Shown here one piece after another: positions 1 through 64,000 of a stretch of 64,000 nt of DNA. This DNA comes from an uncultured Acidimicrobiaceae bacterium (lineage in GTDB: Bacteria; Actinomycetota; Acidimicrobiia; Acidimicrobiales; RAAP-2). The notes beneath the pieces are model-generated. The model worked only from the letters and a program-made list of their open reading frames with translations, was not told the origin of the DNA and searched no databases. The DNA lies in the NCBI GenBank assembly GCA_963809715.1, contig CAWEKO010000002.1, positions 189,665 to 253,664 on the forward strand, read 5' to 3'. Numbering within the stretch: the first letter of the stretch is position 1; every line of letters begins with the position of its first letter. Made by a program: the position numbers and the translations under genes.

Positions 1-279
1 TGGCGAGGCGCAACGAGAGCCGCGGCAGTCATGATCGACCGACCAATGGATGCGGCCCCAGTGCTCACGGTTCGAGAAACCGTCGCGACGCGGCTGGCCG
101 GCATCTTTGAGACCGCAGACGACCTCTCGCATCTCCTGATCGTCTGCGGCCAACGCGGTCGGGGTGCCCTACCCAGTACGTTGCTTGGCGGCATGTCGCG
201 TATCCTGGTATCCGATACTCGGTGCCAAATGTTCATTGCTCCAGACACTCGCAGGCAAACACTGAGAGTTGATGTCTGA
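1..279 (+). CDS. universal stress protein family, C-terminal part (5' end outside window)
   Basis: Frame 1 is open from base 1. The tail LLIVCGQRGRGALPSTLLGGMSRILVSDTRCQMFIAP resembles the USP G-x2-G-x9-G(S/T) nucleotide-binding end. Confidence 0.5.
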   Translation, partial: WRGATRAAAVMIDRPMDAAPVLTVRETVATRLAGIFETADDLSHLLIVCGQRGRGALPSTLLGGMSRILVSDTRCQMFIAPDTRRQTLRVDV

Positions 280-383
280 TCGACATGGCTCTTTGACAGT
301 ACGGACCGAGGCTCCTGCAACGGTCCCACCTGTCCTCATCTTGGGTGTCGCGACATACTCTTCAACGCGAAAGGCAGAGAGTC

Positions 384-1793
384 ATGGCGAATACCGGAAC
401 CGCTCCACGGTCGACGATCTTCGTACTTTTCGGGGCGACGGGGGACCTCGCTCGTCGGTTGGTGCTGCCCGCCTTTTACCGCCTGGCCATAGCGGGCCTG
501 CTTCCCGAGGACTGGCGGATAATTGCCGCGGGTCGCGGCGAGGTCTCCGACAGTGATTTTCAGGAGGAGGTACGAAGCACCCTCGAGGAATTCGGACCAC
601 GACCGTCGGAGGGGCCCTGGGAAGACGTACGCAGTCGCCTGCTCTTTGCCGGAGGCGGTTTCCGTGCGGACGACCCCGGAAGCCTTCTTGACGTCTTGGC
701 CCGAGCGAGAAGAGAAATGGGCGGAAACCCCCAGTTGATTCATTACATGGCTGTGCCGCCTTCTGCGTTCGGGCCATTGACCGAGGCGATCGGCGTGCAC
801 GGTCTCGCTACCGGCTCCCGAGTCGTGTACGAGAAGCCGTTCGGGTCATCTCTGGAATCGTTCCGACAACTCGACAGCATCGCACATGCCACCTTCGAAG
901 AATCGCAGATCTACCGAATCGATCACTTTCTCGGAAAGGAGGCGACGCAGAATATTCATGTCATCCGGTTCGCGAACGGCCTCTTTGCAGGTGCCTGGGA
1001 TAGGTCCCATATCGAGAACATACAGATCGACGTGCCAGAGACACTCGACGTCGCAATGCGAGCGAACTTTTACGACGCGACCGGGGCCATCCTGGACATG
1101 TTGGTGACCCACCTGTTCCAGATTGCCGGCGAACTTGCAATGGAGCCACCACACTGCCTCGAGCCCGACTGCCTGGCGGAGGCACGCGAGGCGGTCATCG
1201 GCTGTTTTCGGCCTTTGAATGCGGCGGATGTGGTGGTGGGGCAGTATGACGGATACCGGGGCACGGGCGATGTTCCAGCGGATTCCCGCACCGAGACGTA
1301 CGTTGCCGCTCGATTGTGGGTCGACAACGAACGCTGGGCCGGAGTGCCCTTTCTTCTGCGAACTGGCAAATGCCTGGTTGAGAGCCGGCAGAGGGTCAGT
1401 GTTGTGTTCAAAGACGCAGTTCCCGGTCTCCCAGGTCAGCCAGGCGGTGGAAGTATCCTCGGCTTTGAGCTGTCCGGTGAAGGCGAGATCGAATTGGGAC
1501 TCGTCATCAAGACGCCGGGGCCAGAGATGGACCTTGGGGTAGGGAGGACCGTGCTGCCCCTGGGATCGGCGAGCAACGGTCCATCGCTCCCCGCATACTC
1601 GCTGCTTCTCCACGATGTTCTGACTGGCGACCGCTCGCTCTTCACCCGACCGGACGGACTCGAGCACGTATGGACGGTGGCTGATGGCATTTTAGAGAAC
1701 AAGCCTGAGCCCGTTCGGTACCCGCGGGGTTCGTGGGGCCCGCCCGAGGCCGTGGCATTGGCGCACCCGCAGGCCTGGGTCCTAGGTGAATGA
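384..1793 (+). CDS. zwf: glucose-6-phosphate 1-dehydrogenase
   Basis: FVLFGATGDLARR NADP motif, EKPFG, and RIDHFLGKE active-site signature. Start moved from GTG 345 to ATG 384 (MANTG...). Confidence 0.93.
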   Translation: MANTGTAPRSTIFVLFGATGDLARRLVLPAFYRLAIAGLLPEDWRIIAAGRGEVSDSDFQEEVRSTLEEFGPRPSEGPWEDVRSRLLFAGGGFRADDPGSLLDVLARARREMGGNPQLIHYMAVPPSAFGPLTEAIGVHGLATGSRVVYEKPFGSSLESFRQLDSIAHATFEESQIYRIDHFLGKEATQNIHVIRFANGLFAGAWDRSHIENIQIDVPETLDVAMRANFYDATGAILDMLVTHLFQIAGELAMEPPHCLEPDCLAEAREAVIGCFRPLNAADVVVGQYDGYRGTGDVPADSRTETYVAARLWVDNERWAGVPFLLRTGKCLVESRQRVSVVFKDAVPGLPGQPGGGSILGFELSGEGEIELGLVIKTPGPEMDLGVGRTVLPLGSASNGPSLPAYSLLLHDVLTGDRSLFTRPDGLEHVWTVADGILENKPEPVRYPRGSWGPPEAVALAHPQAWVLGE

Positions 1794-2599
1794 GCCCAAA
1801 TCACGGTGGTTGTGTCACTCTCGACATTCGCAAGCCGGGATTGCCGACCTGAGTCAAGCTCTCTCGGATGAACCGCTGAGACCGTTGGGTCTCAGCAATG
1901 AACCCCACGAAGGCGGAGCCAGCTGATCATGAGACAGCGCCGTCTTCGAGCCGATCTTCAAAGGTCCGTGGCCCAGCCGGCCCCGTTTTCCGGATAGCAG
2001 CGCCTCGCCGGCCACGGAATGTCTCGAAAGCCCACGCCAAGTGGGCACAAGGTGCATCTTTCTCCATGCGCTTCGCGTGCGGCGACCCATCTCAACGAGG
2101 TCCTTCGTCCCCGACCGGCGATATCGAGTGGAGTCGGAGGGCTTATTGGGCTGTGGCAGTCAGCGCCTCTCCGACATCACTCTGTGCGATCGGTTGTACG
2201 AGTGGTGACGCGATCGTCGCCGTCCCTTCTTGCAGTGTCCAGCCGCGCGACCCTGCGCAGCGTCGTCGTGGAACTGGGTGGCGCGAACCACGGTCCACGA
2301 GCGTGGTCCAGATGTCACCAGCGCTCCAGCTCGCGCTTGGCCCGAGAGTCCGGCCCACGCCGGCCGTTGCTATCCCGACGATGGGCAATGGTACGCAATG
2401 GCGGCGGACGTCGACGAAGGTCCACGAGAGAGAACCGGGCAGCCTCCCCGGTGAGGGACCGCAATGCCATCGGAGTCGTCGAGAGCAGGCCCAGGGCTCT
2501 TCGTTCGGCGTCGCTGGCGCGATGCCGTCATGATGGGATCATGAGAACGCTGTCAGTTCCCGTGGTCAGGCAGACTCGTGGAAGCGATTGGAGGGTGAC

Positions 2600-3610
2600 A
2601 TGCCAGCTGTAACCGTGGATGACCTGTCGAGGTTGCCAAAGGTGCCTGCTCAGGACCGGGAGACGGCCAGCGAGCGGACGGTCAGGTCCGTGACCACGGC
2701 GCCGACCGGTCTCGAAGGGGAAGGGTTTCCGGTACGCCGGGCGTTCGCCGGCCTCAGCCTGGCCGATCTTGATCCGTTCGTTCATATGGACCAGATGGGC
2801 GAAGTGAACTACGCCCCCGGTGAACCCAAAGGAACCCCATGGCATCCACATCGGGGTTTCGAGACGGTGACGTACATGATCGATGGGACCTTTGCTCACC
2901 AGGATTCCCAAGGTGGTGGTGGACTCATCACCGACGGAGCTACCCAGTGGATGACTGCGGGGGGCGGGATTTTGCACATTGAAACGCCCCCCGAGGAGCT
3001 GGTCGTCTCGGGCGGTCTCTTTCACGGGGTTCAGCTCTGGGTGAATCTGCCGGCAAGGGAAAAGATGATTCCTCCGGCGTACCAGGGCCTCGAAGCGGAG
3101 CAGGTGACCCTCGTTTCGACGACGGATGGAGGAAGCCTGGTGCGGGTTATTGCCGGCCAGCTGGGTGAGCACCGAGGTCCTGGCTCCACCCACACGCCGA
3201 TGACACTGATGCATGCAAGCCTCTCACCCGGGGCACTGCTCGAGTTGCCGTGGGACCACAGCTTCAATGCACTTGTCTACCTACTTGCGGGATCAGGAAC
3301 GGTTGGGAGTGAGGGGCGGCCGGTTCGAGCAGGTCAGCTTGCGGCGTTCGGACCCGGTGACTGGGTGGCCGTCCGGGCAGACGACCACCTCGACTCTGGA
3401 ACTGACCGCCTCGAGGTCCTGCTTCTCGGAGGTCAACCGATAAGGGAGCCGGTTGAGCACTACGGGCCGTTCGTGATGAATACCCGAGCGGAAATCGGTC
3501 AAGCGGTAGAGGACTTCGAGGCGGGACGCTTCGGAGCGATCCCTCCGAACGCACTGATGCCGCACACACCTGACCCTGATCCGATCAGAGCTGAGCAGAC
3601 TGGTATCTGA
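2600..3610 (+). CDS. pirin family protein (bicupin)
   Basis: HPHRGFETVTYMIDG cupin metal motif. GGAGGG RBS lies just upstream of ATG 2600. Confidence 0.9.
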   Translation: MPAVTVDDLSRLPKVPAQDRETASERTVRSVTTAPTGLEGEGFPVRRAFAGLSLADLDPFVHMDQMGEVNYAPGEPKGTPWHPHRGFETVTYMIDGTFAHQDSQGGGGLITDGATQWMTAGGGILHIETPPEELVVSGGLFHGVQLWVNLPAREKMIPPAYQGLEAEQVTLVSTTDGGSLVRVIAGQLGEHRGPGSTHTPMTLMHASLSPGALLELPWDHSFNALVYLLAGSGTVGSEGRPVRAGQLAAFGPGDWVAVRADDHLDSGTDRLEVLLLGGQPIREPVEHYGPFVMNTRAEIGQAVEDFEAGRFGAIPPNALMPHTPDPDPIRAEQTGI

Positions 3611-3754
3611 CGAACCGCCAAACCCTTCAATCCTCGTGATTCTGTCGTATGGGTCCCCAGCGAACGTGAAGATGGCAGCTTCGGATACGTCCTGAATTGC
3701 CGGTGAAGAGAGTCTGTCCCGCCTACTTTGATTGACGCGGGAAGCCGTTTCCCA

Positions 3755-5137
3755 TCAATTTTGCGAGAGACTCGACATTTGTGCGGCCATCGGTCTCGCT
3801 GGTGGCGGCATGTTCGCGACTGCCATGCTGAGCTCCTTGAGGGCGGCGTCGTAGATTCCCGAGAAACTCGGGAAGGGTTGGATCGTGTCCATCAGAACCG
3901 CGAGCGGGATCCGTGCCCGGATCGCCAGCGTTGCCTGCTGGAGCCACTCGCCGGCTTCGGGTCCGAGCGCATAGGCACCGGTGAGGCGAGTCCCGTCGCT
4001 GAGCAGGGTCAGGAACCCGTTCGACTCGGCGTAAGCGTGGGTATAGGTCGCTGTCTTGGGCACGTCTGACAGCGGCACGGTGACGTCATAGTCTGACTCC
4101 GCTGCCCCCACCGCCGCCGCCTGGGGATCGGTGTAGGTCACGCGTGGAACCGCCTCGTAGTTCGCTGGGCGCCTCTCGCCGGCGATGTTCGCGGCGACGA
4201 CGTCCCCCTCGTATTCGCCGACATGGGTCAGCGGCCAGATGCCGTTGACATCACCGATCGCCCACAGACGGTCACCGGCACGAAGATATTCGTCGACTGG
4301 GATTCCTTTGGGATCAACGGCGATGCCGACCGATTCGAGGCCGATGCCCTCGACGCGTGGGCGCCGGCCTGTTGCCACGAGAATCCGATCACCCCGCACT
4401 TCTTCTCCGTCGTCGAACGCCAGAACGAACCCGTTCCCTTCTCGCCGCGCTGCCGTCACCCGCCGGTTGAGTGCAAGCTCGATCCCGTCACGGCTCAGTG
4501 CGTCTCCGAGTGCCTTGCCGAGGGCCGGGGGTTCCCGGGGGACCAGGCGGTCCGCGCCCTCGACGACCAGTGCCTCACCGCCGAGGCGCCGCACGATCTG
4601 CGCGAGTTCGACGCCTGCGGCTCCACCGCCCAGGACAAGGAGACGGCGCGGGACCTCCTTCATGCTGGTGGCCTCACGGGTACCCCAGATCCCGTCGAGC
4701 TCACGCAGGCCAGGGACGGGTGGGACGAACGGATCCGCGCCGGTGGCCACGACGACGTGTTCCGCTGTGTGACTGACGTTGTCGACCTCGACCACGCCAG
4801 TCCCGGCGAGGCGGCCGGAGCCCCGCAGGAGATCGATGCCCCGGCTAGCCAACCAGTGCTCCTGACTGGCGTCGGAGTAGTTGGAGACCATGAAGTCGCG
4901 CCAGGCCAACGCGGCCTCGACGTCCACGTCGGCATGCGCACCTACCGCACGCGCACCCTGGACGGCCTCGCCCGGACGCAGAAGCGACTTCGACGGGATA
5001 CAGGCCCAGTACGAGCACTCGCCGCCGACAAGCTCTCGCTCCACAATTGCCACGTGCTTGCCACGCGCTGCGATGGCGGCCGCACAGTGTTCGCCTGGCG
5101 CACCTCCGCCGAGCACGATCACGTCGTAATCGCTCAT
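3755..5137 (-). CDS. class I pyridine nucleotide-disulfide oxidoreductase (dihydrolipoyl dehydrogenase / mercuric reductase-like)
   Basis: MSDYDVIVLGGGAPGE FAD fold; redox-active disulfide in GGECSYWACIPSK; second GGGAAGVE NAD fold. The 641-aa ORF is an artefactual 5' extension. ATG 5137 overlaps the upstream stop (ATGA). Confidence 0.88.
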   Translation of the reverse strand: MSDYDVIVLGGGAPGEHCAAAIAARGKHVAIVERELVGGECSYWACIPSKSLLRPGEAVQGARAVGAHADVDVEAALAWRDFMVSNYSDASQEHWLASRGIDLLRGSGRLAGTGVVEVDNVSHTAEHVVVATGADPFVPPVPGLRELDGIWGTREATSMKEVPRRLLVLGGGAAGVELAQIVRRLGGEALVVEGADRLVPREPPALGKALGDALSRDGIELALNRRVTAARREGNGFVLAFDDGEEVRGDRILVATGRRPRVEGIGLESVGIAVDPKGIPVDEYLRAGDRLWAIGDVNGIWPLTHVGEYEGDVVAANIAGERRPANYEAVPRVTYTDPQAAAVGAAESDYDVTVPLSDVPKTATYTHAYAESNGFLTLLSDGTRLTGAYALGPEAGEWLQQATLAIRARIPLAVLMDTIQPFPSFSGIYDAALKELSMAVANMPPPARPMAAQMSSLSQN

Positions 5138-5814
5138 GAGGGAACCTCTGTTCCTGCTTGTTCTGCCACCATGAACGTGGCGTACCAGTCGGGCCAATCC
5201 GGGTCGGCCTTGCCGATGCGCTTTTCGTGTTCGCCGTGGGCCGCGGCAGCTCGCCGCAACGCACCGGCCAGATCGCCGGCCGAACTGAACGACGTGAGAT
5301 CCGGATCGACCCGGCCGGGCAGGCGGTTGGTGACCTCCTGCAGCAGCCAGCCATTGCCGTCCGGATCCTCGAACGTGGCAAATGTGTTGTAGCTCCTGTG
5401 GTTCGGATCGGGACCGTTGACGCGGTCGCTCGTATCGTCCGGCTGGAGTTGCGCTCCCGCTGCTCCCGCGTGGAACACCTCGCTCACCTCGGCGCCTCGC
5501 TCCACGAGCTGGGTGCGTCCGGCGTCGATATCCGAGAGGATCAGATAGAGACCGTGCGCAGACCCGGGTGTTGCCGCGGTGATCTTGGTGCCGAATTGGA
5601 TGGAGCAGGGCGAACCGGGTGGCGTGAACTGAACGACACGGAAGCCGTTGTCGAAGGAGAAGTCGGCGTCGAGTCTCCATCCGAGGCCGGCGTAGAACGC
5701 CTTTGAGCGGTCGGCGTCGGCGACCGGGATGACCACCACTTCGAGCTTCAGGTCGACATTTCCTCTGCCCGTGCCACTGCCTGTCTCACGATGCTGTCCA
5801 TCAACCGTACTCAT
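5134..5814 (-). CDS. VOC / glyoxalase-bleomycin resistance family protein with C-terminal extension
   Basis: LKLEVVVIPVADADRSKAFYAGLGWRLD and TFEDPDGNGWLLQE VOC motifs. GGGAGG RBS before ATG 5814. Confidence 0.8.
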   Translation of the reverse strand: MSTVDGQHRETGSGTGRGNVDLKLEVVVIPVADADRSKAFYAGLGWRLDADFSFDNGFRVVQFTPPGSPCSIQFGTKITAATPGSAHGLYLILSDIDAGRTQLVERGAEVSEVFHAGAAGAQLQPDDTSDRVNGPDPNHRSYNTFATFEDPDGNGWLLQEVTNRLPGRVDPDLTSFSSAGDLAGALRRAAAAHGEHEKRIGKADPDWPDWYATFMVAEQAGTEVPS

Positions 5815-5925
5815 CAAGGCCTCCCTCGGCGGTAGTCCAGTTCGGGTTGTCGCACCAGGCCCATTGGAGCACACTCGAAGGAGTTGCAGCCAGAGAGAAT
5901 CCCCAGCCCGAGGAGGGGATCGACG

Positions 5926-6783
5926 TCAGGAAGTTGGTGTCGGCACCGGATGCGAGTCAGACGGTACTGCTGGCGGCTCGATGTCGTCATACATCCGAAC
6001 CGCAGCGAGCAGCCCGTCCGCACCCCGTTCGAAAATGGCAATGCCCGCCTGGGGCGGAATGTCGTGTGACCCCCAGCGGACGCAGTTGTATTCCACGGCG
6101 CACCTCTGGCCGTCGTCGGTGATCTCGCAGAGCTCGGACTGGAGGCCGCCCCCGCGAAAATATTCGAAGAAGAACGCTCGGAGTTCCTCCGTCCCACGGT
6201 GCCAGGCTTGAGGACCGAAAGGTTCACGAAAGTACCCGTCCCGCTGGAATGTCCGCAGAATCCCGTCGGTGTCGCCGCCCTCCGATGCCCTCTGGTAGCG
6301 GCCGACGACGTCATCAGGCTCGTGAGCTCCGGGATTCAGGATGGGAGGCCGCACGTGGCGATGTCCTTCGACTGGCCACGTGCTGCAATAGGTGCGGAAC
6401 ACGACCGAACGTTCGTCGGGGGACTCGGCGACCACGGCGATCGGCCACGAGACGATCTGTCCATCCTGTTCGAGGCTGGCCAGTAGCTCCACAACGGCTC
6501 TTTGGCCGTCGTATGTGGCGGCAACGGTCTCTGTTCGTGCATGGTGTTCCGCCAACCAGGATTGGTTGCGGCTGACAAAGTGTCGCAACTCCTTGTGGCC
6601 GCGAACCTCGCCCACGAGGGGGTCATTGACCACGACCTGTCCTGGCCAGACCGTCCGGAGACGGTGACTGTCGCCCTGTTCGATGGCCTGGAGGTATTGC
6701 GCGACCGGGTCGTCACGTCCGGTGATTTGCGTGTCTTGGCGTGCCAGCTCGACGGCACCGACGAAATCCGGAAACCAGGGCAT
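5926..6783 (-). CDS. tandem NTF2/SnoaL-like domain protein
   Basis: Two successive roughly 130-aa halves with SnoaL-like patterning. GGAGG RBS before ATG 6783 (MPWFPDF). Confidence 0.6.
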   Translation of the reverse strand: MPWFPDFVGAVELARQDTQITGRDDPVAQYLQAIEQGDSHRLRTVWPGQVVVNDPLVGEVRGHKELRHFVSRNQSWLAEHHARTETVAATYDGQRAVVELLASLEQDGQIVSWPIAVVAESPDERSVVFRTYCSTWPVEGHRHVRPPILNPGAHEPDDVVGRYQRASEGGDTDGILRTFQRDGYFREPFGPQAWHRGTEELRAFFFEYFRGGGLQSELCEITDDGQRCAVEYNCVRWGSHDIPPQAGIAIFERGADGLLAAVRMYDDIEPPAVPSDSHPVPTPTS

Positions 6784-6879
6784 CGTGACCTCCAAGGTGG
6801 TCGACGCGGGTGAGCAGCGTCACCAAGTTATCGGGGCGGAGATGCTTCCCGCCTGGAGTTCAGGGTCCAGGTCGACCGC

Positions 6880-7668
6880 TCATTCCACGAGGTACGTCTC
6901 GTAGATCACCCCAGCAGGCTGTCGACCGCCCACGCACACGAAGACTCCTTTGTTGAGCCAACGTAACTCCGGGTCTCCGGTCTCAATCCGTACCGCCACT
7001 CGGAAGGTGTACTCGCTGGCATCGACGTCCGCGCCACGAGCGAGACGAGCGAGCACCTCAGCGCTGCCGTGGCGTACCCCGTGACCCTGAACAAGGAGCA
7101 GAGCCCCCTGGTCAGTTTCGAGTGTGTAACGAAGATCCGCCAGAGCGGTCCCGTCCGAGAGCACGGTCTGCCAATCAGCGCTGGCCCCGGATACCAACCT
7201 GCCACGGATGTCGGGGCCTTCGAAGGTTCCGTCGGTCAGGGGCACGACGCGACGGCGACCCAGGGCAGTTTCCCCGAGATCGAGTGGTTTGCCCAGCGTC
7301 GCGACGAGGCGGTAGATCATGGTGAGCCTGGGGGCGGGCAGTTGGTTCTGCCACCGGTGCCCTTGTGCAGTCGAAGCTTCTGGCGCGGGGTCGTTGCGAT
7401 GAGGTTCGAGTGCAGTGACCGTGACCTTCATCCATTCACGCAGAGGGAGAAGGCTCAGCAAATCGTCAAGTTCGGTCTGGCTCTCAGCCCGATAGAGCCC
7501 GAGAACTCGGGACTGACCGGCTCCAGCGGGTCGGTTCCAGACGCGGAGGACGTGCCCGTCTTCTGCGAGTCTGGCTGCGGCAATTGTCTCGGCACGCTCG
7601 CGATCGGCCACCTCGGCGGCTGGGGTTCCTTCGGGAACTTCGATCTCGAACTCGACCAGGAATTCCAT
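6880..7668 (-). CDS. muconolactone delta-isomerase-like domain fused to DUF3237-like domain
   Basis: N-terminal MEFLVEFEIEVPEG...LLPLREWMKVTVTALEPH parallels CatC. The C-terminal part, GRRRVVPLTDGTFEGPDIRGRLVSGASADWQ...DLRYTLETDQGALL, is DUF3237-like. GAGGAG RBS. Confidence 0.6.
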   Translation of the reverse strand: MEFLVEFEIEVPEGTPAAEVADRERAETIAAARLAEDGHVLRVWNRPAGAGQSRVLGLYRAESQTELDDLLSLLPLREWMKVTVTALEPHRNDPAPEASTAQGHRWQNQLPAPRLTMIYRLVATLGKPLDLGETALGRRRVVPLTDGTFEGPDIRGRLVSGASADWQTVLSDGTALADLRYTLETDQGALLLVQGHGVRHGSAEVLARLARGADVDASEYTFRVAVRIETGDPELRWLNKGVFVCVGGRQPAGVIYETYLVE

Positions 7669-7885
7669 GATGTACTCCTCGGCTCCGATGCGGCACCAGC
7701 ATGCCGGATCTTTCCGCATCATGTGTGAAGATCTCTGACAGTCCGGCGGTCGCGGGATCTCGGAGGCCGACGCAGTTCGGGTGTGAGACCATCTACCGGG
7801 CCGTCGGATGCGACCTGAGGAATGGGGCCGTCCGAGTCAAGGAAAGACCGAGCAGACCCTGAGCGAGCCAGAGGAGGAACCCGGA

Positions 7886-8710
7886 GTGAGCACCATCACG
7901 ACCAGCGACGGCACGGAGATCTTTTACAAGGACTGGGGGTCGGGCCAACCGGTCGTGTTCAGCCACGGCTGGCCCCTCTCGGCGGATGACTGGGACACGC
8001 AACTGCTCTTCTTCTTGAAGAACGGCTACCGCGTGATCGCCCATGACCGGCGGGGGCACGGCCGCTCTTCGCAGACGAGCGACGGTCACGACATGGACCA
8101 CTACGCCGATGATTTGGCCGCGGTGACCACCCATCTCGATCTTCACGACGCCGTCCATGTCGGTCACTCGACCGGAGGCGGTGAGGTGACGCGTTACATT
8201 GCCCGTCACGGCGAAAGCCGGGTCGCGAAGGCGGTGCTGATCAGTTCGGTGCCTCCGCTCATGGTGAAGACCGACGCCAATCCCGGCGGCCTACCCAAGA
8301 GCGTCTTCGACGATCTCCAGGCCCAGCTGGCTGCGAACCGGTCCGAGTTCTACCGGGCCTTGCCGTCGGGACCCTTCTACGGCTTCAACCGGCCCGGCGT
8401 CGAGCCCTCCGAGGCGATCATTCAGAACTGGTGGCGCCAAGGGATGATGGGTGGAGCGAAGGCACACTACGACGGCATCGTCGCCTTCTCGCAGACCGAC
8501 TTCACCGAAGACCTCAAGAAGATATCGGTGCCGGTCTTGGTCATGCACGGCGATGATGATCAGATCGTCCCCTACGCCGACTCCGGCCCACTTTCGGCGA
8601 AACTTGTCCAGAACGGAACGCTCAAGACCTACCCGGGGTTCCCGCACGGAATGCCGACCACCCAGGCCGAGACGATCAACGCCGACCTTTTGGCCTTTAT
8701 CCAGACCTGA
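7886..8710 (+). CDS. non-heme haloperoxidase-type alpha/beta hydrolase
   Basis: [23 protein letters not shown], nucleophile elbow GHSTGGG, and C-terminal GFPHGM. GTG 7886 follows a GAGGAGGA RBS. Confidence 0.88.
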
Positions 8711-8806
8711 GGGCTGGCCTCTTCTCTCGAGATCGGCTTCGAGGGCGAGCGCCGCCTTTCGCGCCGTCGATCGTCTCCGGCCCCAGCAATGTGCTCGTCG
8801 GGACCG

Positions 8807-9892
8807 TCATCCCGTCACCTCGAGATTGGGCCCCACCAAGTCCGCGGCCCCGTGAAACGGGTGGGACGAGTGCCGTTGGGCCGCCTCGGTGATTGCCTGT
8901 TGATAGGCCGCGACGTACTGGTCGACCATTCGCTCGCTGCTGAATCGCCGAACCGCGAGCGTGCGAACTGCGGCTCGGTCAAAGCGGCTGATGGTCTTGA
9001 CCGCCTCGGCCGCCGAGGCAACGTCGGCAACGAGAGTGCCCGTGGTTCCCTCGATGATGAGTTCCCGCATCGATCCGCGATCGAAGGCAATCACCGGGGT
9101 TCCACAGGCCATCGCTTCGACGACCGAGAGACCGAACGGCTCGTCGAAGTTCACGAGGTGGAGAAGGGCTTGTGCCCCGCCGAGGAACGTTGAGCGATCC
9201 TCTGCACGAACGGAACCGACGAATTGCACGCGATCCCCGTCAAGAAGTGGCGCGACCTCTTTTTCGAAATACTTCTCGTCCTGAACGATTCCGGCTATCC
9301 GAAGTGGGACATCCGCCCTCCTTGCGGCTTCGATTGCGGCAACGACTCCCTTGTCCGGGTGAATCCGTCCGAAGAAGGCCACATACGAGCCCGGCGCCGA
9401 GTGGAAACGAAATGCTCGGGTGTCGATCCCGTGGTGGATCGTGCTCACATAGTCGAGGTCAGGATGCCTGTCAGCATCGCTGATGGCGACGTAGGAGGTT
9501 AAGGAGTTGTACTTGACGTACACCGGAACGATGTCGGGTGACGAGAATCCGTGGATCGTGGTGATCACAGGGGTCGCGATCAACCCGGAGTAGGTGAGCG
9601 GCAGAAAATCGAAGCTGTTGTGGATCACGTCGAACTCAGACGCCCGCTCGAAAACTTCGGAAATGTGCAGGCACTCGGCGACTTTGGGGTCGACGCTCGG
9701 GTCCTCGGACCAGCCTCGGCCAACCACGCTGCGTAAACGGGCCGAGGTTACGGAGTCACCGGTGGCGAAAAGCGTCACATCGTGGCCCCGGGCTACCAGC
9801 CCTTCGGTCAAGAGCGAGGCGAAAAGCTCCCATGGCCCGTAGTGGAGCGGAGGCACACGCCAGGAGATGGGTGCGAGCACCGCAATGCGCAC
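8807..9892 (-). CDS. glycosyltransferase family 4
   Basis: RIAVLAPISWRVPP...GHDVTLFATGDS N-terminal Rossmann half; FDEPFGLSVVEAMACGTPVIA (E-x7-E region). GTG 9892 preferred over the 443-aa ORF start, whose extra N-terminus is a low-complexity Arg/Glu tail. Confidence 0.82.
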   Translation of the reverse strand: MRIAVLAPISWRVPPLHYGPWELFASLLTEGLVARGHDVTLFATGDSVTSARLRSVVGRGWSEDPSVDPKVAECLHISEVFERASEFDVIHNSFDFLPLTYSGLIATPVITTIHGFSSPDIVPVYVKYNSLTSYVAISDADRHPDLDYVSTIHHGIDTRAFRFHSAPGSYVAFFGRIHPDKGVVAAIEAARRADVPLRIAGIVQDEKYFEKEVAPLLDGDRVQFVGSVRAEDRSTFLGGAQALLHLVNFDEPFGLSVVEAMACGTPVIAFDRGSMRELIIEGTTGTLVADVASAAEAVKTISRFDRAAVRTLAVRRFSSERMVDQYVAAYQQAITEAAQRHSSHPFHGAADLVGPNLEVTG

Positions 9893-10061
9893 GACGCTCT
9901 CAACGCCCCAGTCCCGAGCGGTCAGCCTTCTTGTCTCGTTCTTCTCTCTTCTCCTTCTTTGCCCCTCGCTTCTCCTTGAGGGACCTTCCGGGTTTCTTTC
10001 CCGATGGCTTCTGCGGGGATCTGTCGGGCATCGTGTTCTCCAATCGTGTGTGGTCGCAAGG

Positions 10062-11552
10062 TCAGTCGGAATTCTCCCGCAAGGCGGCCAACAGCTTGAC
10101 CAGAGGCACGCTGGCCACTCCGATTGCGGAGTCGCCAATTCCGTAGGGGAGGATCAGCGTGTCCGCATGGATGAGAGCGCCGCAGGAGTAGAGGACATTG
10201 GGCACGTACCCGTTCTGCTCATCACGGGTCGGGCTGAGGAGTGGCTCGCGGAGCCGACCGATCACCCGAGTAGGATCTTCGAGGTCGAGCAGTATGGCCC
10301 CGATCTTGTAGGTCCGCATCGGACCAACGCCGTGAGTGAGGACCAGCCATCCGACCTCAGTTTCGATTGGCGATCCACAGTTGCCGAGCTGAACGACCTC
10401 CCAGGAATGCAGGGGTGTCTGGCACGCCAAGCCCCGTTCCCAGAGATGTGGGTTGCTTGAGTAGGTGATGGTGTTTGATTCCCGATCAGATCGAGACAAC
10501 GCCGCGAACCGCCCTCTGACTCGACGAGGGAAGAGTGCCAGACCCTTGTTGGCCGCCGCCGCGCCGGCCATCGGCCTGGAGGTGAAGTGCACGAAATCCT
10601 TTGTTTCGAGAAGTTGTTGGCCGATGTCCGTGCCGTTGAAAGCCGTGTAGGAGGCGTAATAGGTCACACTGCAATCCTCGTCGCAGAATCGCACGAAGCG
10701 GGCGTCCTCCACGCCCTTGACTTCGGCGCTCATGGCCGGCAGGAGTACCCGTTCACTCAGTGGCGTATCGGACTCGAAGGTAACGCCGTAGCTCCGTTCG
10801 GCGATTCTCCGGATCTGGCCGATCGTTCTCCGAGCCTGCTTCCGGGTGGCCACGTGTTTCTCGAGCCGGTTCAGCTGCACCTCCAACCCGGCGAGGGTGA
10901 ACTGTGGCCCGAGGCGACCGAGCACGTAGTCGACGTCATCCACGCTCGCCCGGAGTCGACGCAGCTCCGCTTTGAATGCTTCGGCCTCGAGGGTCGCCTC
11001 CTCTCGCTGTCCCGTAATGGCAAAGGTCGGCGGTGCGTCAAATTCGACGTCGGCTGACGAGGCCACAATTCCAGTCCGAAAGCCAATCGAAGAGGTGTGG
11101 CCCTCACCGACTGCACGGACACTCATCACGAAGCGGACGTCGCCGGCTTTGACCCCGGCCTGGTCGGGATGAATGACCATGCTCGGATTGCACAGAGCAG
11201 CACCCTCAATGGCGTACTCACTCGTAAAGGTGGCGCCGAGGAGGAGACGGCGGGTCGGAGACAGCTGGCGTTCCGGATTGAGACGATCCGAGAGCTCGTC
11301 GGCGTGCTGAAGGAACGTGTTGGTCAATCCATGATGTCGAGTGCTGAAGCGATCCAAAAGATCATCGAGAGCAACTTGGACTTCTTGGTCCGACAACTCC
11401 AGCACGCGTTGTAAGACGGGATTCGATCGGGATTCCTGCTGATCGAATCCCTCGTGACCTGGGACGAAAAGACGGGTGACCACACGCGACGCATCGGCCG
11501 AAATGCGGATGGGATGGCGACGAAGGAGTGTCGACTCACGGAGGAGGGTCAT
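10062..11552 (-). CDS. glycoside hydrolase family 130-like protein (glycoside phosphorylase/glycosidase fold) with about 250-aa N-terminal extension
   Basis: C-terminal half has GVEDARFVRF, NKGLALFPRRVRGRF, VPNVLYSCGAL and LPYGIGDSAIGVA, which match the GH130 beta-propeller pattern. No signal peptide. Confidence 0.78.
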   Translation of the reverse strand: MTLLRESTLLRRHPIRISADASRVVTRLFVPGHEGFDQQESRSNPVLQRVLELSDQEVQVALDDLLDRFSTRHHGLTNTFLQHADELSDRLNPERQLSPTRRLLLGATFTSEYAIEGAALCNPSMVIHPDQAGVKAGDVRFVMSVRAVGEGHTSSIGFRTGIVASSADVEFDAPPTFAITGQREEATLEAEAFKAELRRLRASVDDVDYVLGRLGPQFTLAGLEVQLNRLEKHVATRKQARRTIGQIRRIAERSYGVTFESDTPLSERVLLPAMSAEVKGVEDARFVRFCDEDCSVTYYASYTAFNGTDIGQQLLETKDFVHFTSRPMAGAAAANKGLALFPRRVRGRFAALSRSDRESNTITYSSNPHLWERGLACQTPLHSWEVVQLGNCGSPIETEVGWLVLTHGVGPMRTYKIGAILLDLEDPTRVIGRLREPLLSPTRDEQNGYVPNVLYSCGALIHADTLILPYGIGDSAIGVASVPLVKLLAALRENSD

Positions 11553-12574
11553 TGGAGGACGCCGCTAAGACGCCGGGCGTGCTGCATGGTCGAGAGGAAA
11601 GCGAGCGTCGACTCGGTTCCCTGGTTGAGATTGGCGCCTGATCTCTGCAGGCCGTCAAAGCCTCCACCGGTCTCTGGGTCCCACATGACGACTTCGCCGT
11701 CATTGTCACCGAGGAACCAATTCGTCGCAGACGTGATGCCGTCGGCCCACAGAGGGTTGCCGTCAATGTCGAGGGCGCGGGCACACGCATCGGCCAGCGC
11801 CGCGATCTCGATCGGTTGCTGGTCGAATCCCGGGGCTCGGTCCTCGGGAGCCGCTCCCCCCACGGGAGTGACGGAGAGATGCCCATGTTGGGTCTCATGA
11901 CTAAGCAGCCACTCCAAGAGATCCAACCCGCGCTGCACGAGTGCGGGACGATCGAGAGCCGATCCGGCCGCAATCACCGCTTCGGGGAGAGTGGCGTTCG
12001 CGTAGGTGAGGCGCGGTTCGGGCCAGGGCCACCCCGCGTGAGTGTTGGGCCTGGCCATTGCGTCAGCGGCGTCCGACAAGAGGCTGCGGGCAGACACATG
12101 GTCGGGGTCAACCTTGAGGAGCTCGGCGGCGCCGAGCGTGGCAAAAGCGATGGACCTGGGCCAGCGTGAGCGCTGGCGCATCGCTCGTTCGATCGCCCGC
12201 AGTGCCAAGCCACGTATCTGGTGATCGTCGCTGCGGGATGCTGCCGTGCCCAACCCCCAGATGGCCCTTCCCCAGCAATCGTCGAGTGTTGGGACGTCCT
12301 CCCACACGCCACTCCGGTTCATCCGGTTTCGGCATCGGCCAACCGAATCCAGCGCACTGTGAACGAACCTCACACTCAGCGCGGCAAGGTGATTGGCCTC
12401 GGGATTGCCCTGTTCACGAGACGCCACCACGAGCACACGCGCCATGTCGTCGCTGCAGTAGCCGTGTTCGGGCCTGGGCGCGCTGAAGAGTGCGTGTTCG
12501 AAGACGCCGTGCTCATCGGCCATGGACACGAGGTGTCCGAAATTCGACCCGGAACCCTCCAGGGGCGAGTTCAC
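11549..12574 (-). CDS. conserved hypothetical protein, glycan-operon member
   Basis: Coding-like frame. GTG 12574 overlaps the upstream stop (GTGA), and its own stop overlaps the downstream ATG (ATGA 11549-11552). No family recognised. Confidence 0.6.
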   Translation of the reverse strand: MNSPLEGSGSNFGHLVSMADEHGVFEHALFSAPRPEHGYCSDDMARVLVVASREQGNPEANHLAALSVRFVHSALDSVGRCRNRMNRSGVWEDVPTLDDCWGRAIWGLGTAASRSDDHQIRGLALRAIERAMRQRSRWPRSIAFATLGAAELLKVDPDHVSARSLLSDAADAMARPNTHAGWPWPEPRLTYANATLPEAVIAAGSALDRPALVQRGLDLLEWLLSHETQHGHLSVTPVGGAAPEDRAPGFDQQPIEIAALADACARALDIDGNPLWADGITSATNWFLGDNDGEVVMWDPETGGGFDGLQRSGANLNQGTESTLAFLSTMQHARRLSGVLQ

Positions 12575-13737
12575 ACGAGTGACAATCGATCCGAAAGGAG
12601 GTGATCGGCCAAGCGGACGTACTGGCCCGCCACCACCGACCATCCGAGGCTCGGAGCCAAACGGGCTGCCTCTGCTGCCATGCTGGCCGCCAGATCGGGG
12701 GTCGTGAGGATGCTTCGCAGAGCTCGGGCCATCGCATCGGGGTCATCGTGGTCGACGACGATCCCGGCGCCACTCGAGAGAAACTCGACGGCGTGAGGAA
12801 ATGCGGTCGCCACCACGGGCCGTCCGGCCGCGACGGCGTCGACGAGGACACCGGACGTCACCTGGTCCTTGGAGTCATAGGGAAGGGCGACGACGGTACT
12901 CTTTTGAATCAAAGCAGTAAGAGCTTCCACATCGCGATACGTCGCGTCAAAAACGACGGACGAAGAGAGCCCGTAGCGCTCCGCTTGCTCCATGCGTTCC
13001 CGACGGTACGACTCCCCGTGCGCGGCGAGGACCTTGGGGTGCGTCTGGCCGGCTACGAGATAGCGTGGTTGGGTCGGGAGATCGTGCAGCGTGTGCATAG
13101 CGTCAATGACGCGCTCGATCCCTTTTCCCGGCCCGATCAGACCCCACGTCAATATCACAGGTCGGGCTGCCGGATCGGGTACCACCGGGGCCCGGGGAAG
13201 TGCGGCCCCGTGCGCGACGGTGGCTACCTTGGAGGGGTCGACATCGAAGCCTTCGCGCAACCGAGTGTGGGCCGCGGCGGTCATGACCACGACCTGGTCA
13301 GCCAGAGCCACCACTTCGTTGAGCACAGACCGCTGGTGCGGAGTCGGGTCGGCCAGGATTGTGTGGGCGATGACAATGGACGGAACGCGCAGACCGGCCA
13401 GGATCTCGAGGAGCTCGTCTCCGTCGACTCCTCCGTAGAGGCCGTACTCGTGTTGGATCAGGGCAACGTCGTGTTGGTTCAACGCCTCCGAGCTCGCCAG
13501 CACAGAACTGCGTGATCCGTTGTTCAAGTGGCCGACGACGGGATGGCGTTGCGACTTCTGTGTTCCGTCGTCGAGGACTTGCACCACACCGATCTCGCTG
13601 TCGTGCTTCGACAAGCCGGACGCCAGTGCGGCGCTAAACGTGGCGAGGCCACACGGCGTTGGAGGATAGGAGCTGAGGATCCCGAAAGAGCGAGCGCGAC
13701 GCTCAGGGCGTTCGATGGGCAAAGTCGTGACGCGCAC
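12571..13737 (-). CDS. glycosyltransferase family 4
   Basis: FGILSSYPPTPCGLATFS N-terminus typical of a GT4 subgroup; C-terminal VATAFPHAVEFLSSGAGIVV E-x7-E region. GAGGAG RBS before GTG 13737. Confidence 0.85.
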   Translation of the reverse strand: MRVTTLPIERPERRARSFGILSSYPPTPCGLATFSAALASGLSKHDSEIGVVQVLDDGTQKSQRHPVVGHLNNGSRSSVLASSEALNQHDVALIQHEYGLYGGVDGDELLEILAGLRVPSIVIAHTILADPTPHQRSVLNEVVALADQVVVMTAAAHTRLREGFDVDPSKVATVAHGAALPRAPVVPDPAARPVILTWGLIGPGKGIERVIDAMHTLHDLPTQPRYLVAGQTHPKVLAAHGESYRRERMEQAERYGLSSSVVFDATYRDVEALTALIQKSTVVALPYDSKDQVTSGVLVDAVAAGRPVVATAFPHAVEFLSSGAGIVVDHDDPDAMARALRSILTTPDLAASMAAEAARLAPSLGWSVVAGQYVRLADHLLSDRLSLV

Positions 13738-14501
13738 GGAAGCTCCTCAGAGAGGCTCGGTCGAGGCGTCGAACCTGTTCGAGGCGACGTCGGCCGATCG
13801 GCCGTCCTGCCCAAGCAAAGCGACTCTCCCAAGGGATGAGGACCCCATCATACCGCGGGACTTGATCAACGGTTCCACCAGAGCGTCCCGCAATACTGTC
13901 GCCGCGCCAACAGATCATCGCTTCTGTGACTGCGAGCCATACGGTGAATCAGAGAGCCCTTCCACCGACTGCGCGGGTTGACGACTCGTGTGACGTCGAA
14001 GACAGACCCGCTGCGTCGCTGCTCCAATTGCGAGTGGCCTTCAAGAGTGCGCGTTGCGTCGCTGCAGGTGTCACCGAGTTCGGTCACGACGTCGCTCGCG
14101 ACAGATACTCGAGGCGCGTGACCCGCCAGGGGACCTCCGAAGGTGCTACGGTCTAGGCAGTTCAACTCGAACGAACGCGCCCCTGCTCGACGGGGGAGGA
14201 TTGGGGGGTTCCGTGGAACCCCGGCTTGCAAGTGCGGACGGTGTTCCGCAGGAAGCAGACACCCGCCGAAGCGCCAGATCCGTCGGATCGACAGGTGCCG
14301 GCACCGGAGCGAACTTCCAACCCTGACCGGATCCTCGAGCGATCACTCGCTCGGGAACGCTGCGACACGACCCTTCGGAGCGATCGAGTCACAGCCACCA
14401 CGTTGCATTGCGCGCCATCCCGAGGCGATCGAGAGTGCACAGACGTCACCCACTATCGAGTGCGCACACCTACGTTGCTCAACACGAACTGAGGAGAACA
14501 C

Positions 14502-15221
14502 ATGGAAACGCCAAAGCCCAACATCGTCCTTGTCCACGGAGCATGGGCCGATGGATCGTGTTGGAGTGCGGTCATCGAGGGACTCCAGGCCAAAGGCTAT
14601 AACGTCACTGCGCCGCAGTTTCCGGAGAGCTCGTTGGCCGATGACGTGGCCCGGCTCCGCCAGGTGCTCAATCGCCAGGGCGGTCCGACTGTCGTTGTGG
14701 GCCACTCCTACGGTGGGCAGATCATGACCTCGCTCAGCACTGACGCACCCAATGTCGTGGGACTGGTGTACATCGCAGCCTTCGGCCTCGACGAGGGTGA
14801 GACGATCGGGGGACTCCTGGCGGAAGGGCCTCCGACCCCCGCCCTGGCCCATCTCGACATTGACGAACAGGGCTTCGCCTGGTTGCCCGAGAACGACTAC
14901 GTGGAGTACTTCGCCGCAGATGTCGCTCCGGCCAAGGCGAAGGTCATGTTCGCCGTCCAACAGGCCTTGTCGGCGTCGACGCTCGGAGACGTCATGGGTG
15001 TCCCGGCCTGGAAGTCGCTGCCGTCGTGGTACATGGTCGCAGTCAACGATCAGGCCATCCCGCCCGAGGCGGAGCGGCTTTTCGCCAAGCGGATGGGGGC
15101 GACGACCGTCGAAGTCCCGAGCAGTCACGTGGCGATGGTCTCGCACCCAGAAGACGTGATCTGGCTGACCGAGACGGCCGTCGAGGCCTGTGCCGCCAGC
15201 GCAGGGCTGGCCAAGGTCTAG
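14502..15221 (+). CDS. alpha/beta hydrolase (esterase-like)
   Basis: NIVLVHGAWADGSCW and nucleophile elbow GHSYGG. GAGGAG RBS. Confidence 0.85.
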   Translation: METPKPNIVLVHGAWADGSCWSAVIEGLQAKGYNVTAPQFPESSLADDVARLRQVLNRQGGPTVVVGHSYGGQIMTSLSTDAPNVVGLVYIAAFGLDEGETIGGLLAEGPPTPALAHLDIDEQGFAWLPENDYVEYFAADVAPAKAKVMFAVQQALSASTLGDVMGVPAWKSLPSWYMVAVNDQAIPPEAERLFAKRMGATTVEVPSSHVAMVSHPEDVIWLTETAVEACAASAGLAKV

Positions 15222-15266
15222 AGATTCGCGCGGGAGCCACCGCCTCTGGCGGGTATATCGGTCGTT

Positions 15267-15295
15267 GCCCCCATCGGGCGGATCTCGATGGGGGC
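15267..15295 (+). terminator. strong GC hairpin downstream of the hydrolase gene
   Basis: Perfect 10-bp stem GCCCCCATCG / CGATGGGGGC with a 9-nt loop, 46 nt after the stop. Only a weak T tract follows. Confidence 0.45.
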
Positions 15296-15361
15296 AATTC
15301 GGCCTTTGGGCAGGTCCGGCCAGGACTGCTTCATCTGAATCCTGCGGGGTAGTCATAGAAC

Positions 15362-16873
15362 GTGGCATCTGGGCAATCGACCGAACTCGAGCGAGAACTC
15401 AAGTTCGAAGCCCCTCTCAATACGGCGTTGCCCGACCTCAGGGACCTCGTAGGGCGTACCGAGCGCCTCCCACAGCGCCTGTTTTCAACCGTCTATTTCG
15501 ACACCGAGGGAATGCGGTTGTGGAAGCGCGGCCTGACGCTTCGTCATCGAGTCGAGAGGGGAGAGGCGACGGGGAGTTGGACGCTGAAGCTCCCCTCGGA
15601 CAGCCGAGGGTCAGCTCTCGAGCGGACCGAGATGTCCTGGTCGGGCAGCCGCGACACCATTCCCAGCAGTGTCGTGGACATCGCCCGAGGCATCATCAGG
15701 CGTGAGGCTCTCCGCGAAATCGTTGCCCTCGAGACGGTCCGCCAGCGTCTGACGCTCCGCGATCACCGCGATCGAGCGCTGGGGGAGATCGACGACGATG
15801 TCGTGCGCATCCTCGACGGACCTCGACGGGGCGACCGATTTCGACAAGTCGAATTCGAACTGGCCGCCGATGAGGGCGACGTCGTGGACCAGGTCGTCGA
15901 TCGCTTTTCGGCGGCGCGCCTGTCTGTTGGGGCTGAGCCGAAGGTGGCCGTCTCTCTCGGCCTGAGCAGAGCGACACCAGGGGCTGGCGTCGAGCTCGGC
16001 CAGAGTTCAACACTCGAAGACGTCTTCAGGGTCGCCGTCTTCGATGGCCTCGAACAACTTCTCGATCACGACTGGCGGGTGCGCCGGGCCGCTCCTGACG
16101 TGACACCCGAGGATGTCCATAAGGCCAGGGTCGCCGCACGACGACTCCGCTCCAATCTGAGGACATTGGGGTCCGTGCTCGATCCTGTCTGGACCCGTCA
16201 CGTCCTGGACGACCTCAAATGGATCGGCTCCGCTCTGGGGGATATCCGCGATGCCGACGTGCTGACTGGCCTTTTGGCTACAGCTCCACAGGATCTCCAG
16301 GCACGCCTCTCTCGCGACAGGGCGGCAGCAGTCGAGCGGCTCATGCCGAAATTGATCAGTCAGCGCTATCTCAACCTGTTGGACCGGCTTCACGCTGCAA
16401 CAGGCAACCCGCCGCTCCTATCGGCCGGCGAGGGCGATGCAGCCAGCGGTGGTGGAGGCGAGCTGAGGGACCTGGTCGGCGCCGAATGGCGCGCGCTCGG
16501 TCGCCGGGTACGGAAATCAGGTTCGCAGCCCACGGATCGGCAATTGCACAGGATCCGTATCGGAGCGAAACGCCTGCGCTACGCCGCCGAGTTGGCGGAG
16601 CCGGTCATCGGTGAGTCTGGGCATCGAATTGCGAAAGCGGCGGAAGAGGTCCAGACCGTGCTTGGCCAGCATCACGATGCGGTGGCTGCCGAGGAGTGGC
16701 TTCGAGCCCAGGTCCTCAGTGGTTCGCAGGAATCGATCCGCGACGTCTCGCTCTCCTCGGCCTACGCCGCGGGGTTTCTCGCCGCCGGTGAGCAGCAGAC
16801 CCAGCGCAAGCTCCGCAAGAGCTGGTTGCGATCGTGGAAGGCGCTGCGCCGCCAAGCCAAGACGGTTCGTTGA
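15362..16873 (+). CDS. CYTH (triphosphate tunnel) plus CHAD domain protein
   Basis: ELERELKFE CYTH start motif. The helical C-terminal half has repeated RVAARRLR / RIGAKRLRY CHAD-type basic motifs. Confidence 0.85.
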   Translation: MASGQSTELERELKFEAPLNTALPDLRDLVGRTERLPQRLFSTVYFDTEGMRLWKRGLTLRHRVERGEATGSWTLKLPSDSRGSALERTEMSWSGSRDTIPSSVVDIARGIIRREALREIVALETVRQRLTLRDHRDRALGEIDDDVVRILDGPRRGDRFRQVEFELAADEGDVVDQVVDRFSAARLSVGAEPKVAVSLGLSRATPGAGVELGQSSTLEDVFRVAVFDGLEQLLDHDWRVRRAAPDVTPEDVHKARVAARRLRSNLRTLGSVLDPVWTRHVLDDLKWIGSALGDIRDADVLTGLLATAPQDLQARLSRDRAAAVERLMPKLISQRYLNLLDRLHAATGNPPLLSAGEGDAASGGGGELRDLVGAEWRALGRRVRKSGSQPTDRQLHRIRIGAKRLRYAAELAEPVIGESGHRIAKAAEEVQTVLGQHHDAVAAEEWLRAQVLSGSQESIRDVSLSSAYAAGFLAAGEQQTQRKLRKSWLRSWKALRRQAKTVR

Positions 16874-16967
16874 CCGAATTTTCGACGACACGGGCCGAAG
16901 GGGCCGGGGGCCCCTGAGCCACCGGATGCCTGGCGAATAGGCGATGCGACAACCCCGGCGGCCCGCG

Positions 16968-17645
16968 TTACTTCAGAATGTTCACTGCTCGGGCAATGAC
17001 GAGTCCCAGGACCGCCAGACAGGCCGTGGCCTGTACGGCCATTGCCAGCTTGGCCCATCGGGCGAGCGGCATGACATCGGTAGGGCTGAAGGCAATGGCA
17101 TTGGTGAAGGCCAAGTACAGGTAGTCGAAGAATGCGGGTCGCCATCCCGGTTTGGCCACCTGGGGGTTGAGGTGTTCCGGAAATGCAAAATCCGGGAACT
17201 CGGGGTTCGCACGTGCCCGGGACTCCGGCCCTCCACCATCGAGTTCCCAGTAGAAGAACGCGAATGTGATGATGTTGTACAGCAACACCACAGAACCGAT
17301 CCGTAACAGCTGCCCCGGTGAGTTCGTCTCTGGTCCTCCCCGAATGAGATCGATGATCAATCTCGTGGTCACCGCCGTTGCTCCGAGAACCAGGATGCCG
17401 ACCACACCGAGCGAGAGGCCTCGTACGACTGCTGATCGTCGATCGATGAGCCCGGGGTCGGCCACGATGAGCGCGACCAGGAGCAGTGCCTCGACGACCG
17501 GGATGACCCAGCGCGGGGCCAGGCTGAACGAGTTGGGGAGCAGGAAGGGCAACACCATGGCGATGACCAAGGTCAGGGCCATCGGCCATCGCTTTTCCCC
17601 TGCAGGGGCAACCGGCTCGCCGTTCATGGGCTCACCGTAGGTCAC
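16968..17645 (-). CDS. DUF1345-like integral membrane protein
   Basis: Multiple TM helices; FFYWELDGGGP and LYLAFTNAIAFSPTDV motifs. GGAGG RBS before GTG 17645. Confidence 0.72.
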   Translation of the reverse strand: MTYGEPMNGEPVAPAGEKRWPMALTLVIAMVLPFLLPNSFSLAPRWVIPVVEALLLVALIVADPGLIDRRSAVVRGLSLGVVGILVLGATAVTTRLIIDLIRGGPETNSPGQLLRIGSVVLLYNIITFAFFYWELDGGGPESRARANPEFPDFAFPEHLNPQVAKPGWRPAFFDYLYLAFTNAIAFSPTDVMPLARWAKLAMAVQATACLAVLGLVIARAVNILK

Positions 17646-17773
17646 CGGGCCTCCGCCGCTCGGACCCGTTCTGATCGATCAGGCGGCCGACAACACAATC
17701 CACGCCCGTCGAAGGTCGGTGCACGTCGTCGGAAGCGTGGATGCTGCGAGAGTCGATGGTGTCGACGCTGCCA

Positions 17774-18427
17774 TCAGATGACGATCAGATAGATGCTCTT
17801 GCCGATCAGCCAGAATCCCAGCACCAATGAGACAATGATGATGACCTGGTCGGTATGCGTATCGATCCACGTCCGGATGTTGCCCAGAAACTCTTGGGCG
17901 CGCTCCGGCCGGAATCCGGCAAAGAGCTCCATCGCGATGTAGACGGCCGTGGCGACCAAACAGAACAGGAACAGAGCGATGTAGCTCTCCCACGAGGAGA
18001 GCTTCGCCCCGACGATCGTGGCGACTCCGGCCGCCACCAGACCCCAGGGTTGGGTGAGTGGAGCCAGACCGATGGCGTACCAGGGCGACATGTTGTCGAG
18101 GCCGGTTTGCCACTTCGGCTGCTTTTTCGGCGGCCTGGGCTTGCCCATGCGGCGCCGCTGTCGCACGGCGATCAGGACCAGCACGACACCGATGGCGATC
18201 TTGACGGCCAGGGCGGCCAGCGAGGGCGCCGTGTTTGGCTTCGGCGGCTTGTTGCCCGTGACCAATACGGTGACGGCGACCACGATGGCCAGCGAAAGGA
18301 GCCATCCGAAAATGAAGGCGGCACCTTTCCTGGTCCCGCCCTTCGCCAAAAGGATCAGGATGAACGCAGTGAGCGGAATGGGCTCGAGGGTGATCGCCAG
18401 TCCGATGATGATCAGATCGATGATCAT
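17774..18427 (-). CDS. GAP/Sap family membrane protein
   Basis: MIIDLIIIGLAITLEPIPLTAFILIL start and 6 TM pattern. The upstream part of the 262-aa ORF looks non-coding. Confidence 0.68.
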   Translation of the reverse strand: MIIDLIIIGLAITLEPIPLTAFILILLAKGGTRKGAAFIFGWLLSLAIVVAVTVLVTGNKPPKPNTAPSLAALAVKIAIGVVLVLIAVRQRRRMGKPRPPKKQPKWQTGLDNMSPWYAIGLAPLTQPWGLVAAGVATIVGAKLSSWESYIALFLFCLVATAVYIAMELFAGFRPERAQEFLGNIRTWIDTHTDQVIIIVSLVLGFWLIGKSIYLIVI

Positions 18428-18779
18428 GAGGGTCGGAAGTCTTTCATCTCGTCCGGATGAACGTGCGGGTGGGGACTGGGATGGGTGAACGGTAGGCACT
18501 TCCACCGGCCGGACGTGGCGGGCTTCTTTCGGCGACCGCGTCGCGAGGGTGTGCGTCTCCATGTACGGTGCCGCACGGAGGAAGGATCTCGCGTAGGCGA
18601 GAATCTTGGCCTTCTCGGTCTCGATTTCGGCATGAGGTGTCGGCGAGCATCGGGGATAAGCCTCCTGTAGGGTTTTTACGCGTGTCGACCACGTGATGGA
18701 ACCAAAGTGGGGCCTTGGCGGGCATCACCCCACTCCGGGTGACCTGACGTCCGGGAAGTGTCGATCAGAGCAGCCCGAT

Positions 18780-19063
18780 CTCTTCGGCCCGCTCGGCCAC
18801 GACGCCGCCCTGGCCATGGGCTCCACCGTTGCGCTCCTCGGTCTCTTCGCCAGTCCGATCAGTGGTGGTGCCTCCATGGCTCCGGGGCCCGGTCCCTGGG
18901 CCCGGACATCGTGAGCCTCAACTTCACGGGATGGTGCGTCTACGTCATCGGACCGGTCGTCGGAGCTTCGATCGCAGTGCTTATCATTGGACTGGTGCGA
19001 GGCCTGCCGGACAAGGAGGAGCGAAGGGCGGCCGAGGGCGATGCCCTGCCGCTCGCGCGATGA
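18780..19063 (+). pseudogene. aquaporin/MIP channel remnant (C-terminal third only, frameshifted)
   Basis: One frame reads AALAMGSTVALLGLFASPISGGASM. The next frame reads ARSLGPDIVSLNFTGWCVYVIGPVVGASIAVLIIGL. Together these match the second NPA half-helix region, but NPA itself reads APG across a frameshift near 18885, and the N-terminal two thirds are absent. Confidence 0.6.
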
Positions 19064-19160
19064 TGACGGAGCGAGGCACCCGTCGATCTCGTGAATTCTG
19101 TCAAGCAACCAACTCAGTGCACGTGACCGTGTCGCAAACCATCGAAATGAGGAGAGGAAT

Positions 19161-19583
19161 ATGACCGTTGGGCCAGTTGAATACATCGTGGTGGGGTTCC
19201 CCGGGAACAAGTTCACCGGTGAGATCGCCCCGGAGCTGATTGCGCTCGTCGAGTCTGGGACGGTGCGGGTACTCGACCTCATCTTCATCGGCAAGGACGA
19301 CGACGGAGATGTGCTCGCCTTCGAGATCGACGAGCTGGATGGAAGCGAAGCTTTCGACAACCTCGCCGGTGAGTTCGGCGGCCTCATCAGTCCGGAGGAC
19401 ATCGAATTCGTCGCCTCGAAACTCGAGCCCGGGAACTCGGCCGCGCTGCTGCTGTGGGAGGACCTCTGGGCGGCTCCCTTCGCCCAGGCAGTGAGGAATT
19501 CAGGTGGCGTGCTCCTCGAGGGTGCCCGCATCCCCCACGAACTGATCGAACCCGCAATCACCGCGCTGCCACAGGCAGTCTGA
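19161..19583 (+). CDS. DUF6325-like small soluble protein
   Basis: MTVGPVEYIVVGFPGNKFTGEIAPEL...VRVLDLIFIGKDDDGDV pattern. AGGAGAGGA RBS. Confidence 0.7.
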   Translation: MTVGPVEYIVVGFPGNKFTGEIAPELIALVESGTVRVLDLIFIGKDDDGDVLAFEIDELDGSEAFDNLAGEFGGLISPEDIEFVASKLEPGNSAALLLWEDLWAAPFAQAVRNSGGVLLEGARIPHELIEPAITALPQAV

Positions 19584-19607
19584 GCCAGAGACAGAGGAGT
19601 CCACAAC

Positions 19608-19883
19608 ATGATGATGAGACGACGACCGATTGCCAGAGCGGCCGTACGCACCACGGCCGTGGTCGGTACCGCCGCCGTGGTCGGGGGCCACATGGCCAAC
19701 AAGCAGGCCCAAGCCCAGGCCGCCCAGGACCCTGGTCCCGCACCAGCGCCGGCACCGGCGCCCGCGCCCGCGGCAGCCGCCCCCGACCCCGTCGCGCAGC
19801 TGACCCAGCTCGCGGCCCTGAAGGATTCGGGAGCCCTCACCGAAGCTGAGTTCGAGGCGGAGAAGGCGAAGCTCCTCGCGTAG
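19608..19883 (+). CDS. SHOCT domain protein with N-terminal TM segment and Pro/Ala linker
   Basis: C-terminal LAALKDSGALTEAEFEAEKAKLL SHOCT motif. AGAGGAG RBS. Confidence 0.75.
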   Translation: MMMRRRPIARAAVRTTAVVGTAAVVGGHMANKQAQAQAAQDPGPAPAPAPAPAPAAAAPDPVAQLTQLAALKDSGALTEAEFEAEKAKLLA

Positions 19884-19884
19884 G

Positions 19885-19912
19885 AGATCGAGCGACGGTC
19901 GGTCGTCGATCT
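19885..19912. terminator. hairpin between convergent SHOCT and helicase genes
   Basis: AGATCGA(G)CGAC ... GTCG TCGATCT forms an 11-bp stem with one bulge and a 5-nt loop. It overlaps the helicase stop codon. Confidence 0.35.
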
Positions 19913-22787
19913 AAGCCCCGTCGACCCCACCCAAGACGGCGAGGAGTTCGTCCCCCCAGCGCTCCAAGCGGATGGGCCCGATGCCCCTGCAGCGGGCCAG
20001 TTCGGCGAGCGTCCCGGGCCGTATGGCGGCAATGCCCGCCAGTTCGCTGTCGTTCAGCACGACATAGGCCGGGAGGGACTCGCGCTTGGCCACACCCGAT
20101 CGCCACTCGCGCAGTGCACCCTCGTAGGGCTCAGCGGAGCTCGCAGCCTCGGCATCGCCCGGCGCCGCCAGCACCACCGTGGCTCCGCGCACCCGCACCT
20201 CTGTCCCGAAAGCGATCGTCAGTCGTGCCGCACCTACCTGGAGGACGGCCGCCGCCTCGGACAGGTCGATCACTGTTCCGCCATGACCTCCGTAGTCGAG
20301 CGCCAGCCCGACTTCCGCCGCCACCTGCGGCATCGACCGGGCCGGTCGCCTCGAGCTCCGCGCTTCGCGCTCGGGTCTGCGAGCCCCGCCGGCCACGCCG
20401 ATGGGTTGGCGAGGTCGGCTGCCGTCGAGCTCGGCCACGAAGGGCGACGGCGCCTCGGCATCGGCCAGCACCACCACCTGACGGATGGCTCGGGTCAATG
20501 CGACATGGAAGACCCGTCGTTCACCCTCTTCGTCGTCGCTCAAACGGTGGGGGAGCAGCCCCTGCGAGGCGCCGTAGATGATGACGTGTTCCCATTCCCG
20601 ACCCTTGATCCTGTGGATCGTCGAGAGCAGGACACCCGGCCCGCTGGAAGGTGGCCGCGCCAACAGGTCGCGCAGCCACGCCTCGAAGGAGGCGGCGTCG
20701 GGATGGAGGGCCGCCACGGACTCGAGAGCGACCAGGTCGTCGGTGTGGGTCGATCGATCGGCCTCCCGGCGCGACGAGTCCAAGACGTCCATCGTCTCGC
20801 CCAGGCCGACCTGCACCCGAATGGCCCGTACGACGGCTGCGGTCGAGCTCGAGGTGGTCGCGGCCACGGCGTCGAGGGCATCGGCGTACGCCGTCAACTT
20901 GGGTCCGTCCCGCCCGGAAAGGCGCTTGGCCAGGCGTCCGATGTCCGTGACCGACGTGGTTCCGCGTTCGGTGGCCATGGCCACGACGTTGGGGGCGATC
21001 CCCCGGGAAGGTCGTCGGATCGTCTGCTGGACGTCGTCTCGGCCCAACGCTCCCGGATTCAGACCCATACGGAGATAGGCGAGGGCGGTCCTGACGCCCG
21101 TTCGTTCCAGCGCCTTCCGATCCAGCGGAGCGTTGCAGGGGATTCCTGCTTCGACCAGCGCGACCTGGATCGGGAGCAACGACGAGTTCACCCGGGTCAG
21201 CACCGCGATCTCCTGCGGTGGCACTCCGCCCTTCAACCAGCTCGAGATCGCGCTCAGGGCGGTCTTCGGGAGCTCCTCGCTGCGTGCCCCCACCACGGCG
21301 ACGGGACCACGGCCCGCAAGAGGTGGGACGAAGTCCGGGAGGTCATCGCTGCGATCGGGTGGCGAGCCGGTCGTCTTGGCGATCCGTTCCACGTTGTAGG
21401 ACAGGACGGACGTCGCCGCCCCTACAACGGCTGGCGGACACCGGTAGTTGATTTCGAGCGCGTAATTGTGGGCACCGGGGAAGTAGTTCCCAAAGTTGAT
21501 CAGGTACTCGGGTGTTGCCCCGGTGTAGCCGTAGATGACCTGGTCGTCGTCGCCGACGCCGAAGCAGCTGTAGGCCGGGGCGCAGAGCAACCGGATCAGC
21601 AGCATGTGGGCGGCGTTGAGATCCTGGAACTCGTCGACCAGGAGATGTCGGCAGCGGCCCTGAGCGACGCTGCGGGCGTCGGGGTCTCGGAGAAGGATCT
21701 CGATGGACCGGTAGATCTGCTCGTCGAAGTCGACGGCGCCCGCCTCGGCGAGCGCTTCCCGGTAGGTCTCGAAGCCGTCGGCCAAGCCCTGGGCGTCCGG
21801 AATGAGCTCTTCGACTCTGCTCGGTGAGGTCAGCCCAAGACGGACGGCCGACAGCGCGTCGATGTACGGGAGGACGGTGTCGGTGTTGGCCTGGCGACGG
21901 ACGGGGAAGACCTGCTGGACGAGGTCGCGGACCGAGGGCTCCTCGAGGACGCGCAGTCGCCCCTGGCCACCAGAGGTGTCGCAGATCCACTGGCCCAGGC
22001 TGTTGAGCGTTCGGATATGGGGACGACGTGGTGTCGCCTGGCTGCCCGATCGCTCGATCAGCTCGTCGGCCGCGCGCCGGTTGTAGGCCAGCGCCGTCAC
22101 CGTGGTGGGCTCCACCCCGCGTCCTGCGATCAGGTGGCGGAGGCGCTCCGTCAGGACCCTGGTCTTGCCCGAACCCGCCGGGGCGATCACCCGGGCACCC
22201 CCCGTCGAATGGCTGACGGCGGCCAACTGGTCCGGGGCCAGATCGGCGTCCGGCGGGAGGTGGCCCACCGTCGAGAGCGACCCCGCCTCACTGTTCCAGC
22301 GGTGCACGACTCCGACCCCGCTCGAGAGAGGGGACGGCGCAAACGGCCCTCCGTCGACGTAGAGGGCAGTCCCGTCGGCCAACTCGATGTCGGCCGCACC
22401 GGTTTCCTGCACGCCCTGGTCGGCGAATCTTCTGGCCGCCTTGCGACCGTGCCACCAAATCGACTCTCCGCTCCGGGCGTCGTACGAGTTCGCCCAGACC
22501 AGGAAGTGGAGGCGTTCGCGGGAGAACTCGAAGTGCGGATCGAGGTCGTGGACCGGCCGCAGGCAGGTTTCCCGAACCTGCAATTCGGCGGAGTCGACCC
22601 CCATTTCCACCACGACTGGCTCGCGTGCGAACCATGCTCGTTGCAGCCTCGCCACGGCGGCGTTCGGGTCGGCGAGTGTCTCCGGGCGGATCGAGAGTCT
22701 GGGGGCCTGGATCCACGGCTCGGGAGGACTCATCCCGGGCGACACGACAACGCCACGGCCGAGTTCCGGCGGCCCGGGCATTGCCAT
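19911..22787 (-). CDS. UvrD/Rep-type superfamily 1 helicase with N-terminal extension and C-terminal HRDC domain
   Basis: Walker A in VIAPAGSGKTRVLTERL; LLVDEFQDLN (motif II); TIHRIKGREWEHVIIYG; HVALTRA. C-terminal LPAYVVLNDSELAGIAAIRPGTLAELARCRGIGPIRLERWG is HRDC-like. Confidence 0.85.
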   Translation of the reverse strand: MAMPGPPELGRGVVVSPGMSPPEPWIQAPRLSIRPETLADPNAAVARLQRAWFAREPVVVEMGVDSAELQVRETCLRPVHDLDPHFEFSRERLHFLVWANSYDARSGESIWWHGRKAARRFADQGVQETGAADIELADGTALYVDGGPFAPSPLSSGVGVVHRWNSEAGSLSTVGHLPPDADLAPDQLAAVSHSTGGARVIAPAGSGKTRVLTERLRHLIAGRGVEPTTVTALAYNRRAADELIERSGSQATPRRPHIRTLNSLGQWICDTSGGQGRLRVLEEPSVRDLVQQVFPVRRQANTDTVLPYIDALSAVRLGLTSPSRVEELIPDAQGLADGFETYREALAEAGAVDFDEQIYRSIEILLRDPDARSVAQGRCRHLLVDEFQDLNAAHMLLIRLLCAPAYSCFGVGDDDQVIYGYTGATPEYLINFGNYFPGAHNYALEINYRCPPAVVGAATSVLSYNVERIAKTTGSPPDRSDDLPDFVPPLAGRGPVAVVGARSEELPKTALSAISSWLKGGVPPQEIAVLTRVNSSLLPIQVALVEAGIPCNAPLDRKALERTGVRTALAYLRMGLNPGALGRDDVQQTIRRPSRGIAPNVVAMATERGTTSVTDIGRLAKRLSGRDGPKLTAYADALDAVAATTSSSTAAVVRAIRVQVGLGETMDVLDSSRREADRSTHTDDLVALESVAALHPDAASFEAWLRDLLARPPSSGPGVLLSTIHRIKGREWEHVIIYGASQGLLPHRLSDDEEGERRVFHVALTRAIRQVVVLADAEAPSPFVAELDGSRPRQPIGVAGGARRPEREARSSRRPARSMPQVAAEVGLALDYGGHGGTVIDLSEAAAVLQVGAARLTIAFGTEVRVRGATVVLAAPGDAEAASSAEPYEGALREWRSGVAKRESLPAYVVLNDSELAGIAAIRPGTLAELARCRGIGPIRLERWGDELLAVLGGVDGA

Positions 22788-22841
22788 CGGACCACGCTAC
22801 CGGGGGGTTGTTTCGCACGACGGCGCAGCCTCAACCGGAGC

Positions 22842-23162
22842 CTACGAAGAGCCGATCCATGGGGCCGGGGGGCATCGCCCCGGTTCAGCCGAGACGTGGC
22901 TTCGCGCCATCGGGTACGAGCCGTCCTGGAGCCGCACCGTTGCCCAAGGAATGCCCACCGCCTCGGGGCGGCCGGACCCTTTCCGGCGGGAAGCGTCGAC
23001 GTCGGGGTGCCGTGCAGGCACCGTCCCGAAGATGGGCGTCCTCGAGGTGTCGGCTGGGAACGAATGCCGAGGAGAGCACTTGGTCCGAGGGTCGAGCCGA
23101 CCCGAACGGGTGATTTCCATGTGGAACGCTCCAACAACCTCAATGGGCAGATACGCTGGCAA
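22842..23162 (-). CDS. hypothetical protein (uncertain; possibly 5'-truncated)
   Basis: High GC3 in this frame. The frame stays open upstream to about 23262 with no start codon before TTG 23162. No family recognised. Confidence 0.3.
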   Translation of the reverse strand: MPAYLPIEVVGAFHMEITRSGRLDPRTKCSPRHSFPADTSRTPIFGTVPARHPDVDASRRKGSGRPEAVGIPWATVRLQDGSYPMARSHVSAEPGRCPPAPWIGSS

Positions 23163-23350
23163 TTCGAGCGCTTCACCCAGAGAGGCACGACACCAATCGA
23201 CGAGGAGACTGGTGATCGCGTTCGGCGGGGAATCGAACTCCTCGACGGGTCGTGCGAGAGACGCTCTTGCGCCAACTACCTATGGCGCCGCGCCTATTGA
23301 AGCGACTGTCAGCGATCCGCGTCTGGACGACTGAATGAAGAGGTAGCAGT

Positions 23351-24304
23351 TTGACACCCTGGATCGAGTTAAGAGAAATCGCAGCAGAGTGTGGAACGCT
23401 GCTCCCAAAGCCGGGTTCGGGCGGCACGGCCGCCCGCTTTGCTGCGCTGGCCAATTGGGCCGCACAGGATCTCTCGCTTGCTCGATTGGCCGAGGGCCAC
23501 GTCGACGCGTTGGCCATCCTGGCGGAGGCAGGCCTCGTACCGGCCCCAGGCGCGACGTATGGGGTCTGGGCCGCCCGTCCAGGCGCCGACGGAACCACCG
23601 CTCGCCTGGCCGCAGACGGATGGCACTTCGCAGGAGAGAAGCCCTTCTGCTCAGGCAGTACTCGGATCGACCGGGCGCTCATAACGGCGGAATGCCCCGA
23701 TGGATACCGGCTTTTCGATATCTCGGTGGCTGAGAACGTCGTCAGGGTCCACCCCGGGTCGTGGCCTGCAGTCGGAATGGCGGATTCGCTGAGCGACACC
23801 CTTGATTTCGGTGGACCGCCTGTGCCGACGAGCCATGCCGTCGGGCCGCCCAACTTCTACCTCGATCGCCCCGGGTTCTGGTTCGGAGGAATTGGGGTCG
23901 CTGCCTGTTGGTACGGCGGAGCTCGTGGCCTCGTCGAGCACGTACTTCGAAGTGTCGGCCCGCATCCCTCGGAGCTCCTGATGGTCGAGCTCGGACATGG
24001 GGTCGCCCATATCGAGGTGATGCGTCGCGCCATCGAGCAGGCCGCGGAGGAGATCGATGCCGATCCCGACGATCGGACGGATACGGCCATGCGTCGAGCG
24101 CTCGTGGTCCGTCATCTCGTGCACTATGGATCGCAGCAGGTGCTGGTGCATGCCGCCGCCGCCGGGGGAGCCGGGCCTCTCTGTCATGACCCCCAACAGG
24201 CGCGGCGGTCGGCAGATCTCTACGTGTACTTGGCCCAGCATCACGATGTGAAGGATGCGAACGTCCTCGGCCATTTGGCATGTGAGGGGTGGCCGTGGAG
24301 CTAG
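23351..24304 (+). CDS. acyl-CoA dehydrogenase-fold protein, short and atypical
   Basis: FAGEKPFCSGS, WFGGIGVAACWYGGARG and a C-terminal helical domain. In a by-eye alignment the usual IYEGT catalytic-base position reads VYLAQ. GAAGAGG RBS before TTG 23351. Confidence 0.78.
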   Translation: MTPWIELREIAAECGTLLPKPGSGGTAARFAALANWAAQDLSLARLAEGHVDALAILAEAGLVPAPGATYGVWAARPGADGTTARLAADGWHFAGEKPFCSGSTRIDRALITAECPDGYRLFDISVAENVVRVHPGSWPAVGMADSLSDTLDFGGPPVPTSHAVGPPNFYLDRPGFWFGGIGVAACWYGGARGLVEHVLRSVGPHPSELLMVELGHGVAHIEVMRRAIEQAAEEIDADPDDRTDTAMRRALVVRHLVHYGSQQVLVHAAAAGGAGPLCHDPQQARRSADLYVYLAQHHDVKDANVLGHLACEGWPWS

Positions 24305-25047
24305 TCGTCGATGACCTGCACCCCGGGACGGACGAGCAAACGTGGCTCGGTGGAAGCCGTCTTGCCGGGCTGCCACCATTTCAGCAACGGCGGCCAGGAC
24401 GCCTCATTGTCGTGGCTCCGCACCCCGACGATGAGGTCCTCGCTGCTGGAGGGCTGCTCCAGCAGATGCAGCAGGCCGGCGTTGAAACTGTGCTCGTGGC
24501 CGTGACCGACGGTGAGGCATCGCACCCCGGGGTCCGGACTCAGGGTCACGATCTGGTGGCGAGACGCGTCGAAGAGACGCGGGTGGCCCTTCGTCGCTTG
24601 GGATGTGGTTCAGTGCGCGTGCAGCGTCTTTGCCTTGCCGATGGGTCCGTGGCCGAGCAGAGTCAGTACTTGACCGGCGTGCTGAGCCGCCTGCTGAGGC
24701 CCGACGACCTTTGTGTGGCTCCGTGGCGGTCGGATGGTCACCCGGATCACGATGCCGCCGGGCGCGCTGCGATCGCTGCTGCCCGCCTGACCGGGGCGCG
24801 GGTCCTCGAGTACTTGGTCTGGGCTTGGCACTGGGCTACACCAGACGATGCGTCTATACCCTGGCAACAATGTCGTCGTCTGGACCTGCAGCGACGGCAT
24901 ATCGCACGCAAGCGCTGGGCGACCTACGCCTTCACCTCGCAGATCAGGATTCTCGGCAATGACGACAGTGGGCTCCCAGTCTTGGCTGACTCCGTGCTGC
25001 GACGGTTCTGGCGACCCTTCGAAGTCTTCATCGAGACGGAATCGTGA
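24289..25047 (+). CDS. PIG-L / LmbE family N-acetylglucosaminyl deacetylase
   Basis: LIVVAPHPDDEVLAAGG and SDGHPDHDAAG zinc-ligand motifs. Overlaps the upstream gene by 16 nt. Confidence 0.85.
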   Translation: MAVELVVDDLHPGTDEQTWLGGSRLAGLPPFQQRRPGRLIVVAPHPDDEVLAAGGLLQQMQQAGVETVLVAVTDGEASHPGVRTQGHDLVARRVEETRVALRRLGCGSVRVQRLCLADGSVAEQSQYLTGVLSRLLRPDDLCVAPWRSDGHPDHDAAGRAAIAAARLTGARVLEYLVWAWHWATPDDASIPWQQCRRLDLQRRHIARKRWATYAFTSQIRILGNDDSGLPVLADSVLRRFWRPFEVFIETES

Positions 25048-25610
25048 CGTCGACGCACCGGTCGTATTTCGACGAGATGTACAGCGGTCAGGCCGACCCG
25101 TGGGATTTCGAAAATAGTACGTACGAACAGCGGAAATACGCCGTCACTGTGGCGAGCCTGCCCAGATCTCGCTATCGCTCGGCCTTCGAGCCGGGATGCT
25201 CGGTGGGAGTACTCACTGAACAGCTTGCTCCCCGCTGTGACCGGCTGCTCTCGAGCGACATCATTCCTTCCGCCCTGGAGCGAGCCGAGGGCCGGCTCCG
25301 CAGGAGGCCCAATGTCTGCATCGAGGAACGTTCCATCCCGGACCAGTGGCCACCTGGTCCGTTCGACCTGGTCGTACTCAGTGAAATCGCGTACTACTTC
25401 GACCGAACCGACCTCGGTTCCGTCATGGCCTGCGTCATTGACTCCACAGTTCCTCGAGCTCATGTCGTCGGCGTCCACTGGCTCGGCGAAACGGACTACC
25501 CCCTCAGTGGCGAGCTCACTCACCAGATCATCGCCGAGATTCCGGGTCTTGTCACCGTTGTCCACCACCGCGAAGAGCAGTTCGTGCTCGATGTGTGGGA
25601 GCGGCGGTGA
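25044..25610 (+). CDS. NodS-like class I SAM-dependent methyltransferase
   Basis: DPWDFENSTYEQRKY N-terminus and SAM motif I EPGCSVGVL. GTGA start/stop overlap at 25044-25047. Confidence 0.85.
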   Translation: MTSTHRSYFDEMYSGQADPWDFENSTYEQRKYAVTVASLPRSRYRSAFEPGCSVGVLTEQLAPRCDRLLSSDIIPSALERAEGRLRRRPNVCIEERSIPDQWPPGPFDLVVLSEIAYYFDRTDLGSVMACVIDSTVPRAHVVGVHWLGETDYPLSGELTHQIIAEIPGLVTVVHHREEQFVLDVWERR

Positions 25611-26338
25611 GCCGAAAGGATCTTCGACGAGCGATAGGCGCCGTGGGTGTCGTGTTGCCCGTTCACGACGAGGAGGAGTTGCTTCCCCGAGCTCTCGAAG
25701 CGCTCGAGGTCGCAGTCGACGCGCTTCTACCGGCCATCCCGTGCCGGGTCGCCATTGTCCTCGACGACTGTGGCGACGCCAGTTCTGCCATCGCGTGCTC
25801 CTGGCAACCCCAGTATGGCGCGCTGGTCATAGGTCGAAGGTTCAGAAGCGTTGGCGTGGCCCGGCACGCCGGAGCCCAGGCTCTCCTGTCCCTCTGGCCG
25901 GACATGGATCCTGCACAGGTTTGGCTGGCCACCACCGATGCCGATTCGCAGGTACCGCGGGACTGGCTGAAGGTCCAGGTCGACGCGTTCAGTTCCGGTG
26001 CGGATCTGTGGGCGGGGAGGGTCCGTGTTGCCGAGGAGAGCGCAACGGTACGTCGTTGGACGAAGCGCTATGCGTCCGAACTCGGGCCGATCCACGGCGC
26101 AAGCCTCGGCTTCAGCGCTGCCCTGTATGGGCAACTCGGGGGCTTTCGCAACCTGCGGAGTGGTGAAGATCGTGACCTCCATAATCGAGCTGCGGCGGCC
26201 GGCTTCCGTATCAAGCACGACCTCAGAGCAGCTGTGACGACAAGTTCTCGAAGGAAGGGGCGGGCCCCCGGAGGTTTCGCGAGCGTATTGGACACCGTGG
26301 CACAGGAGCAGCTCGAGGTAAGTTTCCAACCGAACTGA
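25607..26338 (+). CDS. glycosyltransferase family 2 (soluble, GT-A fold)
   Basis: VGVVLPVHDEEELL, LDDCGD and TTDADSQVPRDW (DxD). GTG 25607 gives a GTGA overlap with the upstream stop. GTG 25595 is an alternative start. Confidence 0.83.
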   Translation: MSRKDLRRAIGAVGVVLPVHDEEELLPRALEALEVAVDALLPAIPCRVAIVLDDCGDASSAIACSWQPQYGALVIGRRFRSVGVARHAGAQALLSLWPDMDPAQVWLATTDADSQVPRDWLKVQVDAFSSGADLWAGRVRVAEESATVRRWTKRYASELGPIHGASLGFSAALYGQLGGFRNLRSGEDRDLHNRAAAAGFRIKHDLRAAVTTSSRRKGRAPGGFASVLDTVAQEQLEVSFQPN

Positions 26339-26430
26339 GAGAGCACAGTATCGGCGAATCGCGTGAACCACGTTGACCGCCGACCTTCGATTCCCTCTCC
26401 TGTGGGCCGATCTCAGTAGCATCACACCGG

Positions 26431-27924
26431 GTGGGGAAGAACCGGCAGTCGAAGCCGCATCGCTGGTGGCCGACAGGTCACGGGCGGCGGCTCCAGCTTG
26501 CATCACTCGTGGTCTGTTCTGCCCTGATGCTTGCCATCGGGCCTGTGGCCGGTGTGGCGACGGCCTCCTCGCAGCCTTCCGGGATTGCCTGGTCGTCCTG
26601 TCCCAAGGCGACGGGCTATCTCTGCGGGTCGTTGCAGGTACCGGTTGCCTACGGGCAACCTTCACGTGGGACGTTGCCTCTGGCTGTCATCGAGCACCCG
26701 GTGTCCGATAGCAAGGGGGTGATCGTGTTCAATCCAGGGGGACCGGGAGAGAGCGGCGTCCTCATCCTTCCCATCCTGGCGTCCTTCGTCCCGAGATCGA
26801 TCGTCAGCGAGTTCACGCTGGTCAGCTTCGATGAGCGCGGCACCGGGGCGAGCGATCCACTTCTCTGTGGGCCATCCCCTGCGGCCGCCGGCAGCGCCGT
26901 CCCTGGGAGCATGGCGGCGACCAAGACGTTCGCCGACTTAGACCGATCATGTCGTGCCCGAAATCCCACGCTCTTCCCGACTGTGGACACCACGACGTCG
27001 GCTCGGGATATGAACAGCCTTCGCGAGGCTCTTGGGGTTGACCGAATCAACTACTACGGCGTGTCCTACGGCACGGTCCTTGGGTCCATCTACCGGCAGC
27101 TCTTCCCGAGCCACGTTCGATCGATGGTGTTGGACGGTGCGGTGGATGCCAATCTGAGTCTCGCCACGGACGCAACCTTGGAGGCGCCGGCGATCCAGAC
27201 AGCGCTCGGCCACGCACTCTCGAGTTGCCCGACCACGACAGGGTGCACCCTCGGATCCGACGCCGTCGGCTCCTATGAACGACTTGCGGCGCAGCTCAGG
27301 AGGAATCCGTTGCCGGCGCCTGGTGACGGAGACAACGCACCGGTCACCGTGGGTGACTTGATGACCGCAACCTTGCTGTATCTCTCCGCTCCAACCTTCA
27401 CCCCTGGCTACTTTCCCGCCCTGTCGGCGGCGGTGGCAGGGAATGGCGGTCCGCTGCGTGCTGTCGCCCTGGGCCTCGAGACCGATTTGAACGGAGCCTC
27501 GCTGGTCGGCGCCCTCTGGAGCATCACCTGTACCGACGCCGGAGCCCATCCGAACGGCACCGCCATTGCCTCCCTGGCTCGAACGCTGGGCAAGCGCTTC
27601 CCTCTCGGTGGCGCTGAAGCCGTGGCCAACAACCTCATCGGCTGTGCTGGATGGAGCGACTCGGCTGGGGCCATCGCACGTCTCGTTGCTCTCCGAAGTC
27701 AGCCGCCACTGATTATTGGCAACACCTATGACCCCAACACTCCCTACGCCGTGGCCGAGAGGTTGGCTCCCGCAATCGGTGGACGGCTGGTGACCTACGT
27801 CGGGTATGGGCACAGCTGGCTGCTCAACGGGTCAGCCGATCACTGTATGCAAGACGTGGTGAGCAGCTATTTCCTTCAGGGTGCGTTGCCCGCCCCGGGT
27901 ACCCGTTGCGCCGCCCCGGCCTAG
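26431..27924 (+). CDS. secreted alpha/beta hydrolase, S33 tripeptidyl-aminopeptidase-like
   Basis: N-terminal signal-like hydrophobic segment; FNPGGPGESG; nucleophile elbow GVSYGT; C-terminal GYGHSW. Confidence 0.85.
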   Translation: MGKNRQSKPHRWWPTGHGRRLQLASLVVCSALMLAIGPVAGVATASSQPSGIAWSSCPKATGYLCGSLQVPVAYGQPSRGTLPLAVIEHPVSDSKGVIVFNPGGPGESGVLILPILASFVPRSIVSEFTLVSFDERGTGASDPLLCGPSPAAAGSAVPGSMAATKTFADLDRSCRARNPTLFPTVDTTTSARDMNSLREALGVDRINYYGVSYGTVLGSIYRQLFPSHVRSMVLDGAVDANLSLATDATLEAPAIQTALGHALSSCPTTTGCTLGSDAVGSYERLAAQLRRNPLPAPGDGDNAPVTVGDLMTATLLYLSAPTFTPGYFPALSAAVAGNGGPLRAVALGLETDLNGASLVGALWSITCTDAGAHPNGTAIASLARTLGKRFPLGGAEAVANNLIGCAGWSDSAGAIARLVALRSQPPLIIGNTYDPNTPYAVAERLAPAIGGRLVTYVGYGHSWLLNGSADHCMQDVVSSYFLQGALPAPGTRCAAPA

Positions 27925-28061
27925 CTCCAACCTTCAGTCGTGCGTGGATCCGCGGTGGCTGCCTTCATCCCCTTCTTTGGCGGAGAAAGCTGCGTCAGCT
28001 CGAATGCAAGGTCCTGAAGCGTCAACTCGTAGAGAAAGACCGACGACCGAAGATCTGCGTG

Positions 28062-28910
28062 TCAGTCCATCGATGGGCGATCAGGTACTCGGGCGAGCAA
28101 ATCGCTGGCCCGTTCAATCCCCGCAGAGATGTACGGGCCGGCCGTGTCGAGTGCTTCCTCGAGCAACTCCCCGGCTCGCTCCAGCCCCGCTGAGATGTAC
28201 GGGCCGGCAGTTTCGAGTGCTCCTTCTGCTACGTCGAGGGCGCTCTCATTCGCTTGACGTAGGTATGGCGCAGCAAGCACTACCCCGGCCTTGGCCGCGT
28301 TGATCGCCTTCTCATTCGCCTCTCGTGCCGCGTGGAATGCGGCTGCGTTGGCTCGCCGCGTCGCCACCTTGGCCCTCCTTCTCGCACGGCGTCCGGCCTT
28401 TCGACCTACTTCGGCCGCTTTCGACGTCGTTTGATGCGCGTGGGCAACCGAGTTGGCATGTCCTTCCGTCACCGAGCTCGCCACCTGGTGGACCCGACGC
28501 CGAGTCCTCCAGGCCACTGAAGGAGCACCATCCGTATCGACGGCCGCAAAAATGAGCCCACCGAGGAGCCCCAAATTCTTGAGGAGCTGCATCCTTTGCT
28601 GGGCCCGCCTTTCGTCATCTGGTTCTTCCCAGAAGCGATGGCCGGTGTAGGTGGTCGGCACAATGGTCCCCATCAAGGCGAGGGCTGCCAGGCGTGGGAA
28701 CTTCCCGAGGGCCAACAGAACACCGCCACCGACCTGAACCGCCCCATTCAATCTGACCACCGTCGAGGCGTTCACCCCACCTTCCGAGAGGGTCGACGGC
28801 TGAGCCTCAACCTCTTCGGTGTCTCCGCCAGGATCTCGGATTGCACCCCAACCTTCAGCAATGAAGATCGACGCCAAGAGCGGTCGGGCAATTCTCCGAG
28901 AAAGAGTCAC
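28062..28910 (-). CDS. DoxX family membrane protein with long basic/helical C-terminal tail
   Basis: RPLLASIFIAEGW and GKFPRLAALALMGTIVPTT DoxX pattern. Codon third positions are noticeably A/T-richer than elsewhere in the window. Confidence 0.72.
   Translation of the reverse strand: MTLSRRIARPLLASIFIAEGWGAIRDPGGDTEEVEAQPSTLSEGGVNASTVVRLNGAVQVGGGVLLALGKFPRLAALALMGTIVPTTYTGHRFWEEPDDERRAQQRMQLLKNLGLLGGLIFAAVDTDGAPSVAWRTRRRVHQVASSVTEGHANSVAHAHQTTSKAAEVGRKAGRRARRRAKVATRRANAAAFHAAREANEKAINAAKAGVVLAAPYLRQANESALDVAEGALETAGPYISAGLERAGELLEEALDTAGPYISAGIERASDLLARVPDRPSMD
28089..28220 (-). repeat. 66-bp tandem duplication inside the DoxX tail
   Basis: Encodes ALETAGPYISAGLERAGELLEE followed by ALDTAGPYISAGIERASDLLAR. 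GTACGGGCC recurs exactly 66 nt apart (28131 and 28197). Confidence 0.7.
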
Positions 28911-29627
28911 GAATCAGTTATACCCCCTTTGGCTCATGCGCCACATAGAGCCGCTGAAACCACTGATCACGGCTTGGACCGGTGGTCGAAAATTCGTTCG
29001 TCGAGTCAAGGCCCGCAAGGGGGATGTCGGAATGGTCAGATCAGCGCCTCCCGATGTTGCTCCTGCACTTTGGCTTCGCCGGGGTGGAACGCCTTCATCG
29101 ACTTCGTGGTCGAGGGCGGAGATGTCCCTCCAACCCAGCCCTACCCAGACTCGTTCGGGGACGCCTCGGTCGGACTGACGTGCGTCATGGCCCTGGGTGA
29201 CAGTCTGTGGGACGTCGAGGTTGCCGTGTTTGGGCTGTGTCGGAGTGACGACGGCCATCGTCAGATCGACGCTGGGGGGAACGGGTGCACTTGCCGTGTA
29301 TGACTACTACGGAGAACTGCGCCGATGAGTTGTGACGAATTCCCCCAGGGAGAGTTCTTCGTACAGAGACCGATCTGGCGATCGGAGTACGCAGCTTCGC
29401 CATTCGGGTACCCCAGGGGTACTTTGCTGCCCGCCCAGCTTGTTCCGTGATGGTCATGGGACTCAGGTAAATCGAGCGCGCGTGCCTGATTTGATGGTCT
29501 GTTACCGGGTATGAGGAGCGATGAGGCGTCAGGGGAGGACGACGCCGTACCAAGGCCGGGTGCCGTTGAGGCGCGCCTGGATAGTTCAAGAGATGGAAGA
29601 TGTGGAGCCGACATGAGAGAGGGAGTC

Positions 29628-29993
29628 ATGTCCGAGATTGGCGCATTTCTTTCGAGTGAGGAGCACGGCGCACGTGCATTGCTGCGTCAGGCCAAGCTGG
29701 CCGATGCCGCTCCCATGCGAAGCGTGCTCCTTTCCGGTCATTGCCATCCGCGGATCGACGCCCAGGACGAGAGTCCTTGTGTCTTGGGCGTGATCGGGGC
29801 CATTTCCGCCGCCAGCTCGCGTCGAGTGACAACAGAGGTCACCTGCCCCACGGTCCGAATTCACCCGGCCATGGCGACTGCGAAGTATCAGGGGGCCGGT
29901 TTCGACGAGATCTACGTCAACCAGTTCGGGCCTGAACAGGAGGGGTTCTTCTCGTTCTATGGGCGGGAGATCACCCCCCGCCTCGGGATCTAA
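29628..29993 (+). pseudogene. luciferase-like (F420-dependent LLM) oxidoreductase remnant with large internal deletion
   Basis: MSEIGAFLSSEEHGARALL...GHCHPR...VTCPTVRIHPAMA is the LLM N-terminus. It is joined directly to the LLM C-terminus GAGFDEIYVNQFGPEQEGFFSFYGREITPRLG. The product is 121 aa against the usual roughly 320-330 aa. Confidence 0.6.
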
Positions 29994-30448
29994 TGCGCTC
30001 TGAGGCCCAACGCGACAATCGCAATCTGGCCGACCTGCTTCAAGAATTGCGGGTGGCCGGGCTGGGTGTGCAGATGCTCTTTGGCTTCTTGCTTGCCTTG
30101 CCGTTCACCAACCGTTTTGCTCAGCTCAACGAGGCCCAAAGGGTGCTTTACCGGGTGAGTGTGCTGAGTGCCGCGGCAGCGACCGCGCTTCTCATAAGTC
30201 CAGTGGCCTATCACCGTTGGGTGTTCCGGCGACATCAGAAGTCGAAGTTGCTCCGCTTGGCGAACGTCGAAGCTCTGCTCGGGCTGGTCATGGTGGCGGC
30301 GTCGTTGGGATGTGCCATCGTGCTCATCTTCAGCTTCGTCGGTAGCGGGTGGGTGTTCTCCATCCTCGTTGCAATCGTGATCGCGAGCTTGGGGTTTCTC
30401 TGGTTCGCCCTACCTCTCTTTGAGAGGTGGACTTCGGACCGGTCGTAA
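29993..30448 (+). CDS. DUF6328-like membrane protein
   Basis: RNLADLLQELRVAGLGVQMLFGFLLALPFTNRF pattern with 3-4 TM helices. The ATG overlaps the upstream TAA (TAATG). Confidence 0.7.
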   Translation: MRSEAQRDNRNLADLLQELRVAGLGVQMLFGFLLALPFTNRFAQLNEAQRVLYRVSVLSAAAATALLISPVAYHRWVFRRHQKSKLLRLANVEALLGLVMVAASLGCAIVLIFSFVGSGWVFSILVAIVIASLGFLWFALPLFERWTSDRS

Positions 30449-30476
30449 TCACCTTCGTGCTCGGTCTCCTTCGAGT

Positions 30477-30495
30477 GCCTCGGTCACGCCGAGGC
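30477..30495. terminator. hairpin between convergent DUF6328 and sigma factor genes
   Basis: GCCTCGG tcacg CCGAGGC: 7-bp stem, 5-nt loop. Confidence 0.4.
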
Positions 30496-30501
30496 AGCTG
30501 G

Positions 30502-31227
30502 TCAGAATTCAGCGCGTAGACGCCGCAAGCTCTGTGCGAGAAGACGGCTCACCTGCATCTGGCTCACGCCGATTCTTCTCGCAATCGCCAATTGGCTCAT
30601 TTCGTCGACAAACCGCATACGAAGCAGATCCTGTTCGAACGAGGAGAGCCCCTGTAGAGCCTCTGCCAGAACAGTTCGGGTGTCGACGCGATCCATCTCG
30701 TCCTCGTCTTGGTCCACCGGCGGCGTCAACTCGTCACTGTCGCCGTCGAGCGAATCGGACAGATACACACGTCCGGCTTCCATAGCCTCAAGCACCGAAG
30801 CGTGCGATTCTCCGAGTGATTCGGCGATCTCCGCAACGGTTGGGCTCCGTCCAAGTTCGTGTGTCAGCTGTTCGACCTGATGTCCAATCTCGAGATAGAG
30901 CTCTTGAATTCGGCGCGGAGCGCGTACTGACCAGCCAGTGTCTCGAAAGTGACGTTTGAGCTCGCCAACCATGTATGGAACAGCAAAGGATGTGAATCTG
31001 ACGCCTCGATCTGGATCAAATCGCTGGACTGCCTTCACCAATGCCATACAGGTGACCTGATAGAGATCGTCGTAAGGCTCACCCCGATGAGCGAAGCGGC
31101 GGGCGAGATGGCGAGCGAGGCCCAGGTAACTCTCGACGATGGCGTCCCGCACCTCGACGCTGTGCGTCCGGGTCAGTTCTCGGAACCGCTCCAGTTCTTC
31201 GTCGGAGTTAACGAGTGGCTGGTCCAC
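30502..31227 (-). CDS. SigB/SigF/SigG-type (group 3) RNA polymerase sigma factor
   Basis: Region 2 YDDLYQVTCMALVKAVQRFDPDRGVRFTSFAVPYMVGELKRHFRD; region 4 HTH SQLAIARRIGVSQMQVSRLL. Confidence 0.9.
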   Translation of the reverse strand: MDQPLVNSDEELERFRELTRTHSVEVRDAIVESYLGLARHLARRFAHRGEPYDDLYQVTCMALVKAVQRFDPDRGVRFTSFAVPYMVGELKRHFRDTGWSVRAPRRIQELYLEIGHQVEQLTHELGRSPTVAEIAESLGESHASVLEAMEAGRVYLSDSLDGDSDELTPPVDQDEDEMDRVDTRTVLAEALQGLSSFEQDLLRMRFVDEMSQLAIARRIGVSQMQVSRLLAQSLRRLRAEF

Positions 31228-31851
31228 GACGGTGACTCGTCTTGTTTGGCTCCATGTGCGGCGGGAGCTCGGCTGTGTCGCGTGCTCTGCGATTCGGTTG
31301 CTCGATTCGGTTTCGTCAACGGCGGCCTCCAGCCTGGTTGAGGAGAATCAAACGGTCAATCACCCGATCGGGTGGTTTGTCACGGTCACCACCCTGGTTT
31401 GTCGCCGTCACGCGGGCTCTGCGGATGACTCTCTGTCGGTCCAACCGAGCAAGAAGGTACATTTCGTGCTGGCCACGAACGCATGGGGTCGCTGCCCGTG
31501 CCTTGGGCGGAGGATATCCTCGTCGGGGGAGAGCATGGCAAGGGGTACACCCGAGGGTTGAGTGAGCGCAACGACCCGGGCTTGCTCGAGGAAAGCGGGG
31601 GAGGTTAAGGCGGATTTCTCTATGAGCGGCGGGTACGTGCCGCGAGAAAGCACCACCCAGACCGCCGCTTGCGGGTCCCGTCCTAGTCCAGGAACCCGAG
31701 AGGCTGGGATCCTGGTGAGGCGTCACAAGGCGATGACCGCCGCTGCATGCCCTGAACGTGACCCCGGGGTTCGACCGGGGCCGATTTCCGGCCCGGTCCA
31801 GAGATGCGTTGAGGAGCACAACCGAATACCAAGAGTCGAGCATCGAGCATC

Positions 31852-32686
31852 GTGGCGCGTCTAGGCCGCCGGGGGAAGGATTCGGGCTATTGGCCAGCCG
31901 CCGTGTTATTCCTCGTGGCGGTTGTACTGGGCGTCCTGGCCTACGTGATCCTGCCGTCCGGCTCGAGCCCTCCCGCCCCAGCGTCCTACGGGCTGGTCGT
32001 GCTGCCGACAACCAGCCAGATAGTGGATATCAACGTGTCCGAGAGCCAGTCGTTGGGCACGGACCAGGTCAAGGTGGACGCCACAGTGAAGTCAGGACCG
32101 GACGTCCCGGGCCCCATCACGGTGGACGCGTACTACCCGAAGGATGTCTCCATGGGTCCCTGTGCGGTCGAGTACCACTGCCAGCGGTACCCGAAGGATG
32201 TACTCGATCTGCGGTTCGACCTCGAGCCCAGCACTCCGCCAAGGGACGGTTACCTCACCGAGTCGGCCAACCTGACGTTCGCAGGGCCGCCGGTCGGGTT
32301 CGACAGCGGTAACAGCGTCGCCACAGCCGAGCTCCCCTCGGTTGCAAGTGCCGCTGGACGTCGTCTCGCAGCAGGGCACGCTGGGCTCCGTGGAGGTCCA
32401 CTACAAGGTGCCCAACGCCTCCTCATACGACTGGATCACCGGTCCGCGCCCCGTGAACGACGAGGGCGGCTGGGTAACCTGGTATTTGCCGCTCGCGCCG
32501 ACGGGATCCACTTTCGAGTCTGCAGCAAGCTCGGCCGGTGCAATCAACCCATCGGCACAGCAGCATGACCAACTGCTCACCTTCCTCGCGGGTGCGCTCG
32601 TTGGGGTGGCGGGGGGCGCTCTCGTGGGTGCACTGCAGGAGTTCCTCCACGCGTGGAGGCAGACAACTGAGGCGCGGCCTGCTTAG
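31852..32686 (+). pseudogene. hypothetical bitopic membrane protein, apparently frameshifted
   Basis: ORF 31852 has an N-terminal TM helix. ORF 32342 has a C-terminal TM helix. They overlap in adjacent frames, and coding-like GC3 switches from frame 1 to frame 2 around 32275-32345. Confidence 0.5.
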
Positions 32687-32938
32687 CTGCGACCCGCCCT
32701 TCCAGCTCCTCCGAGACTCTTCCTGAGATCTTGTGCGCTCACATGGCTCTGCGAGAGGTCCACTTCAAAGGACGCACTTCGGACCGAGCGACGAAGCATT
32801 CAATGTCCGAGGCACCTGCGCCCGGCGCTCGAATCCTCTCCAGTGTGCCGAGTCAACTCGCTCTATGAACCCGACAATTCGTCTTCGGAAACCTCGCCGT
32901 GCCCGGCCGCCGTGCAGGGGCAATCCGGTGGCCGGGTC

Positions 32939-33277
32939 TCAAGTGAGTTCTGACGCTTCTTCGACTGTCAGTTCCGCAGCTGGATCGGATTCAAGGCGCT
33001 CATCAGGAATGGGCTTCCCTGAGCGAATGGAGGAGCCGTACGTGCCGGCCTTCAGCCGCTCTTCGGCCCGAGCGATTGCAGCCAGCCGATCTTGAAGCTC
33101 AGCCCTGACAGAGCTGTCGACGCCCTCGGCGGTGAGAGGTTCGGCTGAGTCGAACATGTCGCCGGGCTGATTTGCCGCCTCGCGGTCGGCTGTGCCCGCT
33201 TCCACAACATCCGCCAACAGCTGCTCTGTGCGGGCTTGTTCTGCGCGAAGCAATTCCTTGGCCTTGGCGTACTCCAT
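32939..33277 (-). CDS. DksA/TraR-like protein lacking the Cys4 zinc finger
   Basis: Coiled-coil N-terminus, then RLKAGTYGSSIRSGKPIPDERLESDPAAELTVEEA, matching the actinobacterial Cys-less DksA-like pattern. Confidence 0.7.
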   Translation of the reverse strand: MEYAKAKELLRAEQARTEQLLADVVEAGTADREAANQPGDMFDSAEPLTAEGVDSSVRAELQDRLAAIARAEERLKAGTYGSSIRSGKPIPDERLESDPAAELTVEEASELT

Positions 33278-33470
33278 TGATTCGTGGCCCCTTTCAATTC
33301 GCTAGGGGGAATTTACTTAACCCGTTGTTACAGAACCATTCCTCGAGCGTTTCGATCATTCAGGATAAATTCCAGCCTCGGTCCAACGCTCACGCTTCTG
33401 GCCAGGGGCGACCGAACCTGATCGCCAAGACGACGCCTGCAAAACAGTCAAGCAAGCTGCATACGGTGGA

Positions 33471-34067
33471 CTATCGACGGCGCGACGAGGTGTTGAGAGC
33501 GATTGCGTCCCGAAGTAAGGCGCCCAATGCCTTTTGGTTGATTTGATCGCCTTTGTGTATGTCAATGGCACGTCTGACATTGCCGTCAAGGCTGGAGTTG
33601 AAGAGGCCGGCTGGATCCGTAAGGGAGGCTCCTTTCGCAAAGGTGAGTTTCACCACGCTCTTATAGGTCTCACCAGTGCAGATGATTCCGTCGTGCGACC
33701 AAACAGGAGTCCCTCTCCACTTCCACTCCTCGACCGCCTCGGGATCAACTTGCTTAATGAGAGAGCGGATCCGAGAGAGCGTCTCGCCTCGCCAATCTCC
33801 GAGCTCGCTGATCCTGGAATCGATCAGCTGTGACGCACTCCCGCCTTGCTGGGCGGCCGGTACCCGCTTGGCGGCCTTCTTGGCCGGTACCCGCTTGGCG
33901 GCCTTCTTGGCCGGTACCCGCTTGGCGGCCTTCTTGGCCGGTACCCGCTTGGCGGCCTTCTTGGCCGGTACCCGCTTGGCGGCCTTCTTGGCCGGTACCC
34001 GCTTGGCGGCCTTCTTGGCCGGTACCCGCTTGGCGGCCTTCTTGGCCGGTACCCGCTTGCTCGCCAT
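33471..34067 (-). CDS. DUF1801 (YdhG-like) domain protein with N-terminal (KRVPAKKAA)7 basic repeat tail
   Basis: GAAAGAGGTG RBS before ATG 34067. LGDWRGETLSRIRSLIKQVDPEAVEEWKWRGTPVW...VKLTFAKGASLTDP is the DUF1801 pattern. Confidence 0.8.
   Translation of the reverse strand: MASKRVPAKKAAKRVPAKKAAKRVPAKKAAKRVPAKKAAKRVPAKKAAKRVPAKKAAKRVPAKKAAKRVPAAQQGGSASQLIDSRISELGDWRGETLSRIRSLIKQVDPEAVEEWKWRGTPVWSHDGIICTGETYKSVVKLTFAKGASLTDPAGLFNSSLDGNVRRAIDIHKGDQINQKALGALLRDAIALNTSSRRR
33855..34059 (-). repeat. perfect 27-bp tandem repeat, 7 full copies plus a 16-nt partial copy
   Basis: GGCCGGTACCCGCTTGGCGGCCTTCTT recurs at exact 27-nt spacing from 33855. I saw no mismatch between the full copies. Confidence 0.95.
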
Positions 34068-34176
34068 CTGCACCTCTTTCTCAAGTGAGACCGTTGACAA
34101 CGACTGATTCAAGTATCTCAGCCGTGCCACTGCTTGAGCAGTAATACGGATGACCGTCGGTCGTCTGCGAAGGTCT

Positions 34177-34467
34177 CTAAGGGGCTCTCCCAGCGATGTG
34201 GGTGCAGCTTTGCTGCAGGGGTCCTCGAACTCTTTCGCCGTTCGATGACTGAGCCTCGCACTGACGTTGCAAACCTTTGGGGGCGTGCGTGTCCGAGCAC
34301 ACGGAAGAATGGGGCCGTCTACGACAGGAATAGCCAACACCGATGGCGACGACGAGGAGCCCGAGAGGTTCGTTCGCTACGACGTGAAAGCGCTTTGGCC
34401 ACCACAGGGCCACAGCCGTCGCCACGATGATGATGAAGATGACGCGGGTGGGAAATTGCCATTCCAC
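34177..34467 (-). CDS. possible small membrane protein
   Basis: VEWQFPTRVIFIIIVATAVALWWPKRFHVVANEPLGLLVVAIGVGY gives two hydrophobic helices with good GC3. The C-terminal half has poor codon usage, and no clear RBS is present. Confidence 0.3.
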   Translation of the reverse strand: MEWQFPTRVIFIIIVATAVALWWPKRFHVVANEPLGLLVVAIGVGYSCRRRPHSSVCSDTHAPKGLQRQCEAQSSNGERVRGPLQQSCTHIAGRAP

Positions 34468-34772
34468 CCGAACACGGGCGGACAGCCCGGACCCTCCAGC
34501 ATGGTGACCGTGTTCACGTGGTGAGAATCGTCACGCGAGCCTGCAGGCCAACAGGCATCGGAGGAACGAGTCAATGTTGTTGAAGACTTGTCATTCGATC
34601 CCCTTGCTCTTCCGGTCACCAGAGGGGCCGCAAGAACACGGGGGTGTGTTGGCTTCCGAGCCGTCGCCTTCACCGTCCCTAAAAGCACAAAATCGCGCCG
34701 TCCACCGACCCGATGGAGCGGCTCGGACCCGGACCACCGGGCTCGGGACGAGCGGATTCCAATGCGACGTGG

Positions 34773-34910
34773 TCATGTGTCGACAGGAACCCTTCGCCCT
34801 GCGAGCCGGGCGCTTCCGTCCTCGTTCTGGCCCTGCTCAGCGACCTCATTGACCAGGGCTTCCAGTTCGCTCTGTCCCAGAGCGCCGACTTCGTATTCGA
34901 TGAACGGCAT
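34773..34910 (-). CDS. possible 45-aa acidic small protein
   Basis: MPFIEYEVGALGQSELEALVNEVAEQGQNEDGSARLAGRRVPVDT. GAGAGGTGG RBS lies 6 nt upstream of the ATG. It falls below the ORF-track length cut-off. Confidence 0.25.
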   Translation of the reverse strand: MPFIEYEVGALGQSELEALVNEVAEQGQNEDGSARLAGRRVPVDT

Positions 34911-35199
34911 CGGCGGCCACCTCTCAAGCGGCGCCAGCAGATGCGCGCTAGTCAGCCCGCGTCATCGTTCCTTCAGGTTCGCCCCGTACCCTTTGCGCTG
35001 CTCGATGAATTGTCCGTCCCCCACCACTGGTCCCCAGAGGTCCATTGGAAGGCCGCCCACGGCCAGTGTCGGCGCGCACCGGGTGGGGTTCCGGACCGGG
35101 CGGATCGGAGGTCGAGTGGCTCTCGTGACCCGATCGCGGCGGGCGCTCCGGGTAAGTTTTGCGGTTTCCAGCCGCCCCGATTCGGAAGCAAGGTAGGAC

Positions 35200-35883
35200 G
35201 TGGTACACATTCTCGGGCCTCTGAGCCACGCGACAATTGTCGGCGCGAGCTTCGAGCACTTCTTGGGCCAGTGGGGCTATGCCGGAATCTTCGTGCTGAG
35301 CTTCATCTCGGCCATGGGACTCCCGGTCGGGGCCGAGGTGGCAGTGATCTACGGCGGTGTCCTGGCCAGCGGTCAGATCCCGGGCGAGAAGCCACTCAAT
35401 GTCGTCGCCGTGATCGCGGTGGCCCTCGTCGCTGAACTGCTCGGCGCCATCGCCGGCTACTCGATCGGTAAGTTCGGCGGGAGACCACTGGTCGACCGCT
35501 TCGGCAAGTACCTCCTGCTCACCCACAAGGATCTCGATCGGGCCGAGGCCTGGTTCGCTCGGCGTGGCGAACCCTTCGCTCTCTTCGGGCGTTTCATCCC
35601 CCTGCTGCGCTCCTTCGTGTCCTTCGCCTGCGGGCTCGGCGAGATGGCGTTCGGCAAATTCATGCTCTTCACGTTCATCGGTACGGCCCTCTGGACCACC
35701 GGCCAGGCCTTCTTGGGCTACAGCCTCGGATCCAGCTACGAGCACGTCCTCAAGGCCTTCAGCAACGCGGGGTACGTGGTGGGAGTCCTCCTCGTTCTCG
35801 TGGTGATCGCCGGCCTCGTCTACCGCTTTCGGGAGTACCGCAAGCAGACAGCCGAGCGCGCATCCGGGCCCGGGAGTCGATGA
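35200..35883 (+). CDS. DedA family membrane protein
   Basis: GYAGIFVLSFISAMGLPVGAEV, GKFGGRPLVDRFGKY and FGRFIPLLRSFVSFACG motifs. Confidence 0.88.
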   Translation: MVHILGPLSHATIVGASFEHFLGQWGYAGIFVLSFISAMGLPVGAEVAVIYGGVLASGQIPGEKPLNVVAVIAVALVAELLGAIAGYSIGKFGGRPLVDRFGKYLLLTHKDLDRAEAWFARRGEPFALFGRFIPLLRSFVSFACGLGEMAFGKFMLFTFIGTALWTTGQAFLGYSLGSSYEHVLKAFSNAGYVVGVLLVLVVIAGLVYRFREYRKQTAERASGPGSR

Positions 35884-36178
35884 CACGACGCTCCACCCCG
35901 GCAGTCCGGGCTCCATGACCGCGGCGCTGGCCCGGCGCGGAACCCTGGTCGAGGCCAAGTGGAGACCCCAGGATCCGGGCCGGCGGCGGCGCGGGGCCGC
36001 AAATCCAACTCACCTGCAACCGGAATGCGACTGAGCGCAGCAAAGACCTGGTCAGCGTGAAATGAGGACAGGAATTTCAGCCCGAAAAAGGCCAAATGGC
36101 TCGGAAGACGAACCAGGCACATTGATCAAGAATTGCCCCGGTGATACCTTGCCCCGAACGATCGGGGGGAGGGGCGCT

Positions 36179-37828
36179 ATGGCAATGCTGCGCGGCACAA
36201 CTCGATCTTCACACCGTGGACGCGGGGTCCGGTGGGGTGCGACCCTGACCGGTGCGGTCGCACTGGTTTTTCCGCTCTTGGTCCTGCAGGGGTCGTCTCC
36301 GGCCGGGGCTGGGTCCGCCGGCGACACCACCGCCGAGTACATCGTCTCGTCGTCGTCGGGGATGTTGTCCTCGGACTCGCTCTCATCGGTGACGAGTGCC
36401 GTGGCCGGTGTCGACCCGACGGTCAACTCCGATCTTTCGCCCGTGGACGCCGCCACGGCCCAACTCGACCCGTCTCAGGTGACGTCGGTCGCCGCCGTGC
36501 CCGACGTGGTCGTCACCCCGAACGTTCCGGTGAAGGTCCAGGACACCGTCGGCGATCCGGGACGGGCGCCGGCGGCGGTCTTCCCCCAGCAGACCGGGGC
36601 GTCGCAGATCTGGGCCCAGGGCGACACCGGGCAGGGCGTCAACGTGGCCGTGCTCGACACGGGCATCTCGCCGTTGCCGGACTTCGCCGGGCGCATGGTC
36701 GACGGCGTCGACCTGACCGGCCACTCCAACCCCTGGAAGGATCAATACGGTCACGGCACGTTCGTGGCGGGCCTCATCGCCGGTGACGGGGCGTCCTCGA
36801 ACGGTCAGTACATGGGAGAAGCCCCCGGAGCCGGCCTCGTCTCGGTCAAAGTGGCGGGGGCGACCGGGAAGACCAACCTCCTCTCGGTGATCGAGGGTGT
36901 CGGGTGGACCATCGCCCATGCGGCGAAGGACAACATCGGGGTCCTCAACATGTCGTTGGGCTACCTCCCGCTCACCTCGACCGTCCTCGATCCGCTCGAC
37001 CAGGCGGTCGAGAAGGCCTGGGAGGCCGGCATCACGGTCGTGGTGTCCGCCGGCAACTCGGGCCCGGGCAACGGGACGATCCTCGCCCCGGGTGACGACC
37101 CCTTGGTCATCACCGCGGGGGCCGTCGACGACGGGGGGCAGGCGACCTCGGCCGACGACACCATGACGACCTTCAGCAGCGCCGGCCCGACCAACCCCGA
37201 CGGCTGGTTCAAGCCCGACCTGGTGACGTCGGGCCGATCGGTCGTGAGCCTGCGCGACCCGGGTTCCACCATCGACGTGCAGAACCCGTCCGCCAGCGTC
37301 GGCAGTGCGAACTTCGTCGGCTCGGGCACCTCCTTCAGCTCGGCCATCACGGCCGGCGCCGCCGCCCTGCTGCTCTCGGCCGACCCCGGCTACGACCCCG
37401 ACACCGTGAAGGGCACGCTGCTCGGCACGACCGATCCGGGCCCGGTAGGCAACCCGTTCGTGGACGGGCACGGCGACCTCGACGTGGCCAGCGCGGTCGC
37501 GTCCCCGGCCATGACCTTGTCCCAGTCGCCGCCGACCCAGGCCACCGCCATGGGCGGCGACGTCTCGCTCGCCGTGAGCGGGGAGTCCTCATCGTGGAAC
37601 CCGGCCAACTGGACCGGGTCGGCCTGGAACGGTTCGGCCTGGAACGGGTCCGCCTGGAACGGATCGGCCTGGAACGGATCCGCCTGGAACGGATCGGCCT
37701 GGAACGGATCGGCCTGGAACGGGTCGACCTGGAGCGGGTCGGCCTGGAACGGTTCCGCCTGGAACGGGTCCGCCTGGAACGGGTCCGCCTGGAACGGGTC
37801 GGCCTGGAACGGGTCCGCCTGGAACTGA
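36179..37828 (+). CDS. secreted S8 (subtilisin-like) serine peptidase with C-terminal (GSAWN)14 tail
   Basis: Signal peptide after ATG 36179 (GGGGGAGGGG RBS). Catalytic triad contexts VAVLDTGI, HGTFVAG and GTSFSSAITAG. Confidence 0.9.
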   Translation: MAMLRGTTRSSHRGRGVRWGATLTGAVALVFPLLVLQGSSPAGAGSAGDTTAEYIVSSSSGMLSSDSLSSVTSAVAGVDPTVNSDLSPVDAATAQLDPSQVTSVAAVPDVVVTPNVPVKVQDTVGDPGRAPAAVFPQQTGASQIWAQGDTGQGVNVAVLDTGISPLPDFAGRMVDGVDLTGHSNPWKDQYGHGTFVAGLIAGDGASSNGQYMGEAPGAGLVSVKVAGATGKTNLLSVIEGVGWTIAHAAKDNIGVLNMSLGYLPLTSTVLDPLDQAVEKAWEAGITVVVSAGNSGPGNGTILAPGDDPLVITAGAVDDGGQATSADDTMTTFSSAGPTNPDGWFKPDLVTSGRSVVSLRDPGSTIDVQNPSASVGSANFVGSGTSFSSAITAGAAALLLSADPGYDPDTVKGTLLGTTDPGPVGNPFVDGHGDLDVASAVASPAMTLSQSPPTQATAMGGDVSLAVSGESSSWNPANWTGSAWNGSAWNGSAWNGSAWNGSAWNGSAWNGSAWNGSTWSGSAWNGSAWNGSAWNGSAWNGSAWNGSAWN

Positions 37829-37840
37829 TCGGTCTGGAAC
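37616..37840 (+). repeat. 15-bp tandem repeat, 15 units (14 coding plus 1 after the stop)
   Basis: Units GG(N)TC(N)GCCTGGAAC encode GSAWN, with one GSTWS variant. Units differ mainly at synonymous positions. TGA at 37826 replaces a GGA Gly codon, and the next unit, TGA TCG GTC TGG AAC, still follows the periodicity. Confidence 0.95.
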
Positions 37841-37952
37841 GGATCGCGCAGGCCTCGATCAGGACACCCGCCGACAGGATTCGCACGATCGCCACGGAGA
37901 CGGCAGGCACCATGGACACCGAAGTCTCTTGAAACTTCCGAAGACATCGCGG

Positions 37953-40678
37953 ATGGTCATCGCGGCCTGGGCCGTGGCCGGGCTGGTCGCGTTCGGCATC
38001 GGGCTGGACCGGACCCTGGCCGGCGGTTGGCCCGGGTCCACGGCGATCTGGTTCAGTGCGGTCTTCGGCGTGCTCATGGCAGTCAGCTGGATCTGGCCCA
38101 TCACGCTCTACATCGGCGGCGAGTCGGACGCCATCGACTTCGACGAGGGGTTCCTCGTCCTGTTCCTCCTCCTCGTCCCGGCGTCCATGTCCGTGCTGGT
38201 GTTCGCGGCGGTGACCGTCGCGGCCCAGGCCATCAAGCGACGGCCCTTTGCCAAGTCGATCTTCAACGTGGGCCAGGTCGTGACCTCGGCCGGCGTGGGT
38301 GCCGTGGCCTTCGTGCTCCTCCAAGGATCCACCGACACGGTCGGCTACGCCAAGGTCGGTGCGGCCATCGTCGGCGCGCTCTGCTACTTCGTCGTGAACA
38401 CCGGGTCCATGGTGACGATCATGGTCACGCTGGGGACACCGTGGCGCAAGGTGGTGTTCGCCGGCATCGAGGGCAAACTCCTCATCGCCGCGGGCGGCAT
38501 CTGTATCGCCATCCCGGCCGGATTGCTGCTGGCCCAGCATCCCCGCTACCTGCTCGTCGCCCTGCTGCCGGCCATCATCTTGCGCTTCGTGGGCGCGGGC
38601 CACTTCTACGCCCGGCACGACCGGGCCCGCCTGCACGGGCTCTTCGAGGCCACGCTCGATGTCAACCGCAGCATGGGGATCGACGAGACCAAGGCGGCCG
38701 TGCTCAACGCGGCGTCCAGCCTGCTCCGCTCGCCCGACGCCTCGCTGGGTGTCACCGAGCCCGGCGATGACGAGCTGGCCGCCCCGATGGCCGTGGGGGA
38801 CGAGACCCTGTGGCTCCGCGTGGCCGGGCGCAGCCAGACCGAGCCCTTCGACGACGCCGACCAGACCCTGGTCGAGGCGCTGGCCTCGGTGGGTTCCGTC
38901 GCACTGGCCAACACGAGCCTCTACGCCGAGGTGCAGCAGCAGAAGGACAAGCTCTCGATCATCACGAGCAGCCTCGGCGAGGGCGTGTGCGCCATCAGCG
39001 AGACCGGAGAGATCAGCTTCTTGAACCCGGCCGGTGCCAGCATGCTGGGCTGGTACACCGTCGGCGCCGGTGAGGACGACGGCCCGATTCTGCCGGCCCA
39101 CGAGACGCCGCGCTTCCTCCTCGACCCGGCCATGCGGGCCATCGCGCTGCGGCGCAACGTCACCAGTTACGACACCCGATTCGACCGGCCCGACGGCTCG
39201 CACTTCCCCGTGACGATGACGGCCTCGCCCGTCGTCGGCGGCTCGGCGCCGTCGGGGGCGGTGATCGTGTTCCGCGACACCTCGGAGCGCAAGGCCTTCG
39301 AGGAACAGCTGGCCCGCCACGCCTTCCAGGACGCGCTGACCGGCCTGGCCAACCGGCGCCTCCTGCTCGACCACCTCGACCACGCGCTGCTTGCAGGCGG
39401 ACCGCAACGGCAGCCAGGTGGGGGTGCTGTTCTGCGACATCGACCGCTTCAAGGTGGTGAACGACAACCTGGGCCACCAGGTGGGCGACGAGCTCCTGCG
39501 GGTGATCGGCGAGCGCCTGCGTCGCGCCGTGCGGCCCGGCGACACGCTCTCGCGCTTCGGCGGGGACGAGTTCGTCATCCTGCTCGAGGGCATCATGTCG
39601 CCCGACGACGCCAGCGACGTGGCCAACTCGGTCCTCGGCGCACTGCACGACCCGATCGTGCTCAGCGCCGGCCACGAGGTCGTGACGACGATGAGCATCG
39701 GCATCGCGCTGAGCGAGTACGGCAAGTCGCGCGACGACCTGCTCCACGACGCGGACGTGGCCATGTATCGAGCCAAGGACCGGGGTCGGGGCGGACAGGT
39801 CGCCATGTTCGACGTGGCCCGCATGGGCGGCCGTTCGGCCGGCCGCCTCGATCTGGACACCGCGTTGCACCACGTGGTCGAGCGGGGCGAGGTCGAGATC
39901 CACTACCAGCCGCTGGTCTCGCTCGACGGACCGGCGCATCCTCGGGGCCGAGGCGTTGGTGCGCTGGAACCACCCCGACCACGGGATGCTCCTGCCCTCC
40001 CAGTTCATTCAGCTGGCCGAGGACAACGGCACCATCCTGCCCATCGGACATCTCGTCCTGGAGCAGGCCTGCCGCCAGATGAGGGAATGGTCGCAGCGGT
40101 TCGGGACCCGACTGCAGATCGGGGTCAACCTCTCCGCCCGCCAGTTCCAGCAGGTGAGCTTGGCCGACGACATCGCGGAGGTGCTGCGGACCACCGGGAT
40201 CGAGCCTTCACAGCTGTGCCTCGAGATCACCGAGAGTCTGGCCATGGACGACGTCGAGCTCACGACCAGCATTCTGAGCCGGCTGCACACCGTCGGGGTC
40301 CGCCTGGCCATCGACGACTTCGGCACGGGCCACTCCTCGCTCGGCTACCTGGCCCGGTTCCCGATCGACGTCGTCAAGATCGACCAGAGCTTCGTACGCG
40401 ACATCGACAAGGACCCGGTGAAGTCGGCCATCGTCTCCGCCGTGGTGGCGCTGTCCCAGGCCATCGACTCGACCACGGTGGTCGAAGGGGTGGAGACGGC
40501 GGCCCAACTCGAGGAGCTGCGGAAACTGGGATGCGACGTGGCCCAGGGCTTCTACTTCGCACGCCCGGTGTCGGCCGCCGCGTTCGAGCGGCTGCTGACG
40601 GCGAGTGCGAGCCCGAGCACCACGGCGGGCCCACCCGACCTGCGCGTCGTCCGGGGCGGGGAGGCCGCCGCCGGGTAG
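37953..40678 (+). pseudogene. membrane sensor / GAF-like / PAS / GGDEF / EAL c-di-GMP protein split by two +1 frameshifts
   Basis: Three consecutive frames carry the parts. The first has TM, PAS and ...AFQDALTGLANRRLLLDHLDHALL. The second has QADRNGSQVGVLFCDIDRFKVVND...RFGGDEFVIL...EIHYQPLVSLDG. The third has RRILGAEALVRWNHP...EITESL...DDFGTGHSSLGYL...KIDQSF...VEGVET. Shifts lie near 39388 and 39927. Confidence 0.8.
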
Positions 40679-40724
40679 GCGGCCAGGCGGATCGCCTCAC
40701 CACCCCGCACTACGCTTTGGCGCG

Positions 40725-41171
40725 ATGGTGGACGGCAGCGCAACGACCCGAACGGACTTCGGCACGGCCGCCGGCGACCGTCCGCTGCGCGTCCTCATGG
40801 CCAAGGTCGGTCTGGACGGACACGACCGCGGGCTGCGCGTCGTGGCCCGCATCCTGCGCGACGCCGGTTGCGAGGTGGTCTATGCCGGCCTGCGCCAGTC
40901 ACCCGAGAGCATCGCGGCCATGACGGTGCAAGAGGACGTCGACGTGGTGGGCGTGTCGATGCACAACGGGGCCCACCTCACGCTGGCGCCCGCCGTCGTC
41001 GGAGCCCTGCGCCAGGCCGGGCTGGAGACGCCGGTGGTGGTCGGCGGGATCGTGCCGCCGGGCGACGTGGCGGTCCTGCTCGCCGACGGGGTCGCGGCGG
41101 TGCTCGGGCCGGGCGCCTCGAACGAAGAAGTGGTGGCCACCGTACGGGCCGCAGCGTTCCCCGCGAACTAG
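40725..41171 (+). CDS. stand-alone cobalamin (B12)-binding domain protein (methylmalonyl-CoA mutase C-terminal domain-like)
   Basis: RVLMAKVGLDGHDRGLRVVARILRDAGCEVVYAGL (DxHxxG motif) and VDVVGVSMHNGAH. Confidence 0.85.
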   Translation: MVDGSATTRTDFGTAAGDRPLRVLMAKVGLDGHDRGLRVVARILRDAGCEVVYAGLRQSPESIAAMTVQEDVDVVGVSMHNGAHLTLAPAVVGALRQAGLETPVVVGGIVPPGDVAVLLADGVAAVLGPGASNEEVVATVRAAAFPAN

Positions 41172-42955
41172 CCGGCGGTCGTCTGGAGCAGCGCCTGCTG
41201 GAGGAGTGGCACGACCTCGTGCCAGTCGGCCACGATGCCCACGTCGCAGTGCTCGAAGACCGGTGCGCCGGGGTCATGGTTCACGGCGAGGATGGTGCCC
41301 GCACTGCGCACGCCGACCACGTGGTTGAACTTCCCGCTCAGGCCGATGGCCACGTAGAGGCGCGGCGCAATGGAGCGGCCCGTGATGCCGACCTGGCGGG
41401 CCCGGGGCGCCCAGCCCTTGTCGGTCACCTTGCGGGTGGCGGCGAGTTCGGCTCCGAGCACCGCAGCCAGGGGTGCGAGCTGCTCGTACTCGTCGGGGGC
41501 CACGCCGACGCCCACGCCGATGACCACGTCGGCCCGCGCCAAGGTCTCGACGTCGTCGTTGCGGCGTTCCTCGAGGAGCCGGACCTGGTCGAGGGAGGGC
41601 ACCGGGCGGGTGGTGGTCGTGGCGGCCGTGCCGCTCGCCGGTGCCGCCAAGGGGAGAACGCCCGGACGGATGGTGACCATCGAGGTGGTGCTGCGGCAGG
41701 TGATATCGGCGACGAGCGCGCCGGCGAAGGCCGGCTTGGCTGCCACGAGCGTGCCGTCGCCCGAGCTCGACAGGGCGACCGCGTCGCCCACCAGACCCGA
41801 ACCGGTGGCCGCGGCCGCCCGGGCCGCCACCTCCCGGCCGAACGAGGTGCTCGGGGCGAGGAGGGCCCAGGGCCGCCGTTCGAGGACGTACTCGGTCACG
41901 GCCCGGGCCACGTCGCCCGGCAGCTCCGAACCGACCAGCGTGCAGAGGGTGTCGACGCCGGCTGCGGCGCGTCCGCCGTCCTCCGAGGCGGCTGCGCCCG
42001 GCGCGAGGGCCTCGACCGTGCCGCCGACGAGCTCGGCCAGCCCCACCGCCGCGCCGACCAGCTCGGCGCCCACCTGGGGCCGGCCCGGTTCGAGCAGGAC
42101 GGCCAGCACCCGCTCGCCGGGGGCGCGCACGGCGCGAATTCGCTCGGTCGGGGCGGCGCCCCCTGCCGAGACCGTGAGCGCCCCGCGCTCGGCCAGCGTC
42201 CGGACGGCCACCTGGACCTGCTCGCCCACCGGACCGTCGAGCACCCGCAGCATGCGGTTGTGCTCCATCGGGTGGGTGGGGCCGACCACGGTCGGGCTTC
42301 CGGGCTCGCCCCAGGGGCCCGCGCCCAGCTCGGCGGGACCGACGCGGGTGATCCGATCGGCGGGCACCGCAGCCCGACCCTCGGGGTTCACCTTGCACGG
42401 GTCGCACAGCCGCTCGGCCACCGACAGGACGGCGGGCAGCTGCACCTCGACGTCCGACACGCCGTCGTCCAACTCGAGCTCGCAGCGGAGCCACTCACCG
42501 CGGTCTTCGAGTCGCTTGACCCCGCCGGCGAAGGGCAAGCCGAGGAGCTCGGCCAGTTCCGGCCCGACCTGGCCGGTCTCGCCATCGAGCGAGTTGCGAC
42601 CCACGAGCACGAGGTCGTAGGGGCCGCTGCCTTCGAGCGCGGCGGCGAGGGCCCGGGCCGTGGCCAGCGTGTCGGAGCCGGCGAAGGCCTCGTCGCAGAC
42701 GTGGAGCCCTCCGTCGGCGCCCCAGGCCACCGCCTCGCGCAACACGTCCTCGGCGCTGGGCGGACCGAGCGTCAGCGCCGTGCAGGTCCCACCCGTCTCG
42801 CGGGCCAGCGTGACCCCGTGGGCCACGGCCCGGCGGCAGTAGGCGTTCATCTCGAGGTCGAGACCGTCACGCACCAAGCGGCCGTCCTCGAGACGCATCG
42901 ACTCGGCCAGGGGGATCTGCTTGGCCAGCGAGGCAATACGCAACGGGCCGCCCAC
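41168..42955 (-). CDS. fused electron transfer flavoprotein beta-alpha (EtfB-EtfA) polypeptide
   Basis: N-terminal half: RIASLAKQIPL...DLVLVGRNSLDGETGQVGPELAELLGLP (EtfB). C-terminal half: ELAATRKVTDKGWAPRARQVGITGRSIAPRLYVAIGLSGKFNHVVG...ILAVNHDPGAPVF (EtfA FAD site). Start is GTG 42955 or TTG 42943. Confidence 0.85.
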   Translation of the reverse strand: MGGPLRIASLAKQIPLAESMRLEDGRLVRDGLDLEMNAYCRRAVAHGVTLARETGGTCTALTLGPPSAEDVLREAVAWGADGGLHVCDEAFAGSDTLATARALAAALEGSGPYDLVLVGRNSLDGETGQVGPELAELLGLPFAGGVKRLEDRGEWLRCELELDDGVSDVEVQLPAVLSVAERLCDPCKVNPEGRAAVPADRITRVGPAELGAGPWGEPGSPTVVGPTHPMEHNRMLRVLDGPVGEQVQVAVRTLAERGALTVSAGGAAPTERIRAVRAPGERVLAVLLEPGRPQVGAELVGAAVGLAELVGGTVEALAPGAAASEDGGRAAAGVDTLCTLVGSELPGDVARAVTEYVLERRPWALLAPSTSFGREVAARAAAATGSGLVGDAVALSSSGDGTLVAAKPAFAGALVADITCRSTTSMVTIRPGVLPLAAPASGTAATTTTRPVPSLDQVRLLEERRNDDVETLARADVVIGVGVGVAPDEYEQLAPLAAVLGAELAATRKVTDKGWAPRARQVGITGRSIAPRLYVAIGLSGKFNHVVGVRSAGTILAVNHDPGAPVFEHCDVGIVADWHEVVPLLQQALLQTTAG

Positions 42956-42972
42956 CGCCCGGTCCACCCCGT

Positions 42973-44733
42973 TCACGCCCCGGGGGCGCCGGTCCGGGTC
43001 AGCACCCGCTCGTCCACGGGCTCGTCGATGGCCGGCGTGTAGACGTAACGCTTGCCCCGGGTCCACGACGCGGCGGCCGCGGCCAGGCTCATCACGATGG
43101 CGAAGTCGAAGGCGGCATGGAGACCCTTGGTGAAGGGGCCGGCGATGAGGCCCGGGAAGAAGCCGCGCTGGGCCAGCGCCGCCTGCTGGGTCGCGGTCAG
43201 GTGCGCGATGGTCTGCGCCCCGACCAGGTGCTGGACCGGGTTGTAGCCCAAGAAGGCCGCGAACAGCGTCGAGATCGGCGGCAGGTGCGACGCCTGGTCC
43301 GCCACGGGACCGGGCACGCCGTGGGCCAGCAGTCCGGCGGAGACGTTGTGGGGGAGCGCGTCGGACAGGCCGACGATCATCAGCGAGAAGAAGATGCCGA
43401 TGGAGATCACCTGGGCCGAGTTCTGGAACGTGGTGTTCATGCCCGACCCGGCACCACGGTGCTCAGGCGGCAATGAGTTCATGACCCCGGTGCGGTTGGG
43501 CGCACCGAACGACGCCATGGTGAAACCGGTGAAGAAGAGGATGACGGCGAAGACCGGGTAGGAGAAGTTGATGGGGAGGGCCTCGAGCAGGACGAAGCAG
43601 ATGGCCGTGCCGATCATGCCGCCGGTGGCGAACGGGCGCGGTCCGTAGCGGTCCGAGAGCACACCCGATATCGGCCCGGCGATGAACATGCCCACGGTGA
43701 GCGGGATCATGGCGATGCCGGCCCACAGCGGCGTGGAGGAGAACGAGTACCCGTGCAGGGGCAGCCAGATCCCCTGGAGCCAGATGATCAGCATGAACAT
43801 CAGGCCACCGCGGCTGATGGCGGCCAGGAAGCTGGCGAAGATGCCGGCGGTGAAGGCGCGGATCTTGAAGAGGCGCAGCGTGAACATCGGCTCGCGCACC
43901 CGGACCTCGATGATGCAGAAGATGACGAGGAGGACGACGCCCAGCGTCAGGGTGAAGATGACGCGCGGGCTGGTCCAGCCCATGGCGTGCCCGCCGTAGG
44001 GCTCGATGCCGTAGGTGATGCCCACCATGATGCTGACCAACCCGAGGGCGAAGGTGGCGTTGCCCCACCAGTCGATGTGCGCCGAGCGGCGCTGGCCCAG
44101 CTCGCGCAGCTGCAGGTAGCCCCAGATGGTGGCGAAGAGGCCGATGGGCACGGAGACCAAGAAGATGAGGCGCCAGTTGATCGGGGCCAAGATGCCCCCC
44201 AGGATCAGCCCGAGGAAGGATCCGCTGAAGGCGGCCGCCTGGTTGACGCCGAGGGCCATGCCCCGCTGGTTCTCGGGGAAGGCGTCGGTGAGGATGGCGG
44301 CCGAGTTGGCCATGAGCATGGCCGCACCCACGCCCTGGAAGATGCGCATGATGATCAGGTACATCCCGGCGGCGTCGCCGGTCAGCCAGCACACGCTGAG
44401 GGCGAGCGAGAAGAAGGTGAAGACGGCGAAGCCCAGGTTGTACATGCGGACCCGTCCGTACATGTCGCCCAGGCGGCCCAGCGTCACCACGAGCACGCTG
44501 GTGGTGACGAGGAAGCCCAGGATCATCCAGAGCAGGTAGAAGCTTTGGCCCGCTTGCAGCGGGTCGATGCCGATGCCCCTGAAGATGTCGGGTAGCGAGA
44601 TCAGGACGATGGACCCGTCGATCGTGGCCATGAGCATGCCCAGGGTGGAGATGAACAGGGCCACCCACTTGTAGTTGTCGGGCAGCGGTCCGGTCGGGTC
44701 GGGGCGGCGGAACCAGCCCGGATGCGCCGTCAC
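42973..44733 (-). CDS. MFS transporter, 14-TM DHA2 (EmrB/QacA)-like
   Basis: KWVALFISTLGMLMATIDGSIVLISLP, LGRLGDMYGRVRMY and multiple TM helices. Confidence 0.88.
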   Translation of the reverse strand: MTAHPGWFRRPDPTGPLPDNYKWVALFISTLGMLMATIDGSIVLISLPDIFRGIGIDPLQAGQSFYLLWMILGFLVTTSVLVVTLGRLGDMYGRVRMYNLGFAVFTFFSLALSVCWLTGDAAGMYLIIMRIFQGVGAAMLMANSAAILTDAFPENQRGMALGVNQAAAFSGSFLGLILGGILAPINWRLIFLVSVPIGLFATIWGYLQLRELGQRRSAHIDWWGNATFALGLVSIMVGITYGIEPYGGHAMGWTSPRVIFTLTLGVVLLVIFCIIEVRVREPMFTLRLFKIRAFTAGIFASFLAAISRGGLMFMLIIWLQGIWLPLHGYSFSSTPLWAGIAMIPLTVGMFIAGPISGVLSDRYGPRPFATGGMIGTAICFVLLEALPINFSYPVFAVILFFTGFTMASFGAPNRTGVMNSLPPEHRGAGSGMNTTFQNSAQVISIGIFFSLMIVGLSDALPHNVSAGLLAHGVPGPVADQASHLPPISTLFAAFLGYNPVQHLVGAQTIAHLTATQQAALAQRGFFPGLIAGPFTKGLHAAFDFAIVMSLAAAAASWTRGKRYVYTPAIDEPVDERVLTRTGAPGA

Positions 44734-44853
44734 CGTCGCACCGGCCCGAAGGCCGGGTCGCTCGCGCCGACCGGTGTCGGGACATGCGGCGGCGAGGTGG
44801 CGAGACGTTTGATAACGCCAAACTACTCGCCGCGGGGCCGCCCCGGCTCTCCG

Positions 44854-46488
44854 CTAGCGGCCCAGGGCCGCGCCCTCGGGGCTGCGCGGGTCGGACGCGC
44901 CCAGGACATGTGACCTCCCGGCGACTGAGGTCACCGCGATGATCTGGGCGCAACCGACGGCGGTCGGGTCGAAGGCCCGGATGGCCTGGACCCGGTGCCC
45001 GCGCTCGCGCAGCCCTTCCATCCAGCCCGGCGGCGCGTCCGCCTCGGCCAGGACGGTCAGGTCGTCGCCCCACCACAGGCGGAACGGGCCGGCGGCCGGC
45101 GCGTCGAGGGACAGGCGTGGCGCCGAGACGGCCCGAGCCGGGTCCTGGCCGGCCCTGAGCATCCGGGCCAGCAGCTGGACGAGGATCTGCGGCTGCGCGT
45201 CGCCGCCCATGGCGCCGACGAGGTGGCTGAGAGAGCCGTCGGCCGACGTCACCAGCATGGGGGAGAGGGTGTGCGGGGGCCGCCGCCGCGGGCCGAGCTC
45301 GGCCGGGTGGCCCTCGACGAGCGAGAAGCCGACACCCCGGTTGTGGAGGAAGATGCCGGTCCTCGGCTCCAAGAGGTGCGAGCCGAAGTCCAGCGCGTTG
45401 GATTGGGTCAGCGACACCCCGAGGCCGTCGCCGTCGATGGCGCACAGGTGCGTGGTGTCCCCGTCGCCGACCCGGGCGACGGACGGGGCGATCGAGCCGG
45501 CACCGGGGGTGACGTCGGAGGGGGCGGCCCGGGCCGCCGAGATGCGGGCGGCGGCGGCGGCGAGCCGAGCCGGGTCGAGGAGGTCGGTCCCGTCGGCGCC
45601 GTCGAAGAGCACATCGGGACGGTCGTGCCCGACGGCGCGCCAGGACTCGACCATCAGGTGGGCCCAGGCCGGGTCGTCGGGGTCGGTGCCCAGCCCGGCC
45701 GCCTCGGCCACGGCGGCGCCGGCCAGGGTCAGGTAGCCCTGTGAGGGCGCGGGCACCGTCCACAGCTCGTGGCCCCAGGCGCGCGTGCGCAGGGGATCGC
45801 ACCATTCGGCCACGGACGTGTCGAAGTCCCCCGGCGCGAAGTGCCCGGCGCCCAGGTCCAACAGTCCCCGTCCGAACTCGCCTCCGTAGAAGCCGGACCG
45901 CCCTTCCGCCGCCAGGGCGCGCAGCGTGCGGGCGATGCCGGGCAGACGCACCTGCTGCCCGATGTCGAGCGGGCCGTCCGGGCAGAGCTCGCCGGCCCCC
46001 GGGAGGGCGTGGACCAGGTTGCTGGCCAGGGCCAGCATGATCGAGGCCGGGAAGCCGTCGGCGGCCAGCTCGATCGCCGGGGCCAGCACGTCGGCCCAGG
46101 CCAGACGGCCGTAGCGCTCGTGCAGGGCCAACCAGCCGTCGACGGCGCCCGGCACCTCCACGCTGCGGATGTCACCCCGCAGCGGCATGGTGCCCAGCCC
46201 CTCCGCCCGCATCCGCGCCGGGTCGGACCCCGATCCGGCGCGGCCCACGCCGAGCAGGGCCTCGGGCGCCCTTCCGGGGGCGCAGATCATGGCCAGCATG
46301 TCCCCGCCCAGCCCGCAGAGGTGCGGCCCCACGACCGCCATGGCGGCGGCGGTGGCGACGGCGGCATCGGCGCCCGAACCGCCCTGGGCCAGGACGCTGA
46401 TCCCGGCCGACACGGCGAGCTGATCGGCGGCGGACACCAGACCACGCGCACCCGTGCGCGACGCGAAAGGAGCGAGAGGCAGGCTCAT
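44854..46488 (-). CDS. ggt: gamma-glutamyltransferase family protein
   Basis: GGSGADAAVATAAAMAVVGPHLCGLGGD, and the autoprocessing site context GDTTHLCAIDGDGLGVSLTQSN. The start lies 1 nt after the upstream stop. Confidence 0.88.
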   Translation of the reverse strand: MSLPLAPFASRTGARGLVSAADQLAVSAGISVLAQGGSGADAAVATAAAMAVVGPHLCGLGGDMLAMICAPGRAPEALLGVGRAGSGSDPARMRAEGLGTMPLRGDIRSVEVPGAVDGWLALHERYGRLAWADVLAPAIELAADGFPASIMLALASNLVHALPGAGELCPDGPLDIGQQVRLPGIARTLRALAAEGRSGFYGGEFGRGLLDLGAGHFAPGDFDTSVAEWCDPLRTRAWGHELWTVPAPSQGYLTLAGAAVAEAAGLGTDPDDPAWAHLMVESWRAVGHDRPDVLFDGADGTDLLDPARLAAAAARISAARAAPSDVTPGAGSIAPSVARVGDGDTTHLCAIDGDGLGVSLTQSNALDFGSHLLEPRTGIFLHNRGVGFSLVEGHPAELGPRRRPPHTLSPMLVTSADGSLSHLVGAMGGDAQPQILVQLLARMLRAGQDPARAVSAPRLSLDAPAAGPFRLWWGDDLTVLAEADAPPGWMEGLRERGHRVQAIRAFDPTAVGCAQIIAVTSVAGRSHVLGASDPRSPEGAALGR

Positions 46489-46489
46489 C

Positions 46490-47575
46490 TCAGAGGACGA
46501 CCACGGAGCGCAGCACCTCGCCCCGCTCCATGCGGCTGAAGGCCCCCTCGACGCCGTCGATGCCGATCGTCTCGGTGACGAACCGGTCGAGGTCGAGGCG
46601 ACCCTCGAGATAGAGGTCGACGAGCATCGGGAAGTCCCGTGACGGCAGGCAGTCGCCGTACCAGCTCGGCTTGAGCTGACCGCCGCGCCCGAAGAATTCG
46701 ATCATGGGCAGGTCGATCTTCATGTCGGGCGTCGGCACACCGACCTGGACCAGGGTGCCGGCCAGGTCACGGGCGAAGAAGGCCTGTTCCATCACCTTCG
46801 GATTGCCCACCGCCTCGATGCACACGTCGGCGCCGTTGCCGCCGGTGACCGAACGGATGGCCTCGACCGGGTCCGACGCGCCGGCGTCGACCGTGTGGGT
46901 GGCGCCGAACTCGCGGGCCAGCTCGAGCTTCTTCGGGTCGAGATCGACGGCGATGATGACGGCCGCCCCGGCCAACGTCGCCCCGGCGATGGCGGCACAG
47001 CCGACGCCGCCGCAGCCGAAGACGGCGACCGAATCGCCCAGTCCGACGTTCCCGGTGAACATTGCCGCGCCGAGACCGGCCATCACGCCGCACCCGAGCA
47101 GGCCCGCCGCCTCGGGCTTGGCCGCCGGGTTCACCTTGGTGCACTGCCCGGCGGCGACCAGCGTCTTGTCGGCGAAGGCACCGATGCCCAGGGCCGGGGA
47201 GAGGGGCGTCCCGTCGGCCAGCGTCATCTTCTGGGTCGCGTTGTGCGTGGAGAAGCAGTACCAGGGTCGGCCGCGCCGGCAGGCCCGGCACTCGCCGCAC
47301 ACGGCGCGCCAGTTGAGCACGACGAAGTCGCCGGGCTGCAGGTCACCCGAGTCGGGTCCGACCGACTCGACGACACCCGCGGCCTCGTGGCCGAGGAGGA
47401 AGGGAAAGTCGTCGTTGATACCGCCCTCGCGGTAGTGCAGGTCGGTGTGGCAGACGCCGCAGGCCTGGACCGCGACGACGGCCTCCCCGGGCCCGGGGTC
47501 CGGTACGACGATCGTCTCGAGGCTGACCGGCGCGCCCTTGGACTTGGCCACCACCCCGCGCACTTCCTGTCCCAT
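46490..47575 (-). CDS. class III zinc alcohol dehydrogenase (S-(hydroxymethyl)mycothiol/glutathione dehydrogenase-like)
   Basis: [42 protein letters not shown] and [14 protein letters not shown]. Confidence 0.88.
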
Positions 47576-47620
47576 GCAGGCTCCTCCTGGTCGACGAGTC
47601 CACATGATGCCCGATCGGAC

Positions 47621-48055
47621 TCAGGCGGGCGGGCTGAACATGCAGAAGGGGTGGCCGTCGAGGTCGGCGTACACGTAGAGCGGCTCTGCGGGGTCGTCGA
47701 AGCGGTCCTCCAAGACTCGTGCCCCGAGGGCCAGGGCGCGGGCGTGCTGAACGGCGAGGGCGCCGGGGTCGGGCAGGAAGAGGTCGAGGTGCAGTTGCTG
47801 GGGCCGTTCGGTGCCGGGCCAGGTCGAGGGAGGCAGCGACTCCACCTGCTGCAAGGCGAGGTGGGGACCGCCCGCCGGATTTTCGAGAACCAGCCAGTCC
47901 CGGGCCTCGGGGTCGTCCTCACCCTCGGGGGGCATTTCGGAACCGGCCCGATAGGTGAACCCCAACAGCTGGCGGTAGAACTCGGCGGCGGCGCGGGCGT
48001 TGGTGCTGTCGACCGCAATGCCGCGCAGGGTGGGGAAGGTCTGTTCGGTGGTCAT
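47621..48055 (-). CDS. VOC / glyoxalase family protein
   Basis: LRGIAVDSTNARAAAEFYRQLLGF and YADLDGHPFCMF. Start at ATG 48055. Confidence 0.75.
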   Translation of the reverse strand: MTTEQTFPTLRGIAVDSTNARAAAEFYRQLLGFTYRAGSEMPPEGEDDPEARDWLVLENPAGGPHLALQQVESLPPSTWPGTERPQQLHLDLFLPDPGALAVQHARALALGARVLEDRFDDPAEPLYVYADLDGHPFCMFSPPA

Positions 48056-48319
48056 GGCGTCATCAAACCACGGGCCTGTGTCGGTCGGGATGGCCAGGGG
48101 AGTTCCTCGACGGCCTGCGCGGCGGTACGCCCCTGTTCGCGTGTCATGCCTCGCACCTGGGGAAGGGCCTGAGCGATGCACGCGACGCGTCGCTCGACTG
48201 CGGCGCGCAAGCGGAGGAGGGACAGCGGTCCGGCTCGCGTGCCCCAGGTGCACGACGAGCGTCGGCAGGGCCGTTTCGCTGCCCCGCCCTGTTCACGACC
48301 GCCGCTTAGGGTGACCGGG

Positions 48320-49180
48320 ATGGCCCAGGCGTTCGTGGAGGTTCCGGACGGCTGGCGCCGGCGGAGCGGACGAGGCTTCGGGCCGTTCGTCACCCGTGAG
48401 ATCCTGAGGCGGCCCGACGGCACCCTGGTCACGTGGGAGTCCCGTTGGCACCGCAAACACCCCCAGCGCACGCCGTCCGGCTCGACCTGGTGGGCGCCCC
48501 GCGCCATGGCGTGGTGGATCGGTGTCCTGTTCGCCATCGGGTCGGTCTGTTTTGCCATCGGATCGTTCCCGGTCTACGCCACCGCGGTCGGGACCAACGC
48601 GGACGACCTCACCTACTTCATCGGTTCCATCTTCTTCACGACCGCCGCGTTCCTCCAGTACTACGAGTCGGCGACCACTCGAGCGGCCGTCGACCGCTCG
48701 TCGCGCCGAGGGTTCCGCTCCCTGTTCCGGGTGCAGCACCACCGCATCGACTGGTGGGCCAGTCTCATCCAGTTCGCCGGGACGCTCTGGTTCAACCGGA
48801 CGACCTTCGCTGCATTGGTGGTGGGGCTCGGCGCATCGGGCGATCACCACCAGATCTGGCGGCCCGACGCGCTGGGCTCGGTGTGCTTCCTCGTGGCCAG
48901 TTGGCTGGCCTGGGCGGAGGAATGCCACGGCTCCTTCGCCTGGCGCCCGTCGCACATCCCCTGGTGGATCACCCTGTTGAACCTGGTCGGATCGGTGGCC
49001 TTCGGGGTCTCGGCCATCGCCTCCTACGTCAAGCCCAACGGGCAGCTGGTCAGCCTCGCCCTCACCAATCTGGGGACGTTCGTCGGCGCCCTGTGTTTCC
49101 TGGCTGGCGCCCTCCTTCTCCTCCCCGAGCGGACGATGGCGAGCCCGGCGCCCGAGCCGGAGCCGGCGCTCTCGGGGTGA
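48320..49180 (+). CDS. integral membrane protein of unknown function
   Basis: About six hydrophobic helices with recurring GS-x-x-F motifs (GSVCFAIGSF, GSIFFTTAAF, GSVCFLVASW, GSVAFGVSAI). Start at ATG 48320. Confidence 0.6.
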   Translation: MAQAFVEVPDGWRRRSGRGFGPFVTREILRRPDGTLVTWESRWHRKHPQRTPSGSTWWAPRAMAWWIGVLFAIGSVCFAIGSFPVYATAVGTNADDLTYFIGSIFFTTAAFLQYYESATTRAAVDRSSRRGFRSLFRVQHHRIDWWASLIQFAGTLWFNRTTFAALVVGLGASGDHHQIWRPDALGSVCFLVASWLAWAEECHGSFAWRPSHIPWWITLLNLVGSVAFGVSAIASYVKPNGQLVSLALTNLGTFVGALCFLAGALLLLPERTMASPAPEPEPALSG

Positions 49181-49295
49181 TCCGTCGATCGTGGTGTCGA
49201 GCGTAAGCGGACGGTCGCGGGACAGTGTCGAGATCGACGGGCTGCCCCGACCCATCGGAGATCCCACTGATCACGTCGTTTGCTCGACCTGGGAG

Positions 49296-50229
49296 TCACC
49301 CGTCGTGGCGCAGGAGCTCTATGACTGGACCAAATTCCTCGACCGAGCGCACGCTGTAGTAGCTGATGCCCCAGCGTTCCCGGCACCGGATCAGATGCTC
49401 GGCGATCTCATCGTGAGTGCCGATGCAGAGGTAGGGCGTCGCCAAGATGTCCTCGACCGTCATCGCCGTGCGCCGTGCGACCTCGGCCGCCCGCTGGCGC
49501 CGGTCCGGCGTCACGATGACCTGCTGCACCAGCGAATGGATCTCCAGAGAGGGCCATCGAGTGCCGGCGGCGTTCCGCACGGATTCGACGGTTCGATCCA
49601 GCCGATCCGCCTCCCACCGCACCGCGTGGTGCTGGCCGTCGGCCAGGGTCCGGCCCACCATCGTCGGCGCCACGATGTCGGCATGGCGCGCCGCGTGGGA
49701 CAGCGCCGTCGACCCGTTCACGCCGACGAGGAGTGGAACATGGGGCTGACGGGCGCGCAGGGTCGTGGCACCTTCGAGCGTGTAGTACCGCCCCTGCGTC
49801 GTCACCGACATCCCGTCGAGGAGCGCGGCGCAGGATTTCCACCGCTTCGGCCAATCGTTTCTTGCGCGCCGCGGCTGTGTGGAATTGGAGTCCCATGGCC
49901 TGGTACTCGGTGAAGGAGTGCCCGGCACCGATGCCAACCTCAAGTCGTCCACCGCTCAGGTGGTCGAGGGTCGCCAGCTCCTGGGCCAAGGTCACCGGGT
50001 GACGCAGGTCGTTGTTCAGCACGAGCGTCCCGAGGCGCATGTGTGTCACCCCGGAAACGGCGGCCAGCGTCAGTAAGGGCGACGGTTCCGCTCCGACGTG
50101 ATCACCGACCTGGAACACGTCGAAGCCGGCCTGCTCCGCCCGTCGCGCCTCCTCGAGTACCTGCGCCGGGTCGTCGGTGGTCGACTGGTAGCCGAATCGG
50201 AACGACCGCACCACGAGGACCCTACCCAA
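49296..50229 (-). pseudogene. LLM class F420-dependent oxidoreductase, frameshifted
   Basis: Frame A reads FRFGYQ...GFDVFQVGDHV...LGTLVLNNDLRHP...RLEVGIGAGH...RLAEAVEILR. Frame B reads ALLDGMSVTTQGRYYTLEG...PLLVGVNG...YLCIGTHDEIAEHL. One extra C near 49824-49830 separates them. Confidence 0.7.
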
Positions 50230-50314
50230 CGCACCGTGCGTCGGGACCGGAGGCCGTCGCGAGGACCTACCCTGGCGTCACCGGTGCCGCGAGTCGGCCC
50301 GGAGAGGAGTCGTG

Positions 50315-50689
50315 ATGCTTCAGAAGCTCGAGAGTCCCGCCAACGTCTGTGCCGTCGAGGTGGTGGGCAAGCTCGAGAAGGCCGACTACGACACGGCACT
50401 GCTGCCGGCGCTGCGCCAGCAGATCGAGGGAGTGGGCGAGATCCGCCTCGTGCTCTTCTTCGGTGACCGCTACGAGGGTCTCACCATCGGCGGCAACCTC
50501 GCCGACGCCAAGCTCTACGTGAGCGAGTTGTTCCACCACGAGCTCTCCAAGTGGACGCGCTGCGCCGTGGTCACCGACGAGTCGTGGTTGCGCCACGCGA
50601 TCAGCATGTTCCGCTTCATGATGCCCGGCGACGTCGAGTGCTTCGAGCCGTCCGACCTCGAGGCGGCGATCGCCTGGGCTGCGGCCTGA
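50315..50689 (+). CDS. STAS/SpoIIAA-like (DUF3478-type) protein
   Basis: VVGKLEKADYDTALLPAL...IRLVLFF...KWTRCAVVTDESWLRHA pattern. GGAGAGGAG RBS. Confidence 0.62.
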   Translation: MLQKLESPANVCAVEVVGKLEKADYDTALLPALRQQIEGVGEIRLVLFFGDRYEGLTIGGNLADAKLYVSELFHHELSKWTRCAVVTDESWLRHAISMFRFMMPGDVECFEPSDLEAAIAWAAA

Positions 50690-50705
50690 TCTCCTCCTCG
50701 TCGGC

Positions 50706-50927
50706 TCAGGGCCCGGGCGCCCGCTTGCGTCCCCGATAGGTGCTGGCGAAGAGGAAGCCGGCCGCTGCCAGCGGCAGGACGATCGCCGCCACGATCCGGT
50801 TCCCCGCCAGCAGGAACGCCAGCCCCACGAGCGCCGCGGTGGCCACCGCCAGTTCCGGGGTGTCACCGACCAGGAAGTCCCACCAAAACAGGCCGAAGGC
50901 CCGGAGGAGACGAACGACCGTGCTCAC
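50706..50927 (-). CDS. small two-TM membrane protein
   Basis: VSTVVRLLRAFGLFWWDFLVGDTPELAVATAALVGLAFLLAG.... GTG 50927 overlaps the upstream stop (GTGA). Confidence 0.5.
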   Translation of the reverse strand: MSTVVRLLRAFGLFWWDFLVGDTPELAVATAALVGLAFLLAGNRIVAAIVLPLAAAGFLFASTYRGRKRAPGP

Positions 50928-51688
50928 GCCGACGCCTCCTCGTGCAGTGGTTCGGGGAGGCGCGTGCGCATGAACGCAGTGAAGGCGAAGTACACCACTG
51001 TGAAGTACGCCACCAACACCGGGATGAACAGGTCCTCGCCCGGCCACGCCACTCCGGCACCCTCGCCCGTCCAGAACAGCCCAAAGCTGCAGAGCATGAC
51101 GCCGACGACGGTCTTGATCGTGTTCTCAGGGACCTCGCTCAGCTGGCGGGCCACCACCAGGCCGGCGATGGCGACCACCACGAGTGCCGCGGCCGCAGCC
51201 AGGGCGGCCAGCCCCAGCCGGTGCTGGGCGGTGCCGAGGCTGATCACGATCAGCACCACCTCGGTCCCTTCCAGGAAGACACCCTTGAAGGCCACGGCAA
51301 AGCCGACACCGTCGTACCCTCGACGCGCCGCAGCGGGATCCTCACCCAACTCGGACACCGTCTCGGCGTAGATCTCGTCTTCGTCGTGCAGGGCCTTGTG
51401 CCCACTGGCGCGCAGGATGGCCTTGCGCAGCCACCCCAGACCGAGCACCAGAAGGAGCGCACCGACGATGACCCGGAGCGTGTCGATCGGCACGTAGTGC
51501 AGGAGCGGCACGCCGACGGCGAGCACGAGCACACCGAGGACGAGGGCAGCGGCTCCGGCGCCGAGGAACGCGGAACGCCAGCCCCGGCTGACGCCGGCCG
51601 CCACCACGATGGTGAGGGCCTCGACCATCTCGACCAGGCTGGCCCCGAAGACGGCGATGACGAGGACGATGGTCGACGAGGTGTGCAT
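50924..51688 (-). CDS. integral membrane protein (COG4280-like, two-repeat architecture)
   Basis: SLVEMVEALTIVVAAG in the first half and FLEGTEVVLIVISLG in the second half suggest an internal duplication of an E-x-x-E/T TM motif. Confidence 0.68.
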   Translation of the reverse strand: MHTSSTIVLVIAVFGASLVEMVEALTIVVAAGVSRGWRSAFLGAGAAALVLGVLVLAVGVPLLHYVPIDTLRVIVGALLLVLGLGWLRKAILRASGHKALHDEDEIYAETVSELGEDPAAARRGYDGVGFAVAFKGVFLEGTEVVLIVISLGTAQHRLGLAALAAAAALVVVAIAGLVVARQLSEVPENTIKTVVGVMLCSFGLFWTGEGAGVAWPGEDLFIPVLVAYFTVVYFAFTAFMRTRLPEPLHEEASA

Positions 51689-51797
51689 GACGATCGAGAC
51701 GAGAAATTACCGGGTATCGCCGATGGGGTTCGCCCGGCAGGGCAGGGCTAGTCTTCGGCAGCGTGACCAGGGGATTCTGCTAGGGAGGGTGGTCGAA

Positions 51798-53156
51798 ATG
51801 GGTCAGGGAACACAGGTGGAGAATCTTCGGGGCCGCAACTACCTCGTCGTCTCGGCCGATACCCACGCGTCGCCCGACAGCCTCGAGCACTTCCTCTCCT
51901 ATGTCGACCCCGCGCAACGCGAGGCGGTGGCGGCGTTCGGCGACCTGTCCTCCCTCGCTATCTCCATGTTCGGCGGGTTCGATCCCGGCGAGGTGGACGA
52001 GTCCGATCCGGTCCGGGCCACCGCGGCCCGACGGTTGGCCGGCATGGGCGTCGACACTGACGCAGCCGAGGGATGGCTGGCCCACTACGGGGCGGACTGG
52101 GTGGTGCCGGGCGACGGCGACGGCCGCCGTCTGGAGGTCCTCGAGGAGCAGGGCATTCACGCCGAAGTCACTCTGCCCGGGCCCATTTTGGCCGGCGGGC
52201 TGTCGCCCGCCATGTATCTCGGCGGCCACAGCGACAAAGGCCTCGAGGTGGTCTGGCCGGCCTTGCACGGCTACATGCGTTGGCTGGTCGAGTTCTGCGC
52301 GGCCGCACCGGGCCGCCGCGCCGGCTGCATGCCCATCGACTTCCACGATATGGACCGGGCCGTGCAAGAAGTGGCGTGGGCCCGGGACAACGGCATTTTC
52401 GGTGGCGTCATGTTGCCCGCCATGCAGGTGACATCGAGGCTCCCCGGATACGCCGACGATTACTACGAGCCGTTCTGGAGTGCCTGCGAGGAGCACGGCA
52501 TGGTCGTCAACCTGCACACCGGAGCGTCCGGTTCGGCCACCGACTCGAAGTTCCTCTACGACAGCGTGCACGGCGGCATGCTCGGCCTCTACGAAGTCTT
52601 CGTCTTCACCCGCCGGCCCCTGTGGTTCATGATCTTCGGCGGCGTCTTCGACCGCCACCCCGACCTCAAGGTGGTCGTGACCGAGAACGGCGTGCAGTGG
52701 CTGCCGTCCCTCATCCGCGACATGGAGTCGTTCTTCGACACCCACGGTGGCGCGCCGGTGCGCAACTACCTGAAGATGCGGCCCGCGGACTATTTCGAGA
52801 AGCACGTCTGGATGGGCGGCTCGCTCATGAAGCGCTACGAGGCCGAGATGCGCCACGAGATCGGTATCGACAAGCTCATGTGGGGCGCCGACTATCCCCA
52901 TCTCGAAGGCGCCGCCCCGGTGCACCGCCAGATCCTGCGCTACATCTTCGGCGGCATGCCCGAGGACGAGGTACGCAAGATGCTCGGCGCGAATGCCGTC
53001 GACCTGTGGGGCTTCGACGCCACGTTGCTCCAGGAGGTTGCGGACCGGGTCGGGCCGACCGTCGCCGATGTGGCCGAGCCCCTGGCGCTTTCCGACATCG
53101 AGGACACGTTCAGCTGGAGCCTGGCCCGTCCGGTGCCGCTGATCGCGGCGAGTTAG
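51798..53156 (+). CDS. amidohydrolase-2 (ACMSD-like) family metal-dependent hydrolase
   Basis: VVSADTHASPD, VVNLHTGASG and MWGADYPHLEG motifs. GGGAGGG RBS before ATG 51798. Confidence 0.83.
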   Translation: MGQGTQVENLRGRNYLVVSADTHASPDSLEHFLSYVDPAQREAVAAFGDLSSLAISMFGGFDPGEVDESDPVRATAARRLAGMGVDTDAAEGWLAHYGADWVVPGDGDGRRLEVLEEQGIHAEVTLPGPILAGGLSPAMYLGGHSDKGLEVVWPALHGYMRWLVEFCAAAPGRRAGCMPIDFHDMDRAVQEVAWARDNGIFGGVMLPAMQVTSRLPGYADDYYEPFWSACEEHGMVVNLHTGASGSATDSKFLYDSVHGGMLGLYEVFVFTRRPLWFMIFGGVFDRHPDLKVVVTENGVQWLPSLIRDMESFFDTHGGAPVRNYLKMRPADYFEKHVWMGGSLMKRYEAEMRHEIGIDKLMWGADYPHLEGAAPVHRQILRYIFGGMPEDEVRKMLGANAVDLWGFDATLLQEVADRVGPTVADVAEPLALSDIEDTFSWSLARPVPLIAAS

Positions 53157-53225
53157 GCGTGGCGTCCATCAACGTTGCAATGCGAGACCGCTCCGGGTGA
53201 GTCGCGGACGAAATGAAGGTGTCTC

Positions 53226-53674
53226 ATGGGCCGAGCCTCGGTGCTGTGCATGGGCCTCGTCACCGTGATGCTGGCGCCGACCCTCTCCTTCTCGTCGGCC
53301 AGCGCCGCGCCGACGACGCACGAGCCGCCCCTGTGTGCCGACACACTGCCTACACGGGCGACGGCGGGTACTTCTCACAGACCTTTTTCTTCTGGGAGCC
53401 GAACGACACCGTCACCGTCGACGTCCATTGGTGCTCGTCCGGCGGTGTCTTCACGTCGAAGACGGTGACGTCTACGACGACCATCCCGAACAGTCTCGAT
53501 CCCCGGATCACCGAGTCCGACGGTTTCAGCCGTGGCGGCTCGGTGCTCAAGGTGAGCGTCGGTGGTGACTACGAGAGCGGAGTGCTGAACAACGTGGGTT
53601 TCATCCTCCTCGTTGGCCACGTGTCGGCTGACGGGCATCGTCACTTCAAGAACCTCTCCGCTGCCGGGGGGTAG
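53226..53674 (+). pseudogene. small secreted protein of unknown function, apparently frameshifted after the signal peptide
   Basis: The 53226 frame gives MGRASVLCMGLVTVMLAPTLSFSSASA with near-uniform G/C third positions. The mature part, AYTGDGGYFSQTFFFWEPNDTVTVDVHWC..., is in the 53213 frame. The switch is near 53330-53345. Confidence 0.5.
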
Positions 53675-53834
53675 GCCGCCGGCCCTGGGGAGCCCGGCGA
53701 CCCGGTGCCACGTGGATCGGCAGCCCTCGCGCCGCCCCTGGTCGCGGGCTTGCGTCGGCAGAGCCGATGGCAGCCGCCGAAACAGGCGCCAGAATGGGAG
53801 CTGGAGACCGAACGGACCAACGACCGGGGGCATC

Positions 53835-54374
53835 GTGAGTGACAAGCACCTGTTGCGGGGTCAAGCGCCACCAGGCAAGGGGAGGGTACCGGGCAACGTG
53901 CCGGCGCCCAAGGCGGCCGGGCTGGACGCCCGGGCCAAATCCCTGGTGCTCACTCCCGTCCTTCTCGTAGCCACGCTGGGAATCGGTTGGCTGGTCTGGA
54001 GCGTCGCCGAATGGCGCCAGGGGCGCACCCCGAGCTACCGGCGTACCGGGCTGCGCGTCGTGCGCCTTTCCGACGGCCGCCCGATCGGCCTGTGGCGCTC
54101 CGTCTTGCGCGAACTCTGCGTCCTGCTGCTCCTCCTGCCCACCCTCGTCGTGTGCAGCGTGCTCGCCGTCGCCTTCGTGATGGGTGCATCGGCTCCCGAC
54201 GGCCTGTTGCGCAAACCGCGCGCCGCACCGTGGGACGTGCTGACCCGCACCGAGGTCGTCGACGAACTCGGCCGGGCCCGCGGTCGCACCAAGCTCAAGT
54301 TGGGCGAGGATTGGCCGATCGATCCCTCCCCGGCCCTGGTGCGCCGGAGCGGGGAGAAGTGGCGCCAGAACTGA
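53835..54374 (+). CDS. RDD family membrane protein
   Basis: LVLTPVLLVATLGIGWLVWSVAEWRQGRTPSYRRTGLRVVRLSDGRPIGLWRSVLRE. GTG 53835. Confidence 0.68.
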   Translation: MSDKHLLRGQAPPGKGRVPGNVPAPKAAGLDARAKSLVLTPVLLVATLGIGWLVWSVAEWRQGRTPSYRRTGLRVVRLSDGRPIGLWRSVLRELCVLLLLLPTLVVCSVLAVAFVMGASAPDGLLRKPRAAPWDVLTRTEVVDELGRARGRTKLKLGEDWPIDPSPALVRRSGEKWRQN

Positions 54375-54419
54375 AGGTCGTCTGCCGGGTTTCGTGACCG
54401 CGGCTTTGGCGCCCGGCGA

Positions 54420-55166
54420 TCACCCCGCGACAACGAGTCGGTAGCCCAAGTCGAGCGCGTCGCACGACAGGAGGTCGGCATGGCGTTCTTGCCACGCCCC
54501 GCTGTCGAGGTCTGCTGCCAGCGCGGCCACCCCGCGGGCAACCACCGCAGGATCGGCCAGGGCCAGTCCCGAGCAGTTCGCCCGTACGGCTGGGTCCAGG
54601 TATGCCTCGGGCCGGCGCCAGTAAGCCCCCAGCACGCCGTCGACCATGTCGACCGGCACGAGGAGTGGCACCGTCGTCGTGGCCCCGATGGCGGTCGCGA
54701 TCTCGGTGGCGTCCGGTCCGAGGCTCCGGGTGAAGTCGCCCACCTCGGGTAGGTAGTCCTGGAGCAGCCAGAAGGAGGCGTGCAGATCGAAGTCGATTCC
54801 GAGGACGAGTTGTCGGGATGCCACCCGGCACATCTCGGCCAGGCCGCCGGACCAGTCGTCCCAATGGTGCACGGTGAGGATGGCCATGGTCACGTCTGCG
54901 CACCCTGAGGGGAGGGGGAGAGCCGCCCCGCTGGCCCGCACGACCGGGGCGGAACCCGCCGGGCGCTGACTGACCATGACGCTGGAGGGGTCCACGGCCA
55001 GGACCGACCGGCCCGATGGCTCATAGGACCCGGTGCCGGCACCGACATTGACGATCAGGTCGGCCGCGCCGAGGTGCTCGAAGATCACCGCCTCCCAGCG
55101 CGGGTCGGCGCGCCGGTGGGCGACGTAGCCCTGCCCGATGGTGTCGTAGACGGGCGAGGTGGTCAT
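54420..55166 (-). CDS. class I SAM-dependent methyltransferase
   Basis: LIVNVGAGTGSYEP motif I and ILTVHHW. Confidence 0.8.
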   Translation of the reverse strand: MTTSPVYDTIGQGYVAHRRADPRWEAVIFEHLGAADLIVNVGAGTGSYEPSGRSVLAVDPSSVMVSQRPAGSAPVVRASGAALPLPSGCADVTMAILTVHHWDDWSGGLAEMCRVASRQLVLGIDFDLHASFWLLQDYLPEVGDFTRSLGPDATEIATAIGATTTVPLLVPVDMVDGVLGAYWRRPEAYLDPAVRANCSGLALADPAVVARGVAALAADLDSGAWQERHADLLSCDALDLGYRLVVAG

Positions 55167-55176
55167 GCGTGTCTGC

Positions 55177-56388
55177 TCAGGCGGCCGACTTCTCCAAAAT
55201 GTGGATGCCGCAGGCCGAACCGAGGCCGATGACGTGGGTCAGGCCGACCTTGGCCCCGGGGATCTGGCGGTCTCCCGCCTCGCCCCGCAGATGCGTGGCC
55301 ACCTCCCAGACGTTGGCGATCCCGGTTGCCGCAATGGGGTGACCCTTGGACTCCAGGCCACCGGACACGTTGACCGGGGTCTTGCCGTCGCGCCAGGTGG
55401 CGCCCGAAGAGAAGAAGTCGGCCGCACCGCCGCGCTCGCACAGCCCGAGGTTGTCGTAGTGCACCAGCTCGGCCGTGGCGAAGCAGTCGTGCAGTTCCAC
55501 CAGATTCAGGTCCTGGGGACTCACGCCCGCCTGCTCGTAGGCCTGAGCCGCCGCGTTGCGAGTGAGGTCGTTCACGTTGGGCAGCACCTGGCACGCCTCT
55601 TCCCACGGGTCCGTGGTCAGGATGGAGGCCGAGATCTTCACCGCACGCTTCTGCTGCTCGAGCGACAGCGTCTTGAGCTTGGAGCCCGACACCACGACGG
55701 CCGCCGCCGCACCGTCGCAGTTGGCCGAGCACATCGGCCGCGTGTTCGGGTAGGCGATCATCACGTCGTTCATGATCTCGTCCAGCGTCATCTTCTTGGT
55801 GTAGGCCGCCAGCGGATTCAGCGTGGAGTGGGCGTGGTTCTTCTCGCTGATCTTGGCGAAGAGCTCGAAGCTGGTGCCGCCGTAGCGATGTCCGTACTCC
55901 AGGCCGATCTGAGCGAAGACGCCCGGCATCGTCTCCGTACCGATCCGACCGTCCACCGGTGCCACCGCGCCGAAGCGACCGTGTGGGGTGTAGGTGTTCG
56001 AGTCCGATCCGCGGCTCCCGCCGGCCAGCAGCCCGGCACCGGCCAGCTTCTCGACGCCGACGGCCAGACCCATGTCGACCTCGCCCGCCTTGATGGCCAT
56101 GCAGGCCACCCGGAGGGCCGTGGCGCCGGTCGCGCAGGCGTTCGAGACGTTGTAGACGGGGATCCCGGTCTGGCCCAGCTGCTTCTGGATCATCTGCCCG
56201 GTCGGGGCCATGGCCATCATGAGGTTGCCGGCACCGATGATGCCGATGTCCTTCATGGTCACGCCGCCGTCGGCCAGCGCGCCCCGCGCCGCCTCAGCCC
56301 CCAGGTCGACCAGGTCCTTGTCAGGGTGCTTGCCGAACTTCGTCATGTGGATGCCCAGGACCCACAACTCCTCGGATGCCGATGCCAT
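55177..56388 (-). CDS. thiolase-fold lipid-transfer protein (SCP-x-type thiolase)
   Basis: YNVSNACATGATALR nucleophile context, ELHDCFA, and GGLESKGHPIAATG. Confidence 0.88.
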   Translation of the reverse strand: MASASEELWVLGIHMTKFGKHPDKDLVDLGAEAARGALADGGVTMKDIGIIGAGNLMMAMAPTGQMIQKQLGQTGIPVYNVSNACATGATALRVACMAIKAGEVDMGLAVGVEKLAGAGLLAGGSRGSDSNTYTPHGRFGAVAPVDGRIGTETMPGVFAQIGLEYGHRYGGTSFELFAKISEKNHAHSTLNPLAAYTKKMTLDEIMNDVMIAYPNTRPMCSANCDGAAAAVVVSGSKLKTLSLEQQKRAVKISASILTTDPWEEACQVLPNVNDLTRNAAAQAYEQAGVSPQDLNLVELHDCFATAELVHYDNLGLCERGGAADFFSSGATWRDGKTPVNVSGGLESKGHPIAATGIANVWEVATHLRGEAGDRQIPGAKVGLTHVIGLGSACGIHILEKSAA

Positions 56389-56393
56389 GGTGC

Positions 56394-56792
56394 TTAACCT
56401 CCCAGTGGTTCGAAACCGAAGCCGACGGCCTCGGTTCCTTCGTCGTCGGTGCCGATCACTTCGGTGGCCAGTCGCACCTTCATGCCGGTCGTCACATGCT
56501 CGGGATCGGGCGTGACGTTGATCAGGTTGGCCCGGACGCTCGTGCCGTCACAGTCGACCACGGCGGCCACGAAGGGCACCGGGACGCCGGGGGCGGCGAA
56601 GCTGACGATGGTGAAGGTCCGCACCTCGCCCGTGGTCGGCACGTCGACCTTCTTGAACTCGGTTCCCTCGCAGGAGGCGCACGCGTTGCGGCGGTCGAAG
56701 AAGCGCGCCCCACAGGACGTGCATTCGTTGGCCACCAGATGAGGGTTCTCACCCAGCGTCAGGTAGTCCACCAGTGGAATCTGTTGCGCCAT
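56394..56792 (-). CDS. DUF35 OB-fold / zinc-ribbon protein (thiolase partner)
   Basis: CTSCGARFFDRRNACASC rubredoxin-like ribbon, then an OB fold. GGGGGA RBS before ATG 56792. The 512-aa ORF is a spurious extension. Confidence 0.85.
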   Translation of the reverse strand: MAQQIPLVDYLTLGENPHLVANECTSCGARFFDRRNACASCEGTEFKKVDVPTTGEVRTFTIVSFAAPGVPVPFVAAVVDCDGTSVRANLINVTPDPEHVTTGMKVRLATEVIGTDDEGTEAVGFGFEPLGG

Positions 56793-56990
56793 CTGTCCCC
56801 CAAATTCGGGTCGAAAGAGGGTCCTCAACCTATCGGCGCCCCGGAGGGCGGGCCAATCGGTACCGGGGTCCACACTAGGGGTGCGACCTCGGATTTCAGG
56901 CCGTGGGCCTGACCTGGCCGGAAGCAAGCCGGTGCCGACCACGCTCGGGTACCGGTGCGGCGGGGAGGTCGGCCCGATAGGTTTTTCTCC

Positions 56991-57962
56991 ATGCGCTACA
57001 CACACCTGGGCCGCACCGGCCTCCGCGTCAGTCGCCTCTGCCTCGGGACGATGAACTTCGGACCCGAGACCGACGAGGCCACCTCCTTCGCCATCATGGA
57101 TTCGGCGCTCGACGCCGGGATCAACTTCTTCGACTCGGCCAACGTCTACGGGCGCTCCGTCGGCCGAGGCGCCACCGAGGAGATCGTCGGACGCTGGTTC
57201 GCCCAGGGCGGTGGTCGGCGCGAAAAGGTGGTCATCGCCACCAAGCTCTACGGCGACATGGGGGAGTGGCCCAACGAGGGACGGCTCTCCGCGCTCAACA
57301 TCAGGCGGGCCTGCGACGCCAGCCTGAAGCGTCTTCAGACCGACTACCTCGACCTCTACCAGATGCACCACATCGACCGTCACAGCGGATGGGACGAGAT
57401 CTGGGGCGCCATGGAGGTCCTGCGCAACCAGGGGAAGATTCTCTACGCCGGTTCGTCCAACTTCGCCGGCTGGCACATCGCCCAGGCTCAGGAGGCGGCC
57501 GCCCGGCGCAACTTCATGGGCCTGGTCAGTGAGCAGTCGATCTACAACCTCATCGTGCGCAACATCGAGGCCGAGGTGTTGCCGGCCGCCGAGGCCTACG
57601 GACTCGGGGTGATCCCGTGGTCTCCGCTGCAGGGCGGTCTCCTCGGTGGGGTCGTGCGCAAGGAACGCGAAGGCAGCCGCCGCTACGCCGGCCGGGCCGC
57701 CGAGACGATCGAGAACAGGCGCGCCCAGCTCGAGGCCTACGAGGACCTGTGTGCCGAAATCGGTGAGGATCCCGGCACCGTCGGGTTGGCCTGGCTGTTG
57801 ACCCGCCCCGCCGTGACCGGACCGATCGTGGGACCCCGCACGCCCGAGCACCTCGACTCGGCCATTCGCGCCGTCGACGTCACCCTCGACGAGAAGGTGC
57901 TCACCCGGCTCGACGAGCTCTTCCCGGGCCACAAGACGGCGCCCGAGGACTACGCCTGGTAG
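56991..57962 (+). CDS. aldo/keto reductase
   Basis: MRYTHLGRTGLRVSRLCLGTMNFG, FFDSANVYG, LDLYQMHHID and GVIPWSPLQGGLL. Confidence 0.9.
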   Translation: MRYTHLGRTGLRVSRLCLGTMNFGPETDEATSFAIMDSALDAGINFFDSANVYGRSVGRGATEEIVGRWFAQGGGRREKVVIATKLYGDMGEWPNEGRLSALNIRRACDASLKRLQTDYLDLYQMHHIDRHSGWDEIWGAMEVLRNQGKILYAGSSNFAGWHIAQAQEAAARRNFMGLVSEQSIYNLIVRNIEAEVLPAAEAYGLGVIPWSPLQGGLLGGVVRKEREGSRRYAGRAAETIENRRAQLEAYEDLCAEIGEDPGTVGLAWLLTRPAVTGPIVGPRTPEHLDSAIRAVDVTLDEKVLTRLDELFPGHKTAPEDYAW

Positions 57963-58034
57963 CGGAACCTGAGATTTGTTACGCGGGGGATATCCCGAGA
58001 ACCGGCCTTTGCAACAGAGTGTCTGACCGAACCG

Positions 58035-59228
58035 TTACGAGCAGGCGGCTGCCGACGTGGTGAAGGTCCCCTGATCCGAGTACCACGTCTTCTTCACTCC
58101 GATGCTCGGGCTCTGGTGAAAGAACCAGGAGAAAAAGGCGAGCTCTTGGGGATGGTAGGTGAACCCGCCCACGGTGTCGGCAAAATTCTTCCCCGAGAGC
58201 GGATCGCCGACCTCCAGGTTGGACTGACAACCGGACACCTGGCCGATGTGGCCCCACAGGTTCGTTGCGTTGTCAATGAACGGGTCATTCTGCCACTCGG
58301 CCACCTCGTGGGAGAGAGGTGCGATGTCCGGGGCCGCAAATTTGGAACTGTTGTCGTAGTCCGCCACGGCGTAGGTCTGGGTCACGCCGGTCGAAGGCGC
58401 ATAGGCGCTGTGATACCCGAGGTAGCAGCAGTTCGATGTGGTGCCGTCGTACGCCACCACGTTGTGCAGCAAGAAGATCGGCAGGGTGTTCGCCGCCACG
58501 CCCTGCGAGGCCAGTGACGGTATGAGGGTGGTCTGGAGGTAGTTGTCCAGCCAACCGAAATCGACCGCACCGAGCAGGCCGTTCCCGCAAGGAACACCTG
58601 TGGAGAACGCGGTATCGGCATCCGGCACGTTGACGACTTGTGGTGCCAGCGTGGTCAAGGCGAGGGCGACACCGTAGGTCGGGTCGACCCCGGTGGGCTT
58701 GGCGTACTTCCAGAATTCGGCACGCTGGAAGGCATCGGTCACCTGGCTGGTCCCTATTGACTTGCCCCCCCAGGTCCAGGGCTGACTGACGAAGATCGGT
58801 GACTCCTGGGTGCGGGCCAGCGGGCTGGCACCAGAGTCACAGCTGTCGGCGGACGTTGGATCCCAGGTGTCCCCGTAGGAGAACTTGATGACGAGCGGGA
58901 CGAGAAGGGTCTTGACCGTGGTCAGTCCGTTCGCTTGCGCCTTCGACGGGTTCTTTCCCACCATGGTGTAGGTAAACGTGCTCGTCCCGTCCACCACCTG
59001 GGCCGTGAAGTGCATCGGCGACGTGGTACTTGTCGCGCTGGTCGCCGCTGGCGTGCCAACCGTGTTCTTCACCCCGGGGTCGTAGAGCGGCGTCGACGGG
59101 ACATGCCCGATGACGCCGACGGTGTTCGCCGCCGAAGCCTGCAGGTTTGAGGGCAGCGCCACCGCCGTGCCGATTCCGATGGCCATCGCTGCCGTTCCAG
59201 CAACGCGCGCCCAGGTCCGCCGAACCAT
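58035..59228 (-). CDS. secreted protein of unknown function
   Basis: Signal peptide MVRRTWARVAGTAAMAIGIGTAVALPSNLQASA. Thr/Ser/Asn/Tyr/Trp-rich mature part with conserved-looking CCYLGYHSAY and LSHEVAEWQNDPF. TAAGGAG RBS. Confidence 0.75.
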   Translation of the reverse strand: MVRRTWARVAGTAAMAIGIGTAVALPSNLQASAANTVGVIGHVPSTPLYDPGVKNTVGTPAATSATSTTSPMHFTAQVVDGTSTFTYTMVGKNPSKAQANGLTTVKTLLVPLVIKFSYGDTWDPTSADSCDSGASPLARTQESPIFVSQPWTWGGKSIGTSQVTDAFQRAEFWKYAKPTGVDPTYGVALALTTLAPQVVNVPDADTAFSTGVPCGNGLLGAVDFGWLDNYLQTTLIPSLASQGVAANTLPIFLLHNVVAYDGTTSNCCYLGYHSAYAPSTGVTQTYAVADYDNSSKFAAPDIAPLSHEVAEWQNDPFIDNATNLWGHIGQVSGCQSNLEVGDPLSGKNFADTVGGFTYHPQELAFFSWFFHQSPSIGVKKTWYSDQGTFTTSAAACS

Positions 59229-59512
59229 GTGATCTCCTTACGCAAGCCACACGGAGAGGACCGATCACGAGGCTCGCCCGGACCCGCGATTTCGCTGGTT
59301 GTTTGGGCATGGTGGCATGTCCTCCGGGGCCGGTCAATCAGAGTTGCACGGACCCTGTCACCGGCAAGTTCTCTGGCGGGACGGAGGCCCGTGTCACCAG
59401 AACCGCGTCGGATCCGGCCCGGGCATGTGTCGAGTTCGCTGGCGCCGGAGACCACGGGACTCGTCGACAAGTCGAGGACGGGCTCGGCCACCGCTCCGCC
59501 GTCAGACGGCCG

Positions 59513-61750
59513 TTAGGGCCGGACCGAACCGGCCATCTCTGGTTCGGGTCCCGAGCCGGGGAGTGCGTTGGCCGCCAGATCGTCCGCGTCCACCGAGACG
59601 TGGGGCAGGACGCGGTCGAGCCAACCCGGTAGCCACCAGTTGGCCTTGCCGAACATCATCATGAGGGAGGGCACGACGGCCATCCGGATCAGGACGGCGT
59701 CCACCAGAACGCCGGCGGCCAAGCCGATGCCGAACTCCTTGATCACCCGCTCGCCCCCGAGGATGAAGGAGGCGAAGACGAGGATCATGATGAGCGCGGC
59801 CGCCGTGATCGTCTTGCCGGTGGCAGCCAGGCCGTTGCGCACCGCCATCTTGTTGTCGCCGCCCGACTTGATGTACTCCTCGTGGATGCGTGAGACGAGG
59901 AACACCTGATAGTCCATGGACAGGCCGAACAGGATGGCGAAGAGCATGACCGGTAAGAACGCCTCGACCGGGCTGGTGCCGCTGAGGCCGATGATCGACC
60001 CGCCGTCGCCCCACTGGAACACGGCGACCAGGATGCCGAAGGCCGCCCCGATGGAGAGCAGGTTCATCACGGCCGCCGTGAGCGGGATGAGGAGCGAACG
60101 GAAGACCATCATCAGCAGGAGGAACGAGACCAGCACCACCAATCCGATGAAGAGCGGCAGCTTCGAGCTGAGGACGTTCGCGAAGTCGATGAAGATGGCC
60201 GTGTTCCCGCCGACGAGCAGGTCGAGTCCGGAATGGCCCACCGCAGCAGGGATGGTGTCGGAACGCAGGTGGTTGACCAGGTCGGTCGTGGCCGCGTCCT
60301 GGGGCGACGTGGTCGGGAAGACGTTCATCAGCATGACGTCGCCGCCGCCCGTCTTGCTCGGGATGTAGGTGGGCACCGGCGGGGCCGCCACGCCCGGTTG
60401 CTGGGCGATGTCAGCCGCCACCCTGTTGATCACCGCGTGCTGGTCCGGCTGGACCACGCCGACCACCATCAGGGGACCTGTGTAACCCGGTCCGAAGCCG
60501 TGCGAAAGCATGTCGAAGGCGACGCGGGTCGGCGTGCCCGCCGGGTCGGTGCCCTGGTCGGCCGAGCCGAGCTGGAGGGAGAAAAACGGCAGGGCCAGGG
60601 CGATGATCGCGGCCAAGGCGACGGAGGCCGACAACCAGGGCCGACGCTGGACCCTGTCGGCCCAATTCGGCCAGAACCCCTTGCTGTCGGCGCCCACGAT
60701 GCGGGGGCCGTTGAGGGCCAGGTTCTTCTTCTGGGTGCGGCTCATCACCTTGGGCCCGATGAAGCCGAGCATGGCCGGGAGCAGCGTGAGGGCCGCCACC
60801 ATCGTGAGGGCGACGCCGACTGCCGCGGCCAGGGCCAATCCGTAGAGGAAGCTCACCCCGATGGCGAACATGCCCAGAAGGGCGATGCAGACGATGATCC
60901 CGGCGAACAGGACGGCTCGGCCGGAGGTGTTGACCGCGTTGATGATGGAGGACTCGACGTCGCGCCCCGCCACCAGGCCCTGGCGATGTCTCGTCACGAT
61001 GAAGAGCGCGTAGTCCACGCCGACGCCCAGGCCGATGAGCAGCATGACCTCCGGAGCGATGGACGGCATGCCAAGGGCATGGCTCAGGAGGCCGATCACG
61101 CCGACCGCGGTACCGAGCGCGAGCAGGGCCGAGAGAATGGGCAGGATGGCCGCGTAGAACGAACCGAAGACCAGCAGGAGGACGATCAGGGCAAGGACGA
61201 CGCCAAGCAGCGTGCTGCTGAACGAAGGGTTGTTGGCGTTCTCGGCCAGCGGGCCGGTCACGGCCACGGTGAGCCCGTCGCCCGACGCGTGGGTCACCGT
61301 GTCGACGAATTTCTTCGCCTCGGCATTCGTCAGTTGGTTCGGTGTCTTGTCGAAGTCCACCTCGAACCAGCCGACGGTCTTGTCGTGGTTGATGTTGGCC
61401 GTATTGACGAGATTCCCGGACGAGTCGTAGGGACTCTGCACTGCCGATACGTTGGGTAACGCGTCGATCTTCTGCACCATGGTGTTGATGCGCTGGCCCA
61501 CGGCAGAGTCGGACACGCTGCCCCCGTCCGCGGTTCCGAAGACGACCTGCTCCGTGTCACCCGAGCGCGCCGGCGCCACCGACTTGAGCAGGTTGATGGC
61601 GTCGAACGACTGGGTGTGCGGAAAGTTGAAGTTGTCCGAGTACGCCGTCCCGACCGACTTCACGGCGAAGATGGACACGACGAGCACGGCGATCCACAAC
61701 AAGACGACGAGGCGGCGATGACGGACACACCACCCTGCGAGGGTGCGCAT
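59513..61750 (-). CDS. MMPL family (RND superfamily) transporter
   Basis: Two 6-TM bundles with large loops. GVGVDYALFIVTRHRQ and GLSMDYQVFLVSRIHEEY motifs. Confidence 0.9.
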   Translation of the reverse strand: MRTLAGWCVRHRRLVVLLWIAVLVVSIFAVKSVGTAYSDNFNFPHTQSFDAINLLKSVAPARSGDTEQVVFGTADGGSVSDSAVGQRINTMVQKIDALPNVSAVQSPYDSSGNLVNTANINHDKTVGWFEVDFDKTPNQLTNAEAKKFVDTVTHASGDGLTVAVTGPLAENANNPSFSSTLLGVVLALIVLLLVFGSFYAAILPILSALLALGTAVGVIGLLSHALGMPSIAPEVMLLIGLGVGVDYALFIVTRHRQGLVAGRDVESSIINAVNTSGRAVLFAGIIVCIALLGMFAIGVSFLYGLALAAAVGVALTMVAALTLLPAMLGFIGPKVMSRTQKKNLALNGPRIVGADSKGFWPNWADRVQRRPWLSASVALAAIIALALPFFSLQLGSADQGTDPAGTPTRVAFDMLSHGFGPGYTGPLMVVGVVQPDQHAVINRVAADIAQQPGVAAPPVPTYIPSKTGGGDVMLMNVFPTTSPQDAATTDLVNHLRSDTIPAAVGHSGLDLLVGGNTAIFIDFANVLSSKLPLFIGLVVLVSFLLLMMVFRSLLIPLTAAVMNLLSIGAAFGILVAVFQWGDGGSIIGLSGTSPVEAFLPVMLFAILFGLSMDYQVFLVSRIHEEYIKSGGDNKMAVRNGLAATGKTITAAALIMILVFASFILGGERVIKEFGIGLAAGVLVDAVLIRMAVVPSLMMMFGKANWWLPGWLDRVLPHVSVDADDLAANALPGSGPEPEMAGSVRP

Positions 61751-61840
61751 TAAAAAAATCTCCTCGGATGGGGCGGACGCCGCCGGGGATCGGCGTCACG
61801 AGATTGTGGATCTTACCGCCACCGGGGGCAACCTTCGAAA

Positions 61841-62314
61841 TCACCCCGCCCCACTGAAGTGGGCCAACGCGTTGAGCACCGGCACGGCCAGGCGGTCCGC
61901 GGAGGTGGCCGAACGGGCGACCAGACGACCGGCCAGGATCGGGTGGTGCTCGGGGATCGCGAAGAATTCACGTTCACGCAAGGTGAGGAGGGTTACCGGC
62001 GACAGCGCCACGACCGCGATGGGAGAGGGCCGCCGGTTGAGCAGCGAGTGCTCGGACCACGAGTCGCCCCGGCCCAAGAGCCCTATGGGCGTGCCGTCGC
62101 GCTGGACGATGGCGTGCCCGCCCACGAGCAGGTGCCACAGACGGACCGGCACGTCCTGCGCCTGGATCACCTGCCCCGGGTGGGCCGTGCACACGTCGCA
62201 GGCCGCCGCGATCTGGTCCAGCTCGTCGACCGGCAGGCCCGAGAAGAGGGCGAGCCTGCGCAGGCCGACCGTAGGGTCCTCGTCCGTGCTGCGTGGGGGA
62301 GTGTGCGTGGCCAT
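61841..62314 (-). CDS. stand-alone cyclic nucleotide-binding domain protein
   Basis: LALFSGLPVDELDQIAAA...AHPGQVIQAQD...GLLGRGDSWSEHSLL...VVALSPVTLLTL is a cNMP beta-barrel pattern. No effector domain is attached. Confidence 0.78.
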   Translation of the reverse strand: MATHTPPRSTDEDPTVGLRRLALFSGLPVDELDQIAAACDVCTAHPGQVIQAQDVPVRLWHLLVGGHAIVQRDGTPIGLLGRGDSWSEHSLLNRRPSPIAVVALSPVTLLTLREREFFAIPEHHPILAGRLVARSATSADRLAVPVLNALAHFSGAG

Positions 62315-62316
62315 GG

Positions 62317-62781
62317 TCAGTGGTCCATCACCGAACTGCGCGGCGGCTCACCGCCCATGCGCTGGTGATGATGGCGATGGTGCCCGTTGAAGTTCCGCCA
62401 CAGGAAGAAGCCGACGATCGCGAAGAGGAACCACGGCACGTGGTAAAGGGGATAGAAGGGCACGGTGGCGCCGACGACGAGGGCGAGGAAGGCCAATAGC
62501 AAGAGCACCGGCAGAATGCGCCGACGCCGCGGTGGCGGTGGTGGTGGATCGCTGTGCAGGTGGGGCAGGTCGTGGAACAGCCCGTTGAGGTCGCCCCGCG
62601 TGGTGGCCGACATGGCGGTGTCGAGGCGGTTCTTGAACTCCGTCTCGTCGAGGCGGCCCTCTGCGTAGTGGCGGGACAGCTTGTCGGCGACGGCATTGCG
62701 CTCGTCGTCCGAGGCCCGCATCGAGGTGTCGGAGAAGTCCCGTCGCCCCATCGGGTAGGCGGGGTCCCAGCGGTAGCGCAT
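62317..62781 (-). CDS. DUF1707 domain membrane protein with poly-Pro and His-rich tail
   Basis: MRASDDERNAVADKLSRHYAEGRLDETEFKNRLDTAMSATTRGDLNGLFHDLP. AAGGAG RBS 6 nt before ATG 62781. Confidence 0.75.
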   Translation of the reverse strand: MRYRWDPAYPMGRRDFSDTSMRASDDERNAVADKLSRHYAEGRLDETEFKNRLDTAMSATTRGDLNGLFHDLPHLHSDPPPPPPRRRRILPVLLLLAFLALVVGATVPFYPLYHVPWFLFAIVGFFLWRNFNGHHRHHHQRMGGEPPRSSVMDH

Positions 62782-62846
62782 CACAGCTCCTTGGTCGTCG
62801 GTGGGTTGGGTGGTCGGGGGGTTGGGTCGTCGTGCGTAGCGGAGGC

Positions 62847-63152
62847 TCAGTACGCCCCGCGGGCCCGTTCCCGGGCCAGCAGCTCCTCGGCGACCGAGAG
62901 GTCTGTGTCCTCGTCGGGGATCAGGAGCCAGCCGGCCAGGTAGAGCGGCACGGCCAGGCCGCCGACGAAGGCCAGCGCGACGAAGCCGATACGGACGATC
63001 GTCGGATCGACGTCGAAGTAGTCGGCCAGCCCGGAGGCGACGCCGGCGACCATGCGGCCGCGACCGCCACGGTGCAGGCGGAGTTCCTGCCCGTTGGGGG
63101 GGATCTGGTCGGAGGCTGGGGCTCCAGTGGTTTCGTGCGGAGTCGTGTCCAT
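62847..63152 (-). CDS. PspC domain protein
   Basis: RLHRGGRGRMVAGVASGLADYFDVDPTIVRIGFVALAFVGGLAVPLYLAGWLLIP. Confidence 0.8.
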   Translation of the reverse strand: MDTTPHETTGAPASDQIPPNGQELRLHRGGRGRMVAGVASGLADYFDVDPTIVRIGFVALAFVGGLAVPLYLAGWLLIPDEDTDLSVAEELLARERARGAY

Positions 63153-63237
63153 GGAGCCAGAGTGAACCCCTGGCTGAGATGGGGAAATCCGGCATCACCC
63201 TGGTCCGACCCTGACCACGGACCCCGAGCCCTCAGGG

Positions 63238-64000
63238 ATGTCCCTGATAGCCCTGAGGGGGGCTGCGTGGGACCATGGAGGCATCGCCGAGGTGCCCGAT
63301 CCCGACACGCGACCACTCGAGGAGGGTGGCCGCCCGACCCCGCCGTGGTCGGGCGCGTCCGGGAACGGATGGCGGGACTACGGCCGCACCGACTGGTCCG
63401 AGGAGTACACGTGGGTCGGCCGCCGGCACCGCCATCACCACCCCGGCCCTCATCACCTCGCCCGCCGCCTGAAGGGCTTGCGACGCAATCCGGACAACCG
63501 GGTGCTCGGCGGTGTCTGCGGCGCCCTGTCCGAGTCCTTCGGGGTGGACGTGACCTGGGTGCGCATCGGCGTCGTCGTGATGTCCCTCTTCACCGGCGTC
63601 GCGGTTCTGCCCTACGCCATGGCCTGGCTCCTGATCCCCATGCGCGGCGAGGACACGAGCATCTTCCGCCGCGCCGTCAACGACCGCGCCGGTGTTCGCC
63701 TGCTCATCGCGCTCATCCCGGTGCTCATCGTGGTCCAGCTCGTCGTGAGCTCCCTGCGCCTCGGCTTCCTCGGGTTGATCGGCTGGCCGAGCATCCTGGC
63801 CGTCGGCATCGGCGTCCTCATCTGGCGCAACGCAGGGGAGTCCGAGCGCACCTTCCTGCACGACGACATCGTGCCGCTCGTCGCCCAGGACACCGAGGGG
63901 CGGGGCCGCCGCGTCATCGTGATCCGGGTCGCACTCGGTGTGCTCGTCGGGCTGGGCGGCCTCGCCCTGATCGTCATGGACAACCGCTACACCACGGCCG
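63238..64000 (+). CDS. PspC domain multi-pass membrane protein (3' end outside window)
   Basis: Not in the ORF track because there is no stop inside the window. The frame is open from 63178, and ATG 63238 is the first start. LRRNPDNRVLGGVCGALSESFGVDVTWVRIGVVVMSLFTGVAVLPYAMAWLLIP is followed by further TM helices. Confidence 0.65.
   Translation, partial: MSLIALRGAAWDHGGIAEVPDPDTRPLEEGGRPTPPWSGASGNGWRDYGRTDWSEEYTWVGRRHRHHHPGPHHLARRLKGLRRNPDNRVLGGVCGALSESFGVDVTWVRIGVVVMSLFTGVAVLPYAMAWLLIPMRGEDTSIFRRAVNDRAGVRLLIALIPVLIVVQLVVSSLRLGFLGLIGWPSILAVGIGVLIWRNAGESERTFLHDDIVPLVAQDTEGRGRRVIVIRVALGVLVGLGGLALIVMDNRYTTA

Follow-up and report, generated by a model that had tools for sequence, protein, structure and literature searches.

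An uncultured Acidimicrobiaceae bacterium carries, within the 64,000-nucleotide stretch of DNA analyzed here (the window), genes for two GT4-type glycosyltransferases, a GH130-like protein, and a protein without an assigned family. The locus raises the question of what such a combination makes or degrades and how it is controlled. An earlier note proposed a cytosolic cycle in which the GT4 enzymes build an oligosaccharide and a GH130 phosphorylase recycles it. The four open reading frames that it placed on one strand were all found on the minus strand, and the locus is laid out as follows.

GT4a, 12571..13737, minus strand: 388-aa GT-B glycosyltransferase of the GT4 type, operon gene 1
UNK, 11549..12574, minus strand: 341-aa (alpha/alpha)6-barrel protein, GTG start
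GH130L, 10062..11552, minus strand: 496-aa long-form GH130 beta-mannoside phosphorylase-like enzyme, ATG start
Spacer between GH130L and GT4b, 9896..10061, minus strand: 166 nt, purine-rich
GT4b, 8807..9895, minus strand: 362-aa glycosyltransferase of the TeGSS family, GTG start at 9895 or 9892
Structured 5′ leader RNA, 13738..13846, minus strand: conserved, from the alignment of upstream regions
Putative −10-like promoter box TATGAT, 13847..13852, minus strand: immediately upstream of the leader

The first three genes had been described as translationally coupled, and both 4-nt overlaps were read directly in the sequence: GTGA (12571-12574) joins the GT4a stop to the UNK start, and ATGA (11549-11552) joins the UNK stop to the GH130L start. 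GT4a starts with GTG, 5 nt downstream of the Shine-Dalgarno sequence GAGGAG. GT4b is uncoupled from the other genes, with approximately 166 nt separating it from the GH130L stop, and the leader model (R1) had no match in this spacer.

The leader was found by aligning the upstream regions of related loci. It spans approximately 110 nt and comprises a 5′ hairpin (P0), a long irregular stem (P1a/P1/P2/P2b/P3), and a variable distal loop, followed by the Shine-Dalgarno sequence. Model R1 matched window positions 13730-13849 (E 1.9e-30). Pairing was observed in 93.7% of cells in 42 sequences vs 34-48% in slid controls, and 12 of the 22 pairs changed on both sides, which was reached in 0 of 500 shuffles; because the alignment had been fitted to the model, these counts lean towards structure. 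The single-sequence fold was not more stable than shuffles (z = +0.79). None of the Rfam 15 covariance models matched the leader strand of window positions 13650-14550 at E ≤ 10. The leader is a structured RNA with covariation, matching no catalogued RNA family, and is new here. Its covariation-supported structure, its place in the 5′ UTR, and its position beside the ribosome-binding site are those of a cis-regulatory RNA. Upstream of it, TATGAT is a candidate −10-like box, and related loci have similar boxes at equal distance (TAGACT, TAGGCT, TAAACT, TAGTCT, and TAGGAT). The sequence upstream of these boxes was not conserved in the related loci, and a consensus scanner retrieved no sigma-70 site.

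Whether the leader senses a ligand is almost evenly balanced, with a chance slightly below one half that it is not a riboswitch and serves as a protein or small-RNA binding site, as an RNA thermometer, or merely as a stabilizing 5′ structure. In other Acidimicrobiia, it also precedes genes for an alpha/beta-hydrolase, an ice-binding-like DUF3494 protein, GAF-ANTAR, GGDEF, and hemolysin-III proteins, and a small zinc-ribbon protein, and this mixture of downstream genes, together with the sugar operon, is as compatible with a global signal, temperature for example, as with a metabolite. However, the internal loops and bulges (UUGGGCAGGACGG and GCCCCGUGCAGG) are very strongly conserved, and an alternative helix (CUUGG/CCGAG), in which double changes were also found, excludes P0. 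Both the conserved loops and a pair of mutually exclusive helices that each covary are typical of ligand-sensing RNAs, although neither is proof.

Synteny of the GT4a-UNK-GH130L triad was observed in approximately 75 of 80 loci, and GT4a was syntenic in 72 of the 80. The loci belong to Acidimicrobiia, Mycobacterium/Mycolicibacterium, Cellulomonas, and Lentzea, and the gene order persists at identities as low as 43-50% (Acidimicrobiia, Mycobacteriaceae, Cellulomonas, and Lentzea). Such recurrence in independent loci (approximately 75 of 80) is far more than chance would produce. In some lineages, the GT4 and UNK are fused into one protein. Among 41 related genomes, 17 carry GH130L, and close orthologues of GT4b occurred in precisely these 17, unlinked cases included. 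The placement of GT4b relative to the triad differs among loci. GT4b is accessory, because it was missing from two of the five triad-bearing genomes examined outside the order. Triad synteny, the GT4-UNK fusions, and identical phylogenetic profiles of GT4b and GH130L (17/17, 41 genomes) indicate that the four genes belong together. The module is widespread in Actinobacteria; GH130L and UNK are each represented by thousands of clusters in public sequence data, with more than 7,900 clusters for GH130L in a 5.8-billion-protein set. Of the outcomes that would have spoken against the earlier note, a lack of co-conservation is contradicted by these loci, and a known pathway with a defined product was not encountered, as a literature search retrieved no published study of the four-gene module.

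The two flanking GT4 assignments held. GT4a matches Pfam Glycos_transf_1 (2.6e-16) in its C-terminal part, while its N-terminal match to Glyco_transf_4 (9.5e-05) scores 22.9, below the Pfam cut-off of 28.5; it fell under every NCBIfam cut-off, and its best solved relatives are weak (approximately 1e-7: Tll1590 SPS, PimA, and MshA-like). GT4b matches both Pfam domains. Its closest known counterparts are TeGSS (tll1591, PDB 7FG9) and Nostoc alr1000. The TeGSS alignment covers residues 2-344 (E 3.5e-79) with about half of the aligned residues identical, and GT4b retains Y18 (Tyr in PPLHYGPWE) and R179 (Arg in FFGRIHPDKG), which are catalytic-site residues of TeGSS (PMC9909042). Full-length homology and these two equivalents place GT4b in the TeGSS/alr1000 family, as a predicted alpha-1,2-glucosyltransferase that depends on UDP-glucose. 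TeGSS is a glucosylsucrose synthase with alpha-1,2-glucosyltransferase activity, and its product, glucosylsucrose, is soluble and stress-induced (PMC9909042). TeGSS adjoins sucrose-phosphate synthase and uses sucrose, whereas GT4b travels with the triad. In the 92%-complete genome, no sucrose-phosphate synthase exceeded the cut-off (best 58.9 bits vs 576) and no S6PP domain of a sucrose-phosphate phosphatase was found; thus, the GT4b acceptor is probably not sucrose and plausibly is the product of the triad.

No typical hydrophobic segment, either signal peptide or membrane span, was found in any of the four proteins, and they look cytoplasmic. This agrees with the earlier observation that signal peptides, flippases, and polymerases were lacking. 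When neighborhoods were compared across loci, no transporter, flippase, or polymerase was co-conserved with the module, nor was any polyprenyl-phosphate enzyme, membrane protein, or secreted partner. It is common for GT4 enzymes to use membrane acceptors even though they lack membrane segments, and PimA and MshA-type enzymes are among the weak best matches of GT4a. The locus may accordingly be read as a cell-envelope glycoconjugate pathway, with the GT4s as peripheral membrane enzymes like PimA acting on a lipid or protein acceptor and GH130L adding or editing a beta-mannose cap. We consider this unlikely: the envelope partners listed above are not co-conserved, the carriers' envelopes are very different (mycolata, Acidimicrobiia, and Cellulomonas), and TeGSS, the close homologue of GT4b, acts on a soluble sugar (PMC9909042).

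Relatives of the GT4s also include MshA, BshA, and tetrahydrobiopterin glucosyltransferase, and glycosides with a decorated aglycone are found among the compatible solutes, for instance glucosylglycerate and mannosylglucosylglycerate. That the two GT4s and GH130L decorate a non-sugar small molecule in turn, such as a thiol, polyol, glycerate, or secondary metabolite, is nevertheless quite improbable, as no gene for making the aglycone (e.g., a phosphoglycerate-type synthase or phosphatase) was co-conserved in the locus neighborhoods. Should a common metabolite serve as the aglycone, this reading overlaps that of an oligosaccharide or glycoside product.

The GH130 assignment proved real. GH130L matches PF04041 with 98.3 bits (cut-off 26), over residues 265-492 only (profile positions 83-319), and carries all four motifs quoted earlier (GVEDARF, NKGLALFPRR, PNVLYSCG, and YGIGDSAIGVA). 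The AF2 model (pLDDT 89) is a five-bladed beta-propeller that Foldseek aligned with 9GPH/9FJ8 across nearly the whole target (TMt 0.76-0.77). The N-terminal part had been taken for an uncharacterized extension of roughly 250 aa; it is not one extra domain, and consists of an add-on with a hairpin and four helices (1-108), propeller blade 1 (110-171), and a helical insert (190-251). More than 99% of GH130 members are single modules of about 300-390 aa (PMC7660257), and the 496 aa of GH130L, with its add-on and insert, lie outside this size.

The alignment suggested earlier for distinguishing phosphorylases from hydrolases was informative. Residues E282-D283, K336, R354, H407, and D474 are invariant; for D283, R354, and H407 this holds across sets of 7 and of 30 sequences, and all three line up with their counterparts in Teth514_1788 and Uhgb_MS. 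The phosphorylase subgroup is distinguished by a proton-donor Asp, a phosphate-binding Arg/His pair, and no signal peptide (PMC7660257), and GH130L has all three features. Because the Arg/His pair and the donor Asp are invariant, GH130L is, as judged from its catalytic signature, of the phosphorylase type rather than the hydrolase type. Specificity for beta-1,2 linkages is marked by the Glu before the catalytic Asp and the Lys of the NK motif (PMC7660257); this E/K pair is invariant in GH130L (E282 and K336), and the comparison covered this pair, the blade-1 Arg (R59 in UhgbMP and R47 in Uhgb_MS) being outside the mapped residues.

The best solved relatives are the beta-1,2-oligomannan and beta-1,2-mannobiose phosphorylases Teth514_1788 and Teth514_1789 (GH130_6; PDB 9FJ8, 9GPH, and 7FIP), with E 2e-32 for the sequence match and TMt 0.76 for the fold. 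These enzymes and Uhgb_MS (9ERG) have the five-bladed propeller, the ED proton-donor motif, and equivalents of K336, R354/H407, Asn360, and the C-terminal Asp, and they are cytoplasmic, as GH130L appears to be. In contrast, GH130L is approximately 190 residues longer, with the N-terminal hairpin and helical bundle and an insert between blades 1 and 2. The nearest solved relatives are dual phosphorylase/transferases producing beta-1,2-mannosides, and enzymes of this branch can also be weak GDP-mannose transferases (PMC12814180); thus, GH130L could be a synthase instead of a recycler. Gln388, at the position of the relatives' Arg that assists nucleotide-diphosphate binding, argues against strong GDP-mannose transferase activity.

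Foldseek also retrieved Leishmania MTP2 and MTP4 (E ~1e-6). The Leishmania mannogen cycle is similar in concept: a cytoplasmic beta-1,2-mannoside reserve is built and degraded by GH130-fold propellers, the GT108 dual glycosyltransferase-phosphorylases (PMC8950772). GH130L, however, is GH130 and not GT108 by sequence, and the Leishmania cycle has no counterparts of the partner GT4s and barrel protein.

UNK has no Pfam or NCBIfam match, even at E ≤ 10, which bears out the earlier description of a 342-aa protein (341 aa here) of no recognizable family, but its fold is recognizable. The AF2 model (pLDDT 92) and Foldseek gave a confident (alpha/alpha)6 barrel, as in the AGE/cellobiose 2-epimerase superfamily. 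The matches were, in order, YPO2471 (7TEM, TMq 0.78), the cellobiose 2-epimerases 3WKF/9L8I (TMq 0.71, probability 1.0), YihS, and AGE. By profile, YPO2471 was the sole match in the PDB (E 2.3e-15). This protein of Yersinia pestis shares with UNK the motifs DDxAR, W..RxxW, FDGL, and NxNxGAEST, and differs in being annotated as exported and in being approximately 85 residues longer. It adds no functional information, because the molecule was deposited under a name ("putative exported protein") that gives it no function. The conserved acidic motifs of UNK could equally suit a hydrolase.

In mannan catabolism, GH130 is known to work together with cellobiose 2-epimerase. In Bacteroides fragilis, Ruminococcus albus, and Rhodothermus marinus, an AGE-class (alpha/alpha)6 barrel gene likewise adjoins the gene for a GH130 phosphorylase (mannosylglucose phosphorylase). 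UNK is approximately 60 residues shorter than these epimerases, lacks the AGE/CE Pfam signature, and, unlike them, is coupled or fused to a glycosyltransferase; the linkage predicted for GH130L is beta-1,2 rather than beta-1,4. The Thermoanaerobacter GH130 pair lies in a beta-1,2-mannoside salvage cluster that also includes a GT4 (PMC4264767), a precedent that qualifies the earlier view that pairing GH130 with GT4s and an unknown partner is not textbook. Catabolic salvage of imported beta-mannosides (e.g., fungal or plant beta-1,2- or beta-1,4-mannosides) through an epimerase-like barrel and a GH130 phosphorylase, with the GT4s re-using mannose, is the least probable pathway considered, for all the nearness of the UNK fold to cellobiose 2-epimerases and the Thermoanaerobacter cluster, because no ABC transporter (such as the importer of that cluster), binding protein, or secreted glycosidase adjoins the triad in the 80 loci, the tightest link is GT4-UNK, which points to synthesis, and UNK has no epimerase sequence signature.

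The reading we prefer, to which we give an even chance, is that the locus encodes a cytoplasmic module, complete in itself and controlled by the leader, for the synthesis and turnover of a small, soluble oligosaccharide or glycoside, most likely a stress protectant or carbon reserve. It is built on the observed gene content, folds, catalytic signatures, and co-conservation, and on the covariation and gene set of the leader. The earlier oligosaccharide cycle is supported to the extent that the proteins look cytoplasmic, no transporter, flippase, or polymerase accompanies them, and GH130L has the phosphorylase signature. The substrates, step order, product, and leader signal are inferred, and the proposed steps are as follows. 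GT4a with UNK would form an alpha-linked hexoside from a nucleotide sugar, and UNK may isomerize or epimerize a sugar, like its closest folds, or trim the product. GH130L would add or remove beta-1,2-linked mannose, reversibly via mannose-1-phosphate and phosphate or weakly from GDP-mannose, and this reversibility would couple the sugar pool to the phosphate and energy state of the cell. GT4b may lengthen the product by alpha-1,2-glucose from UDP-glucose, as TeGSS does on sucrose. The leader would set expression after transcription start, with the alternative helices P0 and P1a probably exposing or hiding the ribosome-binding site. Mycobacterial triad loci adjoin hibernation-factor-like, DUF5994, and GAF-ANTAR genes, and it is the names of neighborhood genes and the leader gene set that suggest the stress label.

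A bolder version is doubtful at perhaps one chance in a few: the leader would be a new Acidimicrobiia riboswitch class sensing a stress-related metabolite or second messenger through the P0/P1a switch, and the module would make a novel mixed beta-mannosyl/alpha-glucosyl compatible solute or reserve oligosaccharide, with GH130 in a biosynthetic role as for Leishmania GT108.

The literature search retrieved no published function for GH130L or UNK. GH130L may be the first GH130 enzyme of bacteria whose role is not catabolic but belongs to a cycle of biosynthesis or storage, and through the TeGSS link alpha-1,2-glucosyltransferases acquire a context beyond cyanobacteria. If the product of the module were defined, a very large number of genes now labeled "hypothetical" or "GH43/DUF377" could be annotated in Actinobacteria from soil and freshwater, environmental mycobacteria among them. 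As a regulatory-RNA candidate, the leader is concrete and testable, in a bacterial class where few riboswitches are known, and a ligand, should it have one, would directly indicate what the operon does physiologically.

The operon comprised four genes on the minus strand at 8807-13737, of which the first three (GT4a, UNK, and GH130L) are called the triad and the fourth is GT4b. It was preceded by a conserved structured 5′ RNA, the leader, and was laid out as follows.

13847-13852, minus strand: TATGAT box, directly preceding the leader
13738-13846, minus strand: leader, roughly 110 nt before GT4a, from an alignment of upstream regions
12571-13737, minus strand: GT4a, 388 aa; its TGA overlaps the GTG start of UNK
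11549-12574, minus strand: UNK, 341 aa, GTG start; its TGA overlaps the ATG of GH130L
10062-11552, minus strand: GH130L, 496 aa, ATG start
9896-10061: spacer between GH130L and GT4b, 166 nt, purine- and A-rich, without a match to the leader model
8807-9895, minus strand: GT4b, 362 aa, the last gene

The four same-strand reading frames of the earlier note were recovered, and both 4-nt overlaps, GTGA at 12571-12574 (GT4a/UNK) and ATGA at 11549-11552 (UNK/GH130L), were read directly from the sequence. The assignment of both transferases to the GT4 type also held, as each matched Glycos_transf_1 and Glyco_transf_4 in Pfam. Signal peptides had been described as absent, and no typical hydrophobic segment of a signal peptide or membrane span was found in GT4a, UNK, GH130L, or GT4b. 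None of the genes flanking the operon (alpha/beta-hydrolases, CHAD-CYTH, SnoaL, and a flavoprotein reductase) was related to sugars. The divergent alpha/beta-hydrolase gene upstream of the operon (14502-15221) also adjoined it in two members of the genus, L014 and L023 (86-89% identity). GC content was 61-65% at 1-36000, the operon included (third-position GC near 0.7), and 68-72% at 36001-64000 (third-position GC 0.8-0.95); this step at ~36 kb could mean that a large region was acquired or that a contig of the metagenome-assembled genome was wrongly joined.

The expected GH130 match of GH130L was obtained with PF04041, which covered residues 265-492 at 98 bits; the nearest NCBIfam models were those of beta-1,2-mannobiose phosphorylase, with a score below the cut-off. 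The AlphaFold model of GH130L, for which 30 homologues were used as input (pLDDT 89), shared the fold of the beta-1,2-oligomannan and beta-1,2-mannobiose phosphorylases Teth514_1788 and Teth514_1789 and covered nearly the full length of both (TMt 0.76). Therefore, the N-terminal extension of about 250 aa cannot be all extra sequence, as had been assumed, because propeller blade 1 lies inside it. The predicted model divided this part as follows.

Residues 1-108: N-terminal add-on, a hairpin and four helices
Residues about 110-171: propeller blade 1
Residues 190-251: insert of four helices

A Pfam search at E<=10 retrieved nothing for the N-terminal 251 residues, nor for residues 95-190. Li et al. 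defined a residue set separating GH130 phosphorylases from hydrolases and predicting linkage (PMC7660257), and the whole set was present and invariant in GH130L and its homologues. The E-D motif was E282-D283 (invariant), in which the Asp is the proton donor and the Glu is a sign of beta-1,2 or beta-1,3 linkage (PMC7660257). By the same criteria, the invariant K336 indicates a beta-1,2 linkage, and the invariant R354 and H407 are the phosphate-binding residues of the phosphorylase type proposed earlier; D474 was also invariant. Gln388 stands at the position of Arg242 in the solved GH130 relative Uhgb_MS, where the arginine favours GDP-mannose use. GH130L agreed in sequence, fold, and catalytic residues with a predicted GH130 beta-1,2-mannoside phosphorylase and departed from the single-module architecture that is near-universal in GH130. 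Two Acidimicrobiales genomes had an additional short GH130-like gene, with about 30% identity to GH130L, immediately ahead of the leader and GT4a (L058:3865-4542 and L067:3801-4511).

UNK had been described as belonging to no recognisable family. It indeed had no Pfam match at E<=10; however, its fold was recognisable, the confident model (pLDDT 92) being an (alpha/alpha)6 barrel. The best structural match was the uncharacterised YPO2471, a Yersinia 'putative exported protein' (TMq 0.78), followed by cellobiose 2-epimerases, YihS, AGE, and mannose isomerase. Among proteins of solved structure, the sequence search from UNK found YPO2471 only (E 2.3e-15), and the motifs DDxAR, W..RxxW, FDGL, and NxNxGAEST were common to both; UNK shared the fold of the AGE family but not its sequence signature. 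GT4-UNK fusion proteins were present among representatives at 50% identity. Four proteins of the public protein set with UNK at the start (P0269, P0327, P0328, and P0337; 680-765 aa) were rejected as new fusions of UNK with a 370-aa C-terminal domain. Judged by composition, their tails appear to be antisense read-through of GC-rich DNA and, if so, these proteins are gene-calling artefacts.

The relatives of GT4a were weak (SPS Tll1590, PimA, and MshA-like enzymes). GT4b was homologous over its full length (E 3.5e-79) to TeGSS, a UDP-glucose:sucrose alpha-1,2-glucosyltransferase whose product is the stress-induced glucosylsucrose of cyanobacteria (PMC9909042). Both TeGSS residues mutated in that study were conserved in GT4b, which agreed with the TeGSS family in every test except the sucrose context. 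As neither sucrose-phosphate synthase nor sucrose-phosphate phosphatase genes were found in the genome in hand, sucrose was rejected as an unlikely acceptor of GT4b. In Mycolicibacterium tusciae (L105:6676-9389), an unlinked GT4b orthologue overlapped by 10 nt with a GH13 alpha-amylase-family gene (572 aa, carrying DUF3459); the two may form a synthase/hydrolase pair for an alpha-glucoside.

GH130L and UNK each formed >7,800 clusters at 90% identity in a large protein set, named only 'predicted GH43/DUF377' or 'hypothetical'. The GH130L gene was patchily distributed (17 of 41 related genomes; 12 of 24 within the genus). The synteny of the triad proved to be conserved, as the order GT4a-UNK-GH130L was kept in about 75 of the 80 loci from named genomes, with carriers in Acidimicrobiaceae and other Acidimicrobiia, many Mycobacterium/Mycolicibacterium, Cellulomonas alba, C. 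persica, and Lentzea; in Actinocrinis (L094), the GH130L gene alone was recovered, close to a contig end. Across the 80 loci, no other gene was universally linked to the triad. GT4b adjoined it in only 20 of them, at varying positions, and close GT4b orthologues (at least 59% identity) were present in all 17 of the 41 genomes that carried GH130L and in no others. In one genome, GT4b was divergent beside GT4a-UNK, with GH130L 1 Mb away. Five triad carriers outside the order were checked, and three had GT4b, M. tusciae among them. The mycobacterial operon neighbourhoods contained hibernation-factor-like, DUF5994, and GAF-ANTAR genes.

In Acidimicrobiia, the leader was far better conserved than the DNA upstream of it in the alignment of upstream regions, and it was kept across loci with proteins only about 50% identical. 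No Rfam match was found at E<=10. A covariance model detected the leader in 25 of 151 genomes of the order (24 genera); elsewhere in the class, three families from other orders also had it. The proposed structure contained the following elements.

P0: 5′ hairpin
P1: GAG.CG / CG.CUC, part of a long irregular stem
P2: GCUUG / CAGGY, part of the same stem
P2b: GGC / GCC, part of the same stem
AG bulge: listed between P2b and P3
P3: GAC / GUC, distal hairpin variable in length and sequence

The unpaired stretches were highly conserved. Pairing was observed in 93.7% of cells (42 sequences) versus 34-48% with slid partners, and both-side changes occurred in 12 of 22 pairs (reached by 0 of 500 shuffles), both counts being biased towards the structure because the model had guided the alignment. 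An alternative helix, P1a (CUUGG / CCGAG), takes the same G residues as P0 and likewise showed double changes, here in an alignment made without fitting to P1a. As P0 and P1a are mutually exclusive and next to the Shine-Dalgarno sequence, the leader sequence suggests a translational switch between them. The single-sequence minimum free energy was no better than that of shuffles, a measure uninformative at this GC content. A SigF/SigB-type promoter (GTTT-N-GGGTA) upstream of GT4a was rejected because it occurred in 0 of 75 upstream regions versus 1.6 expected by shuffling; a sigma-70 consensus scan found no site, and terminator-like sites were no more frequent than expected by chance.

About 30 leader instances preceded the GT4a-UNK-GH130L operon. 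Other genes behind the leader encoded an alpha/beta-hydrolase (confirmed with Pfam) and, as named from sequence, small CGRC...CPPC zinc-ribbon proteins, a GAF-ANTAR regulator, a GGDEF protein, a hemolysin-III protein, and secreted DUF3494 ice-binding-like proteins recognised by eye. The ice-binding-like proteins hint at a cold or freezing link. At L126, L128, and L132, the leader was upstream of secreted, cell-anchored proteins (sequence GLGTAGSFAVLAGSGITNTG...), which were taken to be putative DUF3494 ice-binding-like proteins. One such alpha/beta-hydrolase gene (S33-type), distinct from the divergent one at 14502-15221, was found elsewhere in this genome, about 25 nt downstream of another leader core that is shorter and outside the window (G000:C7:215263-215323, minus strand; L109:1501-1561); the ribosome-binding site of this gene, AAGGGAG, can pair with CUCUUUGG, which overlaps the P1 3′ strand. 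The complete genome G115 had four leader copies (L116, L149, L150, and L136), including two divergent copies about 140 nt apart before hemolysin-III and zinc-ribbon peptidase-like genes.

The leader was absent from the mycobacterial operon loci, where the conserved sequence was another one, about 150 nt long, following a GGTGTAGCGT box (L056:4665-4831, L043:4655-4816, and 15 other loci; alignment A7). Its hairpins showed some compensatory changes, e.g., GUUGGG..CCCAGC vs GCUGGU..ACCAGC and UCAGC..GCUGA vs UCGAC..GUCGA. Across seven loci (mycobacterial, Cellulomonas, and Lentzea), every Rfam family stayed below the gathering score.

A literature search found no paper on the GT4a-UNK-GH130L module. 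We see an even chance that it is a cytoplasmic module for the synthesis and turnover of a soluble oligosaccharide or glycoside, controlled post-transcriptionally and probably in connection with stress; the stress label is based on annotations. GT4a with UNK would form an alpha-hexoside, to or from which GH130L would add or remove beta-1,2-mannose with Man-1-P and phosphate, and GT4b would add alpha-1,2-glucose. An envelope glycoconjugate pathway is unlikely, the decoration of a non-sugar aglycone is slightly less probable than that, and mannoside salvage is the least probable of the three; all are opposed by the lack of a conserved membrane, export, or import gene, by the GT4-UNK fusion, and by the nearest relative of GT4b, which works on a soluble sugar. 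The methylmannose-polysaccharide cluster of fast-growing mycobacteria was rejected because no methyltransferases were present.

Follow-up and report, generated by a model that had tools for sequence, protein, structure and literature searches.

A perfect in-frame 27-nt tandem array encodes a polycationic, predictedly disordered N-terminal tail on a YdhG-like (DUF1801) protein of an uncultured soil actinobacterium

The window, that is, the whole stretch of 64,000 nt that was analysed, comes from an uncultured soil actinobacterium and carries on its minus strand the gene P0001, whose product joins a polycationic tail to a DUF1801/YdhG-like domain (Table 1). Translation of the CDS at 33471-34067 gives MAS-(KRVPAKKAA)7-KRVPAAQQGGSAS and then the domain, with MAS-(KRVPAKKAA)7-KRVPAAQQ preceding DUF1801. 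A preliminary description of this DNA had placed the array in frame at the N-terminus, which the translation bears out. Direct reading of the sequence between the array and the invariant core of the domain found no in-frame ATG, GTG or TTG. The tail must therefore be translated, and a true start downstream of the repeat, which that description had named as the finding that would speak against it, is excluded by the lack of a start codon there.

The upstream region was compared among 12 orthologues. A ribosome-binding site of the form (A/G)AGAGG(T/C)G, represented here by GAAAGAGG, is kept together with the ATG in all 12, which differ otherwise by gaps of 1 and 2 nt; because these gaps are not triplets, the upstream regions are non-coding. 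Also invariant in these otherwise diverged regions is CTGA(G/A)ATACT, which makes GGCTGAGATACTT a candidate promoter element, with a transcription start expected just downstream of CTGAGATACT. A scan for consensus promoters and terminators over 32800-34500 returned no calls, GGCTGAGATACTT included, and we rejected the motif as a regulon signal because it occurs only once in the genome. The plus-strand ORFs 33676-34107, 33830-34144 and 33846-34088 that run over the array, as well as the other minus-strand frame at 33824-34084, are open only through the periodicity of the repeat and are unsupported. Gene callers often set a start too far upstream, as seen in P0002, P0003, P0219 and P0220.

Table 1. 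Features of the P0001 locus, with coordinates counted along the window.
Feature	Coordinates	Strand	Basis
CDS P0001, 198 aa, polycationic N-terminal tail then DUF1801/YdhG-like domain	33471..34067	-	Translation, Pfam, orthologues with the same start
Stop codon TAG of P0001	33471-33473	-	
DUF1801 (PF08818) domain, residues 93-189	33501..33791	-	Pfam E 2.4e-20
Tail plus linker, predicted disordered, residues 1-77	33837..34067	-	AlphaFold2 pLDDT, charge count
Perfect tandem array, 27 nt x 7.59	33855..34059	-	TRF 100% matches, exact string test, codon layout
Array unit, coding strand: AAG CGG GTA CCG GCC AAG AAG GCC GCC, giving KRVPAKKAA		-	Codon layout
Ribosome-binding site GAAAGAGG	34073..34080	-	5 nt upstream of ATG 34067; read from sequence
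Conserved upstream motif GGCTGAGATACTT, candidate extended -10 element (TGn-GATACT)	34111..34123	-	44-56 nt upstream of ATG
DksA/TraR-like gene, 112 aa, Cys-less, downstream of P0001	32939..33277	-	Pfam zf-dskA_traR E 0.005, below cut-off

Tandem Repeats Finder (TRF) described the array at 33855-34059 as 7.6 copies of a 27-nt period with 100% matches, 0 indels and the consensus GGCCGGTACCCGCTTGGCGGCCTTCTT. Direct string comparison agreed: all 205 bases follow the repeated unit without deviation, and the period-27 identity is bounded exactly by these two positions. As assembled, the array consists of 7 full units plus 16 nt (7.59 copies), and the mismatch-free count made earlier by eye thus holds by both methods. 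A run of 178 period-27 matches cannot be due to chance. When TRF was applied to the whole 4.56-Mb genome, this was the sole perfect array with a period of at least 9 and more than 3.3 copies, and the longest of all perfect arrays. Its head-to-tail units (27 nt x 7.59, 100% identity), of a length that is a multiple of three, are those of a coding minisatellite, or VNTR. Scanning metagenome contigs for the start followed by the first unit gave no match, and the 20-nt core of the unit matched four times, singly and always in an unrelated contig.

The encoded tail is extremely basic, with 30 Lys and Arg but zero Asp or Glu in residues 1-73 (net charge +30, pI 12). In the AlphaFold2 model, residues 1-77 have a pLDDT of about 46-54 and no DSSP secondary structure, from which the tail is predicted to be intrinsically disordered. 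It is repetitive, rich in Lys, Ala and Pro, non-acidic and contains seven PAKKA motifs, which places it among PAKKA-type tails and upholds the proposed likeness to the tails of HupB/Hlp and H1-like proteins. The likeness to histone H1 is compositional, because no H1-like profile reached its cut-off: neither the tail alone nor full-length P0001 matched PF07382 (HC2), and the histone H1-like profile NF038053 scored 19.9 bits against a cut-off of 80. Membership of the tail in a histone H1 family was rejected accordingly. Sequence searches of the PDB, with the single sequence and with a 48-sequence profile, returned spurious ankyrin-repeat matches and a weak histone H1.10 match (E 0.27) for the tail.

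These PDB searches gave no real match for the domain, so that a fold comparison was needed. The domain belongs to PF08818 at 73.2 bits (cut-off 27.2), covering profile positions 1-85 of 85, and the folded unit of the AlphaFold2 model comprises residues 78-197 with the topology H-H-five strands-H and a pLDDT of 85-94. The top Foldseek matches were 2OC6_A (Bacillus subtilis YdhG) and 2KL4_A, with probabilities of 0.98 and 0.95 and target-normalised TM scores of 0.64 and 0.67, which identifies a YdhG-like alpha/beta fold; the E-values were merely 0.07-0.14 because the disordered tail was included in the query. YdhG/Fra (2OC6) and BH2032 (2KL4) thus share Pfam family and fold with P0001, but their identity to it is only 14-15%, and with 124 and 118 residues they are not longer than its folded domain and hence lack a comparable tail. 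The literature presents YdhG as an iron donor of the frataxin-like type whose surface bears acidic residues (PMC10855754). In contrast, the P0001 domain is not acidic (net charge +3, pI 9.3), and no suf, isc or haem genes lie adjacent to its gene. We did not transfer the function, and iron chaperoning of the frataxin-like kind, as by YdhG/Fra, serves as no more than a lead. The domain has the invariant residues EEWKW...H...C. The DUF1801/YdhG-like subfamily is very large and strongly conserved, its members being 70-80% identical across phyla.

The gene lies in a block with a sigma factor, the DksA-like gene, DUF6328 and DoxX, an arrangement that may point to a role in stress. Synteny with the DksA/TraR-like gene recurs downstream of the tailed gene in lineages L087, L118, L119, L120 and L133, and the neighbours of P0001 include the membrane or envelope proteins DedA, DoxX, GT87 and acyltransferase-3. 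A conserved-neighbour analysis of 80 loci spread over many phyla yielded no partners of the subfamily other than ArsR (at 22 loci) and SRPBCC/AHSA1 (at 13); neither stands next to the tailed genes, and no function can be read from either. The 1.5-kb flanks of tail-less genes from the same genus hold none of the P0001 neighbours and are too short to decide positional orthology. Elsewhere in the genome, Lys/Ala/Pro tails occur on topoisomerase I (TopA), Ku, a DksA/TraR protein and an NYN RNase, and a 148-aa protein consists entirely of repeats. Because a geranylgeranyl-reductase-like flavoenzyme also bears such a tail, the tail by itself is no proof of a nucleic-acid role.

Relatives of P0001 form a tail-bearing clade of at least 26 distinct sequences, which share synteny and whose monophyly was not rejected (p-AU 0.30). 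The domains of the tail-bearing lineages have diverged with dS of 0.7-1.6 and dN/dS of about 0.1-0.2. Most members of the subfamily are tail-less; of 36 genomes sampled from the same genus, at least 20 have a single copy, and that copy has no tail. Other lineages of the subfamily bear different basic tails, and well-supported branches of the tree force at least three gains or losses. The fusion of tail and DUF1801, first described as unusual, is hence not rare within the subfamily.

Copy number varies among near-identical alleles. Within clusters defined at 90% identity or more, tails have 5, 6, 7 or 8 units in the P0001 cluster and 2, 3, 4 or 5 in the sister P0124 cluster, in steps of exactly 9 aa, so that the expected variation in length between strains is indeed seen. 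Short metagenome contigs, in which an assembler may get the length of a repeat wrong, supplied most of these variants, but the alleles with 6 and 7 units sit on contigs of 1.3 Mb and 0.54 Mb. Over 357 bases of domain DNA, P0001 and L087 show a single difference, but neither the number nor the type of unit is the same in their two arrays. Several lineages carry their own homogenised units, with GTC in seven copies in L145, GCA in five copies in L133 and ACG..GCG in L087 and L151. Frame and K/R/A/P/V composition are kept even where units have degenerated (L119, L120, L128); the sole frame-shifted example, P0167, returns to frame and may reflect a sequencing error. A phase-variable on/off locus was considered and discarded, as the length differences among variants are all multiples of 27 or 9 nt and leave the reading frame intact.

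The same 27-mer serves as the unit in five deep lineages (the P0001 locus, L089, L118, L146-149 and L150) whose domains differ by pS of 0.46-0.66. It includes GTA, the rarest Val codon of the genome (3.2%), and the chance of no synonymous change over its 7.3 synonymous sites is about 0.001-0.01 per pair of these lineages. That distant lineages owe their identical arrays to recent transfer of a complete 5' region is unsupported, the 5'UTRs having diverged. Identity of the units had been taken as a sign of either very recent expansion or ongoing slippage or recombination. The latter fits the array of L087 and the homogenised variants; recency cannot be the sole meaning of identity, as the same 27-mer occurs in lineages separated by dS of 0.7-1.6.

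The array is a translated in-frame minisatellite and encodes a 73-residue polycation, predicted to be disordered, on a single-copy YdhG-like (DUF1801) protein. We propose that this polycation serves as a tether to DNA or another polyanion; on balance, we consider this reading probable. Comparison of the relatives shows that the clade has kept the tail and that number and variants of the unit evolve at a much higher rate than the remainder of the gene. Because changes of whole units or of 9 nt keep the frame, we attribute the process to slippage or unequal recombination with concerted evolution; shifts in unit number and variant would arise by slipped-strand mispairing or by unequal exchange. 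By analogy with the PAKKA and lysine-repeat tails of HupB, TopA, Ku and the MLDS protein, the tail would bind DNA, RNA or polyphosphate electrostatically and independently of sequence, the bound tail would hold the DUF1801 domain on the nucleoid, and the number of units would presumably set the affinity.

The 205 nt of perfect 27-nt repeats in the array are hard for short-read assemblers, so that the length of 7.59 copies could be wrong or the identity of the units made by consensus polishing. We consider such an artefact very improbable, given that independent assemblies of close relatives show 5, 6, 7 and 8 units, 7 units recur in a separate lineage on a contig of 1.25 Mb, and four contigs, each from a different sample, agree in the assembly of one and the same 4-unit array. 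Moreover, the genome is in 10 contigs, which implies that long reads probably spanned the tract, and long-read errors are usually 1-nt indels that break the frame, which is intact. A real array could still encode junk, that is, a functionless low-complexity expansion produced by slippage and tolerated at a permissive N-terminus. The freedom of unit number among close relatives (2-8), the lack of a tail in most family members and the frequency of low-complexity tails in high-GC genomes (PMC5714199) are what this would predict. It is nevertheless an unlikely account of a tail that persists in a clade with synonymously saturated domains, that has at least two units in every tailed sequence seen, that has kept frame and composition with the exception of P0167, and that has counterparts in unrelated basic tails arisen in other lineages of the same subfamily.

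The nucleotide sequence itself might be selected, either for a 5' mRNA structure that tunes translation or for a periodic element bound by a factor (GGTACC or CGGCC-N5-GGCCG). The identical 27-mer in five deep lineages, rare GTA included, speaks for such an additional function, as do the diverged 5'UTRs that make recent transfer of the whole 5' region unlikely, the folding of the tail mRNA, which is better than that of its shuffles (z -2.65, 0/200), and a 5-bp GC hairpin that is possible in each unit. But GTC units (L145) or GCA units (L133) destroy GGTACC in arrays that are equally homogeneous, a hairpin in one unit alone lacks significance (z -1.3), changes that keep the frame permit no on/off switching, and repeated re-expansion from a conserved first unit could give the same pattern; we regard this function as improbable. 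Somewhat less so, if still on the unlikely side, is a tail that targets a polyanion other than the chromosome, such as polyphosphate granules, RNA or ribosomes, or anionic polymers of the membrane or envelope. A polycation that binds electrostatically makes no distinction among polyanions, and DedA, DoxX, GT87 and acyltransferase-3 next to P0001 are membrane or envelope proteins. Polyphosphate granules have been proposed as the target of AlgP, and membrane or envelope polymers are that of the Lys-rich repeats of mycobacterial HBHA. HbhA is reported to be both heparin-binding and nucleoid-associated (PMC10665949). Against this target, P0001 has neither a signal peptide nor a hydrophobic segment and is thus cytoplasmic, and most identifiable carriers of such tails in the genome act on nucleic acids.

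Tethering through a translated minisatellite could be taken one step further, in that the array would be a tunable 'rheostat', its nucleotide sequence itself maintained as a slippage-prone tract that quickly adjusts how strongly a stress-linked DUF1801 protein binds the nucleoid or another polyanion. This reading, which we hold to be improbable, draws on the retention of the 27-mer, with its rare GTA and per-unit hairpin, across synonymously saturated species together with the rapid change in number. If true, the locus would provide a free-living soil actinobacterium with a counterpart of contingency loci that is quantitative and stays in frame, and selection or a dedicated homogenising process would preserve the tract.

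The placing of proteins on DNA or on other polyanions by Lys/Ala/Pro polycationic tails is widespread among high-GC bacteria but has received little study, and the DUF1801/YdhG-like subfamily is here added to the carriers of such tails; by analogy, the tail hints at a domain that acts on nucleic acid or close to it. The natural alleles with 2 to 8 identical units could serve experiments as an existing affinity series. In addition, the locus illustrates cleanly how a coding minisatellite of uncultured soil bacteria undergoes concerted evolution and becomes polymorphic in copy number, and it warns that assemblies can mis-size such tracts.

As to known coding VNTRs, the repeat region of mycobacterial hupB reportedly shows a 27-bp length difference, an in-frame coding VNTR. 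Such loci and the P0001 array have in common a unit that is a multiple of three, a copy number that is polymorphic among closely related strains and slipped-strand mispairing as the presumed cause; the series described here (2-5 and 5-8 units) and the homogenised variants differ in being documented from metagenome assemblies only. Chlamydial Hc2, the H1-like proteins of Burkholderiales and Pseudomonas AlgP (KPAA repeats) are Lys/Ala/Pro polycations like the C-terminal tail of eukaryotic H1, and their similarity to the P0001 tail is compositional, homology not being demonstrable (NF038053, 19.9 against 80 bits).

Closer parallels exist among actinobacteria. Tails of the form K(1-2)-(A/T/P)(3-5) on TopA, HupS/HupB (Hlp, MDP1), Ku, FtsK and HrdB confer or stabilise DNA binding; lysine repeats do so on Streptomyces TopA, are over-represented in DNA-binding proteins, vary in number among and within genera and are typical of high-GC genomes (PMC5714199). 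The P0001 genome shares lysine-repeat tails on TopA and Ku with this set. The known tails belong to proteins with an established action on DNA and, as a rule, are degenerate and sit at the C-terminus, whereas P0001 bears its tail on a domain of unknown function, with an array that is perfect at the nucleotide level. In MLDS, the major lipid-droplet protein of Rhodococcus jostii RHA1, a module that does not bind DNA carries a short tail whose PAKKA motifs do; these motifs anchor the module and its lipid droplets to the chromosome, and a phenotype in stress survival goes with this (PMC5504291). The MLDS tail is C-terminal and has four PAKKA motifs with no perfect tandem array; that of P0001 is N-terminal, consists of seven nucleotide-identical units on DUF1801, and would bind DNA by analogy. 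Both actinobacterial proteins nonetheless follow the logic of a cargo domain plus a PAKKA tether, and P0001 is most likely a real, fairly ordinary case of the common actinobacterial tethering to DNA or other negatively charged polymers.

We read the minus strand of positions 33300-34400 directly and found that the preliminary description of a mismatch-free run of seven 27-nt units plus 16 nt was correct. Tandem Repeats Finder (TRF) returned a period of 27, 7.6 copies, 100% matches and zero indels for 33855-34059, and a string comparison showed that these 205 bases are the repeated unit exactly, with period-27 identity bounded precisely by the two end positions. According to TRF, this is the sole perfect array with a period of at least 9 and more than 3.3 copies in the host genome (4.56 Mb on 10 contigs, G+C ~67%), which six WhiB-family genes assign to the Actinomycetota. 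The repeat itself is thereby confirmed, and the interpretation first attached to it is largely supported. Translation of the gene gives P0001, which reads MAS-(KRVPAKKAA)7-KRVPAAQQGGSAS followed by a DUF1801 domain (PF08818, E 2.4e-20, whole profile covered). Other open reading frames crossing the array were dismissed, as they are open merely through the repeat periodicity.

Features of the tailed DUF1801 locus and, from elsewhere in the host genome (G000; C, contig), further proteins with Lys/Ala/Pro-rich tails or repeats
Feature	Location	Strand	Remarks
Tailed DUF1801 CDS (P0001)	33471-34067	minus	198 aa; contains the array
Conserved upstream motif GGCTGAGATACTT	34111-34123	minus	44-56 nt upstream of start
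DksA/TraR-like protein	32939-33277	minus	112 aa; zinc-finger cysteines all replaced (GTYGSSIRSGKPIPDERL); Pfam E 0.005, below cut-off
Topoisomerase I	G000 C5:24361-27168		tail C-terminal
Ku	G000 C9:344286-345665		tail C-terminal
DksA/TraR zinc-finger protein	G000 C9:80854-82152		tail N-terminal
NYN-domain RNase	G000 C7:176306-178111		tail C-terminal
Geranylgeranyl-reductase-like FAD enzyme (flavoenzyme)	G000 C5:295231-297762		tail N-terminal
All-repeat protein	G000:C7:152362-152817 (L002:1474-1920)		148 aa; K/R/A/P/T/V repeats throughout (MAVAAKRRAPARKAAKKRAPAKKAV...); outside the window

The tail had been described as an in-frame N-terminal part of the product, and this holds whichever start is used, because no in-frame ATG, GTG or TTG occurs between the array and the invariant domain start SQLIDxRIxELGDWRG; a start downstream of the array is thus ruled out. 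A ribosome-binding site, GAAAGAGG, lies 5 nt upstream of the ATG at 34067. Alignment of 12 orthologous upstream regions showed that the ATG, the ribosome-binding site and a CTGA(G/A)ATACT element are kept, while the remaining sequence has diverged with 1- and 2-nt gaps and is for this reason regarded as non-coding. The element is the core of the motif GGCTGAGATACTT, occurs once in the genome and is invariant in all 12 regions; the motif is probably an extended -10 element. Longer public gene calls that start at an upstream TTG or GTG (P0002, P0003, P0219, P0220) are probably miscalls.

We searched for relatives with a query centred on the tail and the domain N-terminus, which recovered many tail-bearing sequences. 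In a protein search of 36 species-level genomes of the window's genus, a matching tail was found in G035 only, and a tail-less copy in at least 20 others; every genome checked carries one subfamily copy, tailed or tail-less. On a domain-only tree, 26 tail-bearing relatives formed four groups with tailed members only; the backbone was unresolved, and monophyly of the 26 was not rejected (AU test, p 0.30). Domain dS between the major tailed groups is 0.7-1.6 with dN/dS of ~0.1-0.2, and the tail has therefore been retained over long divergence, in contrast to the fast-changing arrays. Several tailed relatives share with the window a neighbourhood of DedA, DUF1801, the 112-aa DksA-like gene, a sigma factor, DUF6328 and DoxX. 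The DksA/TraR-like protein is 100% identical in the relative L087, and five relatives have its gene downstream of their tailed DUF1801 gene.

The copy-number variation that had been predicted was seen among close relatives. Within allele clusters defined at ≥90% identity, length steps of exactly 9 aa separate the alleles. Unit numbers in the window's cluster are 5 (P0220), 6 (P0221, on a 1.3-Mb contig), 7 (the window) and 8 (P0219, in which three units read QRVPAKKAA), and the P0124 cluster comprises alleles of 2, 3, 4 and 5 units (153, 162, 171 and 180 aa). Short metagenome contigs are the source of most of these alleles, so that the size of any one may be incorrect; nevertheless, four contigs, each from a different sample, carry an identical assembly of the 4-unit allele. 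Two scans of metagenome contigs for repeat-unit patterns were unproductive. The units themselves also vary. L087 shares 95.9% nucleotide identity with the window over 10.6 kb and differs at 1/357 bases of the domain, but in place of seven KRVPAKKAA units its array holds TRVPAKKAA units (ACG...GCG) and additional 9-nt inserts encoding KKA/KKV, a type of which L151 and P0222 are further variants. Elsewhere, L145 has seven homogeneous GTC units, L133 one GTC unit and five GCA units (KRAPAKKAA), and the tails of L119, L120 and L128 are degenerate. This is the classic pattern of concerted evolution.

The arrays change by whole 27-nt units or 9-nt sub-units, with variants homogenised within arrays, and slipped-strand mispairing or unequal recombination is the inferred mechanism. 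A 5-bp GC stem (CGGCC-AAGAA-GGCCG) is possible in each unit, and folding is somewhat better for three-unit DNA and for the tail mRNA than for shuffled controls (z -2.2 to -2.8), weakly favouring structured slipped intermediates. P0167, related to the G035 gene and encoded on a 51-kb ENA contig, has a tail that reads ...KRCQEGRQAGTGQEGRQAGTGQEAAKQ..., the +2 frame of the unit, for ~24 residues before returning to frame, so that either the array contains two indels that compensate each other or the long-read consensus is in error there. The domain DNA at 33471-33830 is near-invariant relative to L087 inside less similar surroundings; a sweep or recombination event may recently have affected this small block, or it may be under unusually strong constraint.

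The window (seven copies) and L089/G035, L118, L146-149 and L150 (four each) all use exactly the 27-mer AAGCGGGTACCGGCCAAGAAGGCCGCC as their repeat unit; the domains of these lineages differ by pS 0.46-0.66. The closer relatives L087, L120 and L133 have different units. The 27-mer contains GTA, the genome's rarest Val codon (3.2%), and under genomic codon usage the probability that the peptide is encoded by exactly this 27-mer is 5e-4. With 7.3 synonymous sites per unit, zero change is expected in only ~0.1-1% of lineage pairs. The identity may reflect selection acting on the 5' coding region at the nucleotide level, arrays that repeatedly collapsed and re-expanded from a first unit under constraint, or array exchange among lineages; the divergence of the 5'UTRs speaks against the entire 5' end having been transferred recently.

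An AlphaFold2 model built from a 48-sequence alignment predicts residues 1-77 without secondary structure (pLDDT ~50) and residues 78-197 as a confident alpha/beta domain of two helices, five strands and one helix (pLDDT 85-94). The tail carries 30 Lys and Arg and zero acidic residues; the domain is nearly neutral (net +3). PDB sequence and profile searches gave no genuine match, and the top fold matches of the model were B. subtilis YdhG (2OC6) and BH2032 (2KL4). The subfamily is very large, with more than 8000 database proteins matched in a search that scores 8000 candidates at most. The majority of members are 131-138 aa long and have no N-terminal extension other than a short MKK...-type leader; fusions to DUF5655 also occur. 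Identity of 70-80% extends to proteins from genomes labelled Gaiellaceae, Solirubrobacterales, Bradyrhizobium, Mesorhizobium, Pseudomonas, Acidobacteriota and others. Across 80 loci (L007-L086), this range spans Actinomycetota, Alpha-, Beta- and Deltaproteobacteria, Acidobacteriota, Nitrospirota and others, which is unusual for a domain without assigned function. Frequent neighbours in other phyla are ArsR (22/80 loci) and SRPBCC/AHSA1 (13/80 loci), neither of which defines the domain's function. B. subtilis YdhG/Fra is described as a frataxin-like iron donor (PMC10855754; PMC4934914), whereas the window's domain is only ~14% identical to it and not acidic. No Fe-S or haem genes were found near the window gene.

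In Actinobacteria, DNA binding by PAKKA motifs and lysine repeats is well established. The PAKKA motifs of Rhodococcus MLDS tether lipid droplets to the chromosome (PMC5504291). Lysine repeats stabilise the enzyme-DNA complex of Streptomyces TopA, and they occur in 554 proteins of 22 Streptomyces proteomes, over-represented among DNA-binding proteins (PMC5714199). A composition scan of the host genome revealed the further tail carriers tabulated here and a 228-aa protein without a Pfam match. The 148-aa all-repeat protein scores below the Pfam HC2 cut-off and has counterparts of 126-182 aa in most genomes of the genus; in sister genomes, the KRAPAKKAA units of the counterparts are identical to the DUF1801 tail unit at 25/27 nt. 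The all-repeat protein probably acts on its own as an H1-like nucleoid protein, and the tail unit could derive from it. Together with unrelated basic tails in other lineages of the DUF1801 subfamily (P0139/P0141/P0158, P0143, P0154, P0179), where well-supported tree branches require at least three gains or losses, these precedents make a polycationic tether the best reading of the tail. Such a tether would keep the YdhG-like domain attached to DNA, or else to RNA or polyphosphate, and unit number would set the affinity. Since the tail reaches no histone-H1 profile cut-off, the tether reading concerns mode of action, not homology. The locus, in which an in-frame variable-number tandem repeat encodes a Lys/Ala/Pro polycationic tail, is a new example of an already known kind. 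It goes beyond the ordinary only in the unusually clean series of copy numbers at the population level and in the unexplained conservation of the unit at the nucleotide level.

What the first reader, a model, noticed from the sequence alone, without database searches (positions are those of the whole stretch)
37616..37840. S8 protease ends in 14 GSAWN pentapeptide repeats, and the stop codon sits inside the repeat array
A 15-bp periodicity encodes GSAWN x7, GSTWS, then GSAWN x6 as the extreme C-terminus of a secreted subtilase. The units differ mostly at synonymous positions (GGT/GGG/GGA, TCG/TCC). This contrasts with the 27-bp repeat at 33.9 kb and suggests selection on the peptide rather than recent slippage. 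The TGA stop at 37826 occupies the position of a GGA Gly codon, and the following TCG GTC TGG AAC GGA TCG continues the repeat. The array was therefore probably longer and was truncated by a point mutation. A Trp/Asn-rich periodic tail could be a glycan or cell-wall-binding anchor, or a new kind of C-terminal sorting module.
Basis: partly seen in the sequence, partly recalled or inferred. Interest (0 to 1): 0.6.

Follow-up and report, generated by a model that had tools for sequence, protein, structure and literature searches.

The report
Tryptophan-repeat tail on sensor-linked protease
A secreted bacterial protease ends in fourteen copies of a five-residue tryptophan unit; the tail is intact, strongly conserved in hundreds of relatives, undescribed in the literature, and its gene almost always travels with a membrane sensor gene, which hints at a protease-sensor pair.

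Summary
ORF 36179-37828 (+) encodes an exported S8 subtilase of 549 aa. Its last 70 residues are GSAWN x7, GSTWS, GSAWN x6, followed by TGA and one decayed extra unit.

The tail is not a private oddity or a decaying array. 118 of the 120 closest homologs and 71 of 76 complete genome loci (Acidimicrobiales and other Actinomycetota MAGs) end in 6-34 G-x-x-W-N units and stop one residue after a Trp. In the array pN is 0.006-0.02 against pS 0.3-0.5, so it is the most constrained part of the protein.

The window's stop lies one unit upstream of the ancestral stop, or the last unit was duplicated together with its stop. Either way the effect is 5 residues or fewer.

The tail has no Pfam, NCBIfam, PDB or literature match, and AlphaFold gives no confident fold. 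The gene is almost always followed, on the same strand, by a MASE9-like membrane sensor (here PAS-GGDEF-EAL, frameshifted twice in this assembly).

Best reading, at low-to-moderate confidence: an uncharged, multivalent Trp strip holds the protease at the membrane surface beside that sensor. The main rival is a multi-copy peptide ligand source. This scan had already met the same undescribed family several times on other genomes.

The parts
36179..37828 (+). Gene for an exported S8 subtilase, 549 aa (an upstream in-frame ATG at 36062 would give 588 aa)
   Evidence: ORF list. Database gene call P0001 is 549 aa and 100% identical. GGAGG lies upstream of 36179. Pfam PF00082 at 3e-41.
36179..36319 (+). 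Probable Sec signal peptide (residues 1-47: Arg-rich n-region, hydrophobic ATLTGAVALVFPLLVL, then SSPAGA)
   Evidence: Read directly from the sequence. AlphaFold pLDDT is below 50 for residues 1-47. No signal-peptide predictor was available, so this is an inference.
36332..36535 (+). I9-like subtilase propeptide (residues 52-119, beta-alpha-beta-beta-alpha-beta)
   Evidence: Secondary structure of the AlphaFold model, pLDDT 60-89. There was no Pfam hit, so the assignment rests on fold topology only.
36629..37471 (+). S8 catalytic domain. D160 is at 36656-58, H192 at 36752-54, N293 at 37055-57 and S385 at 37331-33.
   Evidence: Pfam. These columns are invariant in the alignment of 66 homologs. 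Coordinates. AlphaFold pLDDT is above 90. The nearest solved structures are 3afg and 9ues, at 1e-47.
37586..37615 (+). Conserved lead-in SSSWN PANWT: two degenerate units with W473 and W478 already in the 5-residue register
   Evidence: W473 and W478 are invariant in 66 homologs. The motif S.W[ND]...W is present in 113 of 120 homologs. The same lead-in occurs in the non-S8 protein P0122.
37616..37825 (+). Array of 14 pentapeptide units: GSAWN x7, GSTWS, GSAWN x6
37826..37828 (+). TGA stop, in the place of the Gly codon of the next unit
   Evidence: It aligns with GGC/GGG in L009, L010, L021, L109 and L110.
37829..37843 (+). Untranslated remnant of one more unit (TCG GTC TGG AAC) plus the position of the ancestral stop (37841-43, now GGA)
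   Evidence: Alignment A2 anchored on the unique downstream sequence and codon listing. L005 and L011 keep TGA there, after a 1-nt deletion.
37929..40678 (+). Conserved partner gene: a MASE9-like multi-TM domain, PAS, GGDEF and EAL. In this assembly it is broken into three frames (from 37929, 39391 and 39956) by two +1 insertions at about 39389 and 39926.
   Evidence: ORFs. Intact 907-aa orthologs in L005 and L008. Pfam on the L005 ortholog. Indels located against L005. Present on the same strand in 74 of 80 related loci. No terminator-like site lies between the two genes.

Best explanation
What is shown. The tail is the native, intact C-terminal module of a large family of exported S8 subtilases. 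It has a Trp at every fifth residue, followed by a turn-prone [N/D/S/T]-Gly, and two freer positions. It is almost always uncharged, has 6-34 units, and ends one residue after the last Trp. It is held by strong purifying selection on every unit. The gene forms a conserved two-gene arrangement with a MASE9-like membrane sensor.

What is inferred. After Sec export and propeptide removal, the tail does not fold into a globular domain. It acts instead as a multivalent tryptophan strip. Its many indole rings partition into the membrane interface and/or stack on aromatic partners. This keeps the protease on the outer face of the cytoplasmic membrane, beside the sensor encoded downstream. The ligand of that sensor's MASE9 domain is thought to bind within the membrane. 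Protease and sensor would then work as one surface module coupled to c-di-GMP turnover. Unit number sets the strength of attachment. The stop codon 'inside' the array is a trivial lineage-specific shift of at most one unit.
For: - Family trait: 118 of 120 homologs and 71 of 76 complete loci end W-x. The unit profile is G 88%, S/T 82%, A/T/S 88%, W, N 92%. More distant S8 proteins use W[NDST]G with other fillers, such as WDGMS x28, WSGTQ x33 and WGGAH x29.
- Selection: array pN is 0.006-0.023 against body pN 0.044-0.19, with pS 0.30-0.51. The odd unit stays at position 8 in relatives of 69-100% identity.
- No fold: pLDDT is 32-36 with a 66-sequence alignment and 51 (pTM 0.12) for the tail alone. 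No PDB sequence relative was found.
- Interface affinity: summed Wimley-White interfacial energy is -17.7 kcal/mol for this tail, the family median is -19, and 115 of 118 tails are favourable. Windows of 70 residues from the protein body score +5 to +21.
- Charge: 73 of 118 tails have net charge 0.
- Membrane-proximal use elsewhere: lipoproteins P0188 and P0240 carry the same units directly after the lipobox Cys.
- Partner: a homolog lies on the same strand in 74 of 80 loci, and the other six contigs end within 200 nt of the stop. No terminator lies between the genes. In divergent lineages the homologous membrane domain carries GGDEF or HisKA outputs.
- Literature: MASE9 ligand binding is inferred to occur inside the membrane (bioRxiv 10.1101/2021.11.05.467447). 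The Nanog WR, also uncharged with W every fifth residue, associates by Trp stacking in proportion to the number of Trp (PMC5446312).
Against: - There is no experimental datum on localisation.
- The interfacial energy scale was recalled from memory, and it assumes that every unit touches the bilayer.
- Three of 118 tails (Glu-rich units GEAWN, GESWN, SEAWN) score unfavourably.
- Simple membrane adhesion does not obviously require the near-perfect identity of units seen here, nor the strict 5-residue register.
- Several divergent tailed S8 genes lack the sensor next to them (L117, L120, L121, and the tandem paralogs in G193).
- The MASE9 assignment is at threshold: 24.6 bits against a 24.3 cutoff in L005, and 24.0 and 16.5 bits or no hit in divergent loci.
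- In this assembly the sensor gene is frameshifted twice. Either the pair is not needed here or the assembly is wrong.
- P0161 uses the repeat as an internal linker far from any membrane anchor.
Confidence: 0.38

Rival explanations
1. Multi-copy peptide source. The tail is cut, by the protease itself or by another protease, at every unit boundary into identical pentapeptides (or remains a tethered ligand). The neighbouring MASE9-like sensor perceives these, giving an autocrine or quorum-type input into c-di-GMP signalling.
For: - Each unit is kept identical at the amino-acid level while synonymous sites diverge.
- The array always ends with a complete unit.
- Units differ between lineages but are largely uniform within a protein; the commonest unit has a mean share of 0.75.
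- No fold is predicted.
- The enzyme in cis belongs to the family that, from established knowledge, releases Phr pentapeptides in Bacillus.
- The gene is tightly linked to a sensor with an unknown ligand.
- Earlier scan notes on other genomes report mini-proteins ending in the same unit.
Against: - No mini-protein carrying the unit exists anywhere in this 64-kb window.
- Many arrays mix units, for example GSHWN/GSTWN/GSAWN.
- The conserved degenerate lead-in and the long-lived odd unit at position 8 fit a structural module better.
- The same repeat serves as an internal or N-terminal linker in lipoproteins and in a metalloprotease.
- MASE9 has only short, poorly conserved outside loops.
- No processing site separates the units.
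- An earlier agent's later check lowered this reading.
Confidence: 0.2
2. Polymer-binding tail. The Trp ladder binds a polysaccharide or cell-wall glycan (peptidoglycan, a teichoic-like polymer, cellulose or chitin) or an insoluble protein substrate. It would take the place of the beta-jelly-roll, PPC or CBM domains of other secreted subtilases.
For: - Exposed Trp residues are the standard sugar-stacking residues (established knowledge of carbohydrate-binding modules).
- The tail occupies the position where related subtilases such as Tk-SP (3afg) carry an accessory C-terminal domain.
- The tail is uncharged and rich in hydroxyl and amide groups.
- Copy number is variable, as in other multivalent binders.
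Against: - There is no similarity to any CBM, GW, LysM, SLH or cell-wall-binding family in Pfam or NCBIfam.
- No fold is predicted that would present a flat aromatic face.
- This reading does not explain the linkage to the membrane sensor.
- No glycan-related gene is conserved nearby.
Confidence: 0.15
3. Passive spacer or low-complexity appendage. The tail is a flexible or semi-rigid extension without a specific partner, tolerated and resized by slippage.
For: - AlphaFold confidence is low.
- Unit number varies from 6 to 34.
- The repeat is used as a linker in P0161 and after the lipobox in P0188 and P0240.
Against: - A spacer at the extreme C-terminus has nothing to space.
- Array dN/dS is about 0.02-0.06, the lowest in the protein.
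- The Trp and Gly/Asn positions are invariant across hundreds of proteins.
- The ending W-x is conserved.
Confidence: 0.08
4. Divergent member of the pentapeptide-repeat (Rfr) family, forming a right-handed quadrilateral beta-helix.
For: The period is 5. In many units a large hydrophobic residue sits at the centre (W at i) with a small residue two positions before it (S at i-2).
Against: - None of the Pfam Pentapeptide models hits, even at E <= 1.
- The i-2 position can be W, R, K, E, Q or L in family members.
- There is no PDB sequence hit at E <= 10.
Confidence: 0.03

Closest known systems
Nanog tryptophan repeat (WR) of mammals (PMC5446312, PMC3746198)
   Same: Trp at every fifth residue over ten or more units. 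No charged residues, with fillers rich in hydroxyl and amide groups. No classical fold. It works by aromatic stacking, with strength set by the number of Trp.
   Different: It is eukaryotic, nuclear and internal to a transcription factor, and it is not homologous. Its fillers differ and it lacks the conserved Gly. Here the repeat is extracellular and terminal on a protease, and self-association is untested.
Pentapeptide repeat proteins (Pfam PF00805/PF13599/PF13576; MfpA, Qnr, Rfr32)
   Same: A five-residue period with a central large hydrophobic residue.
   Different: There is no HMM match. The inward-facing i-2 position is not restricted to small residues. No beta-helix is predicted. Units are near-identical, not degenerate.
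Secreted subtilases with accessory C-terminal parts, e.g. Tk-SP of Thermococcus kodakarensis (PDB 3afg)
   Same: It has the closest solved catalytic domain (E 1.6e-47). The layout is also the same: signal peptide, propeptide, S8 domain and a C-terminal accessory part.
   Different: The accessory part there is a folded beta-jelly-roll domain. Here it is a simple Trp pentapeptide array with no predicted fold.
LapG protease / LapD c-di-GMP receptor of Pseudomonas
   Same: An extracytoplasmic protease is encoded next to a membrane GGDEF-EAL protein, so proteolysis at the cell surface is coupled to c-di-GMP.
   Different: LapG is a cysteine protease and LapD has degenerate, non-catalytic GGDEF and EAL domains plus a periplasmic output domain. 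Here the protease is S8, the GGDEF (with I-site) and EAL motifs are intact, and the sensor part is a polytopic MASE9-like domain. In other lineages the output is a histidine kinase.
Phr/CSF pentapeptide signals of Bacillus, released by subtilisin, Epr and Vpr
   Same: Extracellular pentapeptides that are released by S8 proteases from the C-terminus of an exported precursor.
   Different: Phr precursors are small separate proteins with one peptide each, and they are sensed inside the cell after Opp import. Here the units are fused 14-fold to the protease itself. No mini-precursor exists in the window, and release is unproven.
C-terminal sorting signals (LPXTG/sortase, PEP-CTERM, GlyGly-CTERM, T9SS CTD)
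   Same: They sit at the extreme C-terminus of secreted proteins.
   Different: All of these combine a short motif with a transmembrane helix or a folded domain. The tail here has no hydrophobic helix, no basic end and none of these motifs.

Membership tests
Subtilase, MEROPS/Pfam S8 | Match to the Peptidase_S8 profile above the curated cut-off | tested here: met
   PF00082, 142 bits against a cutoff of 21.8, E 3e-41.
Subtilase, MEROPS/Pfam S8 | Catalytic triad Asp-His-Ser in the order D, H, S, plus the oxyanion Asn | tested here: met
   D160 (VLDTG), H192 (GHGT), N293 and S385 (GTSFS). D, H and S are invariant in 66 homologs.
Type VII secretion mycosin (TIGR03921) | Score above the equivalog cut-off, and a C-terminal membrane anchor | tested here: not met
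   139 bits against a cutoff of 278.75. The sequence has no C-terminal hydrophobic helix.
Pentapeptide repeat proteins (Rfr fold) | Match to a Pfam Pentapeptide model | tested here: not met
   No such family appears at E <= 1.
Pentapeptide repeat proteins (Rfr fold) | Small residue at i-2 and Leu/Phe at i, both facing the helix interior | tested here: not met
   W occupies position i. Position i-2 is S in this protein, but W, R, K, E, Q or L in family members.
Pentapeptide repeat proteins (Rfr fold) | Right-handed quadrilateral beta-helix | tested here: inconclusive
   AlphaFold predicts no regular structure, with pLDDT 32-51. A prediction cannot exclude a fold.
Known C-terminal sorting signals (sortase LPXTG, PEP-CTERM, GlyGly-CTERM, T9SS CTD) | Signature motif followed by a transmembrane helix and basic tail, or a folded CTD | tested here: not met
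   The last 80 residues contain only G, S, A, W, N, T and P. There are no Pfam or NCBIfam hits in the tail.
RTX / T1SS beta-roll repeats | Nonapeptide GGxGxDxUx repeats | tested here: not met
   The period is 5, not 9, and the units have no Asp.
MASE9 membrane sensor domain (partner gene) | Match to PF20972 at the gathering score | tested here: inconclusive
   The ortholog in L005 scores 24.6 bits against 24.3, so it just passes. L049 scores 17.6, and divergent partners score 24.0, 16.5 or nothing. The window's own copy is frameshifted.
LapD/LapG-type inside-out protease control | Degenerate GGDEF and EAL domains acting as a c-di-GMP receptor, with a cysteine protease partner | tested here: not met
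   GGDEF with an RxxD I-site, EAL and DDFGTG motifs are intact in the L005 ortholog (sequence). The LapD equivalog scores 172 bits against 1020. The protease is S8.
Phr-type exported pentapeptide precursors | Small separate exported precursor ending in the signalling pentapeptide | tested here: not met
   No ORF in any frame of the 64-kb window, other than the protease itself, carries two or more units or ends in the unit.
Trp-pentad-tailed subtilases (undescribed family, seen repeatedly in this scan) | S8 domain followed by at least 6 units with W every fifth residue, ending one residue after a Trp | tested here: met
   14 units plus 2 lead-in units, ending WN. The feature is shared by 118 of 120 homologs.
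Trp-pentad-tailed subtilases (undescribed family, seen repeatedly in this scan) | Membrane sensor gene immediately downstream on the same strand | tested here: met
   The gene starts at 37929, 100 nt after the stop. The arrangement is conserved in 74 of 80 loci. The copy in this assembly is broken by two frameshifts.

The most novel reading that the evidence does not exclude
The tryptophan pentapeptide tail is itself the signal for the orphan MASE9-type sensor. The protease carries a multi-copy, lineage-specific ligand. That ligand is either released as pentapeptides or inserted into the membrane as a tethered ligand. The sensor reads it and converts it into c-di-GMP or two-component signalling. 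This would be a self-contained extracellular protease-ligand-receptor module of a kind not yet described in bacteria.
Probability: 0.2. Interest if true: 0.85.

Novelty: new variant of a known kind. Interest (0 to 1): 0.55.

Why it matters
Subtilases are among the best-studied enzymes, yet this large subfamily carries a strongly selected tail that no domain database, solved structure or paper in the searched library describes. There are hundreds of members in uncultured soil Actinomycetota and at least one in Ilumatobacter. Its near-obligatory linkage to a MASE9-like membrane sensor gives a concrete, testable lead to the ligand or partner of an orphan sensor domain. It also gives a lead to how these abundant but uncultured bacteria couple extracellular proteolysis to c-di-GMP signalling. 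As a material, an uncharged strip with a Trp at every fifth residue is a natural counterpart of the Nanog WR, and it may show how such repeats adhere. For this window specifically, the 'stop inside the array' turns out to be a one-unit, functionally trivial event.

Tried and rejected
- **Other carriers in the same genome:** none. The weak hits are chance.
- **Other carriers in 80 genomes of the same family:** only the orthologous protease in G010 and G054. All other hits are alternative frames of unrelated 15-bp repeats. Three genus-mates lack the protease altogether.
- **Tail-only search of 1.84 billion representatives:** 4095 hits. Among the best 150, about 34 are S8. Most of the rest are junk ORFs on satellite DNA (WNGME, WCGVV, WYGMV, WHGMA). 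Only P0122, P0188, P0240 and P0161 look like genuine non-S8 carriers.
- **Structure:** two AlphaFold runs gave no confident fold, so no fold search was made. There is no PDB sequence relative.
- **Known families:** Rfr pentapeptide, RTX, sorting-signal and mycosin memberships were all rejected.
- **RiPP-like precursor:** no modifying enzyme is conserved nearby. The only conserved neighbour is the sensor.
- **Mini-proteins ending in the unit (a lead from earlier scan notes):** none in this window.
- **Central 'punctuation' unit as a sign of a hairpin:** present in only 41 of 113 arrays, so it is not a family feature.
- **Literature strings:** no paper contains the repeat strings, and keyword searches found nothing relevant.
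- **P0122 contig:** it was sought to test whether a non-S8 carrier also precedes a sensor, but it was not found in metagenome contigs.
Full report
**1. The observation.** The window holds an ORF at 36062..37828 (+). The database gene call is 549 aa (P0001, 100% identical). That corresponds to a start at ATG 36179, which is preceded by a GGAGG-like motif. Pfam assigns residues 151-431 to Peptidase_S8 at 3e-41. D160, H192 and S385 are invariant in an alignment of 66 homologs. The protein ends SSSWN PANWT (GSAWN)x7 GSTWS (GSAWN)x6, then TGA at 37826, followed by TCG GTC TGG AAC GGA TCG. Tandem Repeats Finder reports 15.9 copies of a 15-nt unit at 89% identity. Within the array only the third positions of the Gly and Ser codons vary, apart from two non-synonymous changes in unit 8. 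Within-array pS is 0.343 and pN is 0.024.

**2. The tail is a family trait.** A search of 5.8 billion proteins returned 3650 relatives. Of the best 120, which are 58-100% identical, 118 end in a run of units with Trp in the fourth place and stop one residue after the last Trp. The position profile is G 88%, S/T 82%, A/T/S 88%, W, N 92%. Arrays have 6-30 units with a median of 18. The lead-in S.W[ND]...W is present in 113 of 120. In 80 loci from species-representative genomes, labelled Acidimicrobiaceae, Acidimicrobiales, Actinomycetota or Streptosporangiaceae MAGs, 71 of 76 complete genes end W-x (52 WN, 12 WS). The stop is TGA in 66 of them. More distant S8 proteins of the class carry the same design with other fillers: WDGMS x28 in an Ilumatobacter protein (WP_420453459.1), and also WGGAH x29, WSGTQ x33, WSGST x18 and WSGQA x25. 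The constant core is W-[N/D/S/T]-G. Those four residues before Gly are the classical turn and Asx/ST-turn formers, so I infer one tight turn per unit.

**3. Selection.** Between the window and eight orthologs, the array has pN 0.006-0.023. The exception is 0.086 against G010, whose unit is GSTWN. Array pS is 0.30-0.51. The rest of the mature protein has pN 0.044-0.19 and pN/pS 0.25-0.39. The array is thus the most constrained segment of the protein. The odd unit (GSTWS, GSAWS or GSSWE) sits at position 8 in P0001, P0002, P0003, P0008, P0009, P0010 and P0033, which span 69-100% identity. Individual units are therefore orthologous and long-lived, not the product of recent slippage. The 27-bp repeat at 33855-34059, with 100% matches, is the opposite case.

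**4. The stop codon.** When the sequences are anchored on the unique downstream DNA, the TGA of the 82-86% relatives (L009, L010, L021, L109, L110) aligns with the window's second junction. That junction is GGA at 37841-43 in the window. L005 and L011, the 91-92% relatives, still have TGA there after a 1-nt deletion. The window's own TGA aligns with GGC or GGG in the outgroups. There are two one-step histories:
- A GGA to TGA mutation one unit upstream of the old stop, starting from a 7+1+7 array as in P0010.
- A duplication of the last unit together with its stop, starting from a 7+1+6 array as in P0008, whose translated array equals the window's.

The data do not separate these histories. 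Either way at most five residues are involved, and the new end is again ...WN, the family's normal ending. The array is not decaying.

**5. What the tail is not.**
- No Pfam or NCBIfam model touches it, even at E <= 1.
- No PDB chain resembles it at E <= 10.
- No paper in the library contains the repeat strings.
- AlphaFold models the propeptide and catalytic domain well (pLDDT 85-98). It gives the tail 32-36 with a 66-sequence alignment, and 51 (pTM 0.12, no secondary structure) when the tail is folded alone.
- The pentapeptide-repeat (Rfr) family is rejected on three counts: no HMM hit, a free i-2 position, and no predicted helix.
- Known C-terminal sorting signals are rejected because there is no motif, no hydrophobic helix and no basic end.
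- The mycosin model scores half its cut-off.

**6. Other carriers.** The own genome has no second array. In 80 other genomes of the same GTDB family, only the orthologous protease carries one (G010, G054). Three of the four genus-mates sampled lack the protease altogether, so the gene is accessory and single-copy. A tail-only search of 1.84 billion representatives gave 4095 hits. Most non-S8 hits are spurious ORFs on satellite DNA. Four look genuine:
- P0122 has another N-terminal domain, then the same lead-in SSWNPANW and GSAWN x17, and ends WN.
- P0188 and P0240 have a lipobox, then 11-13 GxxWN units directly after it, then a shared Cys-rich domain.
- P0161 is a zinc metalloprotease with WNGVD x14 and a cadherin-like domain.

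The module is therefore portable, and in two of these proteins it lies next to a lipid anchor.

**7. The conserved neighbour.** Clustering the flanking ORFs of the 80 loci showed only one widely shared neighbour. It is a roughly 900-aa membrane protein immediately downstream. A homolog lies on the same strand in 74 of 80 loci. It usually starts 30-280 nt after the protease stop. The six loci without it are contigs that end within 200 nt of the stop. The intact ortholog in L005 is MASE9 (24.6 bits against a 24.3 cutoff), PAS, GGDEF and EAL, with GGDEF, the RxxD I-site, EAL and DDFGTG all intact. No terminator-like site separates the two genes in the window. In divergent lineages the homologous multi-TM domain (22-27% identity, E 1e-7 to 1e-10) is joined to GAF plus GGDEF or HisKA. 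Some tailed S8 genes lack it (L117, L120, L121, and tandem paralogs). In this assembly the sensor gene carries two +1 insertions, at about 39389 and 39926, neither in a homopolymer. MASE9 was defined by Galperin and Chou. Its ligand is unknown, and binding was inferred to occur within the membrane (bioRxiv 10.1101/2021.11.05.467447).

**8. How it most likely works.** What is shown:
- The protease is exported.
- The tail is selected, uncharged and Trp-periodic, and no fold is predicted for it.
- There is a conserved protease-sensor gene pair.

What is inferred: the tail is a multivalent Trp strip that keeps the enzyme at the membrane surface near the sensor. The support is as follows:
- The summed interfacial partitioning energy (Wimley-White scale, values recalled from memory) is -17.7 kcal/mol for this tail. 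It is favourable for 115 of 118 tails, against +5 to +21 for 70-residue windows of the protein body.
- The repeat sits membrane-proximal in two lipoproteins.
- MASE9 is inferred to sense within the membrane.
- The Nanog WR sets a precedent. It is an uncharged repeat with W at every fifth residue that associates by Trp stacking in proportion to Trp number (PMC5446312).

The weak points are these:
- Three tails are Glu-rich.
- Plain adhesion does not explain why units are kept so exactly identical.
- The MASE9 assignment is at threshold.
- Nothing has been tested experimentally.

The main rival is a multi-copy peptide ligand. It explains unit identity and the complete last unit. It is weakened by mixed arrays, by the conserved lead-in and odd unit, by linker-type uses elsewhere, and by the absence of the mini-proteins that earlier notes reported in other genomes. 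Glycan binding and a passive spacer remain possible.

**9. Relation to earlier scan findings.** Eight earlier notes describe the same family on other genomes, with units SSWNG, GTSWQ, SNAWD, AIKWS and others, and they report the same sensor linkage. I had found the linkage independently before reading them. I took two things from them and checked both: the mini-protein lead, which is not met here, and the Nanog WR comparison, for which I read the paper.

**10. Verdict.** The protease is an ordinary S8 enzyme. The tail is a genuine, undescribed, strongly selected module. The 'truncation' is trivial. The interesting part is the protease-sensor pairing, whose mechanism remains unproven.

Noticed in passing
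window 37929-40678: The MASE9-like PAS-GGDEF-EAL gene downstream of the protease is split into three frames by two single-base insertions (G at about 39389, A at about 39926) relative to the intact 907-aa ortholog in L005. Neither insertion lies in a homopolymer. The 86% relative L007 also has this gene split, into 547 + 102 aa. This is either a pseudogene or long-read assembly error.
   Followed up: partly
window 33855-34059 (- strand gene 33471-34340): A perfect 27-bp tandem repeat (7.6 copies, 100% identity) encodes (KRVPAKKAA)n in the N-terminal part of a DUF1801-family protein. It looks like a recently expanded Lys-rich, histone-like repeat, in contrast to the old 15-bp array.
   Followed up: no
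window 37390-37947 (-) and 37594-37932 (+): The other frames of the array give long ORFs: (ADPFQ)n on the minus strand and (GLERV)n in another plus frame. Database proteins P0043 and P0068 switch from GxxWN into the LERV frame. Frameshift errors in assembled arrays therefore create chimeric protein entries.
   Followed up: partly
P0188, P0240, P0161, P0122 (database proteins): The same GxxWN repeat occurs outside S8 proteases. It directly follows the lipobox of two lipoproteins that share a Cys-rich domain. It lies between a zinc metalloprotease domain and cadherin-like domains. It also occurs, with the identical SSWNPANW lead-in, on an unrelated 150-aa domain. Their genomic contexts could not be fetched.
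   Followed up: partly
position 8 of the array (window 37721-37735): The single odd unit (GSTWS) is kept at the same position in relatives down to 69% identity. 26 of 113 family arrays have exactly one interior odd unit, at a mean relative position of 0.49, often with Tyr or Leu and ending in Asp, Ser or Thr. The meaning is unknown.
   Followed up: partly
window 35200-35883 (+): A DedA/VTT-domain membrane protein lies upstream of the protease in the close relatives (L005, L007, L109, L110). It is not conserved in the wider set of loci.
   Followed up: partly
G193:C5:49674-54972 (loci L122, L139): One Acidimicrobiia genome has three tailed S8 paralogs in tandem (WSGST x18, ending LTWDHGKRIR), with no sensor gene detected downstream.
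   Followed up: no
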